This document shows, one piece after another, positions 1-64,000 of a stretch of DNA of 64,000 bases (position 1 is its first letter; each line of letters begins with the position of its first letter). The notes under the pieces are model-generated. The model saw only the letters and a program-made list of their open reading frames with translations, had not been told where the DNA came from and ran no database searches. Source of the DNA: Nitrospirota bacterium (GTDB lineage: Bacteria > Nitrospirota > UBA9217). Position numbers and translations under genes: made by a program. The stretch is from the NCBI GenBank assembly GCA_963790205.1, contig CAWBNQ010000002.1, positions 96,001 to 160,000 of the forward strand. The letters are read 5' to 3'.

Positions 1-61
1 GCAGCAGCGGTGTATCTTCTGTGCGGCACATCTGAGCTGCCGCGCTCCGGCGAGGTGCGAT

Positions 62-202
62 ATGACGACCTTTCTGATCATCGTGGCCATTGTTGCGGCA
101 ATCTACATCTATGCAGCTATCGCCTACTACTACGGGTTCAAGAACTGGTACCCCCTGTGCGGCTGCAAAGGGGCAAAATGCGATCCTAAGAGACCCTTGT
201 AG
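62..202 (+). CDS. Small (46 aa) membrane protein with Cys-rich tail
   Basis: Manual translation MTTFLIIVAIVAAIYIYAAIAYYYGFKNWYPLCGCKGAKCDPKRPL; GAGGTG RBS just upstream; one hydrophobic helix then CGC...C. Below the ORF-track size cutoff. Confidence 0.55.
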   Translation: MTTFLIIVAIVAAIYIYAAIAYYYGFKNWYPLCGCKGAKCDPKRPL

Positions 203-575
203 ACTGGACGGCGCGAGGGTCGCCCGTGAAAAAATATGCCGGGTCGATGAAAGATTCAGCTTCATGTTTCAATCAGAAGAGCTGTTCCAGAAGAGCTGTT
301 CCCGCCCGAATTCAGCAACCCGGGATCCGCAATTGAATTCCGGAGCGGGCACTAGCGAGCGAATGCGATAGTGTTCCAACCTTAAGAATCGAGCTCCTCC
401 ATCCGGAAGGAGCTTCAATAATTCCGCGGTCGGCAGTCGCCGCGCTGCACTGGCCGTTCCGCACTCTGAACTGGACTTGATCCCCCGTTCTATGCTATTC
501 TCCAGCCGGTATCGCCCATTACACACGCGAAGCGAGCTTTAGCGGGAAACGATTCGGGCCGCCGGAACAGGACCA

Positions 576-1307
576 ATGGAACGACTGTCAAAAAATGATG
601 TATTGGCCCTGGCCAGGACGAGCGGCGATGTATCTCTTTCCGACCTTTCCGGTTTGAACCTCCGAGGGGTGGAGCTGCTCGGCATGCGTTTCGACGGGTC
701 GAATCTCAAAGGCGCGGACCTGTCGAGCTCCAACCTGAGCGGGTCGAGCTTCAGGAATGCCGATCTCTCAGGCTGCAACCTGGGCAACTCCAATTTTACC
801 GGTTGCTTGTTCACACAAGCGTGTCTCGACAAGGCAGACCTTACTCATGCCAGCTTTGTCGGCGCCGATTTTACGGGGGCCACCCTCCTGGAAGCAAATT
901 TCACAAACGCGAATATCTCCGGCGCCGTCTTCGAGAAGGCCGATCTCACGCGGGCCAATATCCAGATGACAGACGGGGCGATGATCCGGTGCAGCGGGGC
1001 GGCCATGGTGAAGATCAACGCACGGAGCGCAAGCCTGATCGGCGCGGTCCTCTCCGGGTGCGATCTGCGCGGCGCGAACCTCCACGGCACGGACCTCAGC
1101 AACGCGAACCTTTCCTCCGCTGACCTGCGGGAAGCGGACATCCTCGATGCGACGCTGACGGCGGCCGACCTCACGAATGCCGACATCCGCCAGGCCCGTT
1201 TGAAGCGGACCGACCTTACGCGTGCAAAATCCGACGGCCTGAAGCACGATGAAGAGCTGCGGGAACTCCTGGCCCGCTTTACCCGACAGAAATCGAAAGC
1301 GTCGTAG
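576..1307 (+). CDS. Pentapeptide repeat protein
   Basis: Continuous A(D/N)Lxx repeats (ADLSS, SNLSG, ADFTG, ANFTN); AGGA RBS. Confidence 0.92.
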   Translation: MERLSKNDVLALARTSGDVSLSDLSGLNLRGVELLGMRFDGSNLKGADLSSSNLSGSSFRNADLSGCNLGNSNFTGCLFTQACLDKADLTHASFVGADFTGATLLEANFTNANISGAVFEKADLTRANIQMTDGAMIRCSGAAMVKINARSASLIGAVLSGCDLRGANLHGTDLSNANLSSADLREADILDATLTAADLTNADIRQARLKRTDLTRAKSDGLKHDEELRELLARFTRQKSKAS

Positions 1308-1353
1308 AATATCAAGTTCCGCATTCCGCATTCCGAATTTGAAAGGACCGTTC

Positions 1354-2355
1354 GTGCCATCCCTTACTGAAAGCAGAAGACAAACACAACTCCAGGTCCG
1401 AGATCTCAGTATCTCTCCGCCCCTGCTTCTGGCGCCGATGGCAGGCCTTACCCACACCGCTCTCCGGCAGATCATCTCCGGCTTCGGCGGGGCCGGTCTT
1501 TTATCAACGGAAATGCTCGGGGCGAAAAGACTGCCCGTGGAAAATCCCGGGATCTCTCCGTATCTGATCAGGACGGCTTCGGAAAAACCGCTTTCCTACC
1601 AGCTCCTGGTCGCGGACGCCGGCGAGCTCGCGCGGGCCATCGACGCGCTTCACGCGTTCAAGGCCGATGCTGTTGATCTGAACATGGGCTGCCCGGCCCC
1701 GGCCGTGCGCCGGCTTGGTGCGGGAGCCAGCCTGATGGAGCAGCCGGAGGATGTCCGCCACATCGTGGCCGAGGCACGGAAGCGCACCGTCCTGCCCCTG
1801 AGCGCAAAGATCAGGCTCGGCAGCGAACCCGACGAGCGGAAATTAAATGCCTTCTGCGCCATGCTCGAGGACGAGGGCATTGATATGCTTTCCATCCATG
1901 CCCGGTTCACAAAAGAGTCCTTTGCCCGAAGGCCGCGATGGGAGTGTATCGCAGGAGTAAAGGAGCGGCTCGGAATTCCCGTCATCGCCAACGGCGGGAT
2001 CTTTTCCGTCCAGGATGCGGAAGAGTGTCTGCGCGTCTCAGGCGCGGACGGACTGATGCTCGGACGCGGGGCGGCGATAAAGCCGTGGCTCTTTGCGGAA
2101 ATTGCCCGGGACGTGTACGGCTGCGCCACGACGGTACCGGCAGTGTCCCTGCCGGCGGTGTACGCTGACTTTGTCGACCATCTTTCCGGACTGTTTCGGC
2201 CGGAATATCGGCTGGGCAGGCTCAAGGAGTTCACCCATTATTTCGCCCGGAATTACAAGTTCGGACACTACCTGGCATCCCGGGTCCAGTCCAGCAGCAG
2301 TCTGGATGAAGCGCGGGAACGGGCTGCTCTTTTTTTTGAAAACGGCATGGAATGA
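1354..2355 (+). CDS. tRNA-dihydrouridine synthase family protein
   Basis: LAPMAG, DLNMGCP, AKIRLG, IANGGI and LMLGRGA motifs; GTG start chosen after GAAAGGA RBS. Confidence 0.9.
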   Translation: MPSLTESRRQTQLQVRDLSISPPLLLAPMAGLTHTALRQIISGFGGAGLLSTEMLGAKRLPVENPGISPYLIRTASEKPLSYQLLVADAGELARAIDALHAFKADAVDLNMGCPAPAVRRLGAGASLMEQPEDVRHIVAEARKRTVLPLSAKIRLGSEPDERKLNAFCAMLEDEGIDMLSIHARFTKESFARRPRWECIAGVKERLGIPVIANGGIFSVQDAEECLRVSGADGLMLGRGAAIKPWLFAEIARDVYGCATTVPAVSLPAVYADFVDHLSGLFRPEYRLGRLKEFTHYFARNYKFGHYLASRVQSSSSLDEARERAALFFENGME

Positions 2356-2436
2356 AACATCCTAGGTCTCTCCTGTTGAATGGTATACTCAAACTTTCTA
2401 GGAGAAAGAAAATTACAGGAAGAGCTTGAAAGCGCT

Positions 2437-3378
2437 ATGACATCGGCATCAACATGGCTCCCCTCCGCGAGTACGCGCCTGAACGAAGGCTGCGAATACC
2501 GCGAACGGCTCGGCTTTGGTGCCGAGGCCCGGATGTTGCTGGCTTATCTCAGTCAACGCTATGGTCACTCCTCCGAGGCAGAGTGGGCGGCGCGCATTGA
2601 GTCCGGTCACGTGCTCATCGACGACCAGCCGGCGCATTCCGAAAGCGTATTACGAAAGGGATGCGAGCTTGTTTGGCAGCGCCCGCCATGGATCGAACCC
2701 GATGCGCCCAGGTCATTTACGGTCCTTTACGAAGATGAGGATGTGCTCGCAGTGGCCAAGCCGGCCGGGTTGCCGACGCTTCCGGGCGCTAATTTCCTGA
2801 ACGCAACGCTCTTGTATCTGGTACGCGCCTATGCGCCTGACGCCGCCCCGCTCCATCGTTTGGGGCGGTGGACATCGGGCCTGGTGCTGTGTGCCCGAAA
2901 CCATAAGGCCCGGACAGAATTGATGCGGCAGTGGTCAGCGAAAGAAGTCGGCAAACGCTACCGCGCGCTTGCCAGCGGGCTTCCTGATCTCGATGAGATG
3001 ACGATCTCCACGCCCATCGGCCCAGTGCCGCACGCCTTGCTCGGTTCGCTTCATGCCGCCTCTCCGAAAGGCAAGCCCTCCTTGTCCCAGGTGATCGTCC
3101 TCGAACGCCGCGCAGATTCCTTCCTTTGTGACGTGCGTATTGCGACAGGCCGGCCTCACCAGATCCGGATCCACCTGGCAGCGGCAGGACACCCTCTGGT
3201 TGGCGATCCGCTTTATGGCGCGAGCGGTCTCTTCGCGCCGGACACGCGTGCTTTGCCGGGCGATCCAGGCTACCTTCTTCATTCCGCAGAACTGAGCTTT
3301 CGCCATCCCACCACCGGGCGCGAGGTCGTCATCGAGTGCGAGCCCCCATCGCTGTTGCGTCTTTCAACAGAAGCGTGA
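2437..3378 (+). CDS. RluA-family RNA pseudouridine synthase
   Basis: KPAGLPT, HRLGRWTSG, TGRPHQIRIH, GHPLVGDPLY and LHS motifs. The usual HRLD catalytic Asp reads HRLG here. Confidence 0.85.
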   Translation: MTSASTWLPSASTRLNEGCEYRERLGFGAEARMLLAYLSQRYGHSSEAEWAARIESGHVLIDDQPAHSESVLRKGCELVWQRPPWIEPDAPRSFTVLYEDEDVLAVAKPAGLPTLPGANFLNATLLYLVRAYAPDAAPLHRLGRWTSGLVLCARNHKARTELMRQWSAKEVGKRYRALASGLPDLDEMTISTPIGPVPHALLGSLHAASPKGKPSLSQVIVLERRADSFLCDVRIATGRPHQIRIHLAAAGHPLVGDPLYGASGLFAPDTRALPGDPGYLLHSAELSFRHPTTGREVVIECEPPSLLRLSTEA

Positions 3379-3770
3379 ATGGTGCGACCCTCCTTTGGCG
3401 ATAGTACTCTTCCCAACAGGACTCCTCATCCATCATTAGGAAAAAACCGTAAGAGTTCATCGCATTCCTTGAAGGATAGACCGCAGCACGTTATTTCTCA
3501 AGAAAGAGACATCTCTTCCAAAAAAAACCTTTCCCTGTTTTTTCCTCAGACGCACCCCTGGGTGCTATACTTGTATCAACTCGATCATTTGTGGCTCCAA
3601 GCCGGTCCCAACACGTGTAAACGAACCGGATCTGAACATCCGGAGTTGTTTGTCGGGAACAAAGATTGCTCTCCTGTATTTTACCGTAAAAAAAATGCCG
3701 TCATACGTGAGGTTCTGACGCTTCCTGCGGCAGCGGGGCTATGCTGCCCCGAGGAAAACCGAGGGGAACT

Positions 3771-6700
3771 TTGCTGAATAACCTGCCCAAAAAACAGAAT
3801 ACATTATCGCAGGGAATACCGCCGCAGCCGGCTTGCGTGGGCGTGAACATCGGCGCCATAACGGTGAAGGTGGTGGCCCTGCGAGAGGACGATGTCTTCT
3901 CCAGGATGAGGACCCATCAGGGCCGTCCCCTGGAGACGCTTGAGGAGATGCTCGCCGAAAAGGAGCTTAGCGGCGCCGAATATTTCGGGGTGTCCGGCCG
4001 CCGGGGCCACATCACCGAGGTTGCCGCCATAGAGCGGGCTTTGGCTGAGCTGGGGTGCGATTTTGATGCTGTCGCTTCGCTGGGCGGCGAGTCCTTCCTG
4101 GTTTACCTCCTGGCAAACAACAGGATCACGAATGTGCTTTCGCACAATAAATGCGCTGCCGGAAGCGGCGAGTTCTTTGTGCAGCAGATCACACGGATGA
4201 GGCTCACTATTGAGGAAGCAATAGAGCGCTCGTTCATGGGGAAGGTCGTGCCCCTGGCAAGCCGGTGCTCGGTCCACTGCAAATCGGACATCACCCACAA
4301 GCTCAACCGGAATGAGGCGAGCCCCCAAGACATCCTGCACACGCTGCATGACAGCATGGCCGACAAGGTGGTCTCGCTGCTCGAAAAGGGACAGCAACAG
4401 CTCAAACGGATTCTCGTCATCGGGGGCGTATCCCAAAACGCCGCCCTCTTGTCTGCTTTGCGAAAGAAGCTACCCTCCACGGAAATCGTCGTTGTTCCCG
4501 AGAGCCTTTGCTTCGAGGCCCGGGGGTGCGCGTTGCTCACCCGGGATGATCCTCGTTACCGTTCTCCGAAGATCTCGCTCCAGCCGGTCCTGGAGAGCTT
4601 TCCGCCGCTTCATTGCCAGGCGGGCAGGGTGCAGGTCATATCGCCGATGCCGCTACAGGCCCCTCCGGATGGTTCGCTGGTCCTTGGTCTTGATGCGGGA
4701 TCGACGACGACCAAGGCTATTCTGCTCGATCCTTCCACAAGGGGTGTGGTCGCATCGCACTATACCCGTACGCGAAGCGATCCCGTGGCAGCGACGCGCG
4801 AGTGCCTCAGGGCCGTCGCGCAAGAGGCCGGCAACCTTAGGGTCGGACTGGCTGGGACCACCGGCTCGGCCCGCGAACTGGTTGGTGCCTACCTGGGCAC
4901 CTCCCACGTATACAATGAGATCTCGGCTCATGCGACAGGGGCGACCCATTTCGACCCTGACGTGGACACCATCTTCGAGATCGGCGGCCAGGACTCCAAG
5001 TACATCCGTCTCAGGAACGGCGTGCCTGTTGATTACGCGATGAACAACGCTTGCTCAGCCGGCACCGGCTCTTTTCTGGAAGAGAGCGCCCAGGGCGACC
5101 TCGGCATCACAGTGTCGGAGATCGCCGGGGCCGCGCTCTCCGCAGCGTCTCCAGTGCAGTTAAAGGCAACCTGCGCAGCGTTCATCAATTCCGACATCCG
5201 CATCGCATTCCAGCAGGGCCAGTCGCGCGAGAACATCGTTGCCGGGCTGGTTTACGCGATTGCCGCAAACTATCTCACCAAGGTCAAAGGGCCGCGCGTC
5301 GTGGGCAAGAAGGTGTTCCTGCAGGGCGGCGTTGCCTTGAACCGCGCCGTGGGCCACGCCTTTGCCCAGAGCGTGGACCGCACGGTCGTGGTCCCCCCGA
5401 GCCCCGAACTGATGGGAGCACTGGGCGTCGCGCTTCTGGCCCTTACGCGGTCCCGCGGCGAGTTTGATCTGGCTACGGACCTGCTTTCCCTGGCCAAGGC
5501 GGAGATGGCGTCCCCGGGGCGCTTCATTTGCAAGGCATGCCGGATGCACTGCAGCATCGACCGCTTCGAGGTGGCCGGCCGGCGCTTCCCCTTTGGCGGG
5601 CGCTGCAGCCTGTACGAAAATATATGGAAGAGAAACGCCCGCGTTGTTGCTGCGCCTGACCTGGTCGGACAACGGGCCGAAATGATTTTTGGAACTACCG
5701 ACGATCAGGTCGAAGGGCTGGCGATGGATCGCGGTCAGCCGGCCATAGGAATTCCGAGAGCGCTCTTAACGCACTCGCTCTACCCTCTCTATTCGACCTT
5801 CTTCTTAAGCCTGGGACTGGATGTGGTCCTGTCCGGCCTCGACCCCCGCGGCGAACTCAAGTCCTATTCCGGCTTTTGCTTTCCCGCGCAGACAGCGCAC
5901 GGGGCAATTCTGGATCTTGTCAAACGAGGCGTGAACCTGGTCTTTATGCCCCATGTGAAACGTATGCCCCGGCCCGGCCAGTGCCGTGATTCCTTCCTCT
6001 GCCCGATCACCCAGGCCAGCCCCTTTTTCCTTGGCGCGGCATTTTCAGACGTCCGCTTTCTTTCCCCCGTCCTGGATTTCAGCCGCGGCTACGAATGCGG
6101 TCCGAACCTGGAGGAGATAGTTGCTCGCGAGTTCGGGATCGGACGCGAACGGGTCCACCGGGCCTGGGAAGCGGCAAGGGGAGCTCAGATGGGTGTCGAA
6201 CGCGCCATGCGAGAGCTTGGACAGCATGCCCTCGCCCGTGCGCTGTTCGAAGGAAAGCCGACGATCGTGCTTGCCGGCCGCAGCTACAACGCTTATGCAG
6301 CCGAGGCTTCTCAATCAATCGGCAGGAAACTCTCGAGCATGGGCGTGGCGACTATCCCGGCTGATTGCCTGGAGCCGATAGAAGAGGGGCCCCTTGCATG
6401 GCACTTCTCCAACCAGGTCCTGAACGCCATGGCCCTGGCCAAAAAACATCCCACCCTGTTTCTGGTCTGCATCAGCAATTTTAGCTGCACCGTGGACGCC
6501 TTTACCCACGCCAGGGTCGCGTCCGAGATGGGTTCCAAGCCGTACCTGATTCTCGAAATCGACGCGCACACTGCCGACGCAGGGATCCAGACCCGCCTTG
6601 AAGCGTTCCTGGACATCGTTCATAACTATCATGCTGCGCCCGCCATACAAAGTGAAAAGTTCTCTTTGTGCCGGGTCGGCGAAGGCAATACGGTCATCCG

Positions 6701-8003
6701 TTCGCAGGGCGAGGCCGTGTCAATGCACGATCAGCGGGTAAAGTTTTATTTTCCCAATTTTTCCGAAGTCCATACGCAGGCGATGGCCATGGCATTCCGC
6801 TGGATGGGCCTGCATACCGGCGAGACCGCTCCGCTCGGCAGGGGCCAGCTCGAACGGGGCCTCCAGTTCACGTCGGGACGCGAGTGCCTTCCCCTGCCGC
6901 TCTGCATCGGACAACTGCTCACGATCAACGAAGAGCGCGGGCAGGGCGAGATCGCGGGATTTTACATGCTGGAAGGCGGCGCGCCCTGCGTGTTGGACGC
7001 CTACCTGGACTACCTCAGGCGTTTTATCGTTGAGCAGCAATTGCCGGACCTTTTTCTGTTCGTCCCGACCGAAGAGAACGGCCAAAGCGCGCCCGACAAA
7101 GTAACCCTCGCAAAGAACACAGCGCTCACGCTCCTGGTGGCGGACCTCCTTGTGGAAATAGAGCACGTTCTCCGGGTCGTCGGCGTTCGAGGCAGCGTGG
7201 ACCAACTCAGGCAGGAGTGGCAGCGGTTTGTCGCAGCAGCGGACTCGGAGGCCCGGTTCAAAGCCGGGCTGGCCGAGTTCGTCGGGCGGATCGCAGCGCT
7301 TCCGCGCACGCGGGAACCGCAGGCCTGCCCGCGGGTCGTAGTCATCGGTGACTTTTTCACCCGGTTCAGCCCGTTCTTCATGGACGGGGTCCAGGACCTC
7401 TATTCCGGGCAAGGTATCATCCTGAAGCCCGTGGACATGACCGATCTCCTGCTCTACCACACCTATTACGGGGTAGCTGAAACTGCCCGCGCATGGGGCA
7501 TGAAACCGGGCGGCCAGGCTTTGGCCAAAGCCTGTTCGAGGATTTTCCAGAGAGACGGAAAGCAGTATCTGCAGCACTTGCTTGCCTATAAGGTGGAGAG
7601 GTGGATTGAGGAAGGCCATCGGAGGCTGTTTGCGAAGACCGGCCTGCTCGTGGCCGGCCCAAATGACGCGGCTTCCCTGTTCGAGAAGGCGTCTGATCAT
7701 GTGCCACCGGGGATCTACGGCGAGATTGTCCCGACCGTAGGCCGGGGACTGGAGGCCGAGGCTGAGGGCTATGACGGGATCATCATCATCGGACCATTCA
7801 ACTGCCTCCCGTTCCGCATCTCGGAGGCGATCCTGAAACCGCTCAGCATCCGGCACGGGATGCCTATTCTTACTTATGAGAGCGACGGATACGCGGTCTC
7901 GCCGTCGGTCATCCGGCAGGTGGAAGTCCACATCCAGCAGGTCCTTGAGCACGCAGCCAGGCGACCATCCGAAGCGACATTGGGCGGGAGCGAAAATGTA
8001 TGA
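3771..8003 (+). CDS. Acyl-CoA dehydratase activase fusion (two BadF/BadG/BcrA/BcrD ASKHA ATPase domains + DUF2229-like + C-terminal dehydratase-like region)
   Basis: NKCAAGSG...SRCSVHCKSD, GLDAGSTTTK, EIGGQDSK, MNNACSAGTGSFLEE, CFP, EIDAHTADAG..TRLEAF, GRECLP and GPFNCLP motifs; TTG start after GAGGGG. Confidence 0.88.
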   Translation: MLNNLPKKQNTLSQGIPPQPACVGVNIGAITVKVVALREDDVFSRMRTHQGRPLETLEEMLAEKELSGAEYFGVSGRRGHITEVAAIERALAELGCDFDAVASLGGESFLVYLLANNRITNVLSHNKCAAGSGEFFVQQITRMRLTIEEAIERSFMGKVVPLASRCSVHCKSDITHKLNRNEASPQDILHTLHDSMADKVVSLLEKGQQQLKRILVIGGVSQNAALLSALRKKLPSTEIVVVPESLCFEARGCALLTRDDPRYRSPKISLQPVLESFPPLHCQAGRVQVISPMPLQAPPDGSLVLGLDAGSTTTKAILLDPSTRGVVASHYTRTRSDPVAATRECLRAVAQEAGNLRVGLAGTTGSARELVGAYLGTSHVYNEISAHATGATHFDPDVDTIFEIGGQDSKYIRLRNGVPVDYAMNNACSAGTGSFLEESAQGDLGITVSEIAGAALSAASPVQLKATCAAFINSDIRIAFQQGQSRENIVAGLVYAIAANYLTKVKGPRVVGKKVFLQGGVALNRAVGHAFAQSVDRTVVVPPSPELMGALGVALLALTRSRGEFDLATDLLSLAKAEMASPGRFICKACRMHCSIDRFEVAGRRFPFGGRCSLYENIWKRNARVVAAPDLVGQRAEMIFGTTDDQVEGLAMDRGQPAIGIPRALLTHSLYPLYSTFFLSLGLDVVLSGLDPRGELKSYSGFCFPAQTAHGAILDLVKRGVNLVFMPHVKRMPRPGQCRDSFLCPITQASPFFLGAAFSDVRFLSPVLDFSRGYECGPNLEEIVAREFGIGRERVHRAWEAARGAQMGVERAMRELGQHALARALFEGKPTIVLAGRSYNAYAAEASQSIGRKLSSMGVATIPADCLEPIEEGPLAWHFSNQVLNAMALAKKHPTLFLVCISNFSCTVDAFTHARVASEMGSKPYLILEIDAHTADAGIQTRLEAFLDIVHNYHAAPAIQSEKFSLCRVGEGNTVIRSQGEAVSMHDQRVKFYFPNFSEVHTQAMAMAFRWMGLHTGETAPLGRGQLERGLQFTSGRECLPLPLCIGQLLTINEERGQGEIAGFYMLEGGAPCVLDAYLDYLRRFIVEQQLPDLFLFVPTEENGQSAPDKVTLAKNTALTLLVADLLVEIEHVLRVVGVRGSVDQLRQEWQRFVAAADSEARFKAGLAEFVGRIAALPRTREPQACPRVVVIGDFFTRFSPFFMDGVQDLYSGQGIILKPVDMTDLLLYHTYYGVAETARAWGMKPGGQALAKACSRIFQRDGKQYLQHLLAYKVERWIEEGHRRLFAKTGLLVAGPNDAASLFEKASDHVPPGIYGEIVPTVGRGLEAEAEGYDGIIIIGPFNCLPFRISEAILKPLSIRHGMPILTYESDGYAVSPSVIRQVEVHIQQVLEHAARRPSEATLGGSENV

Positions 8004-8150
8004 AGACAAACGCGATCTTGGAATTTCTCGACAAGATGCCGAAATCGATCATGACGCTCCTCAGCGCGCCGCTGGCGCTCGTCATTGGTTATCTCGACCG
8101 GATCACCGGCGCTTAGAGTTCCCTGTCCTTTTTCTATGTCTTGCTGTCTG
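8000..8150 (+). pseudogene. Remnant N-terminus of a membrane-anchored sensor/diguanylate-cyclase-like gene
   Basis: ATG overlaps the activase stop (ATGA). Reads MKTNAILEFLDKMPKSIMTLLSAPLALVIGYLDRITGA*SSLSFFYVLL with an in-frame TAG, resembling the GxLDxxTGxExSxSxFY membrane module. Confidence 0.4.
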
Positions 8151-8246
8151 ATTCCGTGCCTTTATTTTTGAGCAGGTCGTCAAGCGAACCGGTATTCTCA
8201 TCCGCTTTTTCTGTCTTCCGTAAAACCGTGGCAGAACATCGGCCCG

Positions 8247-9500
8247 TCACACCCGCTCGTCCGCTATCGCAGCGGCCCGCGCCCCTTCCGAGATTTCCGT
8301 TCCTTTCGCGATCACGACAATGCCCGAAGGCGTTACATGGTAGCGTTTCTGGTCATTCTCCAGGTCGTACCCGATCTCGGTTCCCGGCGGGATGACCACG
8401 TCCTTGTCGATGATGGCTCGGCGGATGCGGCAATGCCTGCCGATGTCCACATTTTCCATGAGAATTGAATCGCGCACCTCAGTGTAGCTGTTCACGCGCA
8501 CGTTCGGCGAGAGCACGGAGTTCTGCACCCTGCCGCCGCTTACGATGCATCCGTGCGCTACGATGGAGTCCAGCGCGATACCGAGCCTGCCGCCCTTCTT
8601 CTCCTGGGCGAAGACGAACTTGGCCGGCGGGTTCTGGGCCTGGTACGTGCGGATGGGCCAGGCCTTGTCATAGAGGTTCAGCAAGGGATCCACGCTCACG
8701 AGGTCCATGTTGGCTTCCCAGTAGGCGTCGATGGTCCCTACGTCGCGCCAGTACTTGGCCTCCTTCTTGTTCTCGTCCTTGAAATTGTAGGCGCAGACGC
8801 GGGCATTCTTCATCATTTGAGGAATGATGTTCTTCCCGAAGTCATGGGCCGTATCCTGGAGCGCGTCGGACTTCAAGTGCTCGATCACGGTCCTGGTATT
8901 GAACAGGTAGATGCCCATGGATGCGAAGGCAAGGTCGGGCCTGCCGGGAATGTGCTTCGGCTCCCTCGGTTTCTCCTCGAACCCGATTATCTTGCCGTCA
9001 TCCTCCACTTCGATCACGCCGAATTCATTTGCGATCTTGCGCGGGACCTCGATGGCCGCCACGGTCGCGTCCGCCTTCTGCTCTTTGTGGAACCGGAACA
9101 TCTCGGCATAGTCCATTTTATAAATGTGGTCGCCGGCGAGCACGAGCACGTGGTCAGGCGCGTCTTTTTCGATCATATAGATGTTCTGGTAGATGGCGTC
9201 CGCCGTTCCCTGGTACCATTTGTCCCCGACGCGCTGCTGGGGCGGCACGGAGATGATGTATTCGTTCAATTCTCCGGAGAAGAAGTTCCACGCGAGCCTG
9301 AGGTGCTTGTCGAGAGAGAGCGATTTGTACTGGGGCAGCACGGCGATCTTGCGGATGCCGGAGTTGATGCAGTTTGAAAGCGTAAAGTCGATGATCCGGT
9401 AGATGCCGCCGAAAGGGACCGCGGGTTTTGCCCGGTGGATGGTGAGGGGATGGAGCCGTTCGCCCTTGCCGCCGGCAAGGATCATCGCCAGTATTCCCAT
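8247..9500 (-). CDS. glgC: Glucose-1-phosphate adenylyltransferase
   Basis: ILAGGKGERL, RAKPAVPFGG, WYQGTADA, GDHIYKMDY, DFGKNIIP and YWRDVGT motifs. Confidence 0.97.
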   Translation of the reverse strand: MGILAMILAGGKGERLHPLTIHRAKPAVPFGGIYRIIDFTLSNCINSGIRKIAVLPQYKSLSLDKHLRLAWNFFSGELNEYIISVPPQQRVGDKWYQGTADAIYQNIYMIEKDAPDHVLVLAGDHIYKMDYAEMFRFHKEQKADATVAAIEVPRKIANEFGVIEVEDDGKIIGFEEKPREPKHIPGRPDLAFASMGIYLFNTRTVIEHLKSDALQDTAHDFGKNIIPQMMKNARVCAYNFKDENKKEAKYWRDVGTIDAYWEANMDLVSVDPLLNLYDKAWPIRTYQAQNPPAKFVFAQEKKGGRLGIALDSIVAHGCIVSGGRVQNSVLSPNVRVNSYTEVRDSILMENVDIGRHCRIRRAIIDKDVVIPPGTEIGYDLENDQKRYHVTPSGIVVIAKGTEISEGARAAAIADERV

Positions 9501-10100
9501 GAACGAATGTCTCCTTCAGTTACTCAAGAATCAAATTCTGCGCAAAAGGAAAAGAAAAAAAGCAACCTCTTTGACACGGATGCACACGGATTAACTTTAT
9601 GAAGCATCATGATTTTTCGCAGGTTTTAATCATTGGCAGTGTCAACGTTTTTGGTTTTGTTTTTCTTGTCCCGGTTTGTGGGTCAGGATGTACGTGATAT
9701 TTCAGATAATAGCAGGAGGACGGGGGCGTGTCAAACGGGAATGCTGCGGCAATCTCCCGGGCTTTTAGCGACTACCATGGTCAGTAAGTCGGCCTTGGCG
9801 CAAGTTGTCCGGGATGCCTTGTGTCAGATATGACGATCAGCCATGAAAGATAGAGAATAATAATTTTCATATGAAATTTTTTAATAGTATTTTTTCTTGA
9901 TTTTTTGATGTGCGGTTGTTAATATGAATTCCCTTTTTAACAACAGGATATTTATTGATGCGCTTCACAGGTTACAATAAGTAACGAAGTAGATGTTTCT
10001 TTGGTAACACTACGGCAGCACCTTAATGGCAGTCCTTATCTTACCGGTTTCATTGCCATTTTTCGTCAGTGTCAGTCATTATGTGCAGGAGGTTTCCAAC

Positions 10101-10589
10101 GTGCTCCAGAACGAAGAAATAAAGAACATCAATGCAGTCCTCGATAATGCTGAGGGCCAGCGCGGGGTCCTGATTGCCGTGCTCCAGCGGGTGCAGGAAA
10201 AGGTGGGCTACCTTCCCGAGGATGCCATGAAGATGATCGCCGAGCGGTTCTCGCTTTCACTGACCAACGTCTACGGCGTGGCTTCATTCTACAAACATTT
10301 CCATTTCAAGCCCCGGGGCAAGAATGTGGTCAAGGTCTGCATGGGCACTGCATGCCACGTGCGGGGCGGCAAGGCCGTTCTTACCGAGATGGAAAAACAG
10401 CTCGGGATCAAAGAGGGCGAGACCACGAAGGACCTCTCGGTCACGCTCGAGACCGTGGGCTGCGTCGGGTGCTGCGCCCTGGCCCCTGTTGCCACGGTGA
10501 ACGACCAGGACCTGTACGGAGAACTCACGCCGAAGATGGTGGATGATATCATTGCAGTGGTGAGGAGTGAACATGGAACTCACGTTTAA
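10101..10589 (+). CDS. NuoE/HydC-like [2Fe-2S] subunit
   Basis: VCMGTACH...VGCVGCC motif; GTG start after AGGAGG. Confidence 0.92.
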   Translation: MLQNEEIKNINAVLDNAEGQRGVLIAVLQRVQEKVGYLPEDAMKMIAERFSLSLTNVYGVASFYKHFHFKPRGKNVVKVCMGTACHVRGGKAVLTEMEKQLGIKEGETTKDLSVTLETVGCVGCCALAPVATVNDQDLYGELTPKMVDDIIAVVRSEHGTHV

Positions 10590-12471
10590 ACGGCTGAACA
10601 GCGCGGCCGAACTCGATGCACTCCGCGCCACGCTCAAGAAAGAGCGCAAGGAAAAAGATACTCACCGTGTCCGTGTCTGCTGCGGCACCGCGTGCCAGGC
10701 CTCGGGCTCGAACAAGCTGGTGAAGAAATTCGAGGAAGAGGCGGCGGCGAAGGGAGTAGACCTGGAGATCGTCAAGACGGGCTGCCAGGGCTTCTGCCAG
10801 CGCGGCCCGGTCATGATCCAGGAGCCCCAGGAGACCTTTTACCAAAAGGTAAAAATGTCCGACATCCCCGAACTGTTCTCCGGCTCGGTGCTGAACGGCG
10901 TTCCCTACCGCAAGCAGCTCTATCGCGAATTTGCGCTCTCCGAGCCGAACACGGCCATGCAGGACATCCCGTTCTATAAAAAGCAAAAGCGCGTGGCCCT
11001 GCACCGGAACGGGTTTGTCGATCCCTGCAATATCTACGACGCCATCCGCGAGGAAGGCTACGCGGGCCTGGCCAAGGTCCTCTCCGAAATTAAGCCCGAC
11101 GAGGTCATCGACATCGTCAAGAAGTCCGGTCTTCGCGGCCGCGGTGGCGCAGGCTTCCCGGCAGGCCTCAAGTGGGAGCATACCAAAAAGTCGGGAGCGA
11201 AAATCAAGGCAGTCGTGTGCAACGGCGACGAAGGAGACCCGGGCGCGTTCATGGACCGCGCGCTCATGGAGGGCGATCCCCATTCCGTGATCGAAGGCAT
11301 GATCATCAATGCCTATGCCATCGGCGCGCAGCACGGCTACATCTACGTGCGGCACGAGTATCCGCTTGCCGTGAAAAATCTGGGCGTTGCCATCAAGCAG
11401 GCCGAGGCGCTGGGGCTCCTCGGGAAGAACATCCTGGGCTCCGGTCTCGACTTCGACATGGAGATCAAGGAAGGCGCGGGCGCATTCGTGTGCGGTGAGT
11501 CCACAGCGCTCGTGGCCTCGATCGAGGGCCAGCGCGGCATGCCGCGGCCCCGTCCTCCGCGGCTCTCTGAGGCGGCAGGCGGTCTCTGGAACATGCCCAC
11601 AAATTTGAATAACGTCGAGACCTTCGCCAATGTCCCAACGATCATCACCAAGGGGCTCGATTACTACACCAAGATAGGGACCGAGAAATCGAAGGGCACG
11701 AAAGTGTTCGCCCTGACCGGCAAGATCAAGAACACGGGCCTCATCGAAGTTCCCATGGGCATTACCCTCCGGGAGATCATCTTTGACATCGGCGGAGGCA
11801 TGCTGAACCCGGACCGGAAGTTCAAGGCGGTCCAGACCGGCGGCCCCTCGGGCGGCTGCATTCCCGAACAATTCCTCGACATGCCCGCGGACTTCGACAC
11901 CCTGGCCAGCGTGGGCTCGATCATGGGCTCGGGCGGCATGGTGGTCCTGGACGAGGACGACTGCATGGTGGACGTGGCCAAGTTCTTTCTCTCCTTTACC
12001 AAGAGCGAGTCCTGCGGCAAGTGCCCGCCCTGCCGGGTCGGCACGTGGCAGATGTACGAGATCCTCGAAAAAATCACCTCGGGCAAAGGAGAAGAGGGCG
12101 ACATCGAGTTGCTCGAGAAGATGGGCAAGCTGGTCGTGGCCGGTTCACTCTGCGGTCTGGGGAACAGCGCTCCCAACCCGGTCCTTTCCACCATTAAATA
12201 TTTCCGCGAGGAATACGAAGAGCACGTCCGGGACAAGTACTGCCGGGCCAAACGCTGCCAGGGGCTGGGCGCCTTCCGCATCCGACCCGAGCACTGCATT
12301 CTCTGCGGCCTGTGCAAGCAGGCATGCGCATTCGACGCGGTTGTCGAGCTCCGGGATAAGTTCTTTATCGACCAGGATTACTGCACCAAATGCAAGGCCT
12401 GCTATTCGGTCTGTCCTACCCAGGCCGTCGTGATCGAAAAAGGAGGGGCCCATGTCGCAGCAGGAAAGTAA
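10573..12471 (+). CDS. NuoF/HydB-like FMN/NADH-binding FeS subunit (electron-bifurcating type)
   Basis: N-terminal CCGTAC/GCQGFC domain, GLRGRGGAGFP, DEGDPGAFMDR, GAFVCGE, GGPSGGC, ESCGKCPPCRVG and two C-terminal CxxCxxCxxxC motifs. Confidence 0.93.
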   Translation: MELTFKRLNSAAELDALRATLKKERKEKDTHRVRVCCGTACQASGSNKLVKKFEEEAAAKGVDLEIVKTGCQGFCQRGPVMIQEPQETFYQKVKMSDIPELFSGSVLNGVPYRKQLYREFALSEPNTAMQDIPFYKKQKRVALHRNGFVDPCNIYDAIREEGYAGLAKVLSEIKPDEVIDIVKKSGLRGRGGAGFPAGLKWEHTKKSGAKIKAVVCNGDEGDPGAFMDRALMEGDPHSVIEGMIINAYAIGAQHGYIYVRHEYPLAVKNLGVAIKQAEALGLLGKNILGSGLDFDMEIKEGAGAFVCGESTALVASIEGQRGMPRPRPPRLSEAAGGLWNMPTNLNNVETFANVPTIITKGLDYYTKIGTEKSKGTKVFALTGKIKNTGLIEVPMGITLREIIFDIGGGMLNPDRKFKAVQTGGPSGGCIPEQFLDMPADFDTLASVGSIMGSGGMVVLDEDDCMVDVAKFFLSFTKSESCGKCPPCRVGTWQMYEILEKITSGKGEEGDIELLEKMGKLVVAGSLCGLGNSAPNPVLSTIKYFREEYEEHVRDKYCRAKRCQGLGAFRIRPEHCILCGLCKQACAFDAVVELRDKFFIDQDYCTKCKACYSVCPTQAVVIEKGGAHVAAGK

Positions 12472-13117
12472 ATGCCCGGTCAACCAGACGAGGGTCCGGC
12501 TCCACGAGTTCTACTATTCCACCGACCCTAAGACCATGATGTGCTCAAAGTGCCATCCCTGCAAGCTCGGCATCTTCGACGCCATCAAGATCTTTGAGGC
12601 GATCCAGGCAGGGAAGGGCCGGGACAAAGACATCGTTCAGCTCAAACGGATTGCCGAGGACGTGAAGGACGGCGGCATGTGTAAAAAGGGCAAGGACCAT
12701 GCCGACATTCTTACCGCATTCCTTGCGGCCAATGCCGCGGACCTCGAACGCCATATTAAAGGGGTCTGCACCCACCGTGAATGTAAACAACTCGTCCGCT
12801 ACGAGATCGACCCGAAGCTTTGCACTATGTGCGACAAGTGTGCTGCGGTCTGTCCGTCCTTCGCTGTCGAGGGCCAGAAAATAGTTCCGGGCAAAACGGG
12901 GTTCACGCCCTACCGCATCCGGCAGCGGCGCTGTACTCATTGCGGGGAATGTATCAAGGTCTGTCCGGAGAAGGCTGTTATCATCGTAGAGCAGGACCGC
13001 GAAGCTCCGACTAAAGAGCCGGTGCGCACCCTCGTCTGCACCTGCGATGTGAGCAACAAGACGACCGGCCATGTTCCGGCCTGCTCGATTCATGACATGG
13101 CGGGAGCGGCGAAATAG
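12452..13117 (+). CDS. FeS protein resembling the NuoF C-terminal 4Fe-4S domain plus 2x[4Fe-4S] ferredoxin domain
   Basis: CSKCHPCKLG...MCKKG, HIKGVCTHREC, CTMCDKCAAVCP and CTHCGECIKVCP motifs; no FMN/NAD domain. Confidence 0.85.
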   Translation: MSQQESKCPVNQTRVRLHEFYYSTDPKTMMCSKCHPCKLGIFDAIKIFEAIQAGKGRDKDIVQLKRIAEDVKDGGMCKKGKDHADILTAFLAANAADLERHIKGVCTHRECKQLVRYEIDPKLCTMCDKCAAVCPSFAVEGQKIVPGKTGFTPYRIRQRRCTHCGECIKVCPEKAVIIVEQDREAPTKEPVRTLVCTCDVSNKTTGHVPACSIHDMAGAAK

Positions 13118-13206
13118 ATAAAAGATCGTGCAGCTTCAAACGCATGATGCTCGACTAACTGAACGACGTTCGAAATTTGCTTGATTAAGTTTTTTTGGAG
13201 GCTTTT

Positions 13207-15342
13207 ATGACGACCAAGATGGTGAATATGGAAATTAACGGAAAGGCCGTGTCGGTCCCGGAGGGGATGACCCTTGTTGACGCGGCCGCGACCGTGGGGG
13301 TACACATCCCGAACCTGTGCCATATCAAGGAGCTCAGGGGCGTGGGCGCCTGCCGCATGTGCATGGTGGAGATCGAGGGCATGAAGGCGCCGATGACAGC
13401 CTGCACCACCCGGACCAAGGAAGGCATGAAGGTCCAGACCAGCACCCCGAAGGTTGAGGAGATCAGAAAATTCGTGACCGACCTGGTGCTCTCCTTCCAT
13501 CCGCTCGACTGCATGACCTGCCCCAAGGCCGGCGCCTGCGACCTCCAGCGGTATGCGGCGGACCTCGGCATCCGCGAATCATCCTTTGGACGGAAAAGTT
13601 TCAATTATGAATTAAACGACAAGAGCCCTTTCATCACCATCGACAACAACTACTGCATCCTCTGTGGACGGTGCGTGCGGGTCTGCAAGGAACAGGGCAC
13701 GAACGTGCTCGATTTCATGGGCCGCGGCATCACGACCAAGGTCTCGACGGCGCTCGACAAGCCGCTCCATGAATCCGGCTGCACGTTCTGCGGCTCCTGC
13801 GTAGAGGCTTGCCCGGTGAACACGATCATGGAGCGGGACCGCTGGCAGCACGGCCGGGAGTGGGACCTCGAAAAGCATGAGTCAGTCTGCACTGCCTGCG
13901 GCTCGGGCTGCAGCGTCGTGGTGAGCAAGAAAGACGGCCGTATCGTCAAGGTGAACACAAAGGAAGAAAACGGTTATATCTGCGCCATCGGCCGTTTCGG
14001 GTTCGATTCCCTGAATGCCGGGAACCGCATCACCACGCCGATGAAAAAACAGGGTGGCAAGCTCGTACCCGCTACCTGGGAAGAAGCCTCGAAGCTTGCG
14101 GCCGACGCGCTCAAGAAGGCGGGGGCCAATGCCGGGTTCATCGCCTCGGGCTCGCTCACGAACGAAGAGGCCATGGCAGTCCAGTCGCTTGCCCGCGACG
14201 TCGTTGGAAGCGCGAATATCGACACTCCCGCGTCAGCCTATGCAGGCGGCGCCATTGCCGCGCTTCGCGCGGTCTACGGCGATGCCGGTCTCGCTATTGC
14301 ATCCCAGGCGGACCTCAAATCGGCTGATTGTGTCGTGGTGATCGGGGCGGACCCGACCCAGAAAGGCCAGTCGCTCCAGGAAATCGACGTCATGATCCGT
14401 AGACGCGCCCAGGCAGGGGCCAAGATCATTGTGGTCAATCCCGACAAGATCGGGCTCACGACCCATGCGAATGCCGTTCATCTGGAGCTCAAGCCCGGGA
14501 CCGATGCGGCGCTTCTTGCCGGCGTGATGTCGGCGGCCTTCGCTGAAGGTCTTACCGCGGGCCAGAAGGGGCTCGACGGATTAAAGAAATCGCTCATAAG
14601 CGCTGAGGAAGCGGCAAAGATCTCGGGCGTGGCCGCGGAGAAGATCGCGGAAGCAGCCAAGGCCTTTGCAGCGTCAAAGCAGCCGGTGGTCATTTTCGGC
14701 ACGGGAATATCCGCAAATGAAGATGCGTCGCTCCAGGCCCTGAACCTGGCGCTTCTGAAAAACGCCGGCGTCATGCCGCTCATGCTCGAGGCGAACGCGC
14801 TCGGCGTGACGCAGATGGGCTGTCTGTCCGACAAGAAAGGCAAGGGCTACAGCGAAATGAAGTCGGGCATGAAAGCGCTCTATATAGCCGGCAGCGTTCC
14901 GGATTTGGACTTCAAGGCTGACTTCCTCATCGTTCAGGCGAGCCATGCGAACGCTCTAACGGAGAAGGCCGACCTCGTGCTCCCGATGGCCGCTTTGTAT
15001 GAAAGGCACGGCGCGATCGTCAATACCTACGGCGCGCATAAGGCATTCGCCCGGGCGCAGCAGCCTGCGGGCGAGATCAAAGACGGCACGGAAATTACCG
15101 CTGAAATTTCAGCGGCGGTCAGCAAGACCAAGGCGTTCAAGGCCAAGGACATCGCTTCGCTGGTTAAGAAAGTTAAAATCGGCAAGCTCGGCGCGGGAGC
15201 ATTCAACCCGGTGAAAGCCGCGGCTGCGAAACCCTACGGCATCTCGGGCGCGGCGCTGCTTCTGGCCATGAACCGGGGCCTGCTCTCCGGATCGGCGGTG
15301 ATCAAGGTCATCGAGGTTCGTGAAACAGTGACCTCGCGATAG
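13207..15342 (+). CDS. NuoG/HydA-like FeS subunit with a molybdopterin-oxidoreductase-fold C-terminus, probably non-catalytic
   Basis: IPNLC..GACRMC, HPLDCMTCPKAGAC, CILCGRCVRVC, CTFCGSCVEACP and CTACGSGC...CAIG motifs; no Cys at the FDH Mo-ligand position (NIDTPAS). Confidence 0.88.
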   Translation: MTTKMVNMEINGKAVSVPEGMTLVDAAATVGVHIPNLCHIKELRGVGACRMCMVEIEGMKAPMTACTTRTKEGMKVQTSTPKVEEIRKFVTDLVLSFHPLDCMTCPKAGACDLQRYAADLGIRESSFGRKSFNYELNDKSPFITIDNNYCILCGRCVRVCKEQGTNVLDFMGRGITTKVSTALDKPLHESGCTFCGSCVEACPVNTIMERDRWQHGREWDLEKHESVCTACGSGCSVVVSKKDGRIVKVNTKEENGYICAIGRFGFDSLNAGNRITTPMKKQGGKLVPATWEEASKLAADALKKAGANAGFIASGSLTNEEAMAVQSLARDVVGSANIDTPASAYAGGAIAALRAVYGDAGLAIASQADLKSADCVVVIGADPTQKGQSLQEIDVMIRRRAQAGAKIIVVNPDKIGLTTHANAVHLELKPGTDAALLAGVMSAAFAEGLTAGQKGLDGLKKSLISAEEAAKISGVAAEKIAEAAKAFAASKQPVVIFGTGISANEDASLQALNLALLKNAGVMPLMLEANALGVTQMGCLSDKKGKGYSEMKSGMKALYIAGSVPDLDFKADFLIVQASHANALTEKADLVLPMAALYERHGAIVNTYGAHKAFARAQQPAGEIKDGTEITAEISAAVSKTKAFKAKDIASLVKKVKIGKLGAGAFNPVKAAAAKPYGISGAALLLAMNRGLLSGSAVIKVIEVRETVTSR

Positions 15343-15375
15343 GAAACAAGAAGCAGTTTTAGCGGCGCTTCCATT

Positions 15376-15413
15376 CCGGGGCAGCCGGAACCCTTGGTTC
15401 CGGCCCCGGTTTT
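15376..15413 (+). terminator. GC-rich hairpin with T-tail (possible intrinsic terminator or processing stem)
   Basis: CCGGGG-CA-GCCGGAACC-CTT-GGTTCCGGC-CCCGG-TTTT. Confidence 0.45.
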
Positions 15414-15524
15414 CGTACGATAAACCCAAAAACTTCTTGTAGTTTTTTTCGTGCACTTTCTGTATAATGCACGCTGCCAAGAAGGGGGAGCCTCTGCGCT
15501 CCGCGCGAAAGGAGTCTGTCACTT

Positions 15525-17511
15525 ATGAGAGAAGACCTTAAATCCGTTGATCCGGCCGCACAGGCATTGCTGAAAGCAGCCGGTGAGAAAAAAATATCCA
15601 CGGCCTTCGAACGTGCCGAGAAATTGAAGCCTTGTCCGATAGGACACCAGGGGGCCTGTTGCAAGATGTGCCACATGGGCCCCTGCCGTCTGGTAGGCAA
15701 GGAAGAAGAGGCCGAGGGCGTCTGCGGCGCAACGCTGCCGGTGGTGACAGCGCGGAACTTCGCGCGCATGGTGGCCGCCGGGACCGCGGCGCATTCAGAC
15801 CATGCCCGAGACCTTGCCAATACCCTGCTCGCTGTGGCGCGCGGCGAGGCGAAGGACTTCCAGATCAAGGATGTTCGCAAGCTGAACCGCGTGGCCGGAT
15901 ACCTCGGCATCAATATCGAGGGCAAGCCCGTGAACAAGGTGGCGGAAGAGGTCGCGCTCAAGTTCATCGAGCAGTTCGGACAGCAGAAGGGCGAGCTCGT
16001 GTATCTCTCCCGCGCGCCGAAAAAGCGGCAGGAGATCTGGCGCAAGCTCGGCATTGCGCCACGGGGGATCGACCGCGAAGTGGTGGAAATGCTGCATCGA
16101 ACGCCACATGGGCGTGGACCAGGAGCCGAACAACATCATGCTTGGCGCCATGCGCGCGTCGCTGGCCGACGGCTGGGGCGGCTCCATGATCGGCACGGAC
16201 ATCTCGGACATCCTGTTCGGCACTCCCGCGCCGGTAAAGACGAAAGCCGGCCTCGATATCTTCAAGGACGATTACGTGAACCTCGTGGTCCACGGCCATG
16301 AACCCTCATTTGCCGAGATGCTCGTCGTGGCGGTGGACGACCCTGAAATCACGGCATATGCCAAGACCAAGGGGGCCAAGGGAGTGAATCTCGTGGGCAT
16401 GTGCTGCACGGCCAACGAAATCCTCGTCCGGCACGGCATCCCCACGGCAGGAGGCTTCCTGCAGCAGGAGCTCGGCCTTATGACCGGCATGGTCGAGGCC
16501 ATGGTGGTGGACGTGCAGTGCATCATGCCGGCCATCTCACAGCTGTCGAAGAAGTTCCATACCAAGATCGTCACCACGACGCCCAAGGGGAAAATGACGG
16601 ACGCCGTTCACGTTGAATACGACGAGCACCGCGGCCTGGAGATCGCCAAGAACGTGGTCAGAATGGCGATCGACAATTTCCCGAACCGGAAAAAAGAGGA
16701 CGTAACGCACGCAAACGTGAAACCGGCCGATGTGATAGCAGGGTTCTCCGACGAGTACATCGAGTATATGCAGGGAGGGCGGTACCGGGGTTCATACCGG
16801 CCCCTGAACGACGCCATCATCGCCGGCCGCATCCGCGGGGTGGTGGGGCTTGCGGGCTGCAACAACCCGCGCATCAGCCAGGACAGCCTTCACAACTTCC
16901 TCACCCGGGAGTTCATCAAGAACGACATTCTTGTCGTCCAGACCGGCTGCTCGGCTCATGCCTCGGCCAAGGCCGGTTATATGACGCCTGAGAATGCCCT
17001 GGAGAACGCCGGTCCGGGCCTCCGCGAAGTGTGCGAAGCCATCGGCATTCCGCCGGTGCTTCACCTGGGCTCTTGTGTCGATAACTCGCGGATCCTGACC
17101 ATCGCGGCCCATATCGCCGAGGAAGGCGGGCTCGGCGACGATATTGGCGGGCTTCCGGCGGTGGGCATCGCTCCCGAATGGATGAGCGAGAAAGCCATCG
17201 CCATCGGAACGTACTTCGCGGCCTCGGGCGTGCCGATCATCTTCGGGGCCGGTTCTCCGGTCAGCGCCAGCAAGACGCTCAAGGACATCATGGAGAACAA
17301 ATGGTGGGACATGGTGACCGCGGGCTTCTATTTCGAGGAAGATCCCGGGAAGATCGTCGAGCTGACCCTGAAGCTCATCGACACGGCGCGGGAAAAACTG
17401 AAGATCCGCAAGTACGAATCAGGCAGGTTCGGAACCGAGCGCGTACTCATGGATATGGCCGCACGGCGGGCGGGTACGTTCGCTACGCCGCATGGAGCGG
17501 ATGTGTCGTAA
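15525..17511 (+). CDS. cooS: Anaerobic Ni,Fe carbon monoxide dehydrogenase catalytic subunit; one extra base at ~16104 (frameshift, possibly a sequencing error)
   Basis: CPIG..GACCKMCHMGPC and AAHSDH in ORF 15525-16301; HGHEP, MCCT, DVQC, GCNN, TGC, GSCVD and EKA in ORF 16054-17511. Removing one C in CGAACGCCACATG restores EMLHRTHMGVD. Confidence 0.93.
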
Positions 17512-17535
17512 TCCCGGTATAAGTTGATTTTAGCG

Positions 17536-17566
17536 AAGGAGAGGTCCTCGGGGCCTCTCCTTTTTT
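17536..17566 (+). terminator. Rho-independent terminator
   Basis: AAGGAGAGG...CCTCTCCTT stem followed by a T-run, directly after cooS. Confidence 0.85.
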
Positions 17567-17684
17567 GTTCCCGGCGCAGGGAAGTTCCTGATCAAGCATT
17601 CATCGACGAAAGCGATGGTGTATAATTCAGGGGAAGGGATGGTTTCCCTGCAAAAGCCTGAGGAGGAATTGGAGGGGCAAGCGC

Positions 17685-18299
17685 ATGTATAAGGGAGAAT
17701 GGGTGAACAGCATCAGCCATTTGATCGGCGCAAGCCTCGCGCTTGCCGGGCTGGCGGTCCTCGTGGTGCTTGCAAGCCTGAAGGGCGATCCCTGGAAGAT
17801 CGTCAGCTTCAGCATTTACGGCGTAACGCTGGTCGCGCTGTACCTTTTTTCCACGCTCTACCACAGTGTCCGGGGAGCCTCGAAGAAGGTATTCCAGAAA
17901 ATCGATCACAGCGCAATCTATCTGCTCATCGCCGGCTCCTACACCCCTTTTGCCCTCGTGACCCTGCGCGGCGCCTGGGGATGGTCCCTTTTCGGGGTCA
18001 TCTGGGGGCTCGCGCTCTTCGGCATTATTCAGGACACCCTCGCCCCGGGGAGACGGATACTCTCCGTCGTAATCTATCTCCTCATGGGCTGGCTTGCGCT
18101 TGTCGCTCTACGCCCGCTCGCACATGCGCTCCCCGGCGCGGGCATGGCCTGGCTGGTCGCCGGGGGAGTTTTCTACACCACCGGGGTCCTCTTTTACGCC
18201 CTGGACAAGAAAATGTCCTTTGGCCACGAGATCTTTCATCTCTTCGTGCTGGCCGGCAGCGTTTGTCATTACCTCACGATCCTGCTATACGTGGCCTGA
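17685..18299 (+). CDS. Hemolysin III / PAQR (TrhA-like) membrane protein
   Basis: E..NSISH, STLYH, DHSAIYLLIAGSYTPF and HEIFHLFV motifs. Confidence 0.93.
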   Translation: MYKGEWVNSISHLIGASLALAGLAVLVVLASLKGDPWKIVSFSIYGVTLVALYLFSTLYHSVRGASKKVFQKIDHSAIYLLIAGSYTPFALVTLRGAWGWSLFGVIWGLALFGIIQDTLAPGRRILSVVIYLLMGWLALVALRPLAHALPGAGMAWLVAGGVFYTTGVLFYALDKKMSFGHEIFHLFVLAGSVCHYLTILLYVA

Positions 18300-18370
18300 C
18301 GCGGCGCCCCCTCCCCGGCCAAGCCCTCTTCTCTTCAGTCGAAAAAAACCGCTTAAACAAAAAAAATATC

Positions 18371-18398
18371 TTGACATTTGATACTTTTTCAGTATTCT
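18371..18398 (+). promoter_or_regulatory. Putative sigma-70 promoter
   Basis: TTGACA-N16-TATTCT upstream of the small MerR-like gene. Confidence 0.5.
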
Positions 18399-18450
18399 AG
18401 TAACTATACTTACTATAACTATTAGCACTAGCCTATCCAGTGAGGGAGCA

Positions 18451-18651
18451 ATGGTTACCCGCAAAAATCCGAGAAAGTATAAAACAAAAGAGATTTGCGA
18501 CCGTTTCGACATATCGCGGGCGACGCTTTTTCGGTGGGAGAGCGAAGGGGTGCTCGTGGGGGTCGGACGCGACTGGCGCGGCTGGCGGATTTATGATGAG
18601 CACAATGTCATGGCAATCGAGAGGATCATTAAAAATAAGAACGCCCTTTAA
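18451..18651 (+). CDS. Small MerR-family HTH DNA-binding protein
   Basis: YKTKEICDRFDISRATLFRWESEG...RDWRGWRIY; GAGGGAG RBS. Confidence 0.85.
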   Translation: MVTRKNPRKYKTKEICDRFDISRATLFRWESEGVLVGVGRDWRGWRIYDEHNVMAIERIIKNKNAL

Positions 18652-18781
18652 CTTGCAATTCCCCGTAGCTTGCTACGGGGTCACCTTATAGAGGGAAGAG
18701 TTTGAGAAACCGCAGGTTGCTCAAAAGATAATCGTCTTCCTTTTTATAGATACCCCGCAGCTTGCTGCGGGGAGGTTCATT
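18652..18781. mobile_element. Short element bounded by two palindromes, resembling a non-autonomous IS200/IS605-type remnant
   Basis: CCCCGTAGCTTGCTACGGGG (18661-18680) and CCCCGCAGCTTGCTGCGGGG (18753-18772) enclose an internal stem-loop; no ORF. Confidence 0.5.
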
Positions 18782-18806
18782 GGCGCGATATTCTGCCGGA
18801 GTAAAA

Positions 18807-19859
18807 ATGCTTTTTTCAAAAAAATCAGATCCGATTGCCCTTGATATCGGGTCCACGTTCATCAAATTGGTGCAACTGAAGGGGGCGAAGGGACATTACC
18901 AACTCGTCAAATTCGGCATGATCCCCCTGCCTCCCGAAGTCATCGTTGAGGGCGCGGTCATGGACGCCGGGCGCGTTGTCGATGCCATCAAGGAACTCCT
19001 GGCGGCCCAGCAGGTCAAGACCAGGGAAGTGGTGATCTCGGTCTCCGGCAGCTCGGTCATCATCAAACGCATATCCGTCGCCGATATGTCCGAGGAAGAG
19101 CTTGCCGAGTCCATCAAATGGGAGGCGGAACAGTACATCCCCTTTTCCATTGACGACGTGAACGTCGATTTTCAAAAACTCGGCCCGGGCGCGCAGGAGG
19201 GACAGGCGGACGTGCTCCTTGTGGCGGTCAAAAAAGACAAGATCAACGACTACATCAATCTCGTGAAAGAGGCGGGGCTTGAACCGGTCGTCCTGGATGT
19301 GGACGCCTTTGCCCTTGCGAACATGTACGAGCACAACTATGATCTGGAAGCCGGCATTATCGCGCTCCTCAATATCGGCGCGTCGGTGATGAACATTAAT
19401 ATCCTCAAGGACGGCATGTCGATCTTTACGCGCGATATCACGGTGGGCGGCAACCGCTATACCGAGGCGCTGCAGCGGGAGTTCGGCCTTACCTATGAGG
19501 ACGCCGAAAAGGTGAAGCGGGGTGAGGCCGTCGAGGGCCAGGACAGGGAGCAGATCGCGGGCGTGATGTCCGCCGTTACGGAAGACATCGTGGGCGAAAC
19601 ACAGCGGTCGTTCGATTTTTTCCGGTCCACAACCGGGAGCGACCAAGTCACGCGCGTGCTGGTCTCGGGCGGCTGCGCCAGAATAGCGAATTTTACCCCC
19701 GTCCTCTCCCAGCGCATTGAAATCCCCGTGGAGATCACGAACCCCTTCAAAAATATCAAGATAGACCCGAAGCGCTTTGATCCGGCGTTTTTGCAGGAAG
19801 TCGGGCCCCAGTCCGCGGTTGCGGTAGGGCTTGCGATCAGGAGGCCGGGGGACCGATGA
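18807..19859 (+). CDS. pilM: Type IV pilus assembly protein PilM
   Basis: ALDIGS, WEAEQYIPF, LNIGAS, LVSGGCA and AVAVGLAIR motifs; first gene of pilMNOPQ. Confidence 0.95.
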   Translation: MLFSKKSDPIALDIGSTFIKLVQLKGAKGHYQLVKFGMIPLPPEVIVEGAVMDAGRVVDAIKELLAAQQVKTREVVISVSGSSVIIKRISVADMSEEELAESIKWEAEQYIPFSIDDVNVDFQKLGPGAQEGQADVLLVAVKKDKINDYINLVKEAGLEPVVLDVDAFALANMYEHNYDLEAGIIALLNIGASVMNINILKDGMSIFTRDITVGGNRYTEALQREFGLTYEDAEKVKRGEAVEGQDREQIAGVMSAVTEDIVGETQRSFDFFRSTTGSDQVTRVLVSGGCARIANFTPVLSQRIEIPVEITNPFKNIKIDPKRFDPAFLQEVGPQSAVAVGLAIRRPGDR

Positions 19860-20405
19860 TCAAGATAAATCTCCTGCCCACCAAGAAAAAGCCGCCCAGG
19901 AAGGTCACTGAGCTTCAGCAGCAGTTGATCCTCGGCGGGCTCATCCTGGCCCTGGCGGGGGGCGGGATGTGGGCATACTGGAACAGCCTGAGCTCCAAGA
20001 TAGACGACCTTCAGGGGACGAAGGCGGCGGCGAACCGCGAGGGTCCGGGAGCAGGACAGCATGCTCAAGGAAGTCAAATCGGTCGAAGGCGAACGCAAAC
20101 AGGTCAACGACAAGATCGCCATTATTGAACAACTGAAAAAAAACCAGGGTCTTCTCGTGCATCTCCTCGATGAGATCAGTAAAGCGCTGCCGCAGGGAGT
20201 GAACCTTACGTCGCTCTCCGAAAACAGCGGACAGATCGCCCTGGAGGGTATGGCGTTCACGAATAACGACATAGTTCATTTTGTCGATAACCTCAAGGCC
20301 TCCCCGTATTGCACCGACGTGTTTTTGCAGGAAACAGCGCAGAGTGCGGTGGAGGGGGTTGATGTTTATAAATACAAACTGCAGTTTACCTTTAAGGGAA
20401 TATAA
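19856..20405 (+). CDS. pilN: Type IV pilus assembly protein PilN; +1 frameshift near 20032-20043
   Basis: MIKINLLP N-terminus plus TM helix in one frame; LLDEISKALP..V.LTSL..EG.A...FVDNLKAS in the next frame. Confidence 0.88.
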
Positions 20406-21031
20406 TGGCGTCTTTTGCCGCTAACATTGCATCAAAGATACAGAAGATCCCGACCAAGACGAGGTTATACGGATTTGGCGCCCTTGTCCTCGTTATCGGG
20501 GTATTGTTCATCTATTTTGTTCACATCCCCATGACCACCCAGATCAAGCAGCTCGAGAAGGATATTTCCAGCCTCCAGACGACCATTCAAACGAATGATG
20601 AAAAGATAAAAAAGCTCGCGGAGCTGCGGGCCGAGGTAAAGACGCTTGAAGAGCGGCTGCGCCTGCTTACCGAACAGCTCCCGCCGGGCTCCGAAGTTTC
20701 CGGTCTCCTGGGGCAAATCCAGAACCTCGTGAGCCAGTCGGGGCTTACCCTTAAGCTCTGGCGGCCGGACAAACGAAAGGCGCATCCGAGCGGCTTGTAC
20801 GAGGAGATACCGATTGTCATGGAACTCACCGGCGGGTACCATGACGTAGCGCTCTTTTTTGACCGGGTGAGCAAACTGACCCGCATCGTGAATATGCGGA
20901 ACCTCAAGATGACCGGGGCGACCATGAACAAGGCCGGGGGCATGGACATCAAGATCAACTGTACGGCCATGACCTTCGCGGCGGTGGAGAAAAAACCTGA
21001 TGCAACACCAGTGGCAAAAAAGACAAACTAG
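20405..21031 (+). CDS. pilO: Type IV pilus assembly protein PilO
   Basis: QLP..EVSGLL, YEEIPI..GGYH..FFD.VSKL.RIVN motifs; operon position. Confidence 0.92.
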   Translation: MASFAANIASKIQKIPTKTRLYGFGALVLVIGVLFIYFVHIPMTTQIKQLEKDISSLQTTIQTNDEKIKKLAELRAEVKTLEERLRLLTEQLPPGSEVSGLLGQIQNLVSQSGLTLKLWRPDKRKAHPSGLYEEIPIVMELTGGYHDVALFFDRVSKLTRIVNMRNLKMTGATMNKAGGMDIKINCTAMTFAAVEKKPDATPVAKKTN

Positions 21032-21569
21032 ACCGCGGTTCTTCTTTACGCTGGCGCTTCCGGTGCTGGTGGCAATGCTCGCGGGTTGTTCTAATTCGCC
21101 GAAGGCGCCGGCGCCCGCAGCGGCCCCCGGCGCCTCAGCCTCAACGCAAAGACAGCCCATCGCCTCCGCGCCTACCGGTACGGCCCTTCTCAAGACCGGG
21201 GAAAAGCCGGTCGAGGAATTTTCCTACCGACCCGTCAGCAGGCGGGACCCCTTTGCCCCTATTGTCATGAAGCAGGAGAAGAAGGCGAGTATGGGCGACC
21301 GGCCCCCCTTGGAACGATACAATATCAGCGAATTCAAGCTGAGCGGCATCGTATGGGGCGGTTTCGGGTACAATGCCATGCTCGAAGGCCCTGATGGAAA
21401 AGGGTATTTTATCCGTGTCGGCACTATTCTCGGCCCGAACCGGGGTGTCGTCAAAAAAATCACCCAGAATATGATCGTCATCGAGGAAAAATTCAAGAAC
21501 ATGATGGGCGAAACCGAACGCAAGGAAATTACCGTCCAACTCCGGAAAAAAGAGGAGGAGAAACCATGA
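21000..21569 (+). CDS. pilP: Type IV pilus lipoprotein PilP
   Basis: Lipobox LAGC; RRDPF, PLERY, KL.GIVW and PDGKGY..RVG..LG.N.G motifs. Confidence 0.92.
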   Translation: MQHQWQKRQTRPRFFFTLALPVLVAMLAGCSNSPKAPAPAAAPGASASTQRQPIASAPTGTALLKTGEKPVEEFSYRPVSRRDPFAPIVMKQEKKASMGDRPPLERYNISEFKLSGIVWGGFGYNAMLEGPDGKGYFIRVGTILGPNRGVVKKITQNMIVIEEKFKNMMGETERKEITVQLRKKEEEKP

Positions 21570-23899
21570 AACACTTTCAACCACGCGCCATACTCAGGTT
21601 GATGGTCCTGATCTTTCTTACCGCGGGGGTGTTCCATGGTTGCGCCGCCACGTCGCCGACAACCGGCAAAGAGCCCGGCGCACTGGTCCCCATCAGCAAC
21701 ATCGAGCCCCGCGAGACGGACGGCAAGACCGAGATCGTAGTCGAAGGCGCCGGGCCTCTCCAGCAATACACTTCTTTCCAGCTAACCGAACCGCTCCGGC
21801 TGGTTGTCGACATCACGGATGCCGACATCAGAAAATTCCAGGAGAAGATACCGGTGGGCAAGGGAGCCATTCTCGATATCACGCCGAGCCAAGTGGACAA
21901 CATCGCCCGGCTGGAGATCGGCCTCAGCCAGGAGGCGGACACCAAACTCTACCAGGAGAACGGCAAGCTCGTGATAGAGATCGCCAAACCCTCGGAAGAA
22001 GCGAAGCAGGCGGCACCCGAGTCGCTCAAATCCGCTGGTACGCCCACGACGCCGCCGGCTGGAGGAGCGGAGCAGGCCGGAGTTAAAAAACCAGTCAAGA
22101 GGCCCGCGTCAGTGGTCACCGCCGTGCAGGCGACCGCAGGCACGGGCGGGGCCAAAGTGGTCATCACTGCCAACGGGACCATGACGCCCAATACCTTCAT
22201 GCTTGAGGGCAAAAAACTGGTCATTGATATCCCCGGGACCCGAAGCAGGGTTAAACCGAAAGTCATTCCGGTAAGGAAAGGCGGCCTCGACAAGGTGCGC
22301 GTTGGGCAGTTTACGGCCCAGACAGTCCGTGTTGTGCTGGATCTTACCAAGCCCATGACCTACACGGCCACGCCTGAGGGCAATAAAGTTATCATTGCCA
22401 TGAGCGAAGCAGCGCCGGCCAAGGCCGAAGAAACAGCCCCTCAGGAAAAAACAGCGGCGTCAGAAGCGGAAAAAGCGCAGGCCGTAGTGCAGGAAAAGCC
22501 CGCGCCCCCGGCGCACGGGGCCCCGGCTGTTCCTCCGGCCCCGGCCGCTCCGGCACCGGCAAAAATCGAGAGGGCGGGCGCGGCGAAACAGACTCCGGGA
22601 CCGCTGGAGGCAAGCGCGCTCATCGGCGGGGGCAAGTATTCCGGGCGAAGAATATCGCTGGACCTTCAAGACGCCGATTTGGTCAACGTATTGCGGCTTT
22701 TTGCCGATGTGGCTGACCTGAACATCATCATCGCCCCCGACGTAAAAGGCAGGGTGACCGTGCGCATGGTCAATATTCCCTGGGACCAGGCCATGGACAT
22801 CATCCTCAAAATGAACGGACTCGGGTTCATCCTCGAAGACAACGTCCTCAGGGTCGCGTCGGTGGCGGCCCTTACGAAAGAGGCTGAGGATGAATCCAGG
22901 GCCAAGGACGCGAAAAAGAAGGCGGAAGACCTTGTCACGCGTATGGTCTCGATAAACTACGCCACGGCGAGCGCCATTAACGGCACGCTCAAAAAGTCCC
23001 TGTCTTCCCGGGGAGAGACCGTGGTCGATGAAAGGACCAATACCATCATCATTACCGACATAGCGAAGAATGTGAACGATATCCTGGCCCTTATCAAGGT
23101 GCTGGACAAGGCGATCCCGCAGGTCATGATCGAGGCGCGGATCGTGCAAGCGTCAACCACCTTCAGCCGCGACATCGGCGTGCAGTGGGGCGGAACGTAC
23201 ATAGCGGACGCGGCGCACGGGAACCCGCCCGGCTTTAACTTCCCGAACACCATAACGACCACCGGCGGGCCCACCCAGGGGACGACGCAATTCGGCGCAG
23301 GCAACTACCTGGTGAACCTGCCCGCGGCCGTGGGCGCGGGTTCCGGCGGGTCCATCGGGTTCAACTTCGGCTCGCTGTCCAAGGCCCTGAACCTCGATCT
23401 CGCGCTTTCAGCCATGGAGTCCACGGGCGAAGGCAAGGTGATCTCCACGCCGCGGATAAGCGCGCTCGACAACAAGGAGGCCAAGATCGAGCAGGGGTCG
23501 TCGATCCCCTATACCACGACTTCATCATCGGGCACGCAGGTTCAGTTTATCGACGCCAAGCTTTCCCTGACCGTGACGCCGCACGTCACGCCGGACAACA
23601 AGATATTCATGAAGATCCAGGCGACCAAGAATGCGCCGGATACGTCCCTCCTGGGAGCGGGCGGACAGCCTTCGATCAGCACAAGCTCGGCAACCACGGA
23701 AATCCTGCTTACCGACGGAGAGACAGCCGTCATCGGCGGCATCCTCATCATCGACCGTGGTTATACGATTCAGAAGGTGCCCTTTTTCGGCGACCTGCCG
23801 CTCATCGGTTGGCTGTTCAGGGAAAAGACTCTGAAAAACAACAAGACGGAGCTGCTTATCTTTATAACGCCGCGGCTTGTGAGGCAGGATACAATTTGA
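21566..23899 (+). CDS. pilQ: Type IV pilus secretin PilQ with AMIN domains
   Basis: YSGRRISLDLQDAD, VDERTN, QVMIEARIV, KVPFFGDLPLIGWLF and ELLIFITP motifs. Confidence 0.96.
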   Translation: MKHFQPRAILRLMVLIFLTAGVFHGCAATSPTTGKEPGALVPISNIEPRETDGKTEIVVEGAGPLQQYTSFQLTEPLRLVVDITDADIRKFQEKIPVGKGAILDITPSQVDNIARLEIGLSQEADTKLYQENGKLVIEIAKPSEEAKQAAPESLKSAGTPTTPPAGGAEQAGVKKPVKRPASVVTAVQATAGTGGAKVVITANGTMTPNTFMLEGKKLVIDIPGTRSRVKPKVIPVRKGGLDKVRVGQFTAQTVRVVLDLTKPMTYTATPEGNKVIIAMSEAAPAKAEETAPQEKTAASEAEKAQAVVQEKPAPPAHGAPAVPPAPAAPAPAKIERAGAAKQTPGPLEASALIGGGKYSGRRISLDLQDADLVNVLRLFADVADLNIIIAPDVKGRVTVRMVNIPWDQAMDIILKMNGLGFILEDNVLRVASVAALTKEAEDESRAKDAKKKAEDLVTRMVSINYATASAINGTLKKSLSSRGETVVDERTNTIIITDIAKNVNDILALIKVLDKAIPQVMIEARIVQASTTFSRDIGVQWGGTYIADAAHGNPPGFNFPNTITTTGGPTQGTTQFGAGNYLVNLPAAVGAGSGGSIGFNFGSLSKALNLDLALSAMESTGEGKVISTPRISALDNKEAKIEQGSSIPYTTTSSSGTQVQFIDAKLSLTVTPHVTPDNKIFMKIQATKNAPDTSLLGAGGQPSISTSSATTEILLTDGETAVIGGILIIDRGYTIQKVPFFGDLPLIGWLFREKTLKNNKTELLIFITPRLVRQDTI

Positions 23900-24169
23900 G
23901 CAAGCGGGAAGCGATCTGACTTGAATGCCAGCCGGGGCCGGGAAGACTGAAGGAGTATGAAAGCGCGGCATCAGTAAAAATGACGCATCACTGGGAAACA
24001 GATTCCATGATTATGGATAAGCGCGACAATGCGACGGCATCAGAAGCCGCCGTAGCGAAAGCGCAATAATGGAAAAACAACAGGTTATCCGGTGCCGGAC
24101 CTTGGCGCGGCATTTGCAGATTATTGAATGGCATAATAAAGTTCTGAGCCAAAAGGAGGTCGTTGATTG

Positions 24170-25018
24170 ATGGGCACGATCGTTAAAATAAAGAAGCTTT
24201 CACGAATGTCTGTGCTGCTTCTTGTCGCATTCTCCGTCATAGTGCTCTCGGGGTGTGGAAAATCAGGCACGCCACCGCCCGGCGCGACGCTCACCATAGC
24301 GACACAAGGTCCGTTAATTAGCGATACGACAATCACATCCGGTATTACAACTCAAAAGTATCGCGTAATGGTCGTTGACACGGCCGGTATTCCGCTTCAA
24401 GGAGTAAAGGTGGATATTCAAGCTACGTTTACGACTGGCGATAATATTGCGTTCAATGGTCTACCTGGGGCCATCAACACCTCACCTCAAATGCTTATTA
24501 CCAGCGTTGAGACAGGCGATCTTGGGTTCTTTGATTTCCCTATCAGCGCACCCACGTTTTCGTTTGGTACGCTCGCCACCCCACTTGCAACAGGCGCCAG
24601 TGCGTTAGCGAGCGGCGGTACCCTTACTGTTGGTATGTTTCAATATCAGATCACGGCTACTGATGCTGCCACACCACCAGGTGAAACTTTGCCATCCAGT
24701 ATCGTCTCTGCACCCACTACAACATCAAACAGCAGCGTTACAATAACCTGGCAAGCAGTATCAAGGGCATCGGGTTATAATATTTACGGCGATGAAGGGA
24801 CCGGCACAATAGGAAAACTGACAGTGACGCCGCTTACTGCTTCGTCGGTTTGTAATGCGCTCACACTGGTTTGTACATTTACCGACAAAGGTTTAGTGAC
24901 AACCCCCGGGGCCGCTCCACCTTTGGTAGGTAACAGCGGGCAAGGCGCCAATCCCGTCAAAGGCTCGATGACGGCGACTACAGGGGCACTTTCAGCTTCA
25001 ATGGATATAGCACAGTAG
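24170..25018 (+). CDS. Thr/Gly-rich lipoprotein with Ig/FN3-like beta domains
   Basis: Lipobox LSGC; TITWQAVSRASGYNIY FN3-like motif; AGGAGG RBS. Confidence 0.75.
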   Translation: MGTIVKIKKLSRMSVLLLVAFSVIVLSGCGKSGTPPPGATLTIATQGPLISDTTITSGITTQKYRVMVVDTAGIPLQGVKVDIQATFTTGDNIAFNGLPGAINTSPQMLITSVETGDLGFFDFPISAPTFSFGTLATPLATGASALASGGTLTVGMFQYQITATDAATPPGETLPSSIVSAPTTTSNSSVTITWQAVSRASGYNIYGDEGTGTIGKLTVTPLTASSVCNALTLVCTFTDKGLVTTPGAAPPLVGNSGQGANPVKGSMTATTGALSASMDIAQ

Positions 25019-25056
25019 ACAGACCAGCTTTGCGAAGCAGCAGCACGCCATCGAAT

Positions 25057-25082
25057 GCGCCCTCAGGGGCGCTTTCTTTTTT
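25057..25082 (+). terminator. Rho-independent terminator
   Basis: GCGCCC-TCAG-GGGCGC followed by a T-run. Confidence 0.75.
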
Positions 25083-25165
25083 AGGACGGGATGAAGCTCG
25101 ATTTTTTTATGTGGTGTGCTATATCCTTCCATAAGGTCTTTCAATACGACTTATACTGACGCGAC

Positions 25166-25831
25166 ATGTCTCAACCTCTAAAAAAAACAATTCACCACGC
25201 CCTTGAGACAAATGATCTCGATGCCGTGGTGTCGCTTGCGAAAGAAAATCGAAGGGTCCTGAGCCTGCTGGTGCGCATTGCCTACGACAAGGACACGCTC
25301 GTCGGGTGGCGGGCGATCAAGGCAATCGGATTTTCTGCAAAAGCGCTCGTCAAGACCGATTATGACTTCCTTCGAGAGACGGTACGAAGGCTTCTCTGGT
25401 CTCTTACCGACGAATCAGGCGGCATCGGGTGGGCCGCGCCCGAGCTTCTGGGGGAGATCGTGAGCGCGGACCCTCACAGATTCAGCGATATTGTCCCGCT
25501 TATTGCCGGGGTTTATGATATAGAGGAAGAGGTGTTCAGGCCCGGGGTCCTCTATGCGCTGGGCAGGATTGCTCAGGCTGATCCCGCATTGATGATCCCC
25601 TATAAAGACCTCATCAAACGCGTGCTTTCCGACGATGGTCCATTGTCGCGTGTCTACGCGCTTGATTTATTGAAGACGCTCAAAAGCCGGATGAGTGGAA
25701 AAGAACTGGACATTTTCAGGAAAATGGCAACGAACCTGTTGTCAGATCATTCTGAGGCGTGGGTCTACACCAATGACGGATTCGTAAATATGGAAGTACG
25801 GGAAGCCGCACGAGCAGCTATTGAAGATTAA
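25166..25831 (+). CDS. HEAT-repeat protein (DVU0298-like)
   Basis: RRLLWSLTDESGGIGWAAPE motif and helical repeats. Confidence 0.75.
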   Translation: MSQPLKKTIHHALETNDLDAVVSLAKENRRVLSLLVRIAYDKDTLVGWRAIKAIGFSAKALVKTDYDFLRETVRRLLWSLTDESGGIGWAAPELLGEIVSADPHRFSDIVPLIAGVYDIEEEVFRPGVLYALGRIAQADPALMIPYKDLIKRVLSDDGPLSRVYALDLLKTLKSRMSGKELDIFRKMATNLLSDHSEAWVYTNDGFVNMEVREAARAAIED

Positions 25832-25965
25832 TATTATATGTGTGGGGTGACAACATAATATATTGACTATTCCGCGAGTAATTGTGGGATAGTGATATGG
25901 TTTTTTATGGCCAATAAATAGTGCGCTTGAATCTGTGATGCAAGCGTTTTATTTTTATCCATAAA

Positions 25966-25995
25966 CTTGACAAAGATAGACTCATATTTTATAAT
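25966..25995 (+). promoter_or_regulatory. Consensus sigma-70 promoter overlapped by a HAIR-like HspR operator
   Basis: TTGACA(25967)-N17-TATAAT(25990); CTTGACA-N7-ACTCATA versus HAIR consensus CTTGAGT-N7-ACTCAAG. Confidence 0.8.
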
Positions 25996-26024
25996 GTAAA
26001 AATTGAAATGTTTTGAGAGGTATT

Positions 26025-27167
26025 ATGGCTACTGATACGAAAAGAGATTATTACGAGGTTCTCGGGGTCAAAAAGGACGCTTCCCAGGCGGACATCAAGA
26101 AAGCTTTCAGAAAGCTTGCGAGGAAGTATCATCCCGATGTAAACCCGGGAAACAAGACCGCTGAGCAGAATTTCAAGGAAATGAGCGAAGCCTACGAGGT
26201 CCTCTCCGACGCCGGGAAAAGGCAGCAGTACGATCAGTTCGGCCACGCGGCCTTTGGCGGAGGGTACGGCCCCGGTCCGGAAGCGGGGCCGGGGTTCGGA
26301 GGGCAGCGGCCCGGCGCTGAACACTTCCGCAGCGGCAATTTCGAGGGGTTCGGGGACATCTTCGGCGACCTCTTCGGCGAGAGGGCCAGGCCCCGCGGCC
26401 CGCACAAGGGAGAGGACACGACCTACGCCGTTGAAGTTGACCTCGAAGACGCCATATACGGCAGGACCATGCAGGTCGATCTGCGGCGCGAAGCGACCTG
26501 CGCAACGTGCGGCGGCTCGGGCGCCCAGCCGGGCACGTCCCGTCGGACCTGTCCCACGTGCATGGGCTCGGGCAGCGTGTCCCAGGGCAGGGGGTTCATG
26601 CAGATCGCCCAGCCCTGTCCTACGTGCGGCGGCGAAGGGACGATCAACCCGAACCCGTGCAGGACCTGCGGCGGGAGGGGCGTTGTTCCCAGGTCGGAGC
26701 GCATCAATGTGAAGATCCCGCCGGGCGTGGACAACGGCTCAAAGATACGGGTCGCGGGCATGGGCGGCCCGGGTGAACAGGGAGGCCCTCCAGGAGACGT
26801 CTATATCATAACGAAGGTGAGGCCCCATCCGTACTTCGAACGCAAGGGCGACAACCTGTACTCGGAAGCAAAAATCACGGTGAGAGAGGCGGCGCTGGGA
26901 GATAAGATCGAGATCCCGACGGTGGACGGCATGGTCTCGCTGACCGTCCCGCCGGGCGTTCAGACCGGGCAGCAGCTCAAACTGAAGGGCAAGGGCGTGC
27001 CGCATCTGGGCGGAGGAGGAGTGGGCGACCACTATGTGACGCTTAAAGTGGTCACTCCAACGGGGCTTGGCGACCGCGAAAAGGAGCTGCTGCGGGAACT
27101 CGACAGGCTCCATCCCTCTGACCCCAGGCGGGACATGGTATTCAGGGGGTTTAGGAAGAGAACTTGA
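26025..27167 (+). CDS. dnaJ: Chaperone DnaJ
   Basis: J-domain HPD, G/F region and four CxxCxGxG repeats. Confidence 0.96.
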
Positions 27168-27256
27168 AGTGCGAAGTTCGAAGTGTGAAGTGCGAAGAAA
27201 ATTCGTAAAACCTGCATTAGTATCTCATTCGGTTTTCGCACTTGCCACTCCGCACT
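27166..27256. repeat. Degenerate heptamer tandem repeat with inverted counterpart
   Basis: GAAGTGC GAAGTTC GAAGTGT GAAGTGC ... TTCGCAC TTGCCAC TCCGCAC. Confidence 0.7.
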
Positions 27257-27272
27257 GAACATGGGGTGAAAG

Positions 27273-27647
27273 ATGGCCGCACGTGAACACAGGCTGTTTA
27301 TGATCAGCGTGGTCTCGGAAATGCTCGGGATCCACCCGCAAACGCTGAGACTGTACGAGCGCGAAGGATTCATCAAGCCCAGGCGAAGCGGGGGAAACAC
27401 CCGTCTCTATTCCGAGGAGGACGTGGAGAAGCTCGAGCTGGTCCTGAGGCTCACACGTGAACTCGGCGTCAACCTGGCCGGGGTGGAAGTGATCCTCTCC
27501 ATGCGGGAGAAGATGGAGCAAATGCAGCGGGAGATGGAAGAGACGATCGGGCAGCTTCGCAAGGAGCTTGCCCGTGAGATCCGCCGGCGGGAGGAGATGA
27601 GAAGCGCCCTGGTGCCGGTGAGAAGGATCATGGTGCGGAGAGAGTGA
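27273..27647 (+). CDS. hspR: Heat-shock repressor HspR (MerR family)
   Basis: ISVVSEMLGIHPQTLRLYEREG..P.RS.GNTRLYS...LGVNLAGV; located between dnaJ and clpB. Confidence 0.92.
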   Translation: MAAREHRLFMISVVSEMLGIHPQTLRLYEREGFIKPRRSGGNTRLYSEEDVEKLELVLRLTRELGVNLAGVEVILSMREKMEQMQREMEETIGQLRKELAREIRRREEMRSALVPVRRIMVRRE

Positions 27648-27651
27648 AGGC

Positions 27652-27750
27652 GGAAGATGAGAAAGTGGGAAGTTGGGACGGTAGGGAAAAGGAGCAGGCG
27701 AAAGACGGGCTGATTCTCATCATCCCAACTTCGTAGCTTCGCAACTTCAT
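27652..27750. repeat. Degenerate octamer tandem repeat with inverted counterpart
   Basis: GAAGATGA GAAAGTGG GAAGTTGG GACGGTAG ... TTCTCATC ATCCCAAC TTCGTAGC TTCGCAAC. Confidence 0.65.
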
Positions 27751-27769
27751 ATTTGCAGCGGAGGTTCAT

Positions 27770-30367
27770 ATGGCACGGTTTGATAAATTTACTCTTAAGG
27801 CGCAGGAGGCGGTGCAGGCTGCGCAGGAGGCGGCGGGCAAGCTTCATCACCAGCACATCGAAGCGGAACACCTCCTGCTCGCGCTCCTGGAACAGACGGA
27901 CGGCGTTGTCCTGCCGCTGCTTAAGAAACTCGGCGCAGACCCCGGGAGGATCAAGGACGACCTCGAAGAGGCCTTGGGGAGGCTGCCGAAGGTCGAGGGG
28001 CTGGTGCAGACCTATCTTTCGCCGCGCCTCGGCAAGCTGTTCGAACGCGCGGAACAGGAGGCTGACCGGCTCAAGGACGAGTACACCAGCACCGAACACC
28101 TGCTGATCGCCGCCGCCGACGGAGACGGAGCGGCCCGTGAAATCCTCGCGCGCCACGGTGTTACGAAAGAAAAGATATTCACGGTCCTCGTCGACATCCG
28201 GGGCAGCCAGCGCGTGACGGACCAGAACCCGGAAGGCAAGTATCAGGCCTTGACGCGCTACGGCCGGGACCTGACCGACCTGGCGCGACGCGGCAAGCTC
28301 GATCCCGTTATCGGCAGGGACGAGGAGATCCGGCGCGTGGTCCAGGTGCTGTCGAGGCGGACGAAGAACAACCCGGTTCTTATCGGAGAGCCGGGCGTGG
28401 GCAAGACCGCCATTGCCGAGGGACTGGCTCAGCGGATCGTCTCCGGCGACGTGCCCGAAGGCCTGAAGAACAAGCGCGTGGTGGCCCTGGATATGGGGGC
28501 GCTCATCGCCGGCGCCAAGTACCGCGGCGAGTTCGAGGACCGGCTCAAGGCCGTGCTCAAGGAAGTGACCGAGGCGAGCGGCGACGTGGTCCTCTTCATC
28601 GACGAGCTCCATACCGTGGTCGGCGCGGGCGCCGCGGAGGGCGCCATGGACGCATCGAACATGCTCAAGCCGGCCCTGGCCCGAGGCGAACTCCGGTGCG
28701 TTGGGGCGACCACGCTGAACGAGTACCGGAAATACATCGAGAAGGACCCCGCCCTGGAGCGGCGCTTCCAGCCCGTGCTGGTGCGTGAGCCGTCGGTGGA
28801 GGATACCGTATCGATCTTGCGCGGCCTGAAGGAGCGCTACGAGATCCACCACGGCGTCAAGATCAAGGACTCGGCGCTTGTGAGCGCTGCGCTCCTCTCC
28901 CACCGCTACATCGCCGATCGGTTCCTGCCGGACAAGGCCATCGATTTGATCGATGAAGCGGCCTCGCGGCTCCGCATGGAAATCGACAGTATGCCCGTCG
29001 AGCTTGATGAAGTGGAACGCAGGATCAGGCAGCTCGAGATCGAGCGTGAGGCCGTGAAAAAAGAGCAGGATGCCGCGTCGCGCGAGCGGCTCGTGAAAAT
29101 CGATAAGGAGATCGCCGGGCTCGCCGAAAAGCGCAGAGGTCTCAGGGTGCAGTGGCAATCCGAGAAAGAGGGCATCCAGAAGATCAGGACCATTAAAGAG
29201 CGGATCGAACAGGCCAAGATCGAGGCCGAGAAGGCGGAGCGTGAAGGCAACCTCGGACGCGCGGCCGAGCTGCGTTACGGCAAGCTCCTTGAACTCCAGA
29301 AACAGCTCGACCGGGAGTCGGGAAAACTGAGCGCAGTGCAATCCCAGACAAAAATACTCAAGGAAGAGGTTGATGAGGAGGACGTGGCCGAAATCGTTTC
29401 CAAGTGGACCGGCATCCCGGTGAGCAAAATGCTGGAAGGCGAGATGCAGAAGCTTTTGCACATGGAAGACCGGCTTCGCCTGCGCGTGGTCGGCCAGGAT
29501 GAGGCCATTACCGTGGTGTCCGACGCCGTGCGCAGGGCGCGGGCCGGCATCCAGGACCCGGACCGGCCCATCGGGAGCTTTATCTTCATGGGGCCCACGG
29601 GCGTGGGCAAGACCGAGCTCGCGCGGGCCCTTGCCGAGTTCCTGTTCGATGACGAGCAGGCCATGGTCCGCATCGATATGTCCGAATACCAGGAGCGCCA
29701 CACCGTCTCGCGCCTGATCGGCGCGCCTCCGGGGTATGTCGGCTACGAGGAAGGAGGGCAGCTCACCGAAGCGGTCCGGCGGAGACCCTACGCGGTGGTC
29801 CTCTTCGACGAGATAGAAAAGGCGCACCCCGAGGTGTTCAACGTGCTGCTCCAGCTCCTTGACGACGGCCGGCTGACCGACGGCCAGGGCCGCACCGTTG
29901 ATTTCAAAAACACGGTTGTCATCATGACCTCGAACATCGGGAGCCAGTACATCCAGGATCTCCGGAACGATGAAGAGGAGATGCGGCGGCGCGTGACCGA
30001 AGCCATGCGCCAGCACTTCAGGCCTGAATTCCTGAACCGCGTCGACGATATGGTGATCTTCCATTCGCTTGACGCCGAGGTGCTCAAACAGATCGTCACG
30101 ATCCAGGTCGGTCTCGTGCAGAAGCGCCTTGCGGACAAGAAGATCGAGATCGAGCTCACTGACGGCGCCAAAGAACTTATGGCAGAGGAAGGTTTCGACC
30201 CGGTTTACGGCGCCCGGCCCCTCAAACGGGCGATCCAGCGGGACGTGCTGAACCCCCTTGCGTCCAAGATCCTCTCGGGAGAGATCAAGGAAGGATCCCG
30301 GGTGGTGGTGGACCGGGACAACCGGCGGCTGATCTTCAGGGCGGCGCAGGCGGTGGGCGCCCGGTAA
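27770..30367 (+). CDS. clpB: ATP-dependent disaggregase ClpB
   Basis: Two AAA+ modules ([16 protein letters not shown]) and a coiled-coil M domain. Confidence 0.97.
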
Positions 30368-30518
30368 CAACGGGCACCTTGTCCTCCTTAAGCGGACCGT
30401 TATAAAAATGACGATTTATAACGTCGCTATTTGCGGCGGATTATTTTGTGGTTGCAAATAGGATTGTATGGTATAGTAGCGACTTAGGACAGACCCATCC
30501 ATAAAACAAACAGGTTGG

Positions 30519-31673
30519 ATGATGCCTAAACAAAAAACCGCTAAAGGAAAAGGGGCCGCAAAGTCAGGTTCGGAGCGGGACTTTAAGACTCTTTTCTATC
30601 GAAAACTTACCGAGACCCACCTGTTCTACGAGGTCGGCCGGATTGTCGCTTCCGAGCTTGAGCCTTCGGACCTTATCCAAAAAATCGTGATCTCCCTGGG
30701 AAAGGCGATCAATTTTGACGATGCATCGGTCTATCTGGTCAAGAAAGACTTGACCGGCATGGACCCGTTGTACTACCATCAATCGTCGCTCCCTGAGAAG
30801 GGGACCGGCACGATCTATTTCGAAAACGGAGCGCCCGGCGAGATCGCCGCGAGCGGAGAACCGCTCTTTATCGACGATACCAGGCTCTACGAAAGCTTCA
30901 TCCACCAGCCGGACGAGGTAAAAAAGCCCGGCAGCTACATCGGCGTCCCGCTCAAGAACGAGAACCGGATCGTCGGCGTCATGGGGTTCAGCCACGGCCG
31001 GATCTCTGCCTTCCGGGTGGAGGATTTCGATCTGCTCCGGACGCTTTCTCACCTTGTTTCCGCGGGTCTTGAAAAGGCGGAGCTCTTTAAAAAAACGCTC
31101 GAGCTCTCGCGCGTTGACGAGTTGACGGGGATGCTCAACTATCGCGTGCTGCTCGAGAAGCTTGAAGAGGAAATCCGCAGGCAGGTGCGCACCGGCAGGG
31201 AATTTTGCTTTGTCATGATCGATATCGACGACTTCAAGCGCATCAACGACCGCTACGGCCATCTCGAGGGGAGCAGATTGATAGCGCAGATGGGCCCGCT
31301 GCTGAAAGCGGCGTGCCGGACGGGCAGCACGGACACCTGCTTTCGCTACGGCGGGGAGGAATTCTCGGTTTTACTCGCGGAGACCGATCTGCAGGAGGCG
31401 CTCGTAGTCGCCGAGCGCGTGCGGAAGGCGGTGGAAGAGTATCCGTTCTCCGTGAAGGTCGCACATCCCTCTGAAAGGGTGACGGTGAGCCTCGGCGTCT
31501 CTTTGGTGGTCCATGACGCCGGCAAGGCCATCCCCGAAATAATAAATGAGGCGGACATCGCCCTCTATCATGCCAAGGCCTCCGGCAAAAACAAAGTCGT
31601 CTGCTTCAACGAAGCCTGCACCATGCCCGTCGCCCCATCCGAACGGGGACCAGGCGGTCCGCCCCACCCTTAA
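30519..31673 (+). CDS. GAF-GGDEF diguanylate cyclase
   Basis: GAF domain; DELTG, DIDDFK.IND.YGH and RYGGEEF motifs. Confidence 0.93.
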   Translation: MMPKQKTAKGKGAAKSGSERDFKTLFYRKLTETHLFYEVGRIVASELEPSDLIQKIVISLGKAINFDDASVYLVKKDLTGMDPLYYHQSSLPEKGTGTIYFENGAPGEIAASGEPLFIDDTRLYESFIHQPDEVKKPGSYIGVPLKNENRIVGVMGFSHGRISAFRVEDFDLLRTLSHLVSAGLEKAELFKKTLELSRVDELTGMLNYRVLLEKLEEEIRRQVRTGREFCFVMIDIDDFKRINDRYGHLEGSRLIAQMGPLLKAACRTGSTDTCFRYGGEEFSVLLAETDLQEALVVAERVRKAVEEYPFSVKVAHPSERVTVSLGVSLVVHDAGKAIPEIINEADIALYHAKASGKNKVVCFNEACTMPVAPSERGPGGPPHP

Positions 31674-31843
31674 AAACAGCCCAGCTGGCACGCCGAGATC
31701 TTGATCTTCAGTTCGTTGCACAGCCCGCCGAGTTCCTGAAGCGTCACGTTCAATTCTTTAGCCAGGGCATGCGCCTGTTCGCACGTAAGCCGGTTGCCGG
31801 CCGATGAGGCCAGCAGCGCTTCAACTATCTTCTCCCGAGTCAT
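31670..31843 (-). CDS. Small conserved Cys-containing protein (57 aa)
   Basis: MTREKIVEALL...LTCEQAHALA...LCNELKIKISACQLGCF; GGAGGA RBS. Confidence 0.75.
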   Translation of the reverse strand: MTREKIVEALLASSAGNRLTCEQAHALAKELNVTLQELGGLCNELKIKISACQLGCF

Positions 31844-32014
31844 GTCTTCCTCCACGAGTACCTTATCTATAATACACGATGCACGACGGATTATGCAACA
31901 TCGGGACAAGTACCTGCTTTCCGATGTTGACTTGTCAAGAGCTCTCGGATAAAATGAACTATTCCAATAAATAAAAGCAGAGAGGCATCCCTGAACAGCA
32001 AGGAGGAGGCAGAC

Positions 32015-32947
32015 ATGGCGCAATTTTATGACGCAATAATCATCGGGTCGGGCCCCGCCGGGCTTACGGCGGCGCTCTATCTCGGGAGGGCAGGCCAGAA
32101 GAGCATTGTGCTCGAAAAGGATTTTGTAGGAGGCTACACCGCGAAGATCGCCCATATCGAGAACTACCCGGGTTACGAAACCATCAACGGCATGGACCTG
32201 ACGCAGATCATGGCCAGACAGGCCGAGAAGTTCGGGGCGACGATCGTCTATCCCGTGGAGGTTGTGGCGATGGAGCTGCAGGGAGAGGTCAAACGCGTGC
32301 GTACGCGCGAGGACGTCTATGAAGCCCATGTCGTCATCATCGCCATCGGAGTGGCCAGGAAAAAGCTCGAGGTCCCGGGCGCCAAGGAATTCCTCGGGAA
32401 AGGCGTGTCCTATTGCGCCACGTGCGACGGCAATTTTTTCAAGGGAAGGAAGGTGGCCGTGGTCGGCTCGGACGATGAGGCCGCCGAGGAGGCCCTCCAT
32501 CTCGCCGATCTTGCCGAGAAAGTGACCATGGTACCGCACAAGGAGCTCGACGTCGTGACCTCTGTCATGGACCGGCTCAAGTCCAGGACGAACGTGGAGA
32601 TCCATCCGGTGGCGAAAATACATTCTGTCGTCGGAGACGAACTGGTCACGGGGCTGAAGATCATCCATGATAGCACCGAGAAAGTGATTCCCCTCGAAGG
32701 CGTGTTCATCGCCATGGGGTCCACACCGATTGCCCAGCTCATTCTGAATGCGGGCGGCCGGGCCGACGACCGCGGCTGTCTGATCGTGGACAAGCACATG
32801 CGGATGAACCTCGAAGGCGTGTTCGCCGCCGGGGACTGCACCTGCGGCGGCATGCAGATCGTTGCCGCGGCGGGCGAGGGCGCGGTTGCGGGCATGCGCG
32901 CCGCGTCGTACGTGCGCAAGCTCAAGGCCAAGGCAGCAGGAAAGTAG
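32015..32947 (+). CDS. trxB: Thioredoxin-disulfide reductase family flavoprotein
   Basis: IIGSGPAG, IENYPG, GVSYCATCDG and GVFAAGD motifs. Confidence 0.88.
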   Translation: MAQFYDAIIIGSGPAGLTAALYLGRAGQKSIVLEKDFVGGYTAKIAHIENYPGYETINGMDLTQIMARQAEKFGATIVYPVEVVAMELQGEVKRVRTREDVYEAHVVIIAIGVARKKLEVPGAKEFLGKGVSYCATCDGNFFKGRKVAVVGSDDEAAEEALHLADLAEKVTMVPHKELDVVTSVMDRLKSRTNVEIHPVAKIHSVVGDELVTGLKIIHDSTEKVIPLEGVFIAMGSTPIAQLILNAGGRADDRGCLIVDKHMRMNLEGVFAAGDCTCGGMQIVAAAGEGAVAGMRAASYVRKLKAKAAGK

Positions 32948-33073
32948 CAAACTCCAAATCGCAAATTACAAATCCTGAATAAGCTCTAAATTTAAAATTC
33001 GAAAACGTTTCGGATATTTGAAATTTGGCAATTGAATATTATTTAGGATTTGGTGCTTGCGATTTGAAAATTT
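32948..33073. repeat. AT-rich heptamer-repeat palindromic intergenic element
   Basis: CAAACTC CAAATCG CAAATTA CAAATCC ... TTGAAAT TTGGCAA ... TTGGTGC TTGCGAT TTG. Confidence 0.7.
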
Positions 33074-33088
33074 CCTATTGGGGTATTC

Positions 33089-34372
33089 ATGATCATCAAG
33101 GACATGCTGGGCCGTACCGGCGTTATTTCAAGGGAAGGGGCGCTGAAAACGCTTGAGACGCATCTTACGGTCCTGCCTCCTGCCGCCGAAAAAATTCATA
33201 TAAGCCAGTCTCTCGGCAGGGTCGTTGCCGGGGAAATACTCTCGCCTGAAGAGCTCCCTGAATTCGACCGCTCCACCATGGACGGCTACGCGGTCCGGAG
33301 CGCTGATACGTTCGGCGCTGCCGAGTCGCTCCCTGCGTTGCTCAAAGTCACGGGCGATATCCTCATGGGGACCATGCCCGAGCGCGGTATCGCGAAAGGC
33401 GAGGCCATGAAGATCGCGACCGGCGGCGCGTTGCCGTCCGGGGCGGATGCGGTGGTCATGTTCGAGCAGACCCAGCCCGTAGATACCGTAACCATTGAAG
33501 TGGTCAAACCTGTCGCCCCCCTCGAGAACGTGGTCCAGGCCGGAGACGATATAAAAAAGGGAGAGGTCATCCTTGCCCGCGGACACCGGATCCGGCCCCA
33601 GGACATGGCGGCCCTTGCCGGTGTGGGTATCACCGGCATCGAGGTTTTTGAAAGGCCGAAGGTCGCCGTCATATCCACGGGAAACGAGATCGTTCCCGCG
33701 GACAGCGTTCCCGCGCCCGGCCGGATTCGGGACAGCAATTCTTATAATCTTGAAGGCCTGATCTCTCAGTCAGGCGGAGTTCCTGTAAAGATGGGCATCA
33801 TCCCTGATGAGTACGGCCGTTTGCGTGAAACTTTTGCAACTGCAATCAAGGACAGTGTGCTTGTTCTCATGACCGGCGGCAGCTCTGTCGGCACCGCGGA
33901 TCTGACCGCGAAGGTAATCAATGATACGGGACGGCCAGGCGTGCTGGTGCACGGCGTTTCGATCAAGCCGGGAAAGCCGCTTATTATCGGTATGGTCGGA
34001 ACCCCCGGCAGGCAGGTGCCGGTATTCGGGTTGCCGGGCCATCCGGCCGCGGTCAGCATCTGTTTCGATCTCTTTGTGAAGCCGATCCTCGTTCGTTTGA
34101 CCGGAGCAGTCCCTCATCCCGCGCTTGAGGGCATTCCGTCCAATCGCGTGGTAAGGGCCCGCCTTGCCCGGAGCATTGCATCCAGTCCGGGCCGGGAAGA
34201 CCACGTGCGCGTGGTGCTTGAAAAAAGGGATGACGGGCTCTGGGCCAGGCCTGTCTTCGGCGCGTCGGGGCTCATCAGCACGCTGGTCAAAGCTCTCGGC
34301 ACGGTCGTGGTCCCGGTCAACAAGATAGGGGTCGAGGCAGGCGAGGAAGTGGAAGTGAGGTTGTTCGCATGA
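33089..34372 (+). CDS. moeA: Molybdopterin molybdotransferase MoeA
   Basis: STMDGYAV, IATGGALP.GADAVVMFE, STGNE, TGGSSVG and GLPGHP motifs. Confidence 0.93.
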   Translation: MIIKDMLGRTGVISREGALKTLETHLTVLPPAAEKIHISQSLGRVVAGEILSPEELPEFDRSTMDGYAVRSADTFGAAESLPALLKVTGDILMGTMPERGIAKGEAMKIATGGALPSGADAVVMFEQTQPVDTVTIEVVKPVAPLENVVQAGDDIKKGEVILARGHRIRPQDMAALAGVGITGIEVFERPKVAVISTGNEIVPADSVPAPGRIRDSNSYNLEGLISQSGGVPVKMGIIPDEYGRLRETFATAIKDSVLVLMTGGSSVGTADLTAKVINDTGRPGVLVHGVSIKPGKPLIIGMVGTPGRQVPVFGLPGHPAAVSICFDLFVKPILVRLTGAVPHPALEGIPSNRVVRARLARSIASSPGREDHVRVVLEKRDDGLWARPVFGASGLISTLVKALGTVVVPVNKIGVEAGEEVEVRLFA

Positions 34373-34552
34373 GCGCGGAGTGCGCCCCGCACTCGCGCCA
34401 GGCACGATACTTAGACCCATTGTCGTACCATCTCGCTGAGAATCGCGAGACGGGAATCAAGGGCCTCATAAACCCGGGCGCAGGCGGGATGCGGAATAAA
34501 GAACGGCAGGATTGAGCGAAGGAATACGCATCGATCGACACCAGATAATCCT

Positions 34553-36484
34553 ATGGCATTCAAACAAAAAAAATATCTCGATAACCGGCCTCTTGCTGAT
34601 GCAATTCAGAAATACAGCGACGCATTGAAGGCGGCCGACATCGGCGGGCCGCTCCCGGGAGAACGCATCCTGATCGGCGACGCCCTGGGCCGGGTTACGT
34701 CCGAGGCGGTGATCGCGAAGATCTCGTCTCCCTTTTATCATTCCGCGGCCATGGACGGGTATGCTGTCCGGTTCATCGACACCTTTGGCGCATCGGACAC
34801 GAAACCCAAGCGTCTCCCGGCCCCTTCGCAGGCCATTGCGATAGATACCGGCGACCCCATGCCCGATGGTTTCAATGCCGTGATCATGATCGAGGACGTG
34901 GAAAAGATCTCCGAGGCCGAGATCGAGATATTGAAACCCGCGACCCCGTGGCAGCACGTGCGCCTGGTGGGCGAGGACATCGTTGCCACGGAGCTCATCA
35001 TTTCCGAGAACCACGTGGTCCGTCCCGTTGACCTGGCGGCGATGATCGCGAGCGGTCACGCCGGGGTCTGGGTGCGCAAGAGACCGGTGGTCTCCATCAT
35101 TCCCACCGGGACCGAGCTCGTGGAACCCGGAAGCGATCCGAAAAAAGGCGATATCATCGATTTCAACTCGACCATGCTCGCGGCAATGGCCACGGAGTAC
35201 GGCGCCCACGCAGTACGAAAGAACATCGTGCGGGACAATGCCGACCAACTCCGGAAGACCATCCTGGAGGCTCTTTCCGGCTCCGATATCGTCGTGATCA
35301 ACGCGGGGTCATCCGCAGGCAGGGAGGATTTTACCGCTGATACGATCTCCTCGCTCGGCGAGGTCATTGTGCACGGCGTAGCGATCAAGCCGGGCAAGCC
35401 CGTGATTCTCGGCATTGTGAAGAACAAACCGGTGATCGGGATCCCGGGTTACCCGGTCTCCGCGGCGCTCACGTTCAACCTTTTTGTCAAACCGCTCGTC
35501 TCTTCGCTCCTGGGCCTGAAATTTCCTGCCCCGGAAACGATTGCGGCAAAGCTCAGCAGGCAGGTGGCCTCTTCGCTCGGGCAGGAGGAGTTCATCCGCG
35601 TGAAACTCGGGAGCGTATCGGGAAGTCTCATTGCCACGCCCGTGACCAGGGGCGCGGGCGCACTGATGTCGCTCGTCCGGGCCGACGGCTTTATCCGCGT
35701 ACCGTCGGCCAGCGAGGGGATAGCGGCAGGCCAGGAGGTGACGGTCGAGCTTCTGCGGAATGCACGCGAGATCGAGAACACCATCGTCTGCATCGGTTCT
35801 CATGACAATGCTCTTGACGTGCTCGCAAATTTTCTCAAGAAAAAACATCCCGAGTTTTCGCTCTCATCGGCCCACGTGGGCAGCATGGGCGGACTCCTTG
35901 CCTTGAAGCGCGGAGAGGCGCACCTTGCCGGGACCCATCTGCTCGATGAAGCGACGGGTGAATATAATGTCAGCTACATCAAGAAACTGCTTCCCGGGAT
36001 GCCTGTGGTGCTCGTGAACCTCGTGTACCGGACGCAGGGGTTCATCGTTCCCAAAGGCAATCCCAAGGGCATCAGGGGGTTTGAAGACCTGACGAAGCCC
36101 AATGTCGTTTTCGTGAACCGTCAGGCCGGCGCCGGCACGAGGCTGCTCACGGACCTGTATCTGAAAAAATTGCAGATTGACCCGGAGCGCGTAAACGGGT
36201 ATGATCACGAGGAATATACGCACATGGCCGTGGCGGCGGCGGTGCTTTCGGGCGCGGCGGACACCGGGCTTGCGGTGCTTTCCGCGGCCCAGGCGCTCAA
36301 CCTCGATTTTATTCCTGTCGCGCAGGAACGGTATGACCTTGCGATCCCGCAGAAGTTCTACGATATTCCGATGATGCAGGTCCTGCTGGGGATCATTCGG
36401 GAAGACAGGGCGTTCCGCGACCGGATTGTCGGCATGGGCGGATATGACGCGAGCGAAATGGGGAACGTTATCGGCGTCTATTGA
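34553..36484 (+). CDS. MoeA fused to a PBP (LysR-substrate-binding-like) domain
   Basis: MoeA motifs, then IGSHD, VGSMGGL, HLAGTHL, NRQAGAGTR and ERYDL. Confidence 0.92.
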   Translation: MAFKQKKYLDNRPLADAIQKYSDALKAADIGGPLPGERILIGDALGRVTSEAVIAKISSPFYHSAAMDGYAVRFIDTFGASDTKPKRLPAPSQAIAIDTGDPMPDGFNAVIMIEDVEKISEAEIEILKPATPWQHVRLVGEDIVATELIISENHVVRPVDLAAMIASGHAGVWVRKRPVVSIIPTGTELVEPGSDPKKGDIIDFNSTMLAAMATEYGAHAVRKNIVRDNADQLRKTILEALSGSDIVVINAGSSAGREDFTADTISSLGEVIVHGVAIKPGKPVILGIVKNKPVIGIPGYPVSAALTFNLFVKPLVSSLLGLKFPAPETIAAKLSRQVASSLGQEEFIRVKLGSVSGSLIATPVTRGAGALMSLVRADGFIRVPSASEGIAAGQEVTVELLRNAREIENTIVCIGSHDNALDVLANFLKKKHPEFSLSSAHVGSMGGLLALKRGEAHLAGTHLLDEATGEYNVSYIKKLLPGMPVVLVNLVYRTQGFIVPKGNPKGIRGFEDLTKPNVVFVNRQAGAGTRLLTDLYLKKLQIDPERVNGYDHEEYTHMAVAAAVLSGAADTGLAVLSAAQALNLDFIPVAQERYDLAIPQKFYDIPMMQVLLGIIREDRAFRDRIVGMGGYDASEMGNVIGVY

Positions 36485-36540
36485 CGCCGGATTGGAAATT
36501 TCCAATATTCAATTTACCATCGGTTACGGAGGTATTGTAC

Positions 36541-37257
36541 ATGTTCGCAATAGCAGTGATGCCCGGATCGGGCATGGGAGCACTCGGTCTTTTCGGGGAG
36601 ACCGGGTTGGTCGGCAAGGGGATCGTGATCATTCTCCTTGGTTTTTCCGTCGTGTCCTGGGCCATGATCCTGCTCAAGTATCAATTTTTACGGAGGGCCG
36701 AGAAGGAGTCGCATGCCTTCCTCGCGGCATACCGGAAGACCAAGAACATCGAAGACCTCACCAGGCATGCGGAATCGAAGAAGTACAGCCCCCTTGCCAC
36801 GCTCTTCATCGAAGGCCTCCGGGAGGCCGAGACGATCATAAAAACCCTGCCCGATGGTCGCGTGAGCGAGGAAGAGCGGCCGCTCATCTCCCAGGAGATC
36901 GAGCGCTCGCTCAAGATCACGACGCAGGACGAGATCGTGTATATGGAGCGATACCTGGCGTTCCTCGGGACGACGGGGACCGTGGGGCCGCTCCTCGGGC
37001 TCTTCGGCACGGTCTGGGGAATCATGGACGCTTTTTACGGTATCGGGCTCAAGGGCGCCGGCGACATCGGCGCGTTGGCGCCGGGGCTGGCGGCCGCGCT
37101 CATCAACACGATCTCCGGTCTCTTCGTGGCCATCCCCGCCGTGATCGCCTACAATTATTTCGCCGACAAGATCCGCGACATCGCGATCCGGTGCGATTCA
37201 TTCTCCATGGAGTTTCTGAGCTATCTTGAGCGGAACCTGCTCCGGAGGAAGCCATGA
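36541..37257 (+). CDS. tolQ: TolQ (MotA/TolQ/ExbB) proton channel
   Basis: GPLLGLFGTVWGIM..F, ALINT..GL.VAIPA..YN motifs. Confidence 0.92.
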   Translation: MFAIAVMPGSGMGALGLFGETGLVGKGIVIILLGFSVVSWAMILLKYQFLRRAEKESHAFLAAYRKTKNIEDLTRHAESKKYSPLATLFIEGLREAETIIKTLPDGRVSEEERPLISQEIERSLKITTQDEIVYMERYLAFLGTTGTVGPLLGLFGTVWGIMDAFYGIGLKGAGDIGALAPGLAAALINTISGLFVAIPAVIAYNYFADKIRDIAIRCDSFSMEFLSYLERNLLRRKP

Positions 37258-37673
37258 GCTTTGAGCGAAGGGAGAGGCACATCATCCGGGAGCTCAATCT
37301 CGTGCCGCTCATCGACGTGCTGCTGACCGTGCTCTTCTTCTACATGATCGTCTCGCCCATGATGAGCCGCGGTCTCGACGTGAACCTGCCCAAGTCCGAG
37401 GCCAATACGGTAAAACCCGAAGACCGGATCGTGCTTACGGTGACCCGCAACCAGGAGCTCTTTGTGGAGAAAGAGCGCGTGGACATCTCGAAGCTCAAGG
37501 GTGTGCTCGCTTCCATCAGGAGAGCAAAACCGCAGGTCAACGTCTACCTCCGGGCCGACCGCGACGCGCCCTACGGCGCCGTGGTGCAGGTCATGGACGT
37601 CGTAAAACGCGCCGGGATCGACCGGCTCGGCATGGTGACCGAGCCCGCGACGGAGGGCGTGTCCGGCAAATGA
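37254..37673 (+). CDS. tolR: TolR/ExbD
   Basis: NLVPLIDVLL and LRAD...YG.VVQVM motifs. Confidence 0.92.
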   Translation: MSFERRERHIIRELNLVPLIDVLLTVLFFYMIVSPMMSRGLDVNLPKSEANTVKPEDRIVLTVTRNQELFVEKERVDISKLKGVLASIRRAKPQVNVYLRADRDAPYGAVVQVMDVVKRAGIDRLGMVTEPATEGVSGK

Positions 37674-38449
37674 AACTGTCCTCCGGAAAGAGGATCGGTC
37701 AGTCCGGCAGGGAACTCGCGGCAGCGGCTTTCTTTTCTTTTTTTCTTCATGGGATCCTTCTTGCCGCCGCCCTTCTCTACCTGCACGCAACTCCGAAGAC
37801 GCACCTGCCGCCGTTCTATGATGTAAAGCTTGTAGGCCAGCCGGCGGCGCCCGCGGAACTTCCTCAAACGCCTCCGCGGGCGGGTCAGCCCGCGCCTTCG
37901 AAACAGGTGGCAAAGGCCTCGCCGAAAAAAGGGAAAAAATCCGCCCCGAAAGCGTACAAGGCGCAGGCAAAAAAGAGCGTCCTTCCGAAAGTGTTCAAGG
38001 CGCAGGCAAACAAGGGCGCCCTGCCGGAGTTGGCGAAGCCGCAACAGAAACCCGCGGAAATGGCACGGGAGCAGCCGCCGCAACCGGCGGGCGGGACCCC
38101 AAGCGGAGCAACAGGGACCGGGGCGAAGGGCGAGAATGTTGAGGTGACCGCATCTCAGCAGAACTTCAAGGACGCCTGGTATCTCTTGCTCGTTCGCGAT
38201 AAGATAGGGCAAAACTGGAGGCCGCCGCCGGATGCTAAAGATGCCAAGGTAAGGGTCATATTTACAATCAATAGATCCGGCTGGACAAGTCCCAGTGATG
38301 TAAATATCGATGAAAAAAATTCCACCGGCACGTATGGATTTAAGCTGGCGGCAGTGCGGGCGATACTTTCATCCAAGCCATTTCCCCAGCTTCCTGACGA
38401 CTTTCCGAAACAGACGTTAGAGCTGAGCGTGGATTTGATGGCGGAGTAA
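37670..38449 (+). CDS. tolA: TolA/TonB C-terminal domain protein
   Basis: TM helix with SxxxH, Lys/Pro/Ala-rich linker and NW.PP C-terminal domain; operon position. Confidence 0.75.
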   Translation: MKLSSGKRIGQSGRELAAAAFFSFFLHGILLAAALLYLHATPKTHLPPFYDVKLVGQPAAPAELPQTPPRAGQPAPSKQVAKASPKKGKKSAPKAYKAQAKKSVLPKVFKAQANKGALPELAKPQQKPAEMAREQPPQPAGGTPSGATGTGAKGENVEVTASQQNFKDAWYLLLVRDKIGQNWRPPPDAKDAKVRVIFTINRSGWTSPSDVNIDEKNSTGTYGFKLAAVRAILSSKPFPQLPDDFPKQTLELSVDLMAE

Positions 38450-38554
38450 GTAAAGCGCCAGTTTGTCGTTGATGGCCCCTCCGTACCGGCATTTGCCGCG
38501 AACGATGGGCTGCGACCGCTTTGTTGAACCAGGAGCCAAGAGCTGTTTTCTGCC

Positions 38555-39844
38555 ATGCGGAAATATATACTATCAATCATAGTCATCCTTGCGCTGCTCC
38601 TGACCGCCGGTGCGGCACGCTCCCAATACTACCTCGGCGTTATCCAGGGGGAGGCCAGGAAAATACCGGTCACCGTGCTCGATATCTCCAATGAGACGGG
38701 CAATCCAAAACTCCGGACGCAGGCCCTTGAGATACTGCAGGCGGACCTGCGCCGCTCCCAGATCTTCGAAGTCATGGACCCGGCGAAGCTCGATCTTGCC
38801 TATGCGCAGAGGGGCGAGCCGGCCGAAGAGGTGATCAAGCGCGCCGGGACCTTCGGCGTCACCGGAGTTGTCTGGGCGTCCCTTCAGCGGAAAGGAGGCG
38901 AACTCATGCTGGCCGGAAGGCTTTATGACGCCGCCTCGGGCATGAAAATGACGAGCAAGGACTATCTCGGCAACGAGGACACCTTCCGGAGGATGATCCA
39001 TTCTTTTGCCGACGAGATCGTGTCCCGTTACACCGGCGAGAAGGGCATTGCGCGGACCCGTATCGCTTACGTATCGGACAAGACCGGGTACAAGGAACTC
39101 TATATCATGGACTATGACGGTTCGAACCCCCTGAAGGTCACCGCCGACCGGTCCATCTGTCTCTCCCCGGCCTGGAAACCTGACGGTAAGGAGCTTGTTT
39201 ACGTGTCCTATCGCGACCGAAACCCCGATCTCTACGGCCTGGACATGGAAACCGGCAAACGCTGGAAAATATCGGGGCACGAAGGTCTGAACATCTCGCC
39301 GGCGTGGTCTCCGAACGGAAAGCGCCTGGCCCTTGCGCTGAGCAAAGACGGCAGCGCCGAGATCTATACCATGGGCAGCAACGGCAACGATCTGGAGAGG
39401 CTTACCTACGGCGATTACGACAATGTTTCGCCTGCCTGGGCGCCGAACGGCAGGGAGATCGTCTTCAACTCGGGCCGGGCAGGGACGCCGCAGCTCTATA
39501 TCATGAACGCCGACGGGACGGACGTGCGCCGTATCACGTTCGACGGAGCATATAACGCCTCCCCGGACTGGTCGCCGCGGGGGGATAAGATCGTATTTGT
39601 TTCGCAGGTGCGAGGGCTGTTCAAAATCGCGACCGTGAACCCCGACGGATCGGATTTTCGGCTGCTTACGGACGGTCCGGGGAACGACGAAAACCCCTCG
39701 TGGTCGCCCTCCGGCAGGCAGATCGTGTTCAGCTCGAACCGTGCAGGCAGGTCCGGCGTCTACATCATGAACGCCGACGGCACGGACATCGAGCGTATCA
39801 CGCCGAATGACGCGAATTACACCTCGCCAGCCTGGTCGCCCTGA
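38555..39844 (+). CDS. tolB: Tol-Pal beta-propeller protein TolB
   Basis: Repeated SPAWSP (PD40) motifs and TRIAYVS. Confidence 0.94.
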   Translation: MRKYILSIIVILALLLTAGAARSQYYLGVIQGEARKIPVTVLDISNETGNPKLRTQALEILQADLRRSQIFEVMDPAKLDLAYAQRGEPAEEVIKRAGTFGVTGVVWASLQRKGGELMLAGRLYDAASGMKMTSKDYLGNEDTFRRMIHSFADEIVSRYTGEKGIARTRIAYVSDKTGYKELYIMDYDGSNPLKVTADRSICLSPAWKPDGKELVYVSYRDRNPDLYGLDMETGKRWKISGHEGLNISPAWSPNGKRLALALSKDGSAEIYTMGSNGNDLERLTYGDYDNVSPAWAPNGREIVFNSGRAGTPQLYIMNADGTDVRRITFDGAYNASPDWSPRGDKIVFVSQVRGLFKIATVNPDGSDFRLLTDGPGNDENPSWSPSGRQIVFSSNRAGRSGVYIMNADGTDIERITPNDANYTSPAWSP

Positions 39845-39916
39845 AAGACTTGTCCACGCAAAGGACCCTGTCCGGCGCCGCAGTGGCCTCCTTGGTTGTG
39901 GCAGGAACGGAGCGCG

Positions 39917-40000
39917 GAACATGGCGACGACGTGGAAAGGCTCCTCAATAAAGCCGACCGCGCCATGTATCGCGTCAAGGAAAGCGGCAGCGGCGGCTAT
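39917..40000 (+). pseudogene. C-terminal fragment of a GGDEF domain
   Basis: EHGDDVERLLNKADRAMYRVKESGSGGY matches the GGDEF C-terminal ADxAMYxxKxxG motif; no upstream domain. Confidence 0.6.
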
Positions 40001-40228
40001 GGCTCTGCGGCGACCTCAGGAATGCCTCGTCCCATTGATAACCCTCTGAGCTCTCATCCGCCTTTTGTATTATTCCTCGCCTTCACCTCTTTTCATCAAA
40101 TGCTCGCAGCGTCATGGTATACTACTAATAACAGATTCACCAATGCGATTGCCGCAGCATGATATGGTATATTTTCGTGGAAGAAGCGGCCTGCGCCAGT
40201 GAAGGCAGCATAGATCGGGCGGATGAAT

Positions 40229-40675
40229 ATGCCTCATTTCGGGCTGATGGACGAAGAAGCTCTTGGCCCCGTTCGTGGCCCTTTGCAGCGCGCACGGCTC
40301 CACATCCGGGGAGGCAGGCGCCGTCTCCGGCAGGGCAAGATCTCAGCGGGGATCGTGACGCTTTATGACGCGCTGGAAGGGGCCATGCGGTCCTATATAG
40401 GGGATCCCGCACGCCTTGCAAAGCTCGCAGTCGGAAACAATGACGACCTGAACAACGATAAAGCGTTATATGCTGTGCTCGTCCGCGCGGGAGTGATCAA
40501 CGGCAAGTTCGATTTTGAAGCTTTCGACCGGTTGTTAGAGCGCGCTTTGCGCGAGGAGATGCCCGAATATGATTACCGGGAACTGCTATCCGGCATCGAG
40601 GCGGTGATGACCCAACTCGGCGTGATGCCCTTTGATGAGACCCTTCTCCCACCCGAAGATCCCAAGACGTTTTAA
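40229..40675 (+). CDS. Hypothetical protein
   Basis: ORF of ~148 aa with codon usage like its neighbours; no recognised motif. Confidence 0.65.
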   Translation: MPHFGLMDEEALGPVRGPLQRARLHIRGGRRRLRQGKISAGIVTLYDALEGAMRSYIGDPARLAKLAVGNNDDLNNDKALYAVLVRAGVINGKFDFEAFDRLLERALREEMPEYDYRELLSGIEAVMTQLGVMPFDETLLPPEDPKTF

Positions 40676-40715
40676 ATTTTGGAAGAGAGCAGCATGACGA
40701 AACACAGAGGACCGT

Positions 40716-40823
40716 CAAAATTCCAAATTCGAAACTCTAAATCCCGAACAATTTCAAGTTTGAAAAATTCTGACATCCGGGTTTCGAGGTTGTTTTGAGT
40801 CTGGAATTTCGTGTTTCGAGCGT
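40716..40823. repeat. Heptamer-repeat palindromic intergenic element
   Basis: AAATTCC AAATTCG AAACTCT AAATCCC ... GGAATTT CGTGTTT CGAGCGTT. Confidence 0.6.
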
Positions 40824-40834
40824 TAAGCCCAATT

Positions 40835-42796
40835 ATGAACCGTCTCTCTAACGAACAATCCGCTTACCTCAGACATGCCGCAAGCCAGAAGATAGACTGG
40901 CGCCCGTGGTCCGAGGAGGCCTTTGAGCTGGCGCGGCGCGAGGACAAGCCGGTCTTCCTGAGCACCGGCGCGGCGTGGTGCCACTGGTGCCACGTGATGG
41001 CCAGGGAGTCCTTCGAAGACGCCGATACCGCGCAGCTCATGAACGAGCTCTTCGTTAATATCAAGCTCGACCGCGACGAGCGGCCGGACATCGACCGGCG
41101 CTACCAGCAGGCCGTTGCTGCCATGGGCGGGGGGAGCGGATGGCCGCTCTCTGTTTTTTTGACATCCGACGGGGAACCCTTCTACGGCGGCACCTATTTT
41201 CCGCCCGACGACCGGCAGGGCAGGCCCGCGTTCAAGAGCGTGCTTAAGTCGGTCAGCGCGTTTTACAAAACAAGGAAAGGCGATGCGCGGACGTATGCGG
41301 GTCGCGTCAGGGAGGCGCTGAAGCCGGAGCCGCTTTCCGCCGGGGTCCTCAGTGACGTGCTGGTGCGTGAAGGGGAAAAAAAGATGCTGGCCGTTTTTGA
41401 TTCGCAAAACGGCGGGTTCGGCAGCTCCCCCAAATTCTCCATGCCCGGCGCGCTGGAGTTTCTCATCTCCCGGTCCGCGGCGAGCGGGGACCCGTCAATC
41501 GGCCGGGCGGCACGCATGACGCTGGAGGCCATGGCGCGGGGAGGGCTTCACGACCAGCTCGGGGGCGGGTTCCACCGGTATTCAACGGATGAGGCGTGGA
41601 TCGTCCCTCATTTTGAGAAAATGGCCGACGACAACGCCGGGCTTCTCAAGAACTACGTTGACGGATACGCGGTCTTCGGGGACGAGCAATTTCGGGATGT
41701 TGCGCTGGGCATTCTTACGTTCACGAGAAAGGTGCTGTCCGATCCCCGCGGAGGCTTCTACGCGAGCCAGGACGCGGACGTGACGCCCGATGACGAAGGC
41801 GGCTACTTCACGTGGACGGATGATGATTTCAGAAAGACCCTCGCTGCCGGGGAGTACGAGGCGCTTTCCCGGCTCCTGCTTCATGAGCGGGCGGCCATGC
41901 ATCATGATCCGCAAAAAAAGGTTCTGTTTCAGGCGCTGTCTCCGGACGAAGTCGCCGTCTCGCTCGGCAAGCCGGCCGATGAGGTCCGGCGCATCATAAG
42001 CAGGGGGAAGGAGAAGCTCCTTTCTGAGCGCGAAAGGCGAGAAGCCCCGTTCATCGATACAACGCTCTATACCTCCCTGAACGGCATGCTCATTTCATCC
42101 TATCTTCACGCTTCCGCCGTGCTCGGCGACGAACAAGCAAAAACCTTCGCCTTGCAAAGCCTCGAACGGGTCCTGCGCCTGCGTCTGGTGAACGGGGAAC
42201 TTTTCCATGCAGATAAGGTCCCGGCGTTGCACGATGATTATGTCAATCTTGTCGATGCCTTGACCAATGCGTACGAAGTTACGGCTGAACCGCGGTATCT
42301 TCGGCAGGCCGACGAACTCATGGCATGCTGCCTGACAAAGTTTTACGATAACCACGTTGGCGGTTTTTTCGACACCGAAAAAGAGGTCCTGGGTATGCGA
42401 ATGAAAAGCATCGAAGACATACCCCACCCTTCGGCCAACGCGATTGCGGTCATGCTGCTCTTGAAGCTCCACCACCTGACCGGTAAGGACGAGTATCGCA
42501 ACGCGGCGGAGCAAACGCTCGGTATATTCGCCGATTTGGCGCTCGAACTAGGCGTTCATGGAGGCGCATATTTCTGCGCGCTCGACGCCTGGTCTCGCAT
42601 GCTGCGGCTTACCGTGGAGGCAAGGCCCGGGAGCCTGCTTGCGCGCGCAGCGCTCGCCCTTGCGCGCGGCCCAGCCGTGATCGTATACGGGGAGGACCAC
42701 GGCAGAATCGTTCCCTGCCTGAACACCGTATGCTATGAACCTGTTGACGATGCAGAAGGACTGAGAAACTTTTTCAAAAACCTGCCGAATCCATAA
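40835..42796 (+). CDS. Thioredoxin-domain protein (DUF255/YyaL/SSP411 family)
   Basis: NRL..E.S.YL..HA, WCHWCHVMA.ESFED, GWPL, GGTYFP and PHFEKM motifs. Confidence 0.93.
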   Translation: MNRLSNEQSAYLRHAASQKIDWRPWSEEAFELARREDKPVFLSTGAAWCHWCHVMARESFEDADTAQLMNELFVNIKLDRDERPDIDRRYQQAVAAMGGGSGWPLSVFLTSDGEPFYGGTYFPPDDRQGRPAFKSVLKSVSAFYKTRKGDARTYAGRVREALKPEPLSAGVLSDVLVREGEKKMLAVFDSQNGGFGSSPKFSMPGALEFLISRSAASGDPSIGRAARMTLEAMARGGLHDQLGGGFHRYSTDEAWIVPHFEKMADDNAGLLKNYVDGYAVFGDEQFRDVALGILTFTRKVLSDPRGGFYASQDADVTPDDEGGYFTWTDDDFRKTLAAGEYEALSRLLLHERAAMHHDPQKKVLFQALSPDEVAVSLGKPADEVRRIISRGKEKLLSERERREAPFIDTTLYTSLNGMLISSYLHASAVLGDEQAKTFALQSLERVLRLRLVNGELFHADKVPALHDDYVNLVDALTNAYEVTAEPRYLRQADELMACCLTKFYDNHVGGFFDTEKEVLGMRMKSIEDIPHPSANAIAVMLLLKLHHLTGKDEYRNAAEQTLGIFADLALELGVHGGAYFCALDAWSRMLRLTVEARPGSLLARAALALARGPAVIVYGEDHGRIVPCLNTVCYEPVDDAEGLRNFFKNLPNP

Positions 42797-43063
42797 CTCT
42801 TTAACTCTTGTCCCTTTTCATTCCTTGCGTCAATGATCGTATTAGGCCTTGTGTTTTTAATTTCTTATAATACTTTTTTAGTAGTAAAATGTATTTCAAT
42901 GTATAATGTTGATATAAAATGCATGATGCTGATATAATACCCAGCATATTTGCCGATCGGGGCAGAGAGAATGAAAGATCCTCTATCAGCGGAGGCCTCA
43001 CCGACCGATGTAGTACAAGGCAAAACCGTTCAGGTAACGGATAAAGGCGAGCAAATATAAATA

Positions 43064-46000
43064 ATGACTATCTCTCTATTCATAATCAGTCTCTCTATTA
43101 CACTGCAGCTGCTTTCGGTATTCGTGGCCTTGCGTTTGATGGCATTCCGCGGGAAACGGGCAGTCGGAGCATTGATGCTCCTGGCGGCCTCACTCATGTC
43201 CTTTCGGCGGTTTATCTCCTTGCAGGGGATGATCGCCGGGGGCGAAATAAAAACTGATCTTTTCGCCGAGATCGAAGGATGCATAGTATCGTTCATACTG
43301 CTGGCCGGGTTTCTCTATTTGAGCAGGCTTATTGCGTCTCATCAACGGGAAATGAACGAACGTAAACGCGCAGCCGAGACCATTGAACTGCTGAACCACC
43401 ACAACGAGATGGTTCTGAAATCGGCCGGCGAGGGCATTTGCGGCATCGATCTTGACGGCGCCATAACCTTCGCCAATCCCGCCGCGACAAGGTTGACGGG
43501 ATGGAGCGTCGACGAACTCATCGGAAAATCGCAGCACGAGTTTCTGCATCACTCGAGGCCGGACGGTACCCCGCATCCCCGGGAAGAATGCAAGATCTAT
43601 GCGCCATTGAGGGACGGCATCGTTCGCCGGATCGCGGATGAAGTGTTCAGGAGGAAGGACGGCACGAACTTCCCGGTCGAATACGTGAGCACCCCTATAC
43701 AGGAGGGCGGCAGGATCGTCGGGGCGGTTGTTGTGTTCAATGACATCTCCGAACGGATATTCATCGAGGATGCGCTGAGGGCGATGACGAGACGGGAGAG
43801 GGAGGAAAAGGCCAAGACAGAGGCGATCATTGCGGCCATCGGAGACGGCATAAGCATCCATGATACCAATTATAAAATTTTATATCAGAACAAGGTTGCG
43901 CAGGGTTTTTACGGGATGCGTGTCGGAGAACACTGTTACAAGGCATACCAGAACAGGGAGCAGGTCTGCGAACGATGCCATCTTACCATGGCCTTCGCGG
44001 ACGGCATGATCCACAAACGTGAGCAGAAAAGGACCACGGACAGGGGAGTGTTCTATTATGAAATCACCGCCTCCCCCGTAAGGGACGCTTCGGGAAATAT
44101 CGTGGCCGGTATCGAGCTCATCAGAGAGATCACCGAGCGGAAGGCCGCTGAAGAGGTCCTGCGATCGAACGAAGAGCGACTGTCAAGGGCCCAGCAGATA
44201 GCGCATGTAGGCGACTGGCAATGGGATATTGCAACCAACAGGGTCACGTGGTCCGATGAGTTGTACCGTATTTATGGGTACAAACCCCATGAAATCGCGC
44301 CTCATCACGAGCTTGTCGTCAACGCTCTACACCCGAAAAGCAAAGACGAGTTTGATGACAACGTCAATGCCGCCCTCAAGGGGGAACGGTCCTTCGAGAT
44401 GGATTATGTCTTTTTCCGGCAGGACGGCTCGGTGGCGGTCCTCCATACAATAGGACAGGTCATGCGCAATAATGAGGGGACCCCTGTTCGGATGGTGGGA
44501 GTCGTCCAGGATATTACGGAGCGCAAGCAAGCGGAGGAGTCGTTACTGCTCTTCAGGAATTTGCTCAACCACACGGAAGACGCGATATTCGTCAATGATC
44601 CAGCAACGGGCCGTTTCCTCATGGTCAATAACCGGACATGCAGCAATCTGGGATACGGCAGCGATACGCTGCTCCTGATGAAGACCCTGGATATCGAAGC
44701 AACTTTCCCGGACCAGGCCTCATGGGATGCTCATGTCAATGAAGTGAGAAGCAAGGGGAATATGATTCTGGAAGGCGTGCATAAACGGCATGACGGCACG
44801 GCATATCCCGTGGAAGTAAACGTCACGTACATGACGGTAGGAGAAAAGGATTACATGGTGGCTGTGGCCCGCGATATCACTGAACGCAAGTTGTCGGAGC
44901 AGGCCCTTCGCCTCAGTGAAGAACGCCTGTCCAGGGCGCAGAAGATGGCCCATGTGGGGAATTGGGTAAAGAACTTAGTCACTGATGAACTGTACTGGTC
45001 TGAGGAAGTGTATCGTATCTATGGCGTAGACCCCGTGCAATTTACCCCCACCTCTGAGGCGTTCAAAAAAGCCATGCATCCCGATGATCTGGAACCATTC
45101 ATCAAAGCCTTGAATGCGGCTCTCTATGAACGAAAACATCTTGATAGAGATTACCGGATAATCCGTCCTGACGGAACAATAAGAACCATTCATACCATCG
45201 GCGAGGTGACCTATGACCCGGCCGGCAAGCCGCTCAGTCATTCGGGCACGGTCCAGGATGTCACCGAGCGCAGACAGGTCGCAGAAGCGCTCCGGAGAAG
45301 CGAAGCCATGCTGCAGGCGATTATCGATACCGAGCCGGAGTGCGTCAAGCTTCTCGATGCCGAAGCGCGGCTGATCATGATGAACCGGGCGGGCCTGGAA
45401 ATGATCGAGGTTGACTCGCTTGAGCAGGTTAAGGGTCAGTGCATAAGTCCGATGGTTACCTCCGAATATCGGGAACCCTTTATGGAACTCACGAGGAACG
45501 TTTTTCAGGGACAGTCCGGGAAACTGCTCTTCGAGATGGTCGGCGCGAAGGGAACCCGCCGCTGGCTTGAAACCCATGCCGTTCCCTTCCGCAACGAAAA
45601 GGATGAGATCGTCGCCCTGCTGGGCATTACCCGCGATGTGACCGACCGCAAGCGCTCGGAGGAGGCGCTCAAAAAGACAAATACACAACTCCAAGCGTTG
45701 ATTCATACTATTCCGGACATGGTCGTATTTAAGGACGTCGCGGGGCGGCATGTGATCGTGAATAGGGCGGTCGAGGAAATCACTGGCCACAGCAAGGACG
45801 AGATCACGGGAAAGACCATTGAGGACATTCTGCCTCCCGCTCTGGCCGCAGCCTGCAGAAAGAGCGACGAGGAGGCGATGCAGCGGAGCGTGCCGACACA
45901 CGCCCAGGAGCGGGTAGTCCGGGAGGACGGCAGGGAGACCTATTTCGACATGGTCAAGGCCCCCATGGTAGATCCGGAGGGCAACGTCATCGGAATGGTG

Positions 46001-48283
46001 GCCATTGGCCGCGACATCACCGAGCGCAGGGCGGCCGAAGAGGCGATCAGGGAAAGTGAACAGCGGTACCGCTCTCTCATCGATCTGGCGACGGACGGTA
46101 TCCTTCTGTTGTCGCCCCAGCAGGATGGCGTCCCAATCATCGTCGATGTGAACACTGCTGCATGCATGATGAACGGATATGCAAGGGCGGAATTGATCGG
46201 GAAGCCCATTACGTTCCTGGAGAGGTCCGAAAAGGAAGGGGATATCTCCGCCATTGTTGAACGGATAAAGGAAGATAACACGACATTTGAAAGAAACCAC
46301 GTACGCAAAGACGGATCGGTTTTCCCGGTCGAGGTCTCTTCCCGGCTGGTTCACATCGGAGGGAAACCCTTCATTCTTGCTATCGACCGCAACATCACCG
46401 AGCGCAAGAAGGTGGAAGAGGCGCTTAATGCGGCGGTGCTGAAGGCGAATGCAGAAAAGGTCAAAACGGAAGCGGTCATTTCCGCCATAGGCGACTTTAT
46501 GATTATTCTTGACCCCGAATTCAAGATCATCTATCAAAACAAGGTCGCCGTTGACAGTATCGGGGACCACGTCGGTGAAACCTGCTATAAAGCGTTCGAA
46601 AACAAGGGCGTTGCCTGTGAAGGCTGCCCTGTCGAGACGTCGTTTCGGGATGGGCTGGTTCATCGGGGTGAAAGAACCGCTGCGTCGGTCATCGGCACCA
46701 TGCACCTGGATATTACGGCGTCTCCCCTGAAGGACGTTTCCGGGAAGGTCACCGCGGTCATCGAGATGGTCAAGGACGTCACTGAACGGCGGCGGGCGGA
46801 AGCGCTGGTCCGGGAGTCCCAGGAGAAATACAAGAATCTCGTCGAATTGTCGGCGGACATTATCTATCTCTCGGACAAAGACGGGAACCAGGTGTTCATG
46901 AACGACCAGGCGTTCAAGACATTGGAGTATTCTCCCGAGGACGTGATCGGCAGGCCGTGGTCGTTCCTGATCCATCCCGACGACAAGGGGACGTCCGCCG
47001 CGGTATTTACGGCGATGATCGAGCAGGAGGTCGATATCTTCAACTTCGAGAACCGATACGTGACGAAGAGCGGCAGCGTGATCAACGTGCTGCACAACGT
47101 GAGGATCCTCCGCAATGAGAAAGGGGAAATCGTCGGTACCCAGGGGATCGCGAGAGACATCACCCAACGCAAGCAGGTAGAGGACAGGCTGAAGCTGTTT
47201 TCGCGTGCCATGGAAGAGGCCACGGACGGTGTCCAGATCGTCGAGCTGGAGGGCCGCATCGTGTATTCGAACAAGGCCCTGGAAGAGATGTACGGTTATT
47301 CCTCCGGCGAACTCACGGGGAAGCACGTTAATGAAATGAGTGTAGAGCAGGAATTTTCCAGCAGGGTGATCATCCCGGAAATGATGCAAACGGGAAGCTG
47401 GAATGGAGAGATCATGAACGTTCGGAAGGACGGGAGCCGGTTCCCTATCTGGCTGTCCACGGCCCTGGTGAAGAACGATAAGGGAGAGCCGATCGCCATG
47501 ATCGGGATCATACGTGATATCACCGAGCGCAGGCGGGCCGAGACGGCATTGCGCAAATCGCACGTTGAACTGGAGGTCCTGGTGCATGAGCGGACGGCGG
47601 AATTGCGGATGATCAACGAGCAGCTGAGCAAGTTCTCTTCGTATCTGCAGGAGGCCAGGGAAAAAGAGAGGACGGCCATTGCGCGCGAGATCCATGACGA
47701 GCTGGGGCAGGCACTGACGGCCTTGAAAATGGACCTGTCCTGGCTGAAGAAGAGGCTGCCGAAAAACCAGAAACCGCTCCTCGAGAAAGAGGCGTCCATG
47801 TCCGAGCTTGTCGAAGCGACCATCCAGACCGTGAAAAAGATTTCCACGGAATTGAGGCCGGGGATCCTGGACCACCTGGGCCTTACGGCGGCCATTGAAT
47901 GGCAGGCGGAAGAGTTCCAGAAGAGGACCGGGATCCCCTGCGGCGTTTCCATCGTGCCCGAAGAGATCGTTCCGGACAAGGACCGCTCCACGACGATATT
48001 CCGCATCTTTCAGGAAACGCTGACCAACATCACCCGCCACGCGAAGGCGACAAAGGTCTCGATCAGGCTGGAAAAAGAGGACAACAGTCTTATTCTTGAG
48101 GTCAGGGACAATGGGAAGGGCATTACTGAAAAACAGCTCTCCGATTCGAAGTCCCTGGGGCTTATGGGAATACGGGAGCGGGCGGCCTACTGGGGCGGCC
48201 ACGTGAACATGAAGGGTGTCCGCAACAGCGGTACCACGGTAATCGTACAGATACCCCTCGATCGAACAGGAGGCGTTGCATGA
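43064..48283 (+). CDS. Membrane-anchored multi-PAS (about 11) histidine kinase, HisKA_3 type
   Basis: N-terminal TM helices, 11 PAS/PAC units ending in D(I/V)TER-like motifs, then EIHDELGQ, FQE.LTN..RHA and DNGKG. Confidence 0.95.
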   Translation: MTISLFIISLSITLQLLSVFVALRLMAFRGKRAVGALMLLAASLMSFRRFISLQGMIAGGEIKTDLFAEIEGCIVSFILLAGFLYLSRLIASHQREMNERKRAAETIELLNHHNEMVLKSAGEGICGIDLDGAITFANPAATRLTGWSVDELIGKSQHEFLHHSRPDGTPHPREECKIYAPLRDGIVRRIADEVFRRKDGTNFPVEYVSTPIQEGGRIVGAVVVFNDISERIFIEDALRAMTRREREEKAKTEAIIAAIGDGISIHDTNYKILYQNKVAQGFYGMRVGEHCYKAYQNREQVCERCHLTMAFADGMIHKREQKRTTDRGVFYYEITASPVRDASGNIVAGIELIREITERKAAEEVLRSNEERLSRAQQIAHVGDWQWDIATNRVTWSDELYRIYGYKPHEIAPHHELVVNALHPKSKDEFDDNVNAALKGERSFEMDYVFFRQDGSVAVLHTIGQVMRNNEGTPVRMVGVVQDITERKQAEESLLLFRNLLNHTEDAIFVNDPATGRFLMVNNRTCSNLGYGSDTLLLMKTLDIEATFPDQASWDAHVNEVRSKGNMILEGVHKRHDGTAYPVEVNVTYMTVGEKDYMVAVARDITERKLSEQALRLSEERLSRAQKMAHVGNWVKNLVTDELYWSEEVYRIYGVDPVQFTPTSEAFKKAMHPDDLEPFIKALNAALYERKHLDRDYRIIRPDGTIRTIHTIGEVTYDPAGKPLSHSGTVQDVTERRQVAEALRRSEAMLQAIIDTEPECVKLLDAEARLIMMNRAGLEMIEVDSLEQVKGQCISPMVTSEYREPFMELTRNVFQGQSGKLLFEMVGAKGTRRWLETHAVPFRNEKDEIVALLGITRDVTDRKRSEEALKKTNTQLQALIHTIPDMVVFKDVAGRHVIVNRAVEEITGHSKDEITGKTIEDILPPALAAACRKSDEEAMQRSVPTHAQERVVREDGRETYFDMVKAPMVDPEGNVIGMVAIGRDITERRAAEEAIRESEQRYRSLIDLATDGILLLSPQQDGVPIIVDVNTAACMMNGYARAELIGKPITFLERSEKEGDISAIVERIKEDNTTFERNHVRKDGSVFPVEVSSRLVHIGGKPFILAIDRNITERKKVEEALNAAVLKANAEKVKTEAVISAIGDFMIILDPEFKIIYQNKVAVDSIGDHVGETCYKAFENKGVACEGCPVETSFRDGLVHRGERTAASVIGTMHLDITASPLKDVSGKVTAVIEMVKDVTERRRAEALVRESQEKYKNLVELSADIIYLSDKDGNQVFMNDQAFKTLEYSPEDVIGRPWSFLIHPDDKGTSAAVFTAMIEQEVDIFNFENRYVTKSGSVINVLHNVRILRNEKGEIVGTQGIARDITQRKQVEDRLKLFSRAMEEATDGVQIVELEGRIVYSNKALEEMYGYSSGELTGKHVNEMSVEQEFSSRVIIPEMMQTGSWNGEIMNVRKDGSRFPIWLSTALVKNDKGEPIAMIGIIRDITERRRAETALRKSHVELEVLVHERTAELRMINEQLSKFSSYLQEAREKERTAIAREIHDELGQALTALKMDLSWLKKRLPKNQKPLLEKEASMSELVEATIQTVKKISTELRPGILDHLGLTAAIEWQAEEFQKRTGIPCGVSIVPEEIVPDKDRSTTIFRIFQETLTNITRHAKATKVSIRLEKEDNSLILEVRDNGKGITEKQLSDSKSLGLMGIRERAAYWGGHVNMKGVRNSGTTVIVQIPLDRTGGVA

Positions 48284-48915
48284 AGATACGGCTGCTGATC
48301 GGGGATGACCATGCCGTGGTCAGGAAAGGCATGAAGCAGATCCTCGCCGAAACGAAAGACATCGTTGTTGCCGACGAGGCCGGCAACGGGCGGGAAGTGC
48401 TGGAGAAAGTGCAGAAGAACGACTTCGATATGGTCCTTCTCGACATTTCCATGCCCGGAAGGGACGGTCTCGAGGTCCTGAAGGAATTGAAAAGCCTGAG
48501 GCCCAAGCTGCCCGTTCTCATGTTGAGCATGTATCCTGAGGAGCAATATGCCGTGCGCTCGCTCCGGTCCGGGGCTTCAGGGTATCTGACGAAGGACAGC
48601 GCCCCCGATGAACTGATATCCGCCATCCGAAAAGTGTCCTCGGGCGGGAAATATGTAAGCGCGTCTTTGGCCGAGAAACTGGCCCATAAGCTGGGGACCG
48701 ACGTGGAGAAGCCCCTCCATGAGGCGCTTTCGGACCGCGAGTACCAGGTCATGTGCATGATCGCCTCAGGGAAAACGGTCAAAGAGATGGGGGAGGAACT
48801 GTCACTCAGTGTAAAAACGGTCAGCACGTACCGCAGCCGCATTCTCAATAAAATGCGCTTGAAGGGCAATGCGGAGTTGACCCGGTACGCAATTGATAAT
48901 AAACTTGTGTCCTGA
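48280..48915 (+). CDS. NarL/UvrY-family response regulator
   Basis: DDHAVVR, LDISMPG and LSDRE...LSVKTVSTYR motifs. Confidence 0.95.
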   Translation: MKIRLLIGDDHAVVRKGMKQILAETKDIVVADEAGNGREVLEKVQKNDFDMVLLDISMPGRDGLEVLKELKSLRPKLPVLMLSMYPEEQYAVRSLRSGASGYLTKDSAPDELISAIRKVSSGGKYVSASLAEKLAHKLGTDVEKPLHEALSDREYQVMCMIASGKTVKEMGEELSLSVKTVSTYRSRILNKMRLKGNAELTRYAIDNKLVS

Positions 48916-49187
48916 CAGTGTCCAACCGTTTCGAAACGGCCGCAGAAAGTAAACTTACCCGGTCTCAGTTTGCCGCAATAACTCCCGCTCATCCTCAGTT
49001 GTGAATCCGGAAAATCCTCTGCGCGATTTCCACCTCCCCGTGTAGGACGAACACGTACAGCAAAATCGGCGTATTCCTACGAAAGATTAAGATGGCGGCC
49101 GATACCCATTTTCCCACTTGAAGAGTAAGATTTATCATACTAAAGACGGGCGACGTCATTGATCTTTCACGGCCGGAGGAACTCATC

Positions 49188-49391
49188 ATGAAATGTCCTT
49201 CTATAACAGGAAAGTACAGATTAACCTGCACCGCGCATGAGAATGCGGACGTCTATGTTCCAAGTCTTTTCGAACTTGAAGAATACTGCACAAATACCCG
49301 CCACAGCAGGTGTCCGTTACGTGATCAAAAGTATGAGGGGCGGCGTCCAGGCGACGATAGGGCGCGAAACCAGAGTGTCCGCCGATGGTGA
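49188..49391 (+). CDS. Small Cys-rich protein
   Basis: MKCP...C...YVPSLFELEEYC...H..CP; GGAGGA RBS. Confidence 0.7.
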   Translation: MKCPSITGKYRLTCTAHENADVYVPSLFELEEYCTNTRHSRCPLRDQKYEGRRPGDDRARNQSVRRW

Positions 49392-49447
49392 GGTCAGACC
49401 ATGCGGGGCGACCAGGTGAAGGTCCTGATTGAAAAGGATGAGAAATA

Positions 49448-49855
49448 ATGTCCCCAGGCGGTAAAAAATGGATCCTCGTTATGGATGAGGATGTGGCCAT
49501 GAGGACCGAGATACGCCGGATGCTCGAGAAGTCCGGTTACAGCGTCTATTCGGCCGGAAGCATTGAGGACGCAGTCGAGTGTTATAAAGTGGCCCGGGTT
49601 TGCGGATATCCTTTTGCAGCCGTGATCATGGACTCGTGCGTTATCAACGCTGCGGGAGGTGGTGATGCGGTCAAGAGGCTCCGCGCTATCGACCCGGACG
49701 CAAGTGTGATCGTAGCCGGCGGGGACGGAGAACATCCGGCGACAGAGCATTTCAAAGAAGGCGGGTTCCAGGGCGTGCTGAGCAAGCCGTTCACACACGA
49801 AGAACTTGAGCGGACGCTGCACAGGGCGCTTTACAACAGCACGGAGGGCGCATGA
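49448..49855 (+). CDS. Stand-alone receiver domain protein (atypical)
   Basis: ILVMDED, VIMD and SKPF motifs. Confidence 0.82.
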   Translation: MSPGGKKWILVMDEDVAMRTEIRRMLEKSGYSVYSAGSIEDAVECYKVARVCGYPFAAVIMDSCVINAAGGGDAVKRLRAIDPDASVIVAGGDGEHPATEHFKEGGFQGVLSKPFTHEELERTLHRALYNSTEGA

Positions 49856-50232
49856 AGAACATCCTCCTTATCGACGATAGCAAGCCCATCCTGGATTCGC
49901 TTTCCGCATACTTGAGCCATTTTTTTCGGAATTGCACGGTTCGGACCGCAGAGAACGGCAGGATGGCGGTGGAAATCATGCGCTCCGTGCCTATAGACGT
50001 TATCCTGACCGACCTCGAAATGCCGTTCATGAACGGGTTCGAACTGGTGGCATATGCGAAGACGCATTACCCGGCGATACCCGTGCTCGTTATGACCGGC
50101 CGTCACAGCCCTGAAACGGAGAAAAGGGCCATGTCGATAGGCGCGTCCCGGTACATTGTAAAACCCTTTGATGTGGATGCAATCAAGAATTTGATCGCGA
50201 CCCAACTCGAACCAGGCTCTCTTGACTCATAA
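49852..50232 (+). CDS. Stand-alone receiver domain protein
   Basis: ILLIDD, TDLEMPFMNG and VKPF motifs. Confidence 0.92.
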   Translation: MKNILLIDDSKPILDSLSAYLSHFFRNCTVRTAENGRMAVEIMRSVPIDVILTDLEMPFMNGFELVAYAKTHYPAIPVLVMTGRHSPETEKRAMSIGASRYIVKPFDVDAIKNLIATQLEPGSLDS

Positions 50233-50294
50233 AAGAAATGACGCCGGACCCTTATCCGGCGCTCTGTCAGGTTTCGCCACGAAGGGGGTAGATT

Positions 50295-51251
50295 ATGAAT
50301 AGTTCGATGACAATTGACAGAGAGTGCGAAATAGAAGAGCTTCCGGACAGTAATGGTGACGTAAAGAATCGGGATGGCCGGGAGGAGGCGCGCGATGCCG
50401 AGGGAGGGCGGCCGGCCCAAACCGGGCTCGATGCAATCAAGTATTATCTCAAGGAAATACGGAAAATACCCCTTCTTACCTTCGAGCAGGAGCAGGACCT
50501 GGGAAAGAGGACGGCCCAGGGCGACCAGGAAGCCCGGGCCCGGATGATAGAATCCAACCTCCGTCTTGTTGTCGCCATCGGCAAAAAGTACATCAACAGG
50601 GGACTGCAGTTTTCGGACATCATCGAAGAAGGCAACCTCGGCCTGATCAGGGCCGTGGAAAAATTCCAGTATGAACGGGGATTTAAATTCAGCACGTATG
50701 CTTCCTGGTGGATCAGGCAGGCCATCGAGCGGGCGATCGTCAACCAGTCAAGGACCATCCGCCTCCCGGTCCATATTGCCGAGATCGTCCACGCCTATAT
50801 GCGCGCCGTACGGCAGCTGACGCAGGAACTCGGGCGTGAACCCCATATCGAAGAGATCGCTGAAAAAATAGGATCGCCCATCGAAAAGGTGAGGGGCATT
50901 TCTCAGGTCGTACGAGAGACCTATTCCCTGGACATGCTCGTCGGGGACCAGGAGGAAGACACTCTCAAAGAAGTGCTTCAGGACACGAAAGCCGTCTCGC
51001 CGGCCAGTTTTTCCGATGACATCAGCAGGAAGAAACAGATCAATACATGGCTGGCGCAGCTTTCGGTGAGCGAGCACAAGGTCATCGAGATGCGGTTCGG
51101 CCTGACAGGCGGCGATGCCCAGACCCTGGACAGTATCGGGAAGGAATTCGGGATCACCAGGGAACGGGTAAGACAGATCGAGGTCCAAGCGCTTAGGAAA
51201 TTGAGGGCTATCACGAAACTCAAGAAAATCAGCCTCGAAGTCATGCTGTGA
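50295..51251 (+). CDS. RpoS/RpoD-like sigma-70 factor (paralog 1)
   Basis: [30 protein letters not shown] and TRERVRQIE motifs; lacks region 1.1. Confidence 0.93.
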
Positions 51252-51406
51252 GGCCTGAGCGGGTCTTCCCTCGCGAGCGGACAGACGGACAGCGCGTCCA
51301 CGACAGATCAAGACCGGGTTTTTGGTCTTGATTTTTTTTTGTTTAGTGATATAGTTTTCCCTGCGCTCCGCCCCCCCTTGACATCTCTATCTTTTAGAGG
51401 GAACCA

Positions 51407-52768
51407 TTGAGTCCTGAACCGGCCAAAATAAAGAACATTCTTGTTATCGACGATGATAGGATTTACGGTGACACGGTTAAAGACTACTTCGCACGGGATT
51501 CGATGCGGGTGTTCGTCACCCATACGGCGAAGGAAGGGCTGGAAACCTGTTCCCGGGAGCGGATCGATGTGGTCCTCCTCGACCAGCAGCTCCCTGATGC
51601 TGAGGGGTATACCCTCTGCCCCGCCATCCTCAAGCACAACGAAGCAACCAAGATCATCTTCGCGACCGCGTATCCGAGCTTCGAGAACGCGGTCAAGGCG
51701 CTCAAGGCTGGCGCCCATGATTATCTTACCAAGCCGTTCGGGCTCGAGGAGCTGGGGCTGACCGTGGAGCGGGCCATCAGGACCGCGGAGCTCGAAGGGA
51801 TCGAGCAGATCCAAGCCTATCAGCGGGAAAAGGAAAGCGAGGAGGCGGCCCTCGTCGTCGGCGCCGGGCTGGCCGAAGTCGAACGACTCGCGGGGCTTGC
51901 GGCCGCAGCCGATTCGCCGGTGCTCATAACCGGGGAGACGGGGACGGGCAAGACGCTGGTCGCGAAAGCGATCCATTACCGGAGCGGGATTGCCGGCGCC
52001 CCCTTTGTCGGGATCAACTGTGCCGCCCTGCCGGAAAATCTTATCGAGGCCGAACTGTTCGGATACGACAAAGGCGCCTATACCGGTGCGGTGGCCGCGA
52101 GGAAGGGCATCTTCGAAATGGCTGAGGGCGGGACCTTGTTTCTCGATGAAATCGGGGAGATGCCCCTGGCATTGCAGTCAAAACTGCTGAGCGTCCTCGA
52201 AGACAAAACCGTAAGGCGGCTCGGCAGTGAATCCTTTCGCCGCGTCAATGTCCGCATCATTGCCGCCACAGGCATTGACCTGAAGCGGACGCTGGGCGCT
52301 GCCTTCAGAAAAGACCTCTATTATCGCCTGAGCGTGATCCGGATCCATCTGCCGCCTCTGCGGGAGCGGCGTCAGGATATACCGGAACTCTGCAGCTATC
52401 TGCTCAAGCACATGGGGTACCGCCCTGCCGATCTTTCCGAAGCCGAACAGACAACCTTGATGAAGTATGATTGGCCGGGAAACGTCCGGGAACTCAAGAA
52501 CATCCTGGAGCGGGCGCTCCTTCTTCAGCACGGATCGGAGTTGAGGCCGTCCCTGCTCCTTGAAACAACGCTCGGCATCGCGCCGACCGCGCCCGCTTGT
52601 CCACCCCCGCTTGCCGGCGACGACATGGCCACCCTCGCTGAGATGGAAGAACGCCATATCCGGCGGACGCTCGATAAACTCAGGGGCAACCTCACCCAGA
52701 CGGCCAGGGCGCTCGACATTTCTCTTTCGACGCTCAAGAGAAAGATCAAGGAATACGGATTAAAATGA
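51407..52768 (+). CDS. Sigma-54-dependent response regulator (NtrC family)
   Basis: REC domain, GETGTGKT, ELFGYDKGAYTGA, WPGNVREL and a Fis-type HTH. Confidence 0.95.
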   Translation: MSPEPAKIKNILVIDDDRIYGDTVKDYFARDSMRVFVTHTAKEGLETCSRERIDVVLLDQQLPDAEGYTLCPAILKHNEATKIIFATAYPSFENAVKALKAGAHDYLTKPFGLEELGLTVERAIRTAELEGIEQIQAYQREKESEEAALVVGAGLAEVERLAGLAAAADSPVLITGETGTGKTLVAKAIHYRSGIAGAPFVGINCAALPENLIEAELFGYDKGAYTGAVAARKGIFEMAEGGTLFLDEIGEMPLALQSKLLSVLEDKTVRRLGSESFRRVNVRIIAATGIDLKRTLGAAFRKDLYYRLSVIRIHLPPLRERRQDIPELCSYLLKHMGYRPADLSEAEQTTLMKYDWPGNVRELKNILERALLLQHGSELRPSLLLETTLGIAPTAPACPPPLAGDDMATLAEMEERHIRRTLDKLRGNLTQTARALDISLSTLKRKIKEYGLK

Positions 52769-52802
52769 ACTGCCGGCTCAAAATGAACCGCTCAAATTGA
52801 GT
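52761..52802 (+). promoter_or_regulatory. Candidate enhancer (UAS) palindromes for the sigma-54 activator
   Basis: GGCTCAAAATGAACC and GCTCAAATTGAGT imperfect palindromes plus an AAAATGAAC half-site, ~100 bp upstream of the -24 box. Confidence 0.55.
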
Positions 52803-52887
52803 TTACTTCGTTATAGAACAAAAGGTTTCTTCCTGAAAAACACTCCAACCCCCTGATTCTGCTGGCTCCTTTGCCGGACGTGCGTCC

Positions 52888-52902
52888 TGGCATCTTCCTT
52901 GC
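52888..52902 (+). promoter_or_regulatory. Sigma-54 (-24/-12) promoter
   Basis: TGGCAT-CTTCC-TTGC matches TGGCAC-N5-TTGC. Confidence 0.75.
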
Positions 52903-52919
52903 TTTAACAATAAGCATTT

Positions 52920-53282
52920 ATGAAAAATATTCTTCTCATCGATGATGACCTCGGCTTTCTTAAGACCCTTGAAGAAGAATTAAGCGACTACAGCGAAGGC
53001 TGGAATATTCTGACTGCGAAGAACGGAAAGCAGGGCATCGATCTCATTGCTTCTCATTCGGTTGACCTCGTCGTGACGGACCTCAGGATGCCGGTAATGG
53101 ACGGCTACGAGCTGCTGGCCTGCCTCAGGGAAAAAAGGCCAAGTATACCGATCATCGTCATGACGGCTGACGATAGTCGCGAGGCCGGCCAGAGGCTGCG
53201 CTCGTTTGGCGTCGGGCAGTGTATCAGCAAACCGTGTCAATTTTCCGAAATAGTGCGCGCCATCTCAAGCCGGATCTCATGA
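52920..53282 (+). CDS. Stand-alone receiver domain protein
   Basis: ILLIDDD, TDLRMPVMDG and SKP motifs. Confidence 0.92.
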   Translation: MKNILLIDDDLGFLKTLEEELSDYSEGWNILTAKNGKQGIDLIASHSVDLVVTDLRMPVMDGYELLACLREKRPSIPIIVMTADDSREAGQRLRSFGVGQCISKPCQFSEIVRAISSRIS

Positions 53283-53397
53283 TGGACCGGTTTTAGGACC
53301 GTGCATGAAATGATGATGTTCCTTTTAATGAACGCCGGCGCACACCGCTGACCGGTGGCGGTTTTTACGGTGTTCGTCGATTCAGGAGGAGGCCTCT

Positions 53398-54405
53398 ATG
53401 AACGAATGGCTGAAGCCGGTTGAGGGCCTGATGGTTGCGGACCGCTACGAACGTGACGTTGAAGCCGAAGCGATTTATCCCGCCGAGCGAGCGTATAATA
53501 ATGCCGAAGAACGCGAGGAGCAGCGGGATGAAGAGGCCGGAGGCCGCGCCCGGGGAACAGGGGGGCAGAAGAGCGCTCCCGCTGATTCCTTAAAGTATTA
53601 TCTCAAGGACATACGGAAGTCCCCGCTCCTCTCGTTTGCCGAGGAGCAGGAACTTGGCAAACGTACGGCAGCAGGCGACCCGGAGGCGCGGGCGAAGATG
53701 ATAGAGTCCAACCTGCGCCTGGTCGTGGCCATTGCAAAAAAGTACGTAAACCGCGGCCTGTCCTTTTCCGACGTCATCGCAGAAGGCAACCTCGGCCTTA
53801 TCCGGGCCGTTGAGAAGTTCGATTATCGCAAGGGGTTCAAATTCAGTACGTACGCTTCCTGGTGGATCAGGCAGTTCATCGAGCGGGCTTTTGTCAACCA
53901 GCTGAGCACCATCCGCCTGCCGGTACACGTTGCGGAGGTCGTCAATCACTACAGGCGCACGACGACATTCCTGACGCGGGAACTGGAAAGGGAACCGACC
54001 ATGGACGAAATCGCGAAGCAGATGAAGATAAGCCTTGAAAAGGCGCGAGGCATCTCTCAGGTGGTGCGCGAGACCGTGTCCCTTGACACCATCATCGGCG
54101 AAAAAGACGAAGATACCCTTAAAGACGTACTGAAGGACGGCGACGCGGTCGCGCCTGACATTCATTCCGAGAGCATCCGCCGGCGCGAGCATGTCGAGAG
54201 ATGGCTGTCGAAGCTTACCGAGAGCGAGCGCCAGGTGATCGAGCAGCGGTTCGGGTTGAATGACGGGGAGCCGATGACCCTCGATAAGATCGGCCGGCGG
54301 TGCAAGATCACGCGAGAGCGGGTCAGGCAGATCGAGAGCAAGGCGCTGAACAAATTGCGAAATATCACCAGGGAAGAGAACCTTGCGCTTGACCTGGTGC
54401 TGTAA
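53398..54405 (+). CDS. RpoS/RpoD-like sigma-70 factor (paralog 2)
   Basis: Same region 2-4 motifs as paralog 1; GGAGGAGG RBS. Confidence 0.93.
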
Positions 54406-54709
54406 TGTGACGAGACGGCCCGGCCTCCCTGCTTACAGCTGAGAATGCCTATGCGCGGCCCCAGCAGAGAGCGCGGGAGCAGTACGACCCGCGCATCCAC
54501 TCACATCCAGATGACCCTCCCGCGTCATGCAGCTCACCTTGACTTCACCCCGGCTTATGCTATTCTTTTATAAGAAGGTTTTGATGCGTTCGGAACGATA
54601 ATGCATCAGGAAACGCGCGAGAATCTGCCGGGGCTTCTCTTTTTTCGCACGGTGTCCTTGCACCGGCAAGCGTGATACTTTTTACAGCAGCGAGGAAGGG
54701 AGGAAAACC

Positions 54710-54916
54710 ATGAAGAAAAACGTCGGAGGCATCGACAGCATCATCCGGACCGCATTGGGAGCGGTCGCAGCGCTTGCGGGGTTTTTCGCACCCATGAGCA
54801 TGGGACTGCGGATCGTCGCATTTGTGATCGCCGTTATCCTTCTCTTCACGGGGATCTACGGTTTTTGTCCGATCTGGTTCGCGCTCGGGATCAACACAAA
54901 AGAGAAAAAAACATGA
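54710..54916 (+). CDS. DUF2892 (YgaP-like) membrane protein
   Basis: MKKNVGGID..IR...TG..GFCP....GINT. Confidence 0.88.
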   Translation: MKKNVGGIDSIIRTALGAVAALAGFFAPMSMGLRIVAFVIAVILLFTGIYGFCPIWFALGINTKEKKT

Positions 54917-55001
54917 CAAGACCCGGATGCGCGCAGTACCGCGGTCGTCAGGAGCATTACGCCCGAGGACGAGTTCACATTGAAGGCGGAACGTACACAG
55001 C

Positions 55002-55457
55002 ATGATGATAGCGATCGGAGCGGACCACGGCGGCTACTACCTGAAGAACGTGCTCGTCAACTACTTGTACCAGCTGGGGCATACGGTAAACGACTTCGGC
55101 ACGTACGGCGAGGAAGCGGTTGATTATCCCGATTATGCCCGCTCCGTGGCCGGAGCCGTGCTCGACGGCAAGGCCGAGCGGGGCATCCTGATCTGCGGCA
55201 GCGGGGTGGGCGCCGGCGTGGCCGCGAACAAGTTCCCGGGCGTCCGGGCGGCGGTCTGCCACGATACGTTCTCGGCGCATCAGGGGGTGGAGGACGACAA
55301 CATGAACGTTCTCTGTCTCGGGGCGCGTGTTGTGGGGACGGAACTCGCAAAGGAAATCGTCCGCACGTTTTTGCGCGCGTCATTCTCACAAGCCGAGCGA
55401 CATGTAAGGCGATTGGGAAAGGTTTCAGATATCGAGAGGGAGTTCATGAAAAAATAG
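55002..55457 (+). CDS. rpiB: Ribose-5-phosphate isomerase B
   Basis: GADHGG, DYPD, ICGSGVG and NVLCLGAR motifs. Confidence 0.95.
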   Translation: MMIAIGADHGGYYLKNVLVNYLYQLGHTVNDFGTYGEEAVDYPDYARSVAGAVLDGKAERGILICGSGVGAGVAANKFPGVRAAVCHDTFSAHQGVEDDNMNVLCLGARVVGTELAKEIVRTFLRASFSQAERHVRRLGKVSDIEREFMKK

Positions 55458-55639
55458 GAGTCTACGCCGTTCAGCCACTTCACTTCGGCGCAAGGAGCAT
55501 CAGGCTGTTTTGCGCCGTCTTTAAACGCATAAGCGCATTAACCTGCAGCATTTTGCCATGCACGAGTTGTTTTGGCCGGAGTTCATTCATTAACCCGAGT
55601 CTCGACCGGGAACTCGAAACTTCCGAAGGAGATGTCGCT

Positions 55640-56551
55640 ATGAAACTCGGTTACATCGGCTTGGGCAAGATGGGCTACAATATGGTCGAATTGCTCCTCG
55701 ACAAGGGGCACCAGGTCGTTGCCTACAACAGGACCTCAGTGTCCGTTCAAAAGATCGCGCAGCGCGGGGCGCAGCCCGCAGACTCGATCAGCGCTCTCGT
55801 GGCAGCGCTGACGCCGCCTCGGCTTGTCTGGCTCATGGTTCCCCATCAGGCAGTCGACGATGTCCTTAAGGATATCGTACCGCTCCTCACGAAGAATGAT
55901 GTCGTGATCGACGGCGGGAACTCGCCGTATAAGGAATCGATTCGGCGCGCTGCGGAGCTGAAAAAGAAGGGCATAGATTTCATTGATGCGGGTACCAGCG
56001 GGGGGCCGGGCGGCGCGCGCACCGGAGCGTGCATCATGGTCGGCGGCAACAAGGAAGTGTTCCTGAAGTATGAGCAGCTCTTTCGTGATTTATCCGCCGA
56101 GAACGGGTACGCGTACCTGGGAAAGTCCGGCGCAGGCCATTTTGTGAAGATGGTCCACAACGGCATAGAGTACGGTATGATGCAGGCCCTGGCCGAAGGG
56201 TTTTCGGTCATGAAGGCGTCGTCCTATGACCTGGACATGGTAGAGGTTGCCGACCTCTATAATCACCGAAGCGTTATCGAATCACGGCTGGTAAGCTGGC
56301 TCAAGGCCGCTTTTGAGCAGTACGGCACGGAATTGAAGGGTATCTCCGGCTCCGCTGCGCAGAGCGGCGAAGGGATGTGGACCATCGAGGCCGCAAAAGA
56401 GCTCGGTATCCCGGTGCCGGTCATCGAGGGGGCGCTTGAGTTCCGTCTTGCGTCGCAGAAAAACCCGAGTTATGCCGGACAGGTCGTCTCGGCCCTCCGG
56501 CACCAGTTCGGCGGCCACGAGGTGATGACGGAAGTAAGAAGTAAGAAGTAA
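55640..56551 (+). CDS. gnd: 6-phosphogluconate dehydrogenase (decarboxylating, short form)
   Basis: GLGKMG, DGGNS, KMVHNGIEYG and LRHQFGGH motifs. Confidence 0.95.
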   Translation: MKLGYIGLGKMGYNMVELLLDKGHQVVAYNRTSVSVQKIAQRGAQPADSISALVAALTPPRLVWLMVPHQAVDDVLKDIVPLLTKNDVVIDGGNSPYKESIRRAAELKKKGIDFIDAGTSGGPGGARTGACIMVGGNKEVFLKYEQLFRDLSAENGYAYLGKSGAGHFVKMVHNGIEYGMMQALAEGFSVMKASSYDLDMVEVADLYNHRSVIESRLVSWLKAAFEQYGTELKGISGSAAQSGEGMWTIEAAKELGIPVPVIEGALEFRLASQKNPSYAGQVVSALRHQFGGHEVMTEVRSKK

Positions 56552-56558
56552 GAAGGTG

Positions 56559-57446
56559 ATGATGAGACCTCAAAACCTGAAGACGCGAATATTCCTTGAC
56601 GGCGGGAACACCGACGAGACGAGGGAAATCATTAAACTACTCGGCTTTCTCGACGGCCAGACCACGAACCCCACGCTTATCTCAAAAAATCCCGAGGCCC
56701 ACAGACGGCTCGAAAGCGGCGAGAAATTCAGCACGGACGAGATATACGATTTTTACCGCGGCGTGGTCAAGACCCTTTCCGGGTTGATCCCGCTGGGATC
56801 GGTTTCCATTGAAGTGTATGCCGATGCCGCGACGAAAGCAGGTTCCATGCTGAAGCAGGGCCATGAGATGTTCTCCTGGATCCCCAACGCGCATATAAAA
56901 TTCCCCACATCGCGGGAAGGACTCAAAGCGGCGGCACAGGCCATACAAGAAGGTCTTCGCGTGAACATGACCCTCTGCTTCTCCCAGGAGCAGGCCGCGG
57001 CCGTGCATGCGGCGACGCAGGGTGCAAAGAAGGGGGAGGTATTCGTTTCGCCTTTCATCGGCAGGCTTGACGACCGCGGTGAAAACGGCATGGATGTGAT
57101 CGCCAACATCATCAGGATGTACCGGAAAGGCGACGGGCATGTGGAGGTCCTGACCGCGAGCGTGAGGAACCGCGACCACTTTCTGTATGCGCTCAAGCTC
57201 GGCTCGGACATCATTACCGCGCCGTATGAAGTATTAAAAGCCTGGGGAGAACAGGGGATGCCGGTGCCCGGGAATGATTATCGCTATGACGCAAAGTCGC
57301 TGAAGCCTATAGCCTATAGGGAGCTTGATCTCAACAGCAGCTGGGAAGAGCTCGACATTCGTCACGAACTGACGGAAACGGGCATGGAACGATTCTCTGC
57401 GGACTGGAACGCCTTGATTAAAACGGAAAAAAGGAAGATAGCCTAA
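56559..57446 (+). CDS. tal: Transaldolase family protein
   Basis: FLDG, TTNPTL, IKFP, NMTLCFS, SPFIGRLDD and ASVR motifs. Confidence 0.88.
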   Translation: MMRPQNLKTRIFLDGGNTDETREIIKLLGFLDGQTTNPTLISKNPEAHRRLESGEKFSTDEIYDFYRGVVKTLSGLIPLGSVSIEVYADAATKAGSMLKQGHEMFSWIPNAHIKFPTSREGLKAAAQAIQEGLRVNMTLCFSQEQAAAVHAATQGAKKGEVFVSPFIGRLDDRGENGMDVIANIIRMYRKGDGHVEVLTASVRNRDHFLYALKLGSDIITAPYEVLKAWGEQGMPVPGNDYRYDAKSLKPIAYRELDLNSSWEELDIRHELTETGMERFSADWNALIKTEKRKIA

Positions 57447-57449
57447 CCT

Positions 57450-59018
57450 ATGGATGCTCCCCTTGCTCAAGAGAAAATAACGCAGACGGAAACGATCCTG
57501 GCGCCGGAGTACCGGACCATTGAGAACTGCGAGATCGAAGTGCCGCGGGCGGCCGCCCTGATCATCTTCGGCGCATCAGGCGACCTTGCGCATCGAAAGC
57601 TCCTCCCCTCGCTGTACCGTCTTTTTAAAAACCGGATGCTCACCGAGGAGTTTTTTATCCTCGGGACGAGCCGGATCGAGATGACCACGGAGCAGTTTCG
57701 CGCGTCCATGCTCGAATCGGTCAAGGAAGCGCATCCGAACGAGTTCGACCAGCCGGTCTGGGACGCGCTCGCAGCCAGAATCTACTACTCCACCTTCGAT
57801 TACGGCGCCCCGGAGTCTTACGCCGTCAAACTCAAAGACATCCTGCCCAAACTCGAGAACAAACATCGGACCAGAGGGAACCGCATATATTACCTGGCCA
57901 TACCGCCTACGGTCTTTGAAGAGGTCATTCATAACCTGGGAGCCGCGGGCCTGTCGCGCGAGGACAACGGTTGCAGCCACGTCGTGATCGAAAAGCCTTT
58001 CGGCAGCGATCTTGCCACGGCCCGGAAGCTGAACAGGCTGGTACATACCTATTATAAGGAGAGCCAGATCTTTCGCATCGACCACTACCTGGCCAAGGAG
58101 ACGGTGCAGAACATTCTTATGTTCCGTTTCGCCAACTCCATCTTCGAGCCGCTCTGGAACAGGCGCTACGTGGACCATGTGCAGATCACCGCGGCCGAGA
58201 CCCTCGGCGTGGAGCACCGGGCCGGTTACTACGAAACAGCGGGCGTGCTCCGCGACATGTTCCAAAACCACATGTTTCAACTCCTGTCCCTTACGGCCAT
58301 GGAGCCGCCCGCGGCGTTCATCGCCGACCGGGTGAGGGACGAGAAGGCAAAGGTCCTTCGTTCCGTGCGGAGGTTGTCCTCCGAAACGCTAGCTGACCAT
58401 CTGGTAGTCGGCCAGTACGCGCGGGGGACCATCGACGGGCGGGAAGTCCGAGGATACCGGGAAGAGGAGGGGGTCGATCAACGCTCGACGACGCCGACCT
58501 TCGCCGCAATGAAACTCTTCATCGACAACTGGCGCTGGCAGGGCGTTCCTTTCTACCTCCGTTCCGGCAAGTGTCTTGCCAGCAGGCAGACCGAGATCTC
58601 AATTCATTTCAGGCAGGTGCCGCACTCCCTGTTTCCTGATTCCGTCGGGGACCCGATCGAGGCGAACACCCTCGTATTGAAGATCCAGCCCGGCGAAGGC
58701 ATGGGCCTCATGTTCCAGACCAAGGAGCCGGGAACAAAGATCTGTCTGAACCCCGTGGAGATGACCTATTCCTACCCCCGCGGGGTATCGCTCGATGCCT
58801 ACGAATGGGTCCTGCTCGAATGCATGCTCGGCGATCAAATGCTGTTTATGCGGGAGGACAGTGTTGAGCTTGCGTGGTCCGTGCTGACCCCGGTCCTCGA
58901 TGCTTTGGAAACGGGCGTGCGCGCGCCGATCGCGCCCTACGCAGCGGGGTCGGCCGCGGGGCCCGCTGAGGCCGTGCGCCTGATAGAAAAGGATGGCCGC
59001 GCATGGAGGCCGTTGTGA
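57450..59018 (+). CDS. zwf: Glucose-6-phosphate 1-dehydrogenase
   Basis: [21 protein letters not shown] and [14 protein letters not shown] motifs. Confidence 0.96.
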
Positions 59019-59770
59019 CCGGCAAACCGGACGAGCGCGTCCAGGTCTTTCAGGACCTGGAGGCGTTGAGCCATGCGGCCGCCGAATTATTTACTACCCG
59101 TGCAAAGCGACGTGTTGCCGCACAGGGCAGATTTACCGTCGCTCTCTCAGGCGGCGCCACGCCCCGCCGTCTGTACACGCTCCTCGGTTCAACTCCCTAT
59201 CGTGAAAACGTTGAATGGAAACAAGCGCATGTTTTCTGGGCCGATGAACGATGCGTACCCGGAGACCATCCCGAGAGCAACTTCAAGCTTGCCGTTGATG
59301 CGTTCCTTTCCAGCGTCGCCATGCCGAAAGAGAACATTCACCGGATCAAGGGAGAAGAGGGTCCCGGGCGCGCTGCCCAGGACTATGAACAGGATATCCG
59401 CTCGTTTTTCGGGCCGGCCTTGTTTCCGCTTTTCGACCTCATTATTCTCGGCGCAGGCGAGGACGGTCATACGGCGTCGCTCTTCCCGGATTCAGCCTCC
59501 CTGCGCGAAAGGACGCGGCTTGCCCTGCCTGTGTATCTTGAACCCCCGAAGCTCAACCGGGTGACGCTCACGCTCCCAGTGCTGAATCATGCTGCTGAGG
59601 TACTCTTTCTTGCTTCGGGACGCGCCAAGGCCGGGGTCGTGCAGGCGATCGTAGAAAAGGGGAACCCGATGCGCTACCCGGCCGGACTGGTTCAGCCGGT
59701 GCAAGGCAGTATTACCTGGTTCATTGACAGGCAGGCCGCAGACTTATTGGCGGATCATGGCCATACGTAA
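59015..59770 (+). CDS. pgl: 6-phosphogluconolactonase
   Basis: [18 protein letters not shown] and [11 protein letters not shown] motifs. Confidence 0.94.
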
Positions 59771-59867
59771 GTATTCCATTGGCTGTAACCGGTTGGTCGA
59801 GGGACCGCAAGCCTTGTTTTTGTGGTATGATTACACTTATCCTGATCAGAGAGGAGGTGAAAACAGG

Positions 59868-59990
59868 ATGAAGAAGTCAGTGAGCAGGGACGCTCTCGTC
59901 AAAGAGGCTGCCTACTGGATGGCCATGAAGCAATCGGCGAAGCAGAATCCTGGTACGGTATGCCGCAAATGAAAGGGTTGAAAGAGCTAA
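59868..59990 (+). CDS. Putative selenocysteine-containing RiPP precursor, 40 aa, ending CRK-U-KG-U-KS
   Basis: Strong GAGGAGGTG RBS; in-frame TGA at 59970 and 59979 in register with a Cys codon; TAA at 59988; SECIS-like hairpin follows; radical SAM/SPASM gene downstream. Confidence 0.7.
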
Positions 59991-60006
59991 GTTGCTGGTC
60001 AGCAAC
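59991..60006 (+). promoter_or_regulatory. Bacterial SECIS-like hairpin
   Basis: GTTGCT-GGTC-AGCAAC perfect 6-bp stem with a GGUC loop, like the E. coli fdhF SelB-binding minihelix. Confidence 0.6.
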
Positions 60007-60248
60007 GAAAACCGAAGCCGGCAGGTATGGCGCTCAGGGGTTGCCGTCAGGAAACGGCGCTGTTCGCCATATCTTCCGGCCTTCCTTGTACGTCATGAGG
60101 CCGGAAAGTTAAGAAATTGTGAAGTTGGAAGAAATTTTTACCTGTGCCATCTTCCATCTTTTTGCCTTCCCATAATTCTAAGCGCCTTCCCGCGGCCGGC
60201 GGGAGCGAAGAAGACCTGTTATCACGGCAGCATTCATGCGGCACGCTT

Positions 60249-61298
60249 ATGGCGACCAACAAGCCTTTTGAATTTTTTATCCAGTGGCATCTTACCGAAC
60301 GCTGCAACCTCCGGTGCAGACATTGCTACCAGGGCGAACGGAGCGCGGACGAGATGCCGCTCCCGGCAATACGAAACGTCATCATCGAAGTGTCGGATAT
60401 GGTCAAAGACTGGTCGGAATCCTACGGCGTCTCTTTTTCTCCAAGCATGAACGTTACCGGAGGAGAACCGTTCCTGAGAAACGACCTTCTCGAAATCCTC
60501 GGCGAAATCAAAAAGCAGGGATTTAAAATTTACCTTCTCACGAACGGCACTCTCGTGGACAAAAAGAGGGCCCGCATGCTCGCGGACCTCGGCGTGGACG
60601 GGGTCCAGGTGAGCATGGAAGGACCGGAGGATGTGCATGATGCCATCCGCGGCGCCGGCAGTTATTCCGCGTCCGCAGCCGGCGTTGAGCAGCTGGTAGA
60701 TGCCGGGATCGCGGTGACCCTGAATGTCACCGTCTCGAATATCAATGCGGGACAGGTGAACAGGATCATCACCTTCGCTTCCCATGCCGGAGTGAAGCGG
60801 GTGGGTTTTTCGCGACTGGTGCCTGCCGGCAGAGGGCGGGCGCTGCTGTCGCACATGCTCACCCGGGCGCAGGTCAAAGAACTCTACGAGGAGCTTCTTT
60901 CTCTGGAGCTCAAAGGCCTCGATGTTGTCACGGGCGATCCCGTGGCTGCGCAAATGAAAATGAAGGCCAAGAGGGATGCGGGAAGTACGGCAATCAGCGG
61001 CTGTGCCGCGGGTGTTTCGGGGTTGACGATACAGCCGAACGGCAACGTCACCCCCTGCAGGCGGTTGCCCCTTTCTCTCGGCAATGTACGGAGGGATTCT
61101 CTGCGTGAGATATGGGCCGCATCGCCCGTGCTTGAAGCGCTTCGGGACAGGAACAAATACAAGGGAAAATGCGGCGCCTGCACCCGGTGGGCGCGGTGCA
61201 GAGGCTGCAGGGCCATTGCCTACGCCTGGTCCCGTTCAAAGGGAGCTGACGATTTCCTTGCCGACGATCCGCAGTGTTTTATTGAGACAACAGCCTGA
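60249..61298 (+). CDS. Radical SAM/SPASM domain protein (candidate peptide maturase)
   Basis: CNLRCRHC and TGGEP; SPASM motif CAAG...PC...CGAC....CRGCRA...DPQC. Confidence 0.92.
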   Translation: MATNKPFEFFIQWHLTERCNLRCRHCYQGERSADEMPLPAIRNVIIEVSDMVKDWSESYGVSFSPSMNVTGGEPFLRNDLLEILGEIKKQGFKIYLLTNGTLVDKKRARMLADLGVDGVQVSMEGPEDVHDAIRGAGSYSASAAGVEQLVDAGIAVTLNVTVSNINAGQVNRIITFASHAGVKRVGFSRLVPAGRGRALLSHMLTRAQVKELYEELLSLELKGLDVVTGDPVAAQMKMKAKRDAGSTAISGCAAGVSGLTIQPNGNVTPCRRLPLSLGNVRRDSLREIWAASPVLEALRDRNKYKGKCGACTRWARCRGCRAIAYAWSRSKGADDFLADDPQCFIETTA

Positions 61299-61314
61299 AG
61301 CCGAGGAGGTGACC

Positions 61315-61824
61315 ATGGATGCACTGACCGCGATTTTTTCACGAAGAAGTGTGCGGATCTATACGACGAAGCCGGTGCCCCACGACACGGTGACCGACCT
61401 CGTGCGGGCCGCCATGTATGCGCCCTCGGCCGGGAATGAGCGGCCCTGGCACTTTATCGTCCTCACGGACCGCGCGCTCCTCGACGAGATCCCGAAGTTT
61501 CATCCCTATGCCGCCATGCTGAAGCACGCGTCCACGGCCGTTCTCGTCTGCGGCGACGTTTCCCTCGAGAAACACAAGGGCTACTGGGTGCTCGACTGCG
61601 CCGCAGCCACACAGACCCTGCTGCTCGCGGCGCATTCCAAAGGGCTGGGCGCAGTCTGGTGCGGCGTCTATCCCACCGAAGACCGCGTGGAGAACCTTCG
61701 GAAACTGCTGGAGTTGCCTGAGCACGTGGTCCCCTTTTCTCTCATCCCCCTCGGCTTTCCCGCCGAGGAAAAAACGCCGGTGGAGCGATTCGACGCGTCG
61801 AGAATTCATGACAACCGGTGGTAA
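61315..61824 (+). CDS. Nitroreductase family protein
   Basis: RRSVR, APSAGN.RPW.F and GLGAVWCG motifs; GAGGAGG RBS, 16 bp after the radical SAM stop. Confidence 0.93.
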   Translation: MDALTAIFSRRSVRIYTTKPVPHDTVTDLVRAAMYAPSAGNERPWHFIVLTDRALLDEIPKFHPYAAMLKHASTAVLVCGDVSLEKHKGYWVLDCAAATQTLLLAAHSKGLGAVWCGVYPTEDRVENLRKLLELPEHVVPFSLIPLGFPAEEKTPVERFDASRIHDNRW

Positions 61825-61958
61825 ATCGATCATGCGGCGGCCCGACGACATTGTGAAAAGCGAGTCATTCCTGCCCTTCAATAATTAATTCCGCGAACAT
61901 CGTCTTTTATTGTCGAGGAAAAGGCCTGCACGCAGGGGACTGCGAGGATCCTTTCCCG

Positions 61959-61987
61959 TTGACAAGATTTTGGTTGTATGCTATCCT
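61959..61987 (+). promoter_or_regulatory. Putative sigma-70 promoter of pal
   Basis: TTGACA-N17-TATCCT with an extended TGn. Confidence 0.55.
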
Positions 61988-62091
61988 TATTTTCAGAATT
62001 AAAGAAGCGTTGTGTCCCGATTTCATGTCTGATTTTTCACATCGGCAACATTTTTTTTAACAAAACAACAACTAATACGAGGAGGCCCACC

Positions 62092-62646
62092 ATGAAGATC
62101 AGGAGTTCATTATTGCTCGTAATTATTATTGTTTCCATCAGTATGCTTGCTCTTTGGGGATGTCCCAAAAAAGCAGAGGTGACCGCGACGCCGGAGGCGC
62201 AGAAGGAAGTGACGCCGGCAGCCCAAGAAGAGCAGAAGGCGGAGCAGAAGCCGGAAGCCGCAGTGACGGAAGAGGCGAAGCCAGAGGTAAAGGAGGAGAC
62301 CACTGCCGCAGGGGCCGCGGGACTCCAGCCGATCTATTTCGACTTCGACCGGTCCTTTATCCGGGACGACGCCAGGCCTGTCATGAAGGCGAATGCCGAG
62401 TGGCTCAAGGCCAACCCCAAGGTAAAGATCAAGATCGAAGGAAATTGTGACGAACGCGGCACCAAGGAGTACAACCAGGCGCTGGGACAGCGTCGCGCTT
62501 CGAGTGCAAAAAAGTATCTTACCGACCTCGGCATAGCGGCCAAGCGCATCTCCCTTATCAGCTACGGCAAGGAAAAGCCGGTTTGTACCGAGCACAACGA
62601 GGAATGCTGGCAGAAAAACAGAAGGGATGACCTTGTAGCCGAGTAG
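62092..62646 (+). CDS. pal: Peptidoglycan-associated lipoprotein Pal
   Basis: Lipobox LWGC; IYFDFD, EGNCDERGT.EYN.ALG.RRA, SYGKEKP and NRR motifs. Confidence 0.96.
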   Translation: MKIRSSLLLVIIIVSISMLALWGCPKKAEVTATPEAQKEVTPAAQEEQKAEQKPEAAVTEEAKPEVKEETTAAGAAGLQPIYFDFDRSFIRDDARPVMKANAEWLKANPKVKIKIEGNCDERGTKEYNQALGQRRASSAKKYLTDLGIAAKRISLISYGKEKPVCTEHNEECWQKNRRDDLVAE

Positions 62647-62711
62647 GACATCGCGCACACGGCGCGGGGCAAGGAAAAGCCTGCCCTGCGCCGTTCCCCC
62701 CAACAACCATT

Positions 62712-63557
62712 ATGAAGAAGATAAAACTCTCTCTTATCGTCGGTCTTATCCTGCTGTTTTCCGCCTGCGCACCGCAGGCCGCGCTCGTAAAGACCAGGTC
62801 CGAGCTGTCGGACCTGCGCGAGGACACGAAGGAGAACAAGGCCCGCAACGAGGACATACAGAAGCGTCTTTACCTGCTCGAAGCGAATGTCAAGGGCACG
62901 GTCGACGTGCAGAAGGTCATGGCCGATTACGGCGCAAAAACGGACCAGCTCGCCACGGACATCCAACTGCTTCAGGGAAAGCTCGAGGAAAACAACTTCC
63001 GCATCGCCGATCTCGCGCAGAAGCTGGATGATAAGAGCTTCAAAATCACGGAATTGTCGGCACGGGTCGACGAACTCAATGCCAAGATAAAAGCGCTCGC
63101 CGGGGGGCAGGGACTCTCCTCGGGTCCGAGCGGGACCTCGGCAGAGAAGGACAAAAAATCCGCGCCCAAGGAGGTGGAGCCGTCCGAAGCCTACCGCCTG
63201 GCCATGAACGATTACAACAGCGGCAATTTCGATCTGGCCCTTGCCGGGTTCCAGAACTACCTCGTTCAGTTCCCCAATACCAGCCAGGCGTCCAGCGCCC
63301 AGTACTGGGTGGGTCAATGTTACTACGCCAAGAAAGACTTCACCAAGGCCGTCGATTCCTTTATCAAATTCATAAAGACCTACCCCAAAAGCGAAAAGGT
63401 CCCCGGTGCGGCGCTTAAGATCGGCTACTCCTACCTGAGTGAAAATAATAATGCAAAGGCCAAGGTATGGCTGAACAGGGTTGTTAAGGAGTATCCCGGT
63501 ACCGACGAGGCCGAGCATGCAAAAGCCAAGCTGCGCAAGATGGGGAAAAGTAAGTGA
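62712..63557 (+). CDS. cpoB: Tol-Pal system TPR protein CpoB/YbgF
   Basis: Signal peptide, coiled coil and TPR (AQYWVGQCYY, YP.S.K.P.A.LKIG); follows pal. Confidence 0.9.
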   Translation: MKKIKLSLIVGLILLFSACAPQAALVKTRSELSDLREDTKENKARNEDIQKRLYLLEANVKGTVDVQKVMADYGAKTDQLATDIQLLQGKLEENNFRIADLAQKLDDKSFKITELSARVDELNAKIKALAGGQGLSSGPSGTSAEKDKKSAPKEVEPSEAYRLAMNDYNSGNFDLALAGFQNYLVQFPNTSQASSAQYWVGQCYYAKKDFTKAVDSFIKFIKTYPKSEKVPGAALKIGYSYLSENNNAKAKVWLNRVVKEYPGTDEAEHAKAKLRKMGKSK

Positions 63558-63692
63558 CCTTTCTGCGGGCCCCGCATAACGTCCTTTCTCTTGAAACGTA
63601 GGGTGAAATTCCCCATCCGTCCCTGTCACCTGCGTCACCAGCTCTTCCCCAAAAGTATCCCCCTATTGCCCTGATGTCGCCGGAGGTTAAGC

Positions 63693-64000
63693 ATGAATTC
63701 AATAAAATCCGGAAACAGTACGTTAAGCGAAAGCCTCCATGTCGCGAAGGGACTGGGGATCGTTCTCGTCGTACTGGGCCATATCGACATGCCGGATATC
63801 CAGCCTCGCGTCTGGACCCTGGCCCGCGAGGTCATATATACATTTCATATGCCGCTTTTTATGGTCGTATCGGGTGTCCTTTTTGCGATGACGCAGAAGC
63901 CTCTTCTCTCCTGGCGCGGGTACGTCGCTTTTATCAGAAAGAAGGCGGGACGGCTGCTGTTGCCCTACATGAGCATAACGCTGATATTGTTGCTGCTGAA
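63693..64000 (+). CDS. Acyltransferase family 3 protein (partial, runs off the window)
   Basis: Manual translation: AKGLGIVLVVLGH...IYTFHMPLFMVVSG...KKAGRLLLPY; GGAGG RBS. Confidence 0.85.
   Translation, partial: MNSIKSGNSTLSESLHVAKGLGIVLVVLGHIDMPDIQPRVWTLAREVIYTFHMPLFMVVSGVLFAMTQKPLLSWRGYVAFIRKKAGRLLLPYMSITLILLLL

Follow-up and report, generated by a model that had tools for sequence, protein, structure and literature searches.

Selenobacteriocin is the one radical SAM target peptide that appears in the available text of a 119-family inventory of prokaryotic selenoproteins (PMC13188914). The precursor SbtA carries a GGUG/SGUG motif and gives rise to a thio(seleno)oxazole product (PMC9204691 and PMC13188914), and we took thio(seleno)oxazole formation (-4 Da) as the criterion for SbtA/SbtM chemistry. 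Thioether-forming SPASM maturases are described as making selenoethers when given synthetic peptides that contain Sec; Sec is accepted by PapB and Tte1186, and its selenolate binds at AC1 ahead of selenoether formation (PMC10177961). In a literature search based on paper listings, no description of a CxKUKxUK peptide family was found; the texts of Lewis et al. 2021 and of Haft and Tolstoy 2025, outside its coverage, could mention it.

The locus considered here lies in a 64,000-nt stretch of a Nitrospirota genome (the whole stretch analysed, called the window below). A short gene with two in-frame TGA codons precedes a radical SAM/SPASM gene and a nitroreductase-family gene (Table 1). The start codon, the Cys codon, both in-frame TGA codons, the TAA stop and the strong Shine-Dalgarno sequence of the original prediction were all found at the positions claimed.

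Table 1. Features of the peptide and enzyme locus (coordinates of the window)
Feature	Position	Strand	Remarks
Promoter-like extended -10 (TG-n-TATGAT)	59823-59831	+	Read from sequence; putative function
Shine-Dalgarno GAGGAGGTG	59851-59859	+	Precedes the peptide ATG
Di-Sec peptide ORF	59868-59990	+	40 aa; ATG 59868, TAA 59988-59990
Nested ATG, -1 frame	59960-59962	+	Formed by the conserved A before the Cys codon
Cys codon TGC	59961-59963	+	C32 of the peptide
UGA 1 (predicted Sec35)	59970-59972	+	TGA in 85/85 loci; SECIS loop G 24 nt away
UGA 2 (predicted Sec38)	59979-59981	+	TGA in 85/85 loci; SECIS loop G 15 nt away in the window
SECIS candidate hairpin	59991-60006	+	6 bp, loop GGUC; wholly in the 3' untranslated region, just after the stop
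Long stem-loop with pyrimidine tail	60014-60084	+	Between peptide and enzyme; z -4.22
Radical SAM/SPASM enzyme	60249-61298	+	349 aa; Pfam Radical_SAM and SPASM
Nitroreductase-family protein	61315-61824	+	PF00881; neighbour in the source lineage

The pair resembles SbtA/SbtM (TIGR04081/TIGR04082), a system that likewise occurs in anaerobes and couples a short two-Sec precursor to a radical SAM/SPASM maturase (PMC13188914 and PMC9204691). However, the present peptide has CxKUKxUK where SbtA has GGUG/SGUG, and TIGR04081 matched none of 38 peptides and nothing in the source genome. The enzyme reaches 136.4 of the 350 bits set for SbtM, covers model positions 199-516 only and is without the N-terminal extension, and the host range is different. 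The earlier impression that this short, basic peptide is unlike SbtA was thus borne out, since both the TIGR04081 and TIGR04082 tests fail and the motif is absent.

With PapB, Tte1186/CteB, SkfB and AlbA the locus shares the radical SAM and SPASM fold, the seven SPASM cysteines and a short Cys-type peptide as neighbour. It differs from ranthipeptide and sactipeptide systems in that the enzyme stays below the cut-offs (PapB 85.9 of 340 bits, AlbA 80.2 of 850 bits) and has no RRE, while the peptide would contain natural Sec and has no Asp, Glu or Asn acceptor in its core. The ACGX (TIGR04340) and GeoRSP (TIGR04303) enzymes, for which small-peptide targets have been proposed, belong to the same broad SPASM subgroup, but our enzyme scores 166 and 178.9 bits, respectively, against a cut-off of 400, and the locus has neither ACGX repeats nor a PqqD-like partner.

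Another group of systems, unnamed and without an NCBIfam model, was found at 9 of 80 metagenomic loci, with peptides ending in CxxCxxCxxCR or CSKCHHCR. These all-Cys systems have C-terminal cysteines at i, i+3 and i+6 together with a basic residue, and a SPASM enzyme of about 30-33% identity to ours. In contrast to the present locus, their peptide is encoded downstream and extra genes are present, and their enzymes form a separate, distant clade, beside which alone the all-Cys peptides were seen. Homology between the all-Cys and the di-Sec peptides was not supported (hhalign probability 11.5%), and the all-Cys systems are analogues.

The enzyme has the CxxxCxxC motif and seven SPASM cysteines that never vary across 85 sequences. 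By the ligand pattern of anSME, these seven cysteines presumably leave a single site of auxiliary cluster I open. The predicted model (mean pLDDT 92.6) begins at the barrel and has no N-terminal RRE, and neither an RRE nor a PqqD protein was found among the conserved neighbours; an RRE is not required in every radical SAM RiPP family. The nearest folds to the model are SkfB (top), PqqE, SuiB, anSME, ChlB and 5why/5wgg. The closest named relatives (68-73% identity) come from records titled Nitrospirota. In Thermodesulfobium, one locus has two relatives side by side. In a FastTree phylogeny of 65 sequences and 323 columns, rooted at the midpoint and weak at its deep nodes, the peptide-linked enzymes form a clade with support 0.91, which also holds three database proteins.

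No NCBIfam cut-off is reached by the enzyme. Its best score is to AhbD (184.6 of 500 bits), and two database relatives bear the automatic name 'AdoMet-dependent heme synthase', as would be expected of a heme-pathway enzyme (AhbD, AhbC or NirJ) to which the peptide is an unrelated neighbour. We attach next to no probability to this reading, because the genome encodes its AhbD elsewhere (C1:905402, 527.9 bits, over the cut-off) and outside the peptide-linked clade, and because heme genes are absent among the conserved neighbours of the enzyme. The earlier reading of the radical SAM/SPASM enzyme as a dedicated partner, distinct from AhbD, NirJ and SbtM, is supported.

With TGA read as Sec, the translation of the peptide gene is MKKSVSRDALVKEAAYWMAMKQSAKQNPGTVCRKUKGUKS*, that is, a basic, leader-like part of 31 residues followed by the C-terminal core C-R-K-U-K-G-U-K-S. 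E13, W17, C32 and K39 are invariant. Profile comparison placed the peptide in no Pfam or NCBIfam family, and a protein atlas yielded nothing for it; weak matches to QmoC were seen for 2 of 38 members. At almost every homologous locus the Shine-Dalgarno sequence agrees with AGGAGGT at 6-7 of 7 positions, and it is nearly invariant in the alignment. Upstream of the peptide lies a pentose-phosphate gene, for 6-phosphogluconolactonase. The pattern TGnTAnnnT occurs 20-65 nt 5' of the peptide in 20 of 39 loci versus 2.6 expected from shuffles, and the extended -10 site of the window was absent from the output of a sigma-70 scan of the window. Judging from these motifs, the peptide gene probably has its own promoter.

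In order to collect peptide genes without reference to their TGA codons, we used a leader-only profile made from the 34-residue form. It identified 85 distinct loci, all with the Cys codon, although many of them had first been collected by the peptide profile, so that the count is not fully blind; it also missed the homologue L143 and the 11 loci (among 80 metagenomic loci) of a second subfamily ending in CLAUKSUKGK. Both core TGA codons are conserved in all 85 loci, whereas the terminal stop varies (TAA in 41, TGA in 33, TAG in 11). The drifting third stop serves as an internal control, as a UGA too near the hairpin acts like an ordinary stop. L143, a metagenomic homologue outside the 85-locus set, has TAA at the second UGA position.

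Retrieval by enzyme alone gave 44 distinct loci, and the C-x-x-TGA-x-x-TGA core was present at 41 of them, as the claimed linkage of radical SAM orthologues with a similar peptide would have it. At the other 3 loci the peptide was absent, and it was also absent elsewhere in those genomes. From sequence comparison, the occurrence of this core beside the enzyme is not due to chance.

Cys-form homologues are the usual corroboration of a Sec call. Here the expected CxxCxxC orthologues did not materialize: there were none in the 85 loci and no Cys-only orthologues among the 120 best of 194 database proteins. Of these 120 proteins, 119 end at C-x-K, the 34-residue form, in line with the earlier claim that gene callers truncate the peptide; one has W at the TGA, which looks like a gene-calling artefact. 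The truncated form and the lack of Cys orthologues are what would be seen if UGA 1 were a real stop, with a 34-residue product ending in C-x-K and with the later TGA and the hairpin incidental. Against this, TAA or TAG at the first TGA position, a change that the original prediction had named as evidence against Sec, occurs in 0 of 85 loci, even though the later stop changes. The codons beyond UGA 1 also vary mainly synonymously (synonymous share of core codon changes 0.46 in the peptide frame, versus 0.21 and 0.16 in the other two), the SECIS candidate covaries, and the peptide is nearly confined to Sec-encoding genomes. A real stop at UGA 1 is therefore very improbable.

The check for Sec machinery had a clear outcome. 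The source genome (98% complete) contains selA, selB and selD, all above cut-off, and two tRNA-Sec genes (selC); its selD has an in-frame TGA of its own. Among 401 genomes of the phylum, selA was found in 191, including 66 of the 72 genomes with the peptide. Four selA-less peptide genomes have other components (selB and selC in G035, selC and selD in G007, selC in G219, and a TGA-bearing selD in G002). Of the two remaining peptide genomes, G019 (86% complete) gave no match to selA, selB, selC or selD, and G017 (63% complete) gave none to selA or selD. Taken with the conservation of the codons, a 40-residue peptide with two selenocysteines is very probably made from the gene.

The SECIS-like hairpin of the original prediction must be divided into two structures: the short hairpin directly behind the stop covaries and fits the SECIS model, but the long hairpin further downstream is terminator-like and not a SECIS element. 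On its own, the short hairpin is no more stable than shuffles (z -0.20 for 59978-60030). However, in 40 homologous loci 99.6% of the cells pair, with 27 cells changed on both sides. None of 500 shuffles matched this covariation, a control that is inflated by kinship, and slid controls were 15-74% paired. A genome-wide scan for the hairpin pattern gave two matches, and only the one at the peptide locus has TGA codons in front. There was no Rfam match at E <= 1 for the RNA of the peptide locus. The short hairpin resembles, as we take it, the SECIS element of E. coli fdhF.

The distances between hairpin and UGA codons are also conserved. In 72 of 79 scored loci, 24-27 nt separate the loop G from UGA 1; its distance from UGA 2 is 15-18 nt (16-18 nt in 68 of these 79 loci, 15 nt in the window). 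The bacterial SECIS consensus calls for a loop of 3-9 nt with a G, a stem of 4-16 bp and a distance of 16-37 nt from the UGA (PMC13188914). The short hairpin fits this model, with the UGA 2 spacing in the window 1 nt below the range. Given the range of 16-37 nt, both UGAs come within reach of a single 3'-untranslated element, the second at the edge, and one SECIS element apparently serves the two. Recoding of both UGAs is in our opinion strongly supported by these comparisons.

The long hairpin keeps its shape across loci while its sequence varies, and in most loci it has a U/C-rich tail (28 of 36 loci with z < -2, mononucleotide shuffles). A terminator scan did not call it; we read it as a terminator-like or mRNA-stability-like element. 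A second conserved feature is the A before the Cys codon, present in 75 of 89 loci across many amino acids. Where the residue before Cys is Val, the codon is GTA in 45 of 50 cases, versus 12% in the source genome. An RNA helix within the ORF as the explanation for this A appeared in single folds and was lost in the consensus fold.

The conserved A creates a nested AUG in the -1 frame, and together with the terminator-like hairpin and the promoter-like site it would be compatible with a selenium-sensing leader, in which the long hairpin, the nested AUG and the choice between stopping and reading through at the UGAs control a downstream enzyme with some other target. The -1 frame reaches the enzyme in the frame of the latter in 8 of 82 linked loci; in the window it ends after 50 codons. 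Its median length is 36 codons versus 44 in the +1 control, so that no selection on its length was seen, and a real gene in this frame was rejected by its synonymous share (0.21 versus 0.46 in the peptide frame). The invariance of E13, W17, C32 and K39 also speaks against a regulatory leader, as does the separation of the two genes in some genomes (below).

Linkage of the two genes is close, but not obligatory. Among the 401 genomes, the peptide occurs in 72, the enzyme in 73 and both in 71, or in 71 of the 74 genomes that have either gene; related genomes are not independent, and such counts describe and overstate the association and are not tests of it. The peptide profile matched 73 of 401 genomes, one of them falsely (G380), and two TGAs were present in 73 of 76 match rows; excluded rows were the false match in G380, L101 (contig end) and the duplicates L031, L036 and L037. 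The single peptide-only genome has the gene just 92 nt away from the end of a contig; of the two enzyme-only genomes, one has a 5'-truncated enzyme copy. In a second phylum, the enzyme was found in 16 of 301 genomes, with the peptide upstream in all 16.

In seven genomes (G154, G391, G365, G236, G397, G287 and G377), the peptide gene and the enzyme gene are both intact but sit on separate contigs, and their flanking genes are unrelated. Two of these genomes retain degraded traces of the former partner, and in G397 the loss is reciprocal: one locus has the peptide and a decayed enzyme start, the other the enzyme and an internally deleted peptide. These unlinked pairs indicate that both genes are kept in trans, which argues against a cis-acting leader, all the more as the peptide once upstream of these enzyme copies is either gone or degraded. 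A selenium-sensing leader is thus quite improbable as the main role of the peptide gene, though such regulation may exist as a secondary layer.

Hosts are mostly found in records labelled Nitrospirota, Syntrophorhabdus and Thermodesulfobacteriota. Among viral contigs, 12 pattern matches were obtained and 0 were confirmed as the peptide. RNA-derived contigs of relatives cover the peptide ORF (one run, share 0.06); such contigs show neither transcription nor its level.

The sole conserved neighbour of the peptide is the enzyme. The nitroreductase, proposed earlier as a member of the system, directly follows the enzyme in only 4 of 65 loci and lies within 1.5 kb in 12 of 65, and we no longer include it. 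Other downstream genes are variable (YceI, pyridine nucleotide-disulfide oxidoreductase, methyltransferase, cytochrome c), and no recurrent RRE, protease, transporter or immunity gene was found among the neighbours of the linked loci.

Together, the above observations make it likely, as far as sequence can tell, that the locus is a two-gene selenium RiPP system in which the SPASM enzyme acts on the peptide as its dedicated substrate. SelB, acting on the one SECIS element behind the stop, would recode both UGAs and so give a 40-residue peptide ending in C-x-K-U-K-x-U-K-S. The enzyme would bind the leader without an RRE and modify the core. A selenolate of the core may then bind the open iron of auxiliary cluster I, and the 5'-deoxyadenosyl radical may take a hydrogen from a neighbouring residue, so that Se-C (selenoether) and S-C crosslinks are formed. 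We regard such crosslinking as the likeliest chemistry, with a probability that nonetheless falls a little short of even; next in line, and rather unlikely, is an oxidation of the Sec beta-carbon like that by SbtM. As no conserved protease, exporter or immunity gene accompanies the system, its product is probably retained in the cytoplasm, where it would act in redox chemistry or bind soft metals. The long hairpin probably serves to keep the peptide mRNA above the enzyme mRNA.

A true diselenopeptide could also act as a covalently unmodified partner, either as a CxxUxxU metal or Fe-S module or as a sacrificial donor of Se for insertion into another substrate. Co-occurrence and the trans evidence would be explained equally by such a partner, which would also account for the strict use of Sec without Cys substitution and for the lack of processing and export genes, and the i, i+3, i+6 spacing is as in ferredoxin motifs. 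Yet the variable leader, the invariant C-terminal core, the peptide-first order and the intergenic hairpin are the usual layout of RiPP loci, related enzymes adjoin short peptides ending in CxxCxxC(xxC)R, and the nearest solved folds are those of peptide maturases. An unmodified partner is for these reasons unlikely, if somewhat less so than a regulatory leader.

Returning to the peptide as a substrate of the enzyme, one may tentatively go further, to a picture that we hold possible and do not favour as a whole. In anaerobic Nitrospirota and related anaerobes, a natural selenoether-crosslinked or otherwise Se-rearranged peptide might serve inside the cell as a Se redox cofactor or a chelator of soft metals. 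Such a peptide would be obligately Se-dependent, lacking any Cys version, with two recodings from one 3'-untranslated SECIS element and with the start of the enzyme nested in the Sec codons, so that Se supply might tune the maturase.

The CxKUKxUK peptide looks like a second family of modified peptides with selenium, as yet missing from catalogues, and the 34-residue truncation in databases has kept it from view. With its two UGAs 9 nt apart, the locus is a compact system for asking whether a single bacterial SECIS element can act on both from outside the reading frame. It would also supply a natural substrate with which to study the handling of selenium by SPASM clusters, and possibly the first natural selenoether. 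Syntrophorhabdus aromaticivorans UI carries the system (L016), which makes direct testing possible. If true, this would be a second radical SAM Sec-peptide family, unrelated to selenobacteriocin and present in 72 of 401 and 16 of 301 genomes of two phyla.

The genome G343, from the same phylum, carries three peptide copies (L084, L085 and L086): one adjoins the enzyme gene, one is flanked by a YeeE/YedE transporter gene on one side and by FtrD-like and NosL genes on the other, and one lies upstream of genes for YceI and a disulfide oxidoreductase. At L093 (genome G161) an inserted integrase-domain gene separates peptide and enzyme, and at L144:4085 a peptide of the CLAUKSUKGK subfamily is found 3', not 5', of the enzyme. 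The unlinked peptide copy at L088 is adjoined by a large ORF (L088:2-2827) with SpvB, FG-GAP and insecticidal-toxin-type domains. At L022-L026, L087, L089, L095 and L096, the enzyme frame extends back through the Sec codons as well as the SECIS, and the 5' end of the enzyme gene therefore overlaps the core of the peptide.

The neighboring genes in the window and the tRNA-Sec genes of the source genome (G000) are listed below. The pentose-phosphate-type run is retained upstream in about 20 close relatives, and selB lies about 6 kb from one of the two tRNA-Sec genes. Read by eye, the two putative sigma-70-type ORFs look alike, and each appears to be preceded by a small response regulator.

Features of the window and of the source genome
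Feature	Coordinates	Remark
tRNA-Sec gene 1	G000 C1:656901-656993	above Rfam cut-off
tRNA-Sec gene 2	G000 C8:121705-121799	above Rfam cut-off
Sigma-70-type ORF 1, putative	window 50295-51251	by-eye sequence reading
Sigma-70-type ORF 2, putative	window 53398-54405	by-eye sequence reading
Pentose-phosphate-type run, last gene 6-phosphogluconolactonase	window 55002-59770	ORFs upstream of 6-phosphogluconolactonase named by eye
pal and cpoB	window 62092-63557	downstream

Unnamed all-Cys peptides, for which no NCBIfam model was found, are encoded 3' of related SPASM enzymes at L147, L149, L150, L152-L155, L157 and L169. They end in CxQCSSCHGCR or TCSKCHHCR, and some of their loci also contain asparagine-synthase-like and cyclase-repeat genes.

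The accession numbers of two Thermodesulfobium relatives of the enzyme, P0128 and P0131/P0294, are adjacent, which suggests a two-enzyme cluster. The P0128 N-terminus, MKEL, corresponds to the -1-frame reading of the peptide core.

Follow-up and report, generated by a model that had tools for sequence, protein, structure and literature searches.

One SECIS-type hairpin behind the stop codon is predicted to recode two UGA codons of a conserved peptide gene adjoining a radical SAM/SPASM enzyme in Nitrospirota

A short gene of a Nitrospirota bacterium contains two in-frame UGA codons close to its end and, directly behind its UAA stop codon, a hairpin of the SECIS type; judged from sequence comparison, it is quite probable that this hairpin recodes both UGA codons and that the product is a 40-residue peptide with a Cys-x-x-Sec-x-x-Sec motif, which would be the probable substrate of the radical SAM/SPASM enzyme encoded next to it. 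The locus lies in a stretch of 64,000 nt (positions 96,001–160,000 of contig CAWBNQ010000002.1, assembly GCA_963790205.1), here called the window, to which coordinates refer unless another locus is named; all features of the locus are on its forward strand.

The peptide gene (59868–59990) comprises 40 codons if TGA is read as Sec (U35, U38), and the predicted product ends in C-R-K-U-K-G-U-K-S; gene callers cut it to 34 residues. A Shine-Dalgarno-like AGGAGGTG (59852–59859) is seen 8 nt upstream of the ATG, and a GGAGG(TG) element also stands ahead of the start codon in the related loci that were printed. An extended −10-like element, TG-G-TATGAT (59823–59831), 36 nt 5′ of the start codon, was not called by a two-hexamer scan. 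Towards the end of the gene the codon for Cys32 (59961–59963) is followed by the first UGA (59970–59972, predicted Sec35), the second UGA (59979–59981, predicted Sec38), the true stop codon TAA (59988–59990) and the hairpin GTTGCT-GGTC-AGCAAC (59991–60006), which has a 6-bp stem, a GGUC loop at 59997–60000, and begins 18 nt past the first TGA and 9 nt past the second; this layout, gaps included, had been given in a preliminary description of the locus and is confirmed in the sequence. Further downstream lie a second hairpin, long and GC-rich (60014–60084; −40.6 kcal/mol, with 0 of 200 shuffles folding as well), for which we infer a terminator- or stabiliser-like function, and the gene of the radical SAM/SPASM enzyme (60249–61298; 349 aa), a probable maturase that scores above the cut-offs of Pfam Radical_SAM and SPASM. 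By inspection, long hairpins are present at the equivalent position in many related loci; the base of the second hairpin carries a semi-conserved G-G/C-C-R-G-R-Y in 68 of 117 loci, with a freely variable apex, a conservation that exceeds the needs of a plain terminator. A promoter and terminator scan called nothing here, the second hairpin included, and Rfam gave no match at E up to 5 for the region 59700–60300.

The peptide belongs to a family in which both UGA codons are fixed. With a profile built from 25 members, which did not demand TGA, 78 matches were obtained from 401 genomes of the same phylum, 74 of which (about 18%) had at least one, and 73 of the matches have two TGA codons; among the other five, one match ended before the second UGA (both are present in the DNA), one was truncated where its contig ends, and three were weak and do not belong to the family. 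The same search of 401 genomes of a second phylum found two TGA codons in 27 of 31 matches, the remaining four having E ≥ 0.0049. The matches were pooled, and removal of identical 70-mers and of non-members left 117 distinct loci, six of which stem from a metagenome pattern scan that demanded TGA and was too loose (6 of 120 loci were family members). Named relatives belong to Nitrospirota, Syntrophorhabdaceae and other deltaproteobacteria; one genome (G343) has three copies of the peptide (L154, L184 and L185), of which one is beside the enzyme, one solitary and one degenerate next to a remnant of the enzyme gene. A combined pattern of UGA, UGA and hairpin was present in 68 of the 401 genomes of the phylum and in none of the reversed controls, two of the 68 matches looking like chance.

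Both UGA positions are TGA in 117 of 117 loci, while the third position, the stop, is TAA in 58, TGA in 42 and TAG in 17 of them and lies two codons past the second UGA in 106; the Cys32 codon is TGC in 96, TGT in 21 and TGA in none. The alignment has invariant E13, W17, C32, U35, U38 and K39, with the core C-x-K-U-K-x-U-K-x. Past the second UGA, pairwise comparison gave 4310 synonymous and 2118 non-synonymous differences (about 2:1), which indicates that the coding signal runs on beyond both UGA codons; the family thus displays an invariant in-frame UGA together with coding conservation beyond it, the pair of features that serves as a test for selenoproteins. Annotated proteins end earlier: a protein database holds 363 matches; of the best 120, 119 stop at C-x-x and one is a translation with TGA as tryptophan. 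Homologs encoding cysteine at either Sec position were found neither in the two samples of 401 genomes nor among the best 120 of the 363 protein matches, so the family lacks the Sec/Cys pair that is the usual criterion, which may also explain its escape from searches for such pairs. The pair of peptide and enzyme is absent from NCBIfam 20.0, from Pfam and from a table published in 2026 that lists 119 families of prokaryotic selenoproteins, and no published account of the family was found in a literature search that largely excluded subscription papers and supplements. In one metatranscriptome, in which 0.07 of the words were present, 21 contigs stem from relatives (none ≥95% alike); several span the peptide gene and one links the peptide with the start of the enzyme gene, observations that concern the relatives and say nothing on transcript, strand or level in the present genome.

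The fold of the hairpin by itself is modest evidence: the 16-mer (59991–60006; 6 bp and the GGUC loop) has −5.4 kcal/mol, and 3 of 200 shuffles fold as well, or 17 of 200 for its 40-nt context. The comparative data lift it well above chance. In 116 of 117 loci the second UGA is followed, at 13–24 nt, by a hairpin whose stem has 5 bp or more and whose loop begins with G, as against 3.05% of 4000 random TGAs of this genome, and the stem covaries, with 65 cells altered on both stem sides among 94 aligned loci; none of 500 shuffles reached this value, in a test that is inflated by the kinship of the loci, and slid controls were all far lower. The hairpin is thus conserved in homologous loci, which belong to many anaerobic species; this was one of the points named for checking in the preliminary description. 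The loop-closing pair is C-G in 65, U-A in 43 and A-U in 7 of 117 loci, so that the U-A pair of this locus, put forward earlier as a special feature, is ordinary covariation; the missing bulged U is no more special, as the FdhA hairpins of the same genome also lack a bulge. The first two loop positions contain G here (GGUC), and the loop starts with G(G/U) in 116 of 117 loci, the last one having been mis-picked by the script. According to the accessible part of PMC13188914, the bacterial SECIS (bSECIS) model asks for a loop of 3–9 nt, an upper stem of 4–16 bp, a distance of 16–37 nt from UGA to loop and a minimum free energy of −7.5 kcal/mol or lower; loop size (4 nt) and stem length (6 bp) lie within these ranges, whereas the energies are −5.4 (16-mer) and −6.8 kcal/mol (59979–60012), values computed on windows other than that of the model. 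Taken together, the comparative data make it likely that the hairpin is a SECIS element, for which binding by SelB and a need for it in read-through are predicted.

Other candidate elements fared less well. A second SECIS serving the first UGA was rejected, a separate hairpin for that codon being found in only one of 117 loci. A 4-bp mini-hairpin over the second UGA, proposed by RNAalifold, was likewise rejected as a SECIS: it starts 3 nt past the first UGA, is disrupted where Ser is encoded by TCN, and its covariation is not above that of shuffles (196 of 500 as high). The earlier proposal that one element serves two UGA codons is thereby supported, as the hairpin behind the stop is the only one placed to serve either of them. 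Its characterization as entirely noncoding holds for this genome but not for the family, for in about 12 of 108 loci the radical SAM gene begins over the hairpin (starts extrapolated from the alignment; L018 by eye), and there the SECIS is coding in another frame. In these loci (L018–L022, L250, L251, L253, L254, L162, L163 and L190) the SECIS lies within the first codons of the enzyme gene and, in those printed, the long second hairpin is missing; in L018 the ATG of the enzyme gene overlaps the UGA stop of the peptide gene.

The distances between the codons and the loop are narrowly constrained. Among 116 scored loci, the first UGA is 24–27 nt from the loop G in 112 (full range 24–32 nt), and the second is 15–18 nt away in 112, the other four having longer spacers. 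In this locus the first distance, 24 nt, lies inside the 16–37 nt range of the bSECIS model, and the second, 15 nt, as in 7 of the 116 loci (16–23 nt in the other 109), is 1 nt under that range and 2 nt under the other Sec sites of the genome. It exceeds the minimum of about 13 nt derived from a structural model in which a link of at least that length is needed, about 20 nt is typical and the WHD2-3 hinge is flexible, as far as the account in PMC4605307 is accessible. Where a UGA is used as the stop codon, 5–9 nt separate it from the loop in 41 of 42 loci. The exception (L188, genome G099) has a spacer 6 nt longer, which sets the stop UGA 13 nt from the loop, and is the sole locus where a third Sec might be read. 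In E. coli, according to what Chen and co-workers are said to have found in 1993, a UGA moved three codons ahead of its usual place in fdhF is not decoded as Sec, a result that speaks against recoding of the more distant codon. Read-through of the first UGA is a precondition for reaching the second, and a single hairpin lies within range, which makes the sharing of one SECIS the most economical interpretation; it is likely that a single element recodes both UGA codons at about 25 and 16 nt from the loop and that a UGA at 5–9 nt remains a stop.

The machinery for selenocysteine is present. Genes selA, selB and selD score above cut-off, selD with one TGA of its own, and a tRNA-Sec is one of two UCA tRNAs in all, which completes the selA/selB/selC/selD set used as a criterion for a bacterial selenoprotein gene. 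Across genomes, selB was found in 64 of 71 carriers of the peptide (53 of 54 of good quality) and in 71 of 74 noncarriers of the same families; being equally common there, its co-occurrence is necessary and not diagnostic, and it was rejected as a discriminator, as both groups are near-universal for it within the families that contain carriers. A heuristic scan of the genome gave 70 candidate Sec sites, of which 17 were fetched; four without a family match (L264, L268, L273, L274) were dropped and 13 genes kept, among them one without a match at 1e-12 (L262) that was retained on what we take to be a HesB-like motif. The 14 UGA sites in these genes have loop-G distances of 17–23 nt, with one at 26, where for the first site of the UXX-star gene a hairpin at 19 nt was chosen although another, at 30 nt, is slightly more stable; the comparison with the other SECIS elements of the genome, suggested earlier as a check, thus places the two distances of the peptide family, 25 and 16 nt, astride that range. 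The UXX-star family-1 gene itself (L271:366–632, minus strand, G000 C1; above cut-off) has two Sec codons at a distance of 57 codons, and one hairpin for each. Behind the second UGA come two further codons, the stop TAG and the hairpin at 17 nt, so a SECIS behind the stop codon is already in use elsewhere in the genome. The site at 26 nt belongs to a flavoprotein resembling dihydrolipoyl dehydrogenase and mercuric reductase (L258, G000 C3, TGA at 812189, minus strand) with the redox motif C-L-N-V-G-U; a flavoprotein of this kind has no entry in the accessible 2026 review table of selenoprotein families (PMC13188914).

The second UCA tRNA bears on what is inserted. It has U73, ends in U-CCA, and is encoded at L291:1402–1494 (minus strand, G000 C1), roughly 1 kb away on the upstream side of an fdhA gene with a Sec codon; the genes that flank it are presumably of the LysR type. 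With these features it fits the selC* (tRNA-ReC) definition in the accessible part of PMC5389517 and could place Cys at the UGA codons in this genome, in which a single cysS and a single selB were found. Read-through might then be aided by the hairpin while one or both UGA codons are mainly translated as Cys, through tRNA-ReC or some other non-Sec route, a reading that we regard as improbable. It would suit the large distance between the first UGA and the loop, which is near the upper limit of the spacings, and tRNA-ReC is enriched in UXXU genomes and named there as a caveat, in the text available of PMC13582414. But selC*-like tRNAs are not enriched with the peptide: counted as lower bounds from 60 second-rank matches, they occur in at least 17 of 59 carriers and at least 23 of 59 noncarriers (the UCA type in at least 5 of 59 of each), none was seen in most carriers, and tRNA-ReC was rejected as a family-wide decoder. 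Moreover, insertion of Cys would lead one to expect TGC or TGT at the Sec positions as at C32, and there is none in 117 loci. As a separate observation, four genomes (G285, G291, G305, G391) have two selB matches each, one of which is directly adjoined by a long selC*-like tRNA with GCA anticodon, a layout that resembles selC*-selB* as described in the accessible part of PMC5389517, but within Nitrospirota, the phylum of the window.

The predicted double-Sec peptide is tied to the radical SAM/SPASM enzyme by gene association. The enzyme gene adjoins the peptide gene in 108 of 117 loci; among the nine without an adjacent copy, eight genomes hold an orthologue of 54–60% identity elsewhere (one with an internal TAA), and the ninth locus abuts the end of its contig, in a genome of 88% completeness in which the enzyme was not found. 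Conversely, a search with the enzyme gave 26 loci, 23 of them true relatives, with peptide and hairpin upstream in 21; in the two genomes of the other relatives the peptide was not found. In 96 homologs, three cysteines of the N-terminal part and seven of the SPASM part are invariant. In SPASM maturases, seven ligands shared between two clusters would leave one site open. A CxxxCxxC motif and SPASM cysteines beside a conserved short ORF, the combination by which RiPP maturase systems are recognized, are both found here. None of the best 25 NCBIfam families listed for the enzyme reached its cut-off, and a sequence search of the PDB returned distant radical SAM enzymes only (SkfB, PqqE, MoaA, anSME). 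The neighboring genes, pgl and a nitroreductase gene, were not accepted as members of the system, as they are matched in 21 and 6 of 116 loci, many of which have short flanks; the next downstream gene varies among 22 loci with enough DNA. From this association of genes, the peptide is probably the substrate of the adjacent enzyme.

One could imagine instead that the peptide is mainly a selenium-sensing leader, in which two inefficient Sec insertions set the position of the ribosome and so act on the downstream hairpin and on expression of the radical SAM gene; the long terminator-like hairpin between SECIS and enzyme gene would fit, as would the overlap of enzyme start and peptide end in about 12 loci, which would couple translation. 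We think this distinctly improbable, as the peptide also occurs apart from the enzyme gene, whose orthologue is then kept elsewhere in eight of nine cases, and as the invariance of E13, W17 and C32 over two phylum samples suggests a binding surface, not a pure attenuator. Most improbable is the view that translation really ends at the first UGA, to give a 34-residue peptide, and that the hairpin stabilizes the RNA or has a regulatory role without any part in recoding. In its favor, databases hold the 34-residue form, Cys homologs were not found and the hairpin is weak; against it, a genuine stop codon would be expected to vary between TAA, TAG and TGA, as happens at the third position, but the first UGA is invariant in 117 loci, synonymous variation continues beyond it, and the G-led loop keeps a fixed distance, in frame with two UGA codons.

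If the hairpin is a shared SECIS, SelB with GTP and Sec-tRNA would bind its G-led loop and, across a distance of about 25 nt, supply Sec to the first UGA; three codons on, the loop would be about 16 nt away and the stem still outside the ribosome, so that Sec would be delivered once more by another ternary complex; after two further codons the stem would be reached and melted by the ribosome, so that the next codon would terminate, UGA included. The hairpin would then be near the lower limit of the range as seen from the second UGA and near the upper limit as seen from the first, and the midpoint, about 20 nt and equal to the usual spacing for a single Sec, would read as a compromise. Insertion of Sec is about 40% efficient in E. 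coli in the work reported, as far as accessible, in PMC7026636; at about this efficiency per step, roughly one ribosome in six would finish the peptide, and the selC*-like tRNA of this genome may supply Cys when selenium is short. The enzyme would most likely bind the N-terminal half of the peptide, which is conserved and would serve as leader, and act on the C-terminal nine residues. What it would do there is less certain: the likeliest single outcome, though less probable than not, would be formation of C-Se or C-S cross-links in these nine residues, ahead of selenooxazole chemistry like that of SbtM, which is unlikely, and other outcomes share the remaining probability. Somewhat more broadly, we tentatively suggest, allowing that it may well prove wrong, that the system is a second, unrelated class of selenium RiPPs, with an obligate C-x-x-U-x-x-U core that never reverts to Cys, a SECIS used as a ruler (about 25 and 16 nt for Sec, about 7 nt for stop) and an enzyme forming C-Se cross-links unseen in natural products.

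A shared SECIS for two successive UGA codons has been proposed in print, and a test in a native gene was not found in the accessible literature. The locus makes an unusually clean one: the SECIS is out of frame, so that loop, stem and spacer can be altered without touching the protein, the peptide gene has only 123 bases, and nature offers spacer variants of 15–23 nt as well as 42 loci with a third UGA as the stop. It could also guide the design of recombinant proteins with two C-terminal Sec residues.

Among known elements, the SECIS of E. coli fdhF is close: it shares the GGUC loop and a near-identical upper stem with this hairpin, and the details of it given in the preliminary description (11 nt after UGA, GGUC loop, bulged U, A-U closing pair) agree with the E. 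coli K-12 record. Common to both the present hairpin and the bacterial consensus are G in the first two loop positions, a 4-nt loop and a 6-bp stem, and two relatives (L009, L012) even have the A-U closing pair of fdhF. Unlike fdhF, however, the hairpin has neither the bulged U nor a lower stem, stands past the stop, and faces two UGA codons (24 and 15 nt) instead of one at 18 nt. To call a noncoding, shared element unusual for bacteria, as had been done, is too strong on both counts. A SECIS behind the stop is found in SaoC, DUF466, the UXX-star gene of this genome and 12 of 15 TIGR04081 loci. For DUF466/KCU-star a terminal Sec is described, from which the position of the SECIS past the stop follows (PMC4607533, in part), and the accessible account of SaoC gives a hairpin after UGA-UAG (bioRxiv 10.1101/2022.07.06.499078); SECIS elements have also been engineered into 3′ untranslated regions in E. 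coli (PMC10778597, as far as available). These two families and NF041114 resemble the present case in having Sec at most two residues from the stop and the SECIS in the 3′ untranslated region, but theirs serves one UGA, and the peptide, although it ends in U-x-x-stop (a motif taken from the UXX-star family name) in 106 of 117 loci, matched neither NF041114 nor NF041212.

Shared use has precedents as well. Shchedrina and co-workers reportedly described one SECIS for two UGA codons in bacterial SelL in 2007. Three bacterial UxxU families are catalogued, namely a Prx-like one, the metal-binding protein NF041115 and the FmdB family (accessible part of PMC13188914), and a single downstream SECIS for both UGA codons was proposed in 2026 for UXXU Group 4 hydrogenases (PMC13582414, in the text available). 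Like the peptide, the UxxU selenoproteins have two UGA codons three codons apart; they are folded enzymes with Cys homologs, and the hydrogenase SECIS lies within the coding region. In the present family, by contrast, the motif forms the C-terminal end of a peptide of 40 residues, the SECIS follows the stop codon, and forms with Cys were not found. What looks uncatalogued is neither the post-stop position nor the sharing of the SECIS but the pairing of a double-Sec peptide with a radical SAM/SPASM enzyme.

For that pairing the nearest relative in plan is SbtA/SbtM (TIGR04081/TIGR04082), where a short multi-Sec peptide accompanies a radical SAM/SPASM enzyme (PMC9204691, as accessible). TIGR04081 gave 36 matches in 29 of 401 genomes, and in the 15 loci that were read most Sec codons have their own hairpin and the loop of the terminal-Sec hairpin is past the stop in 12. 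In three of the TIGR04081 loci (L280, L284, L289) a 6-bp hairpin seen by eye, 15 nt past the first UGA, holds the second UGA and the stop in its loop; it may be the SECIS of the first UGA alone, with a second SECIS behind. The present family differs in that none of 25 peptide members matches TIGR04081 or has the GGUG/SGUG motif, and in that the enzyme scores 136.4 bits against the SbtM cut-off of 350 and has 349 aa against a model of 516 positions. By analogy, then, the pair would work like SbtA/SbtM but falls outside TIGR04081/TIGR04082, and on the present sequence comparisons peptide and enzyme are probably a second selenocysteine RiPP system after it; one TIGR04081 locus (L288), with S-S-U-S-S-U and one hairpin at 26 and 17 nt, even has the same geometry as the peptide family described here.
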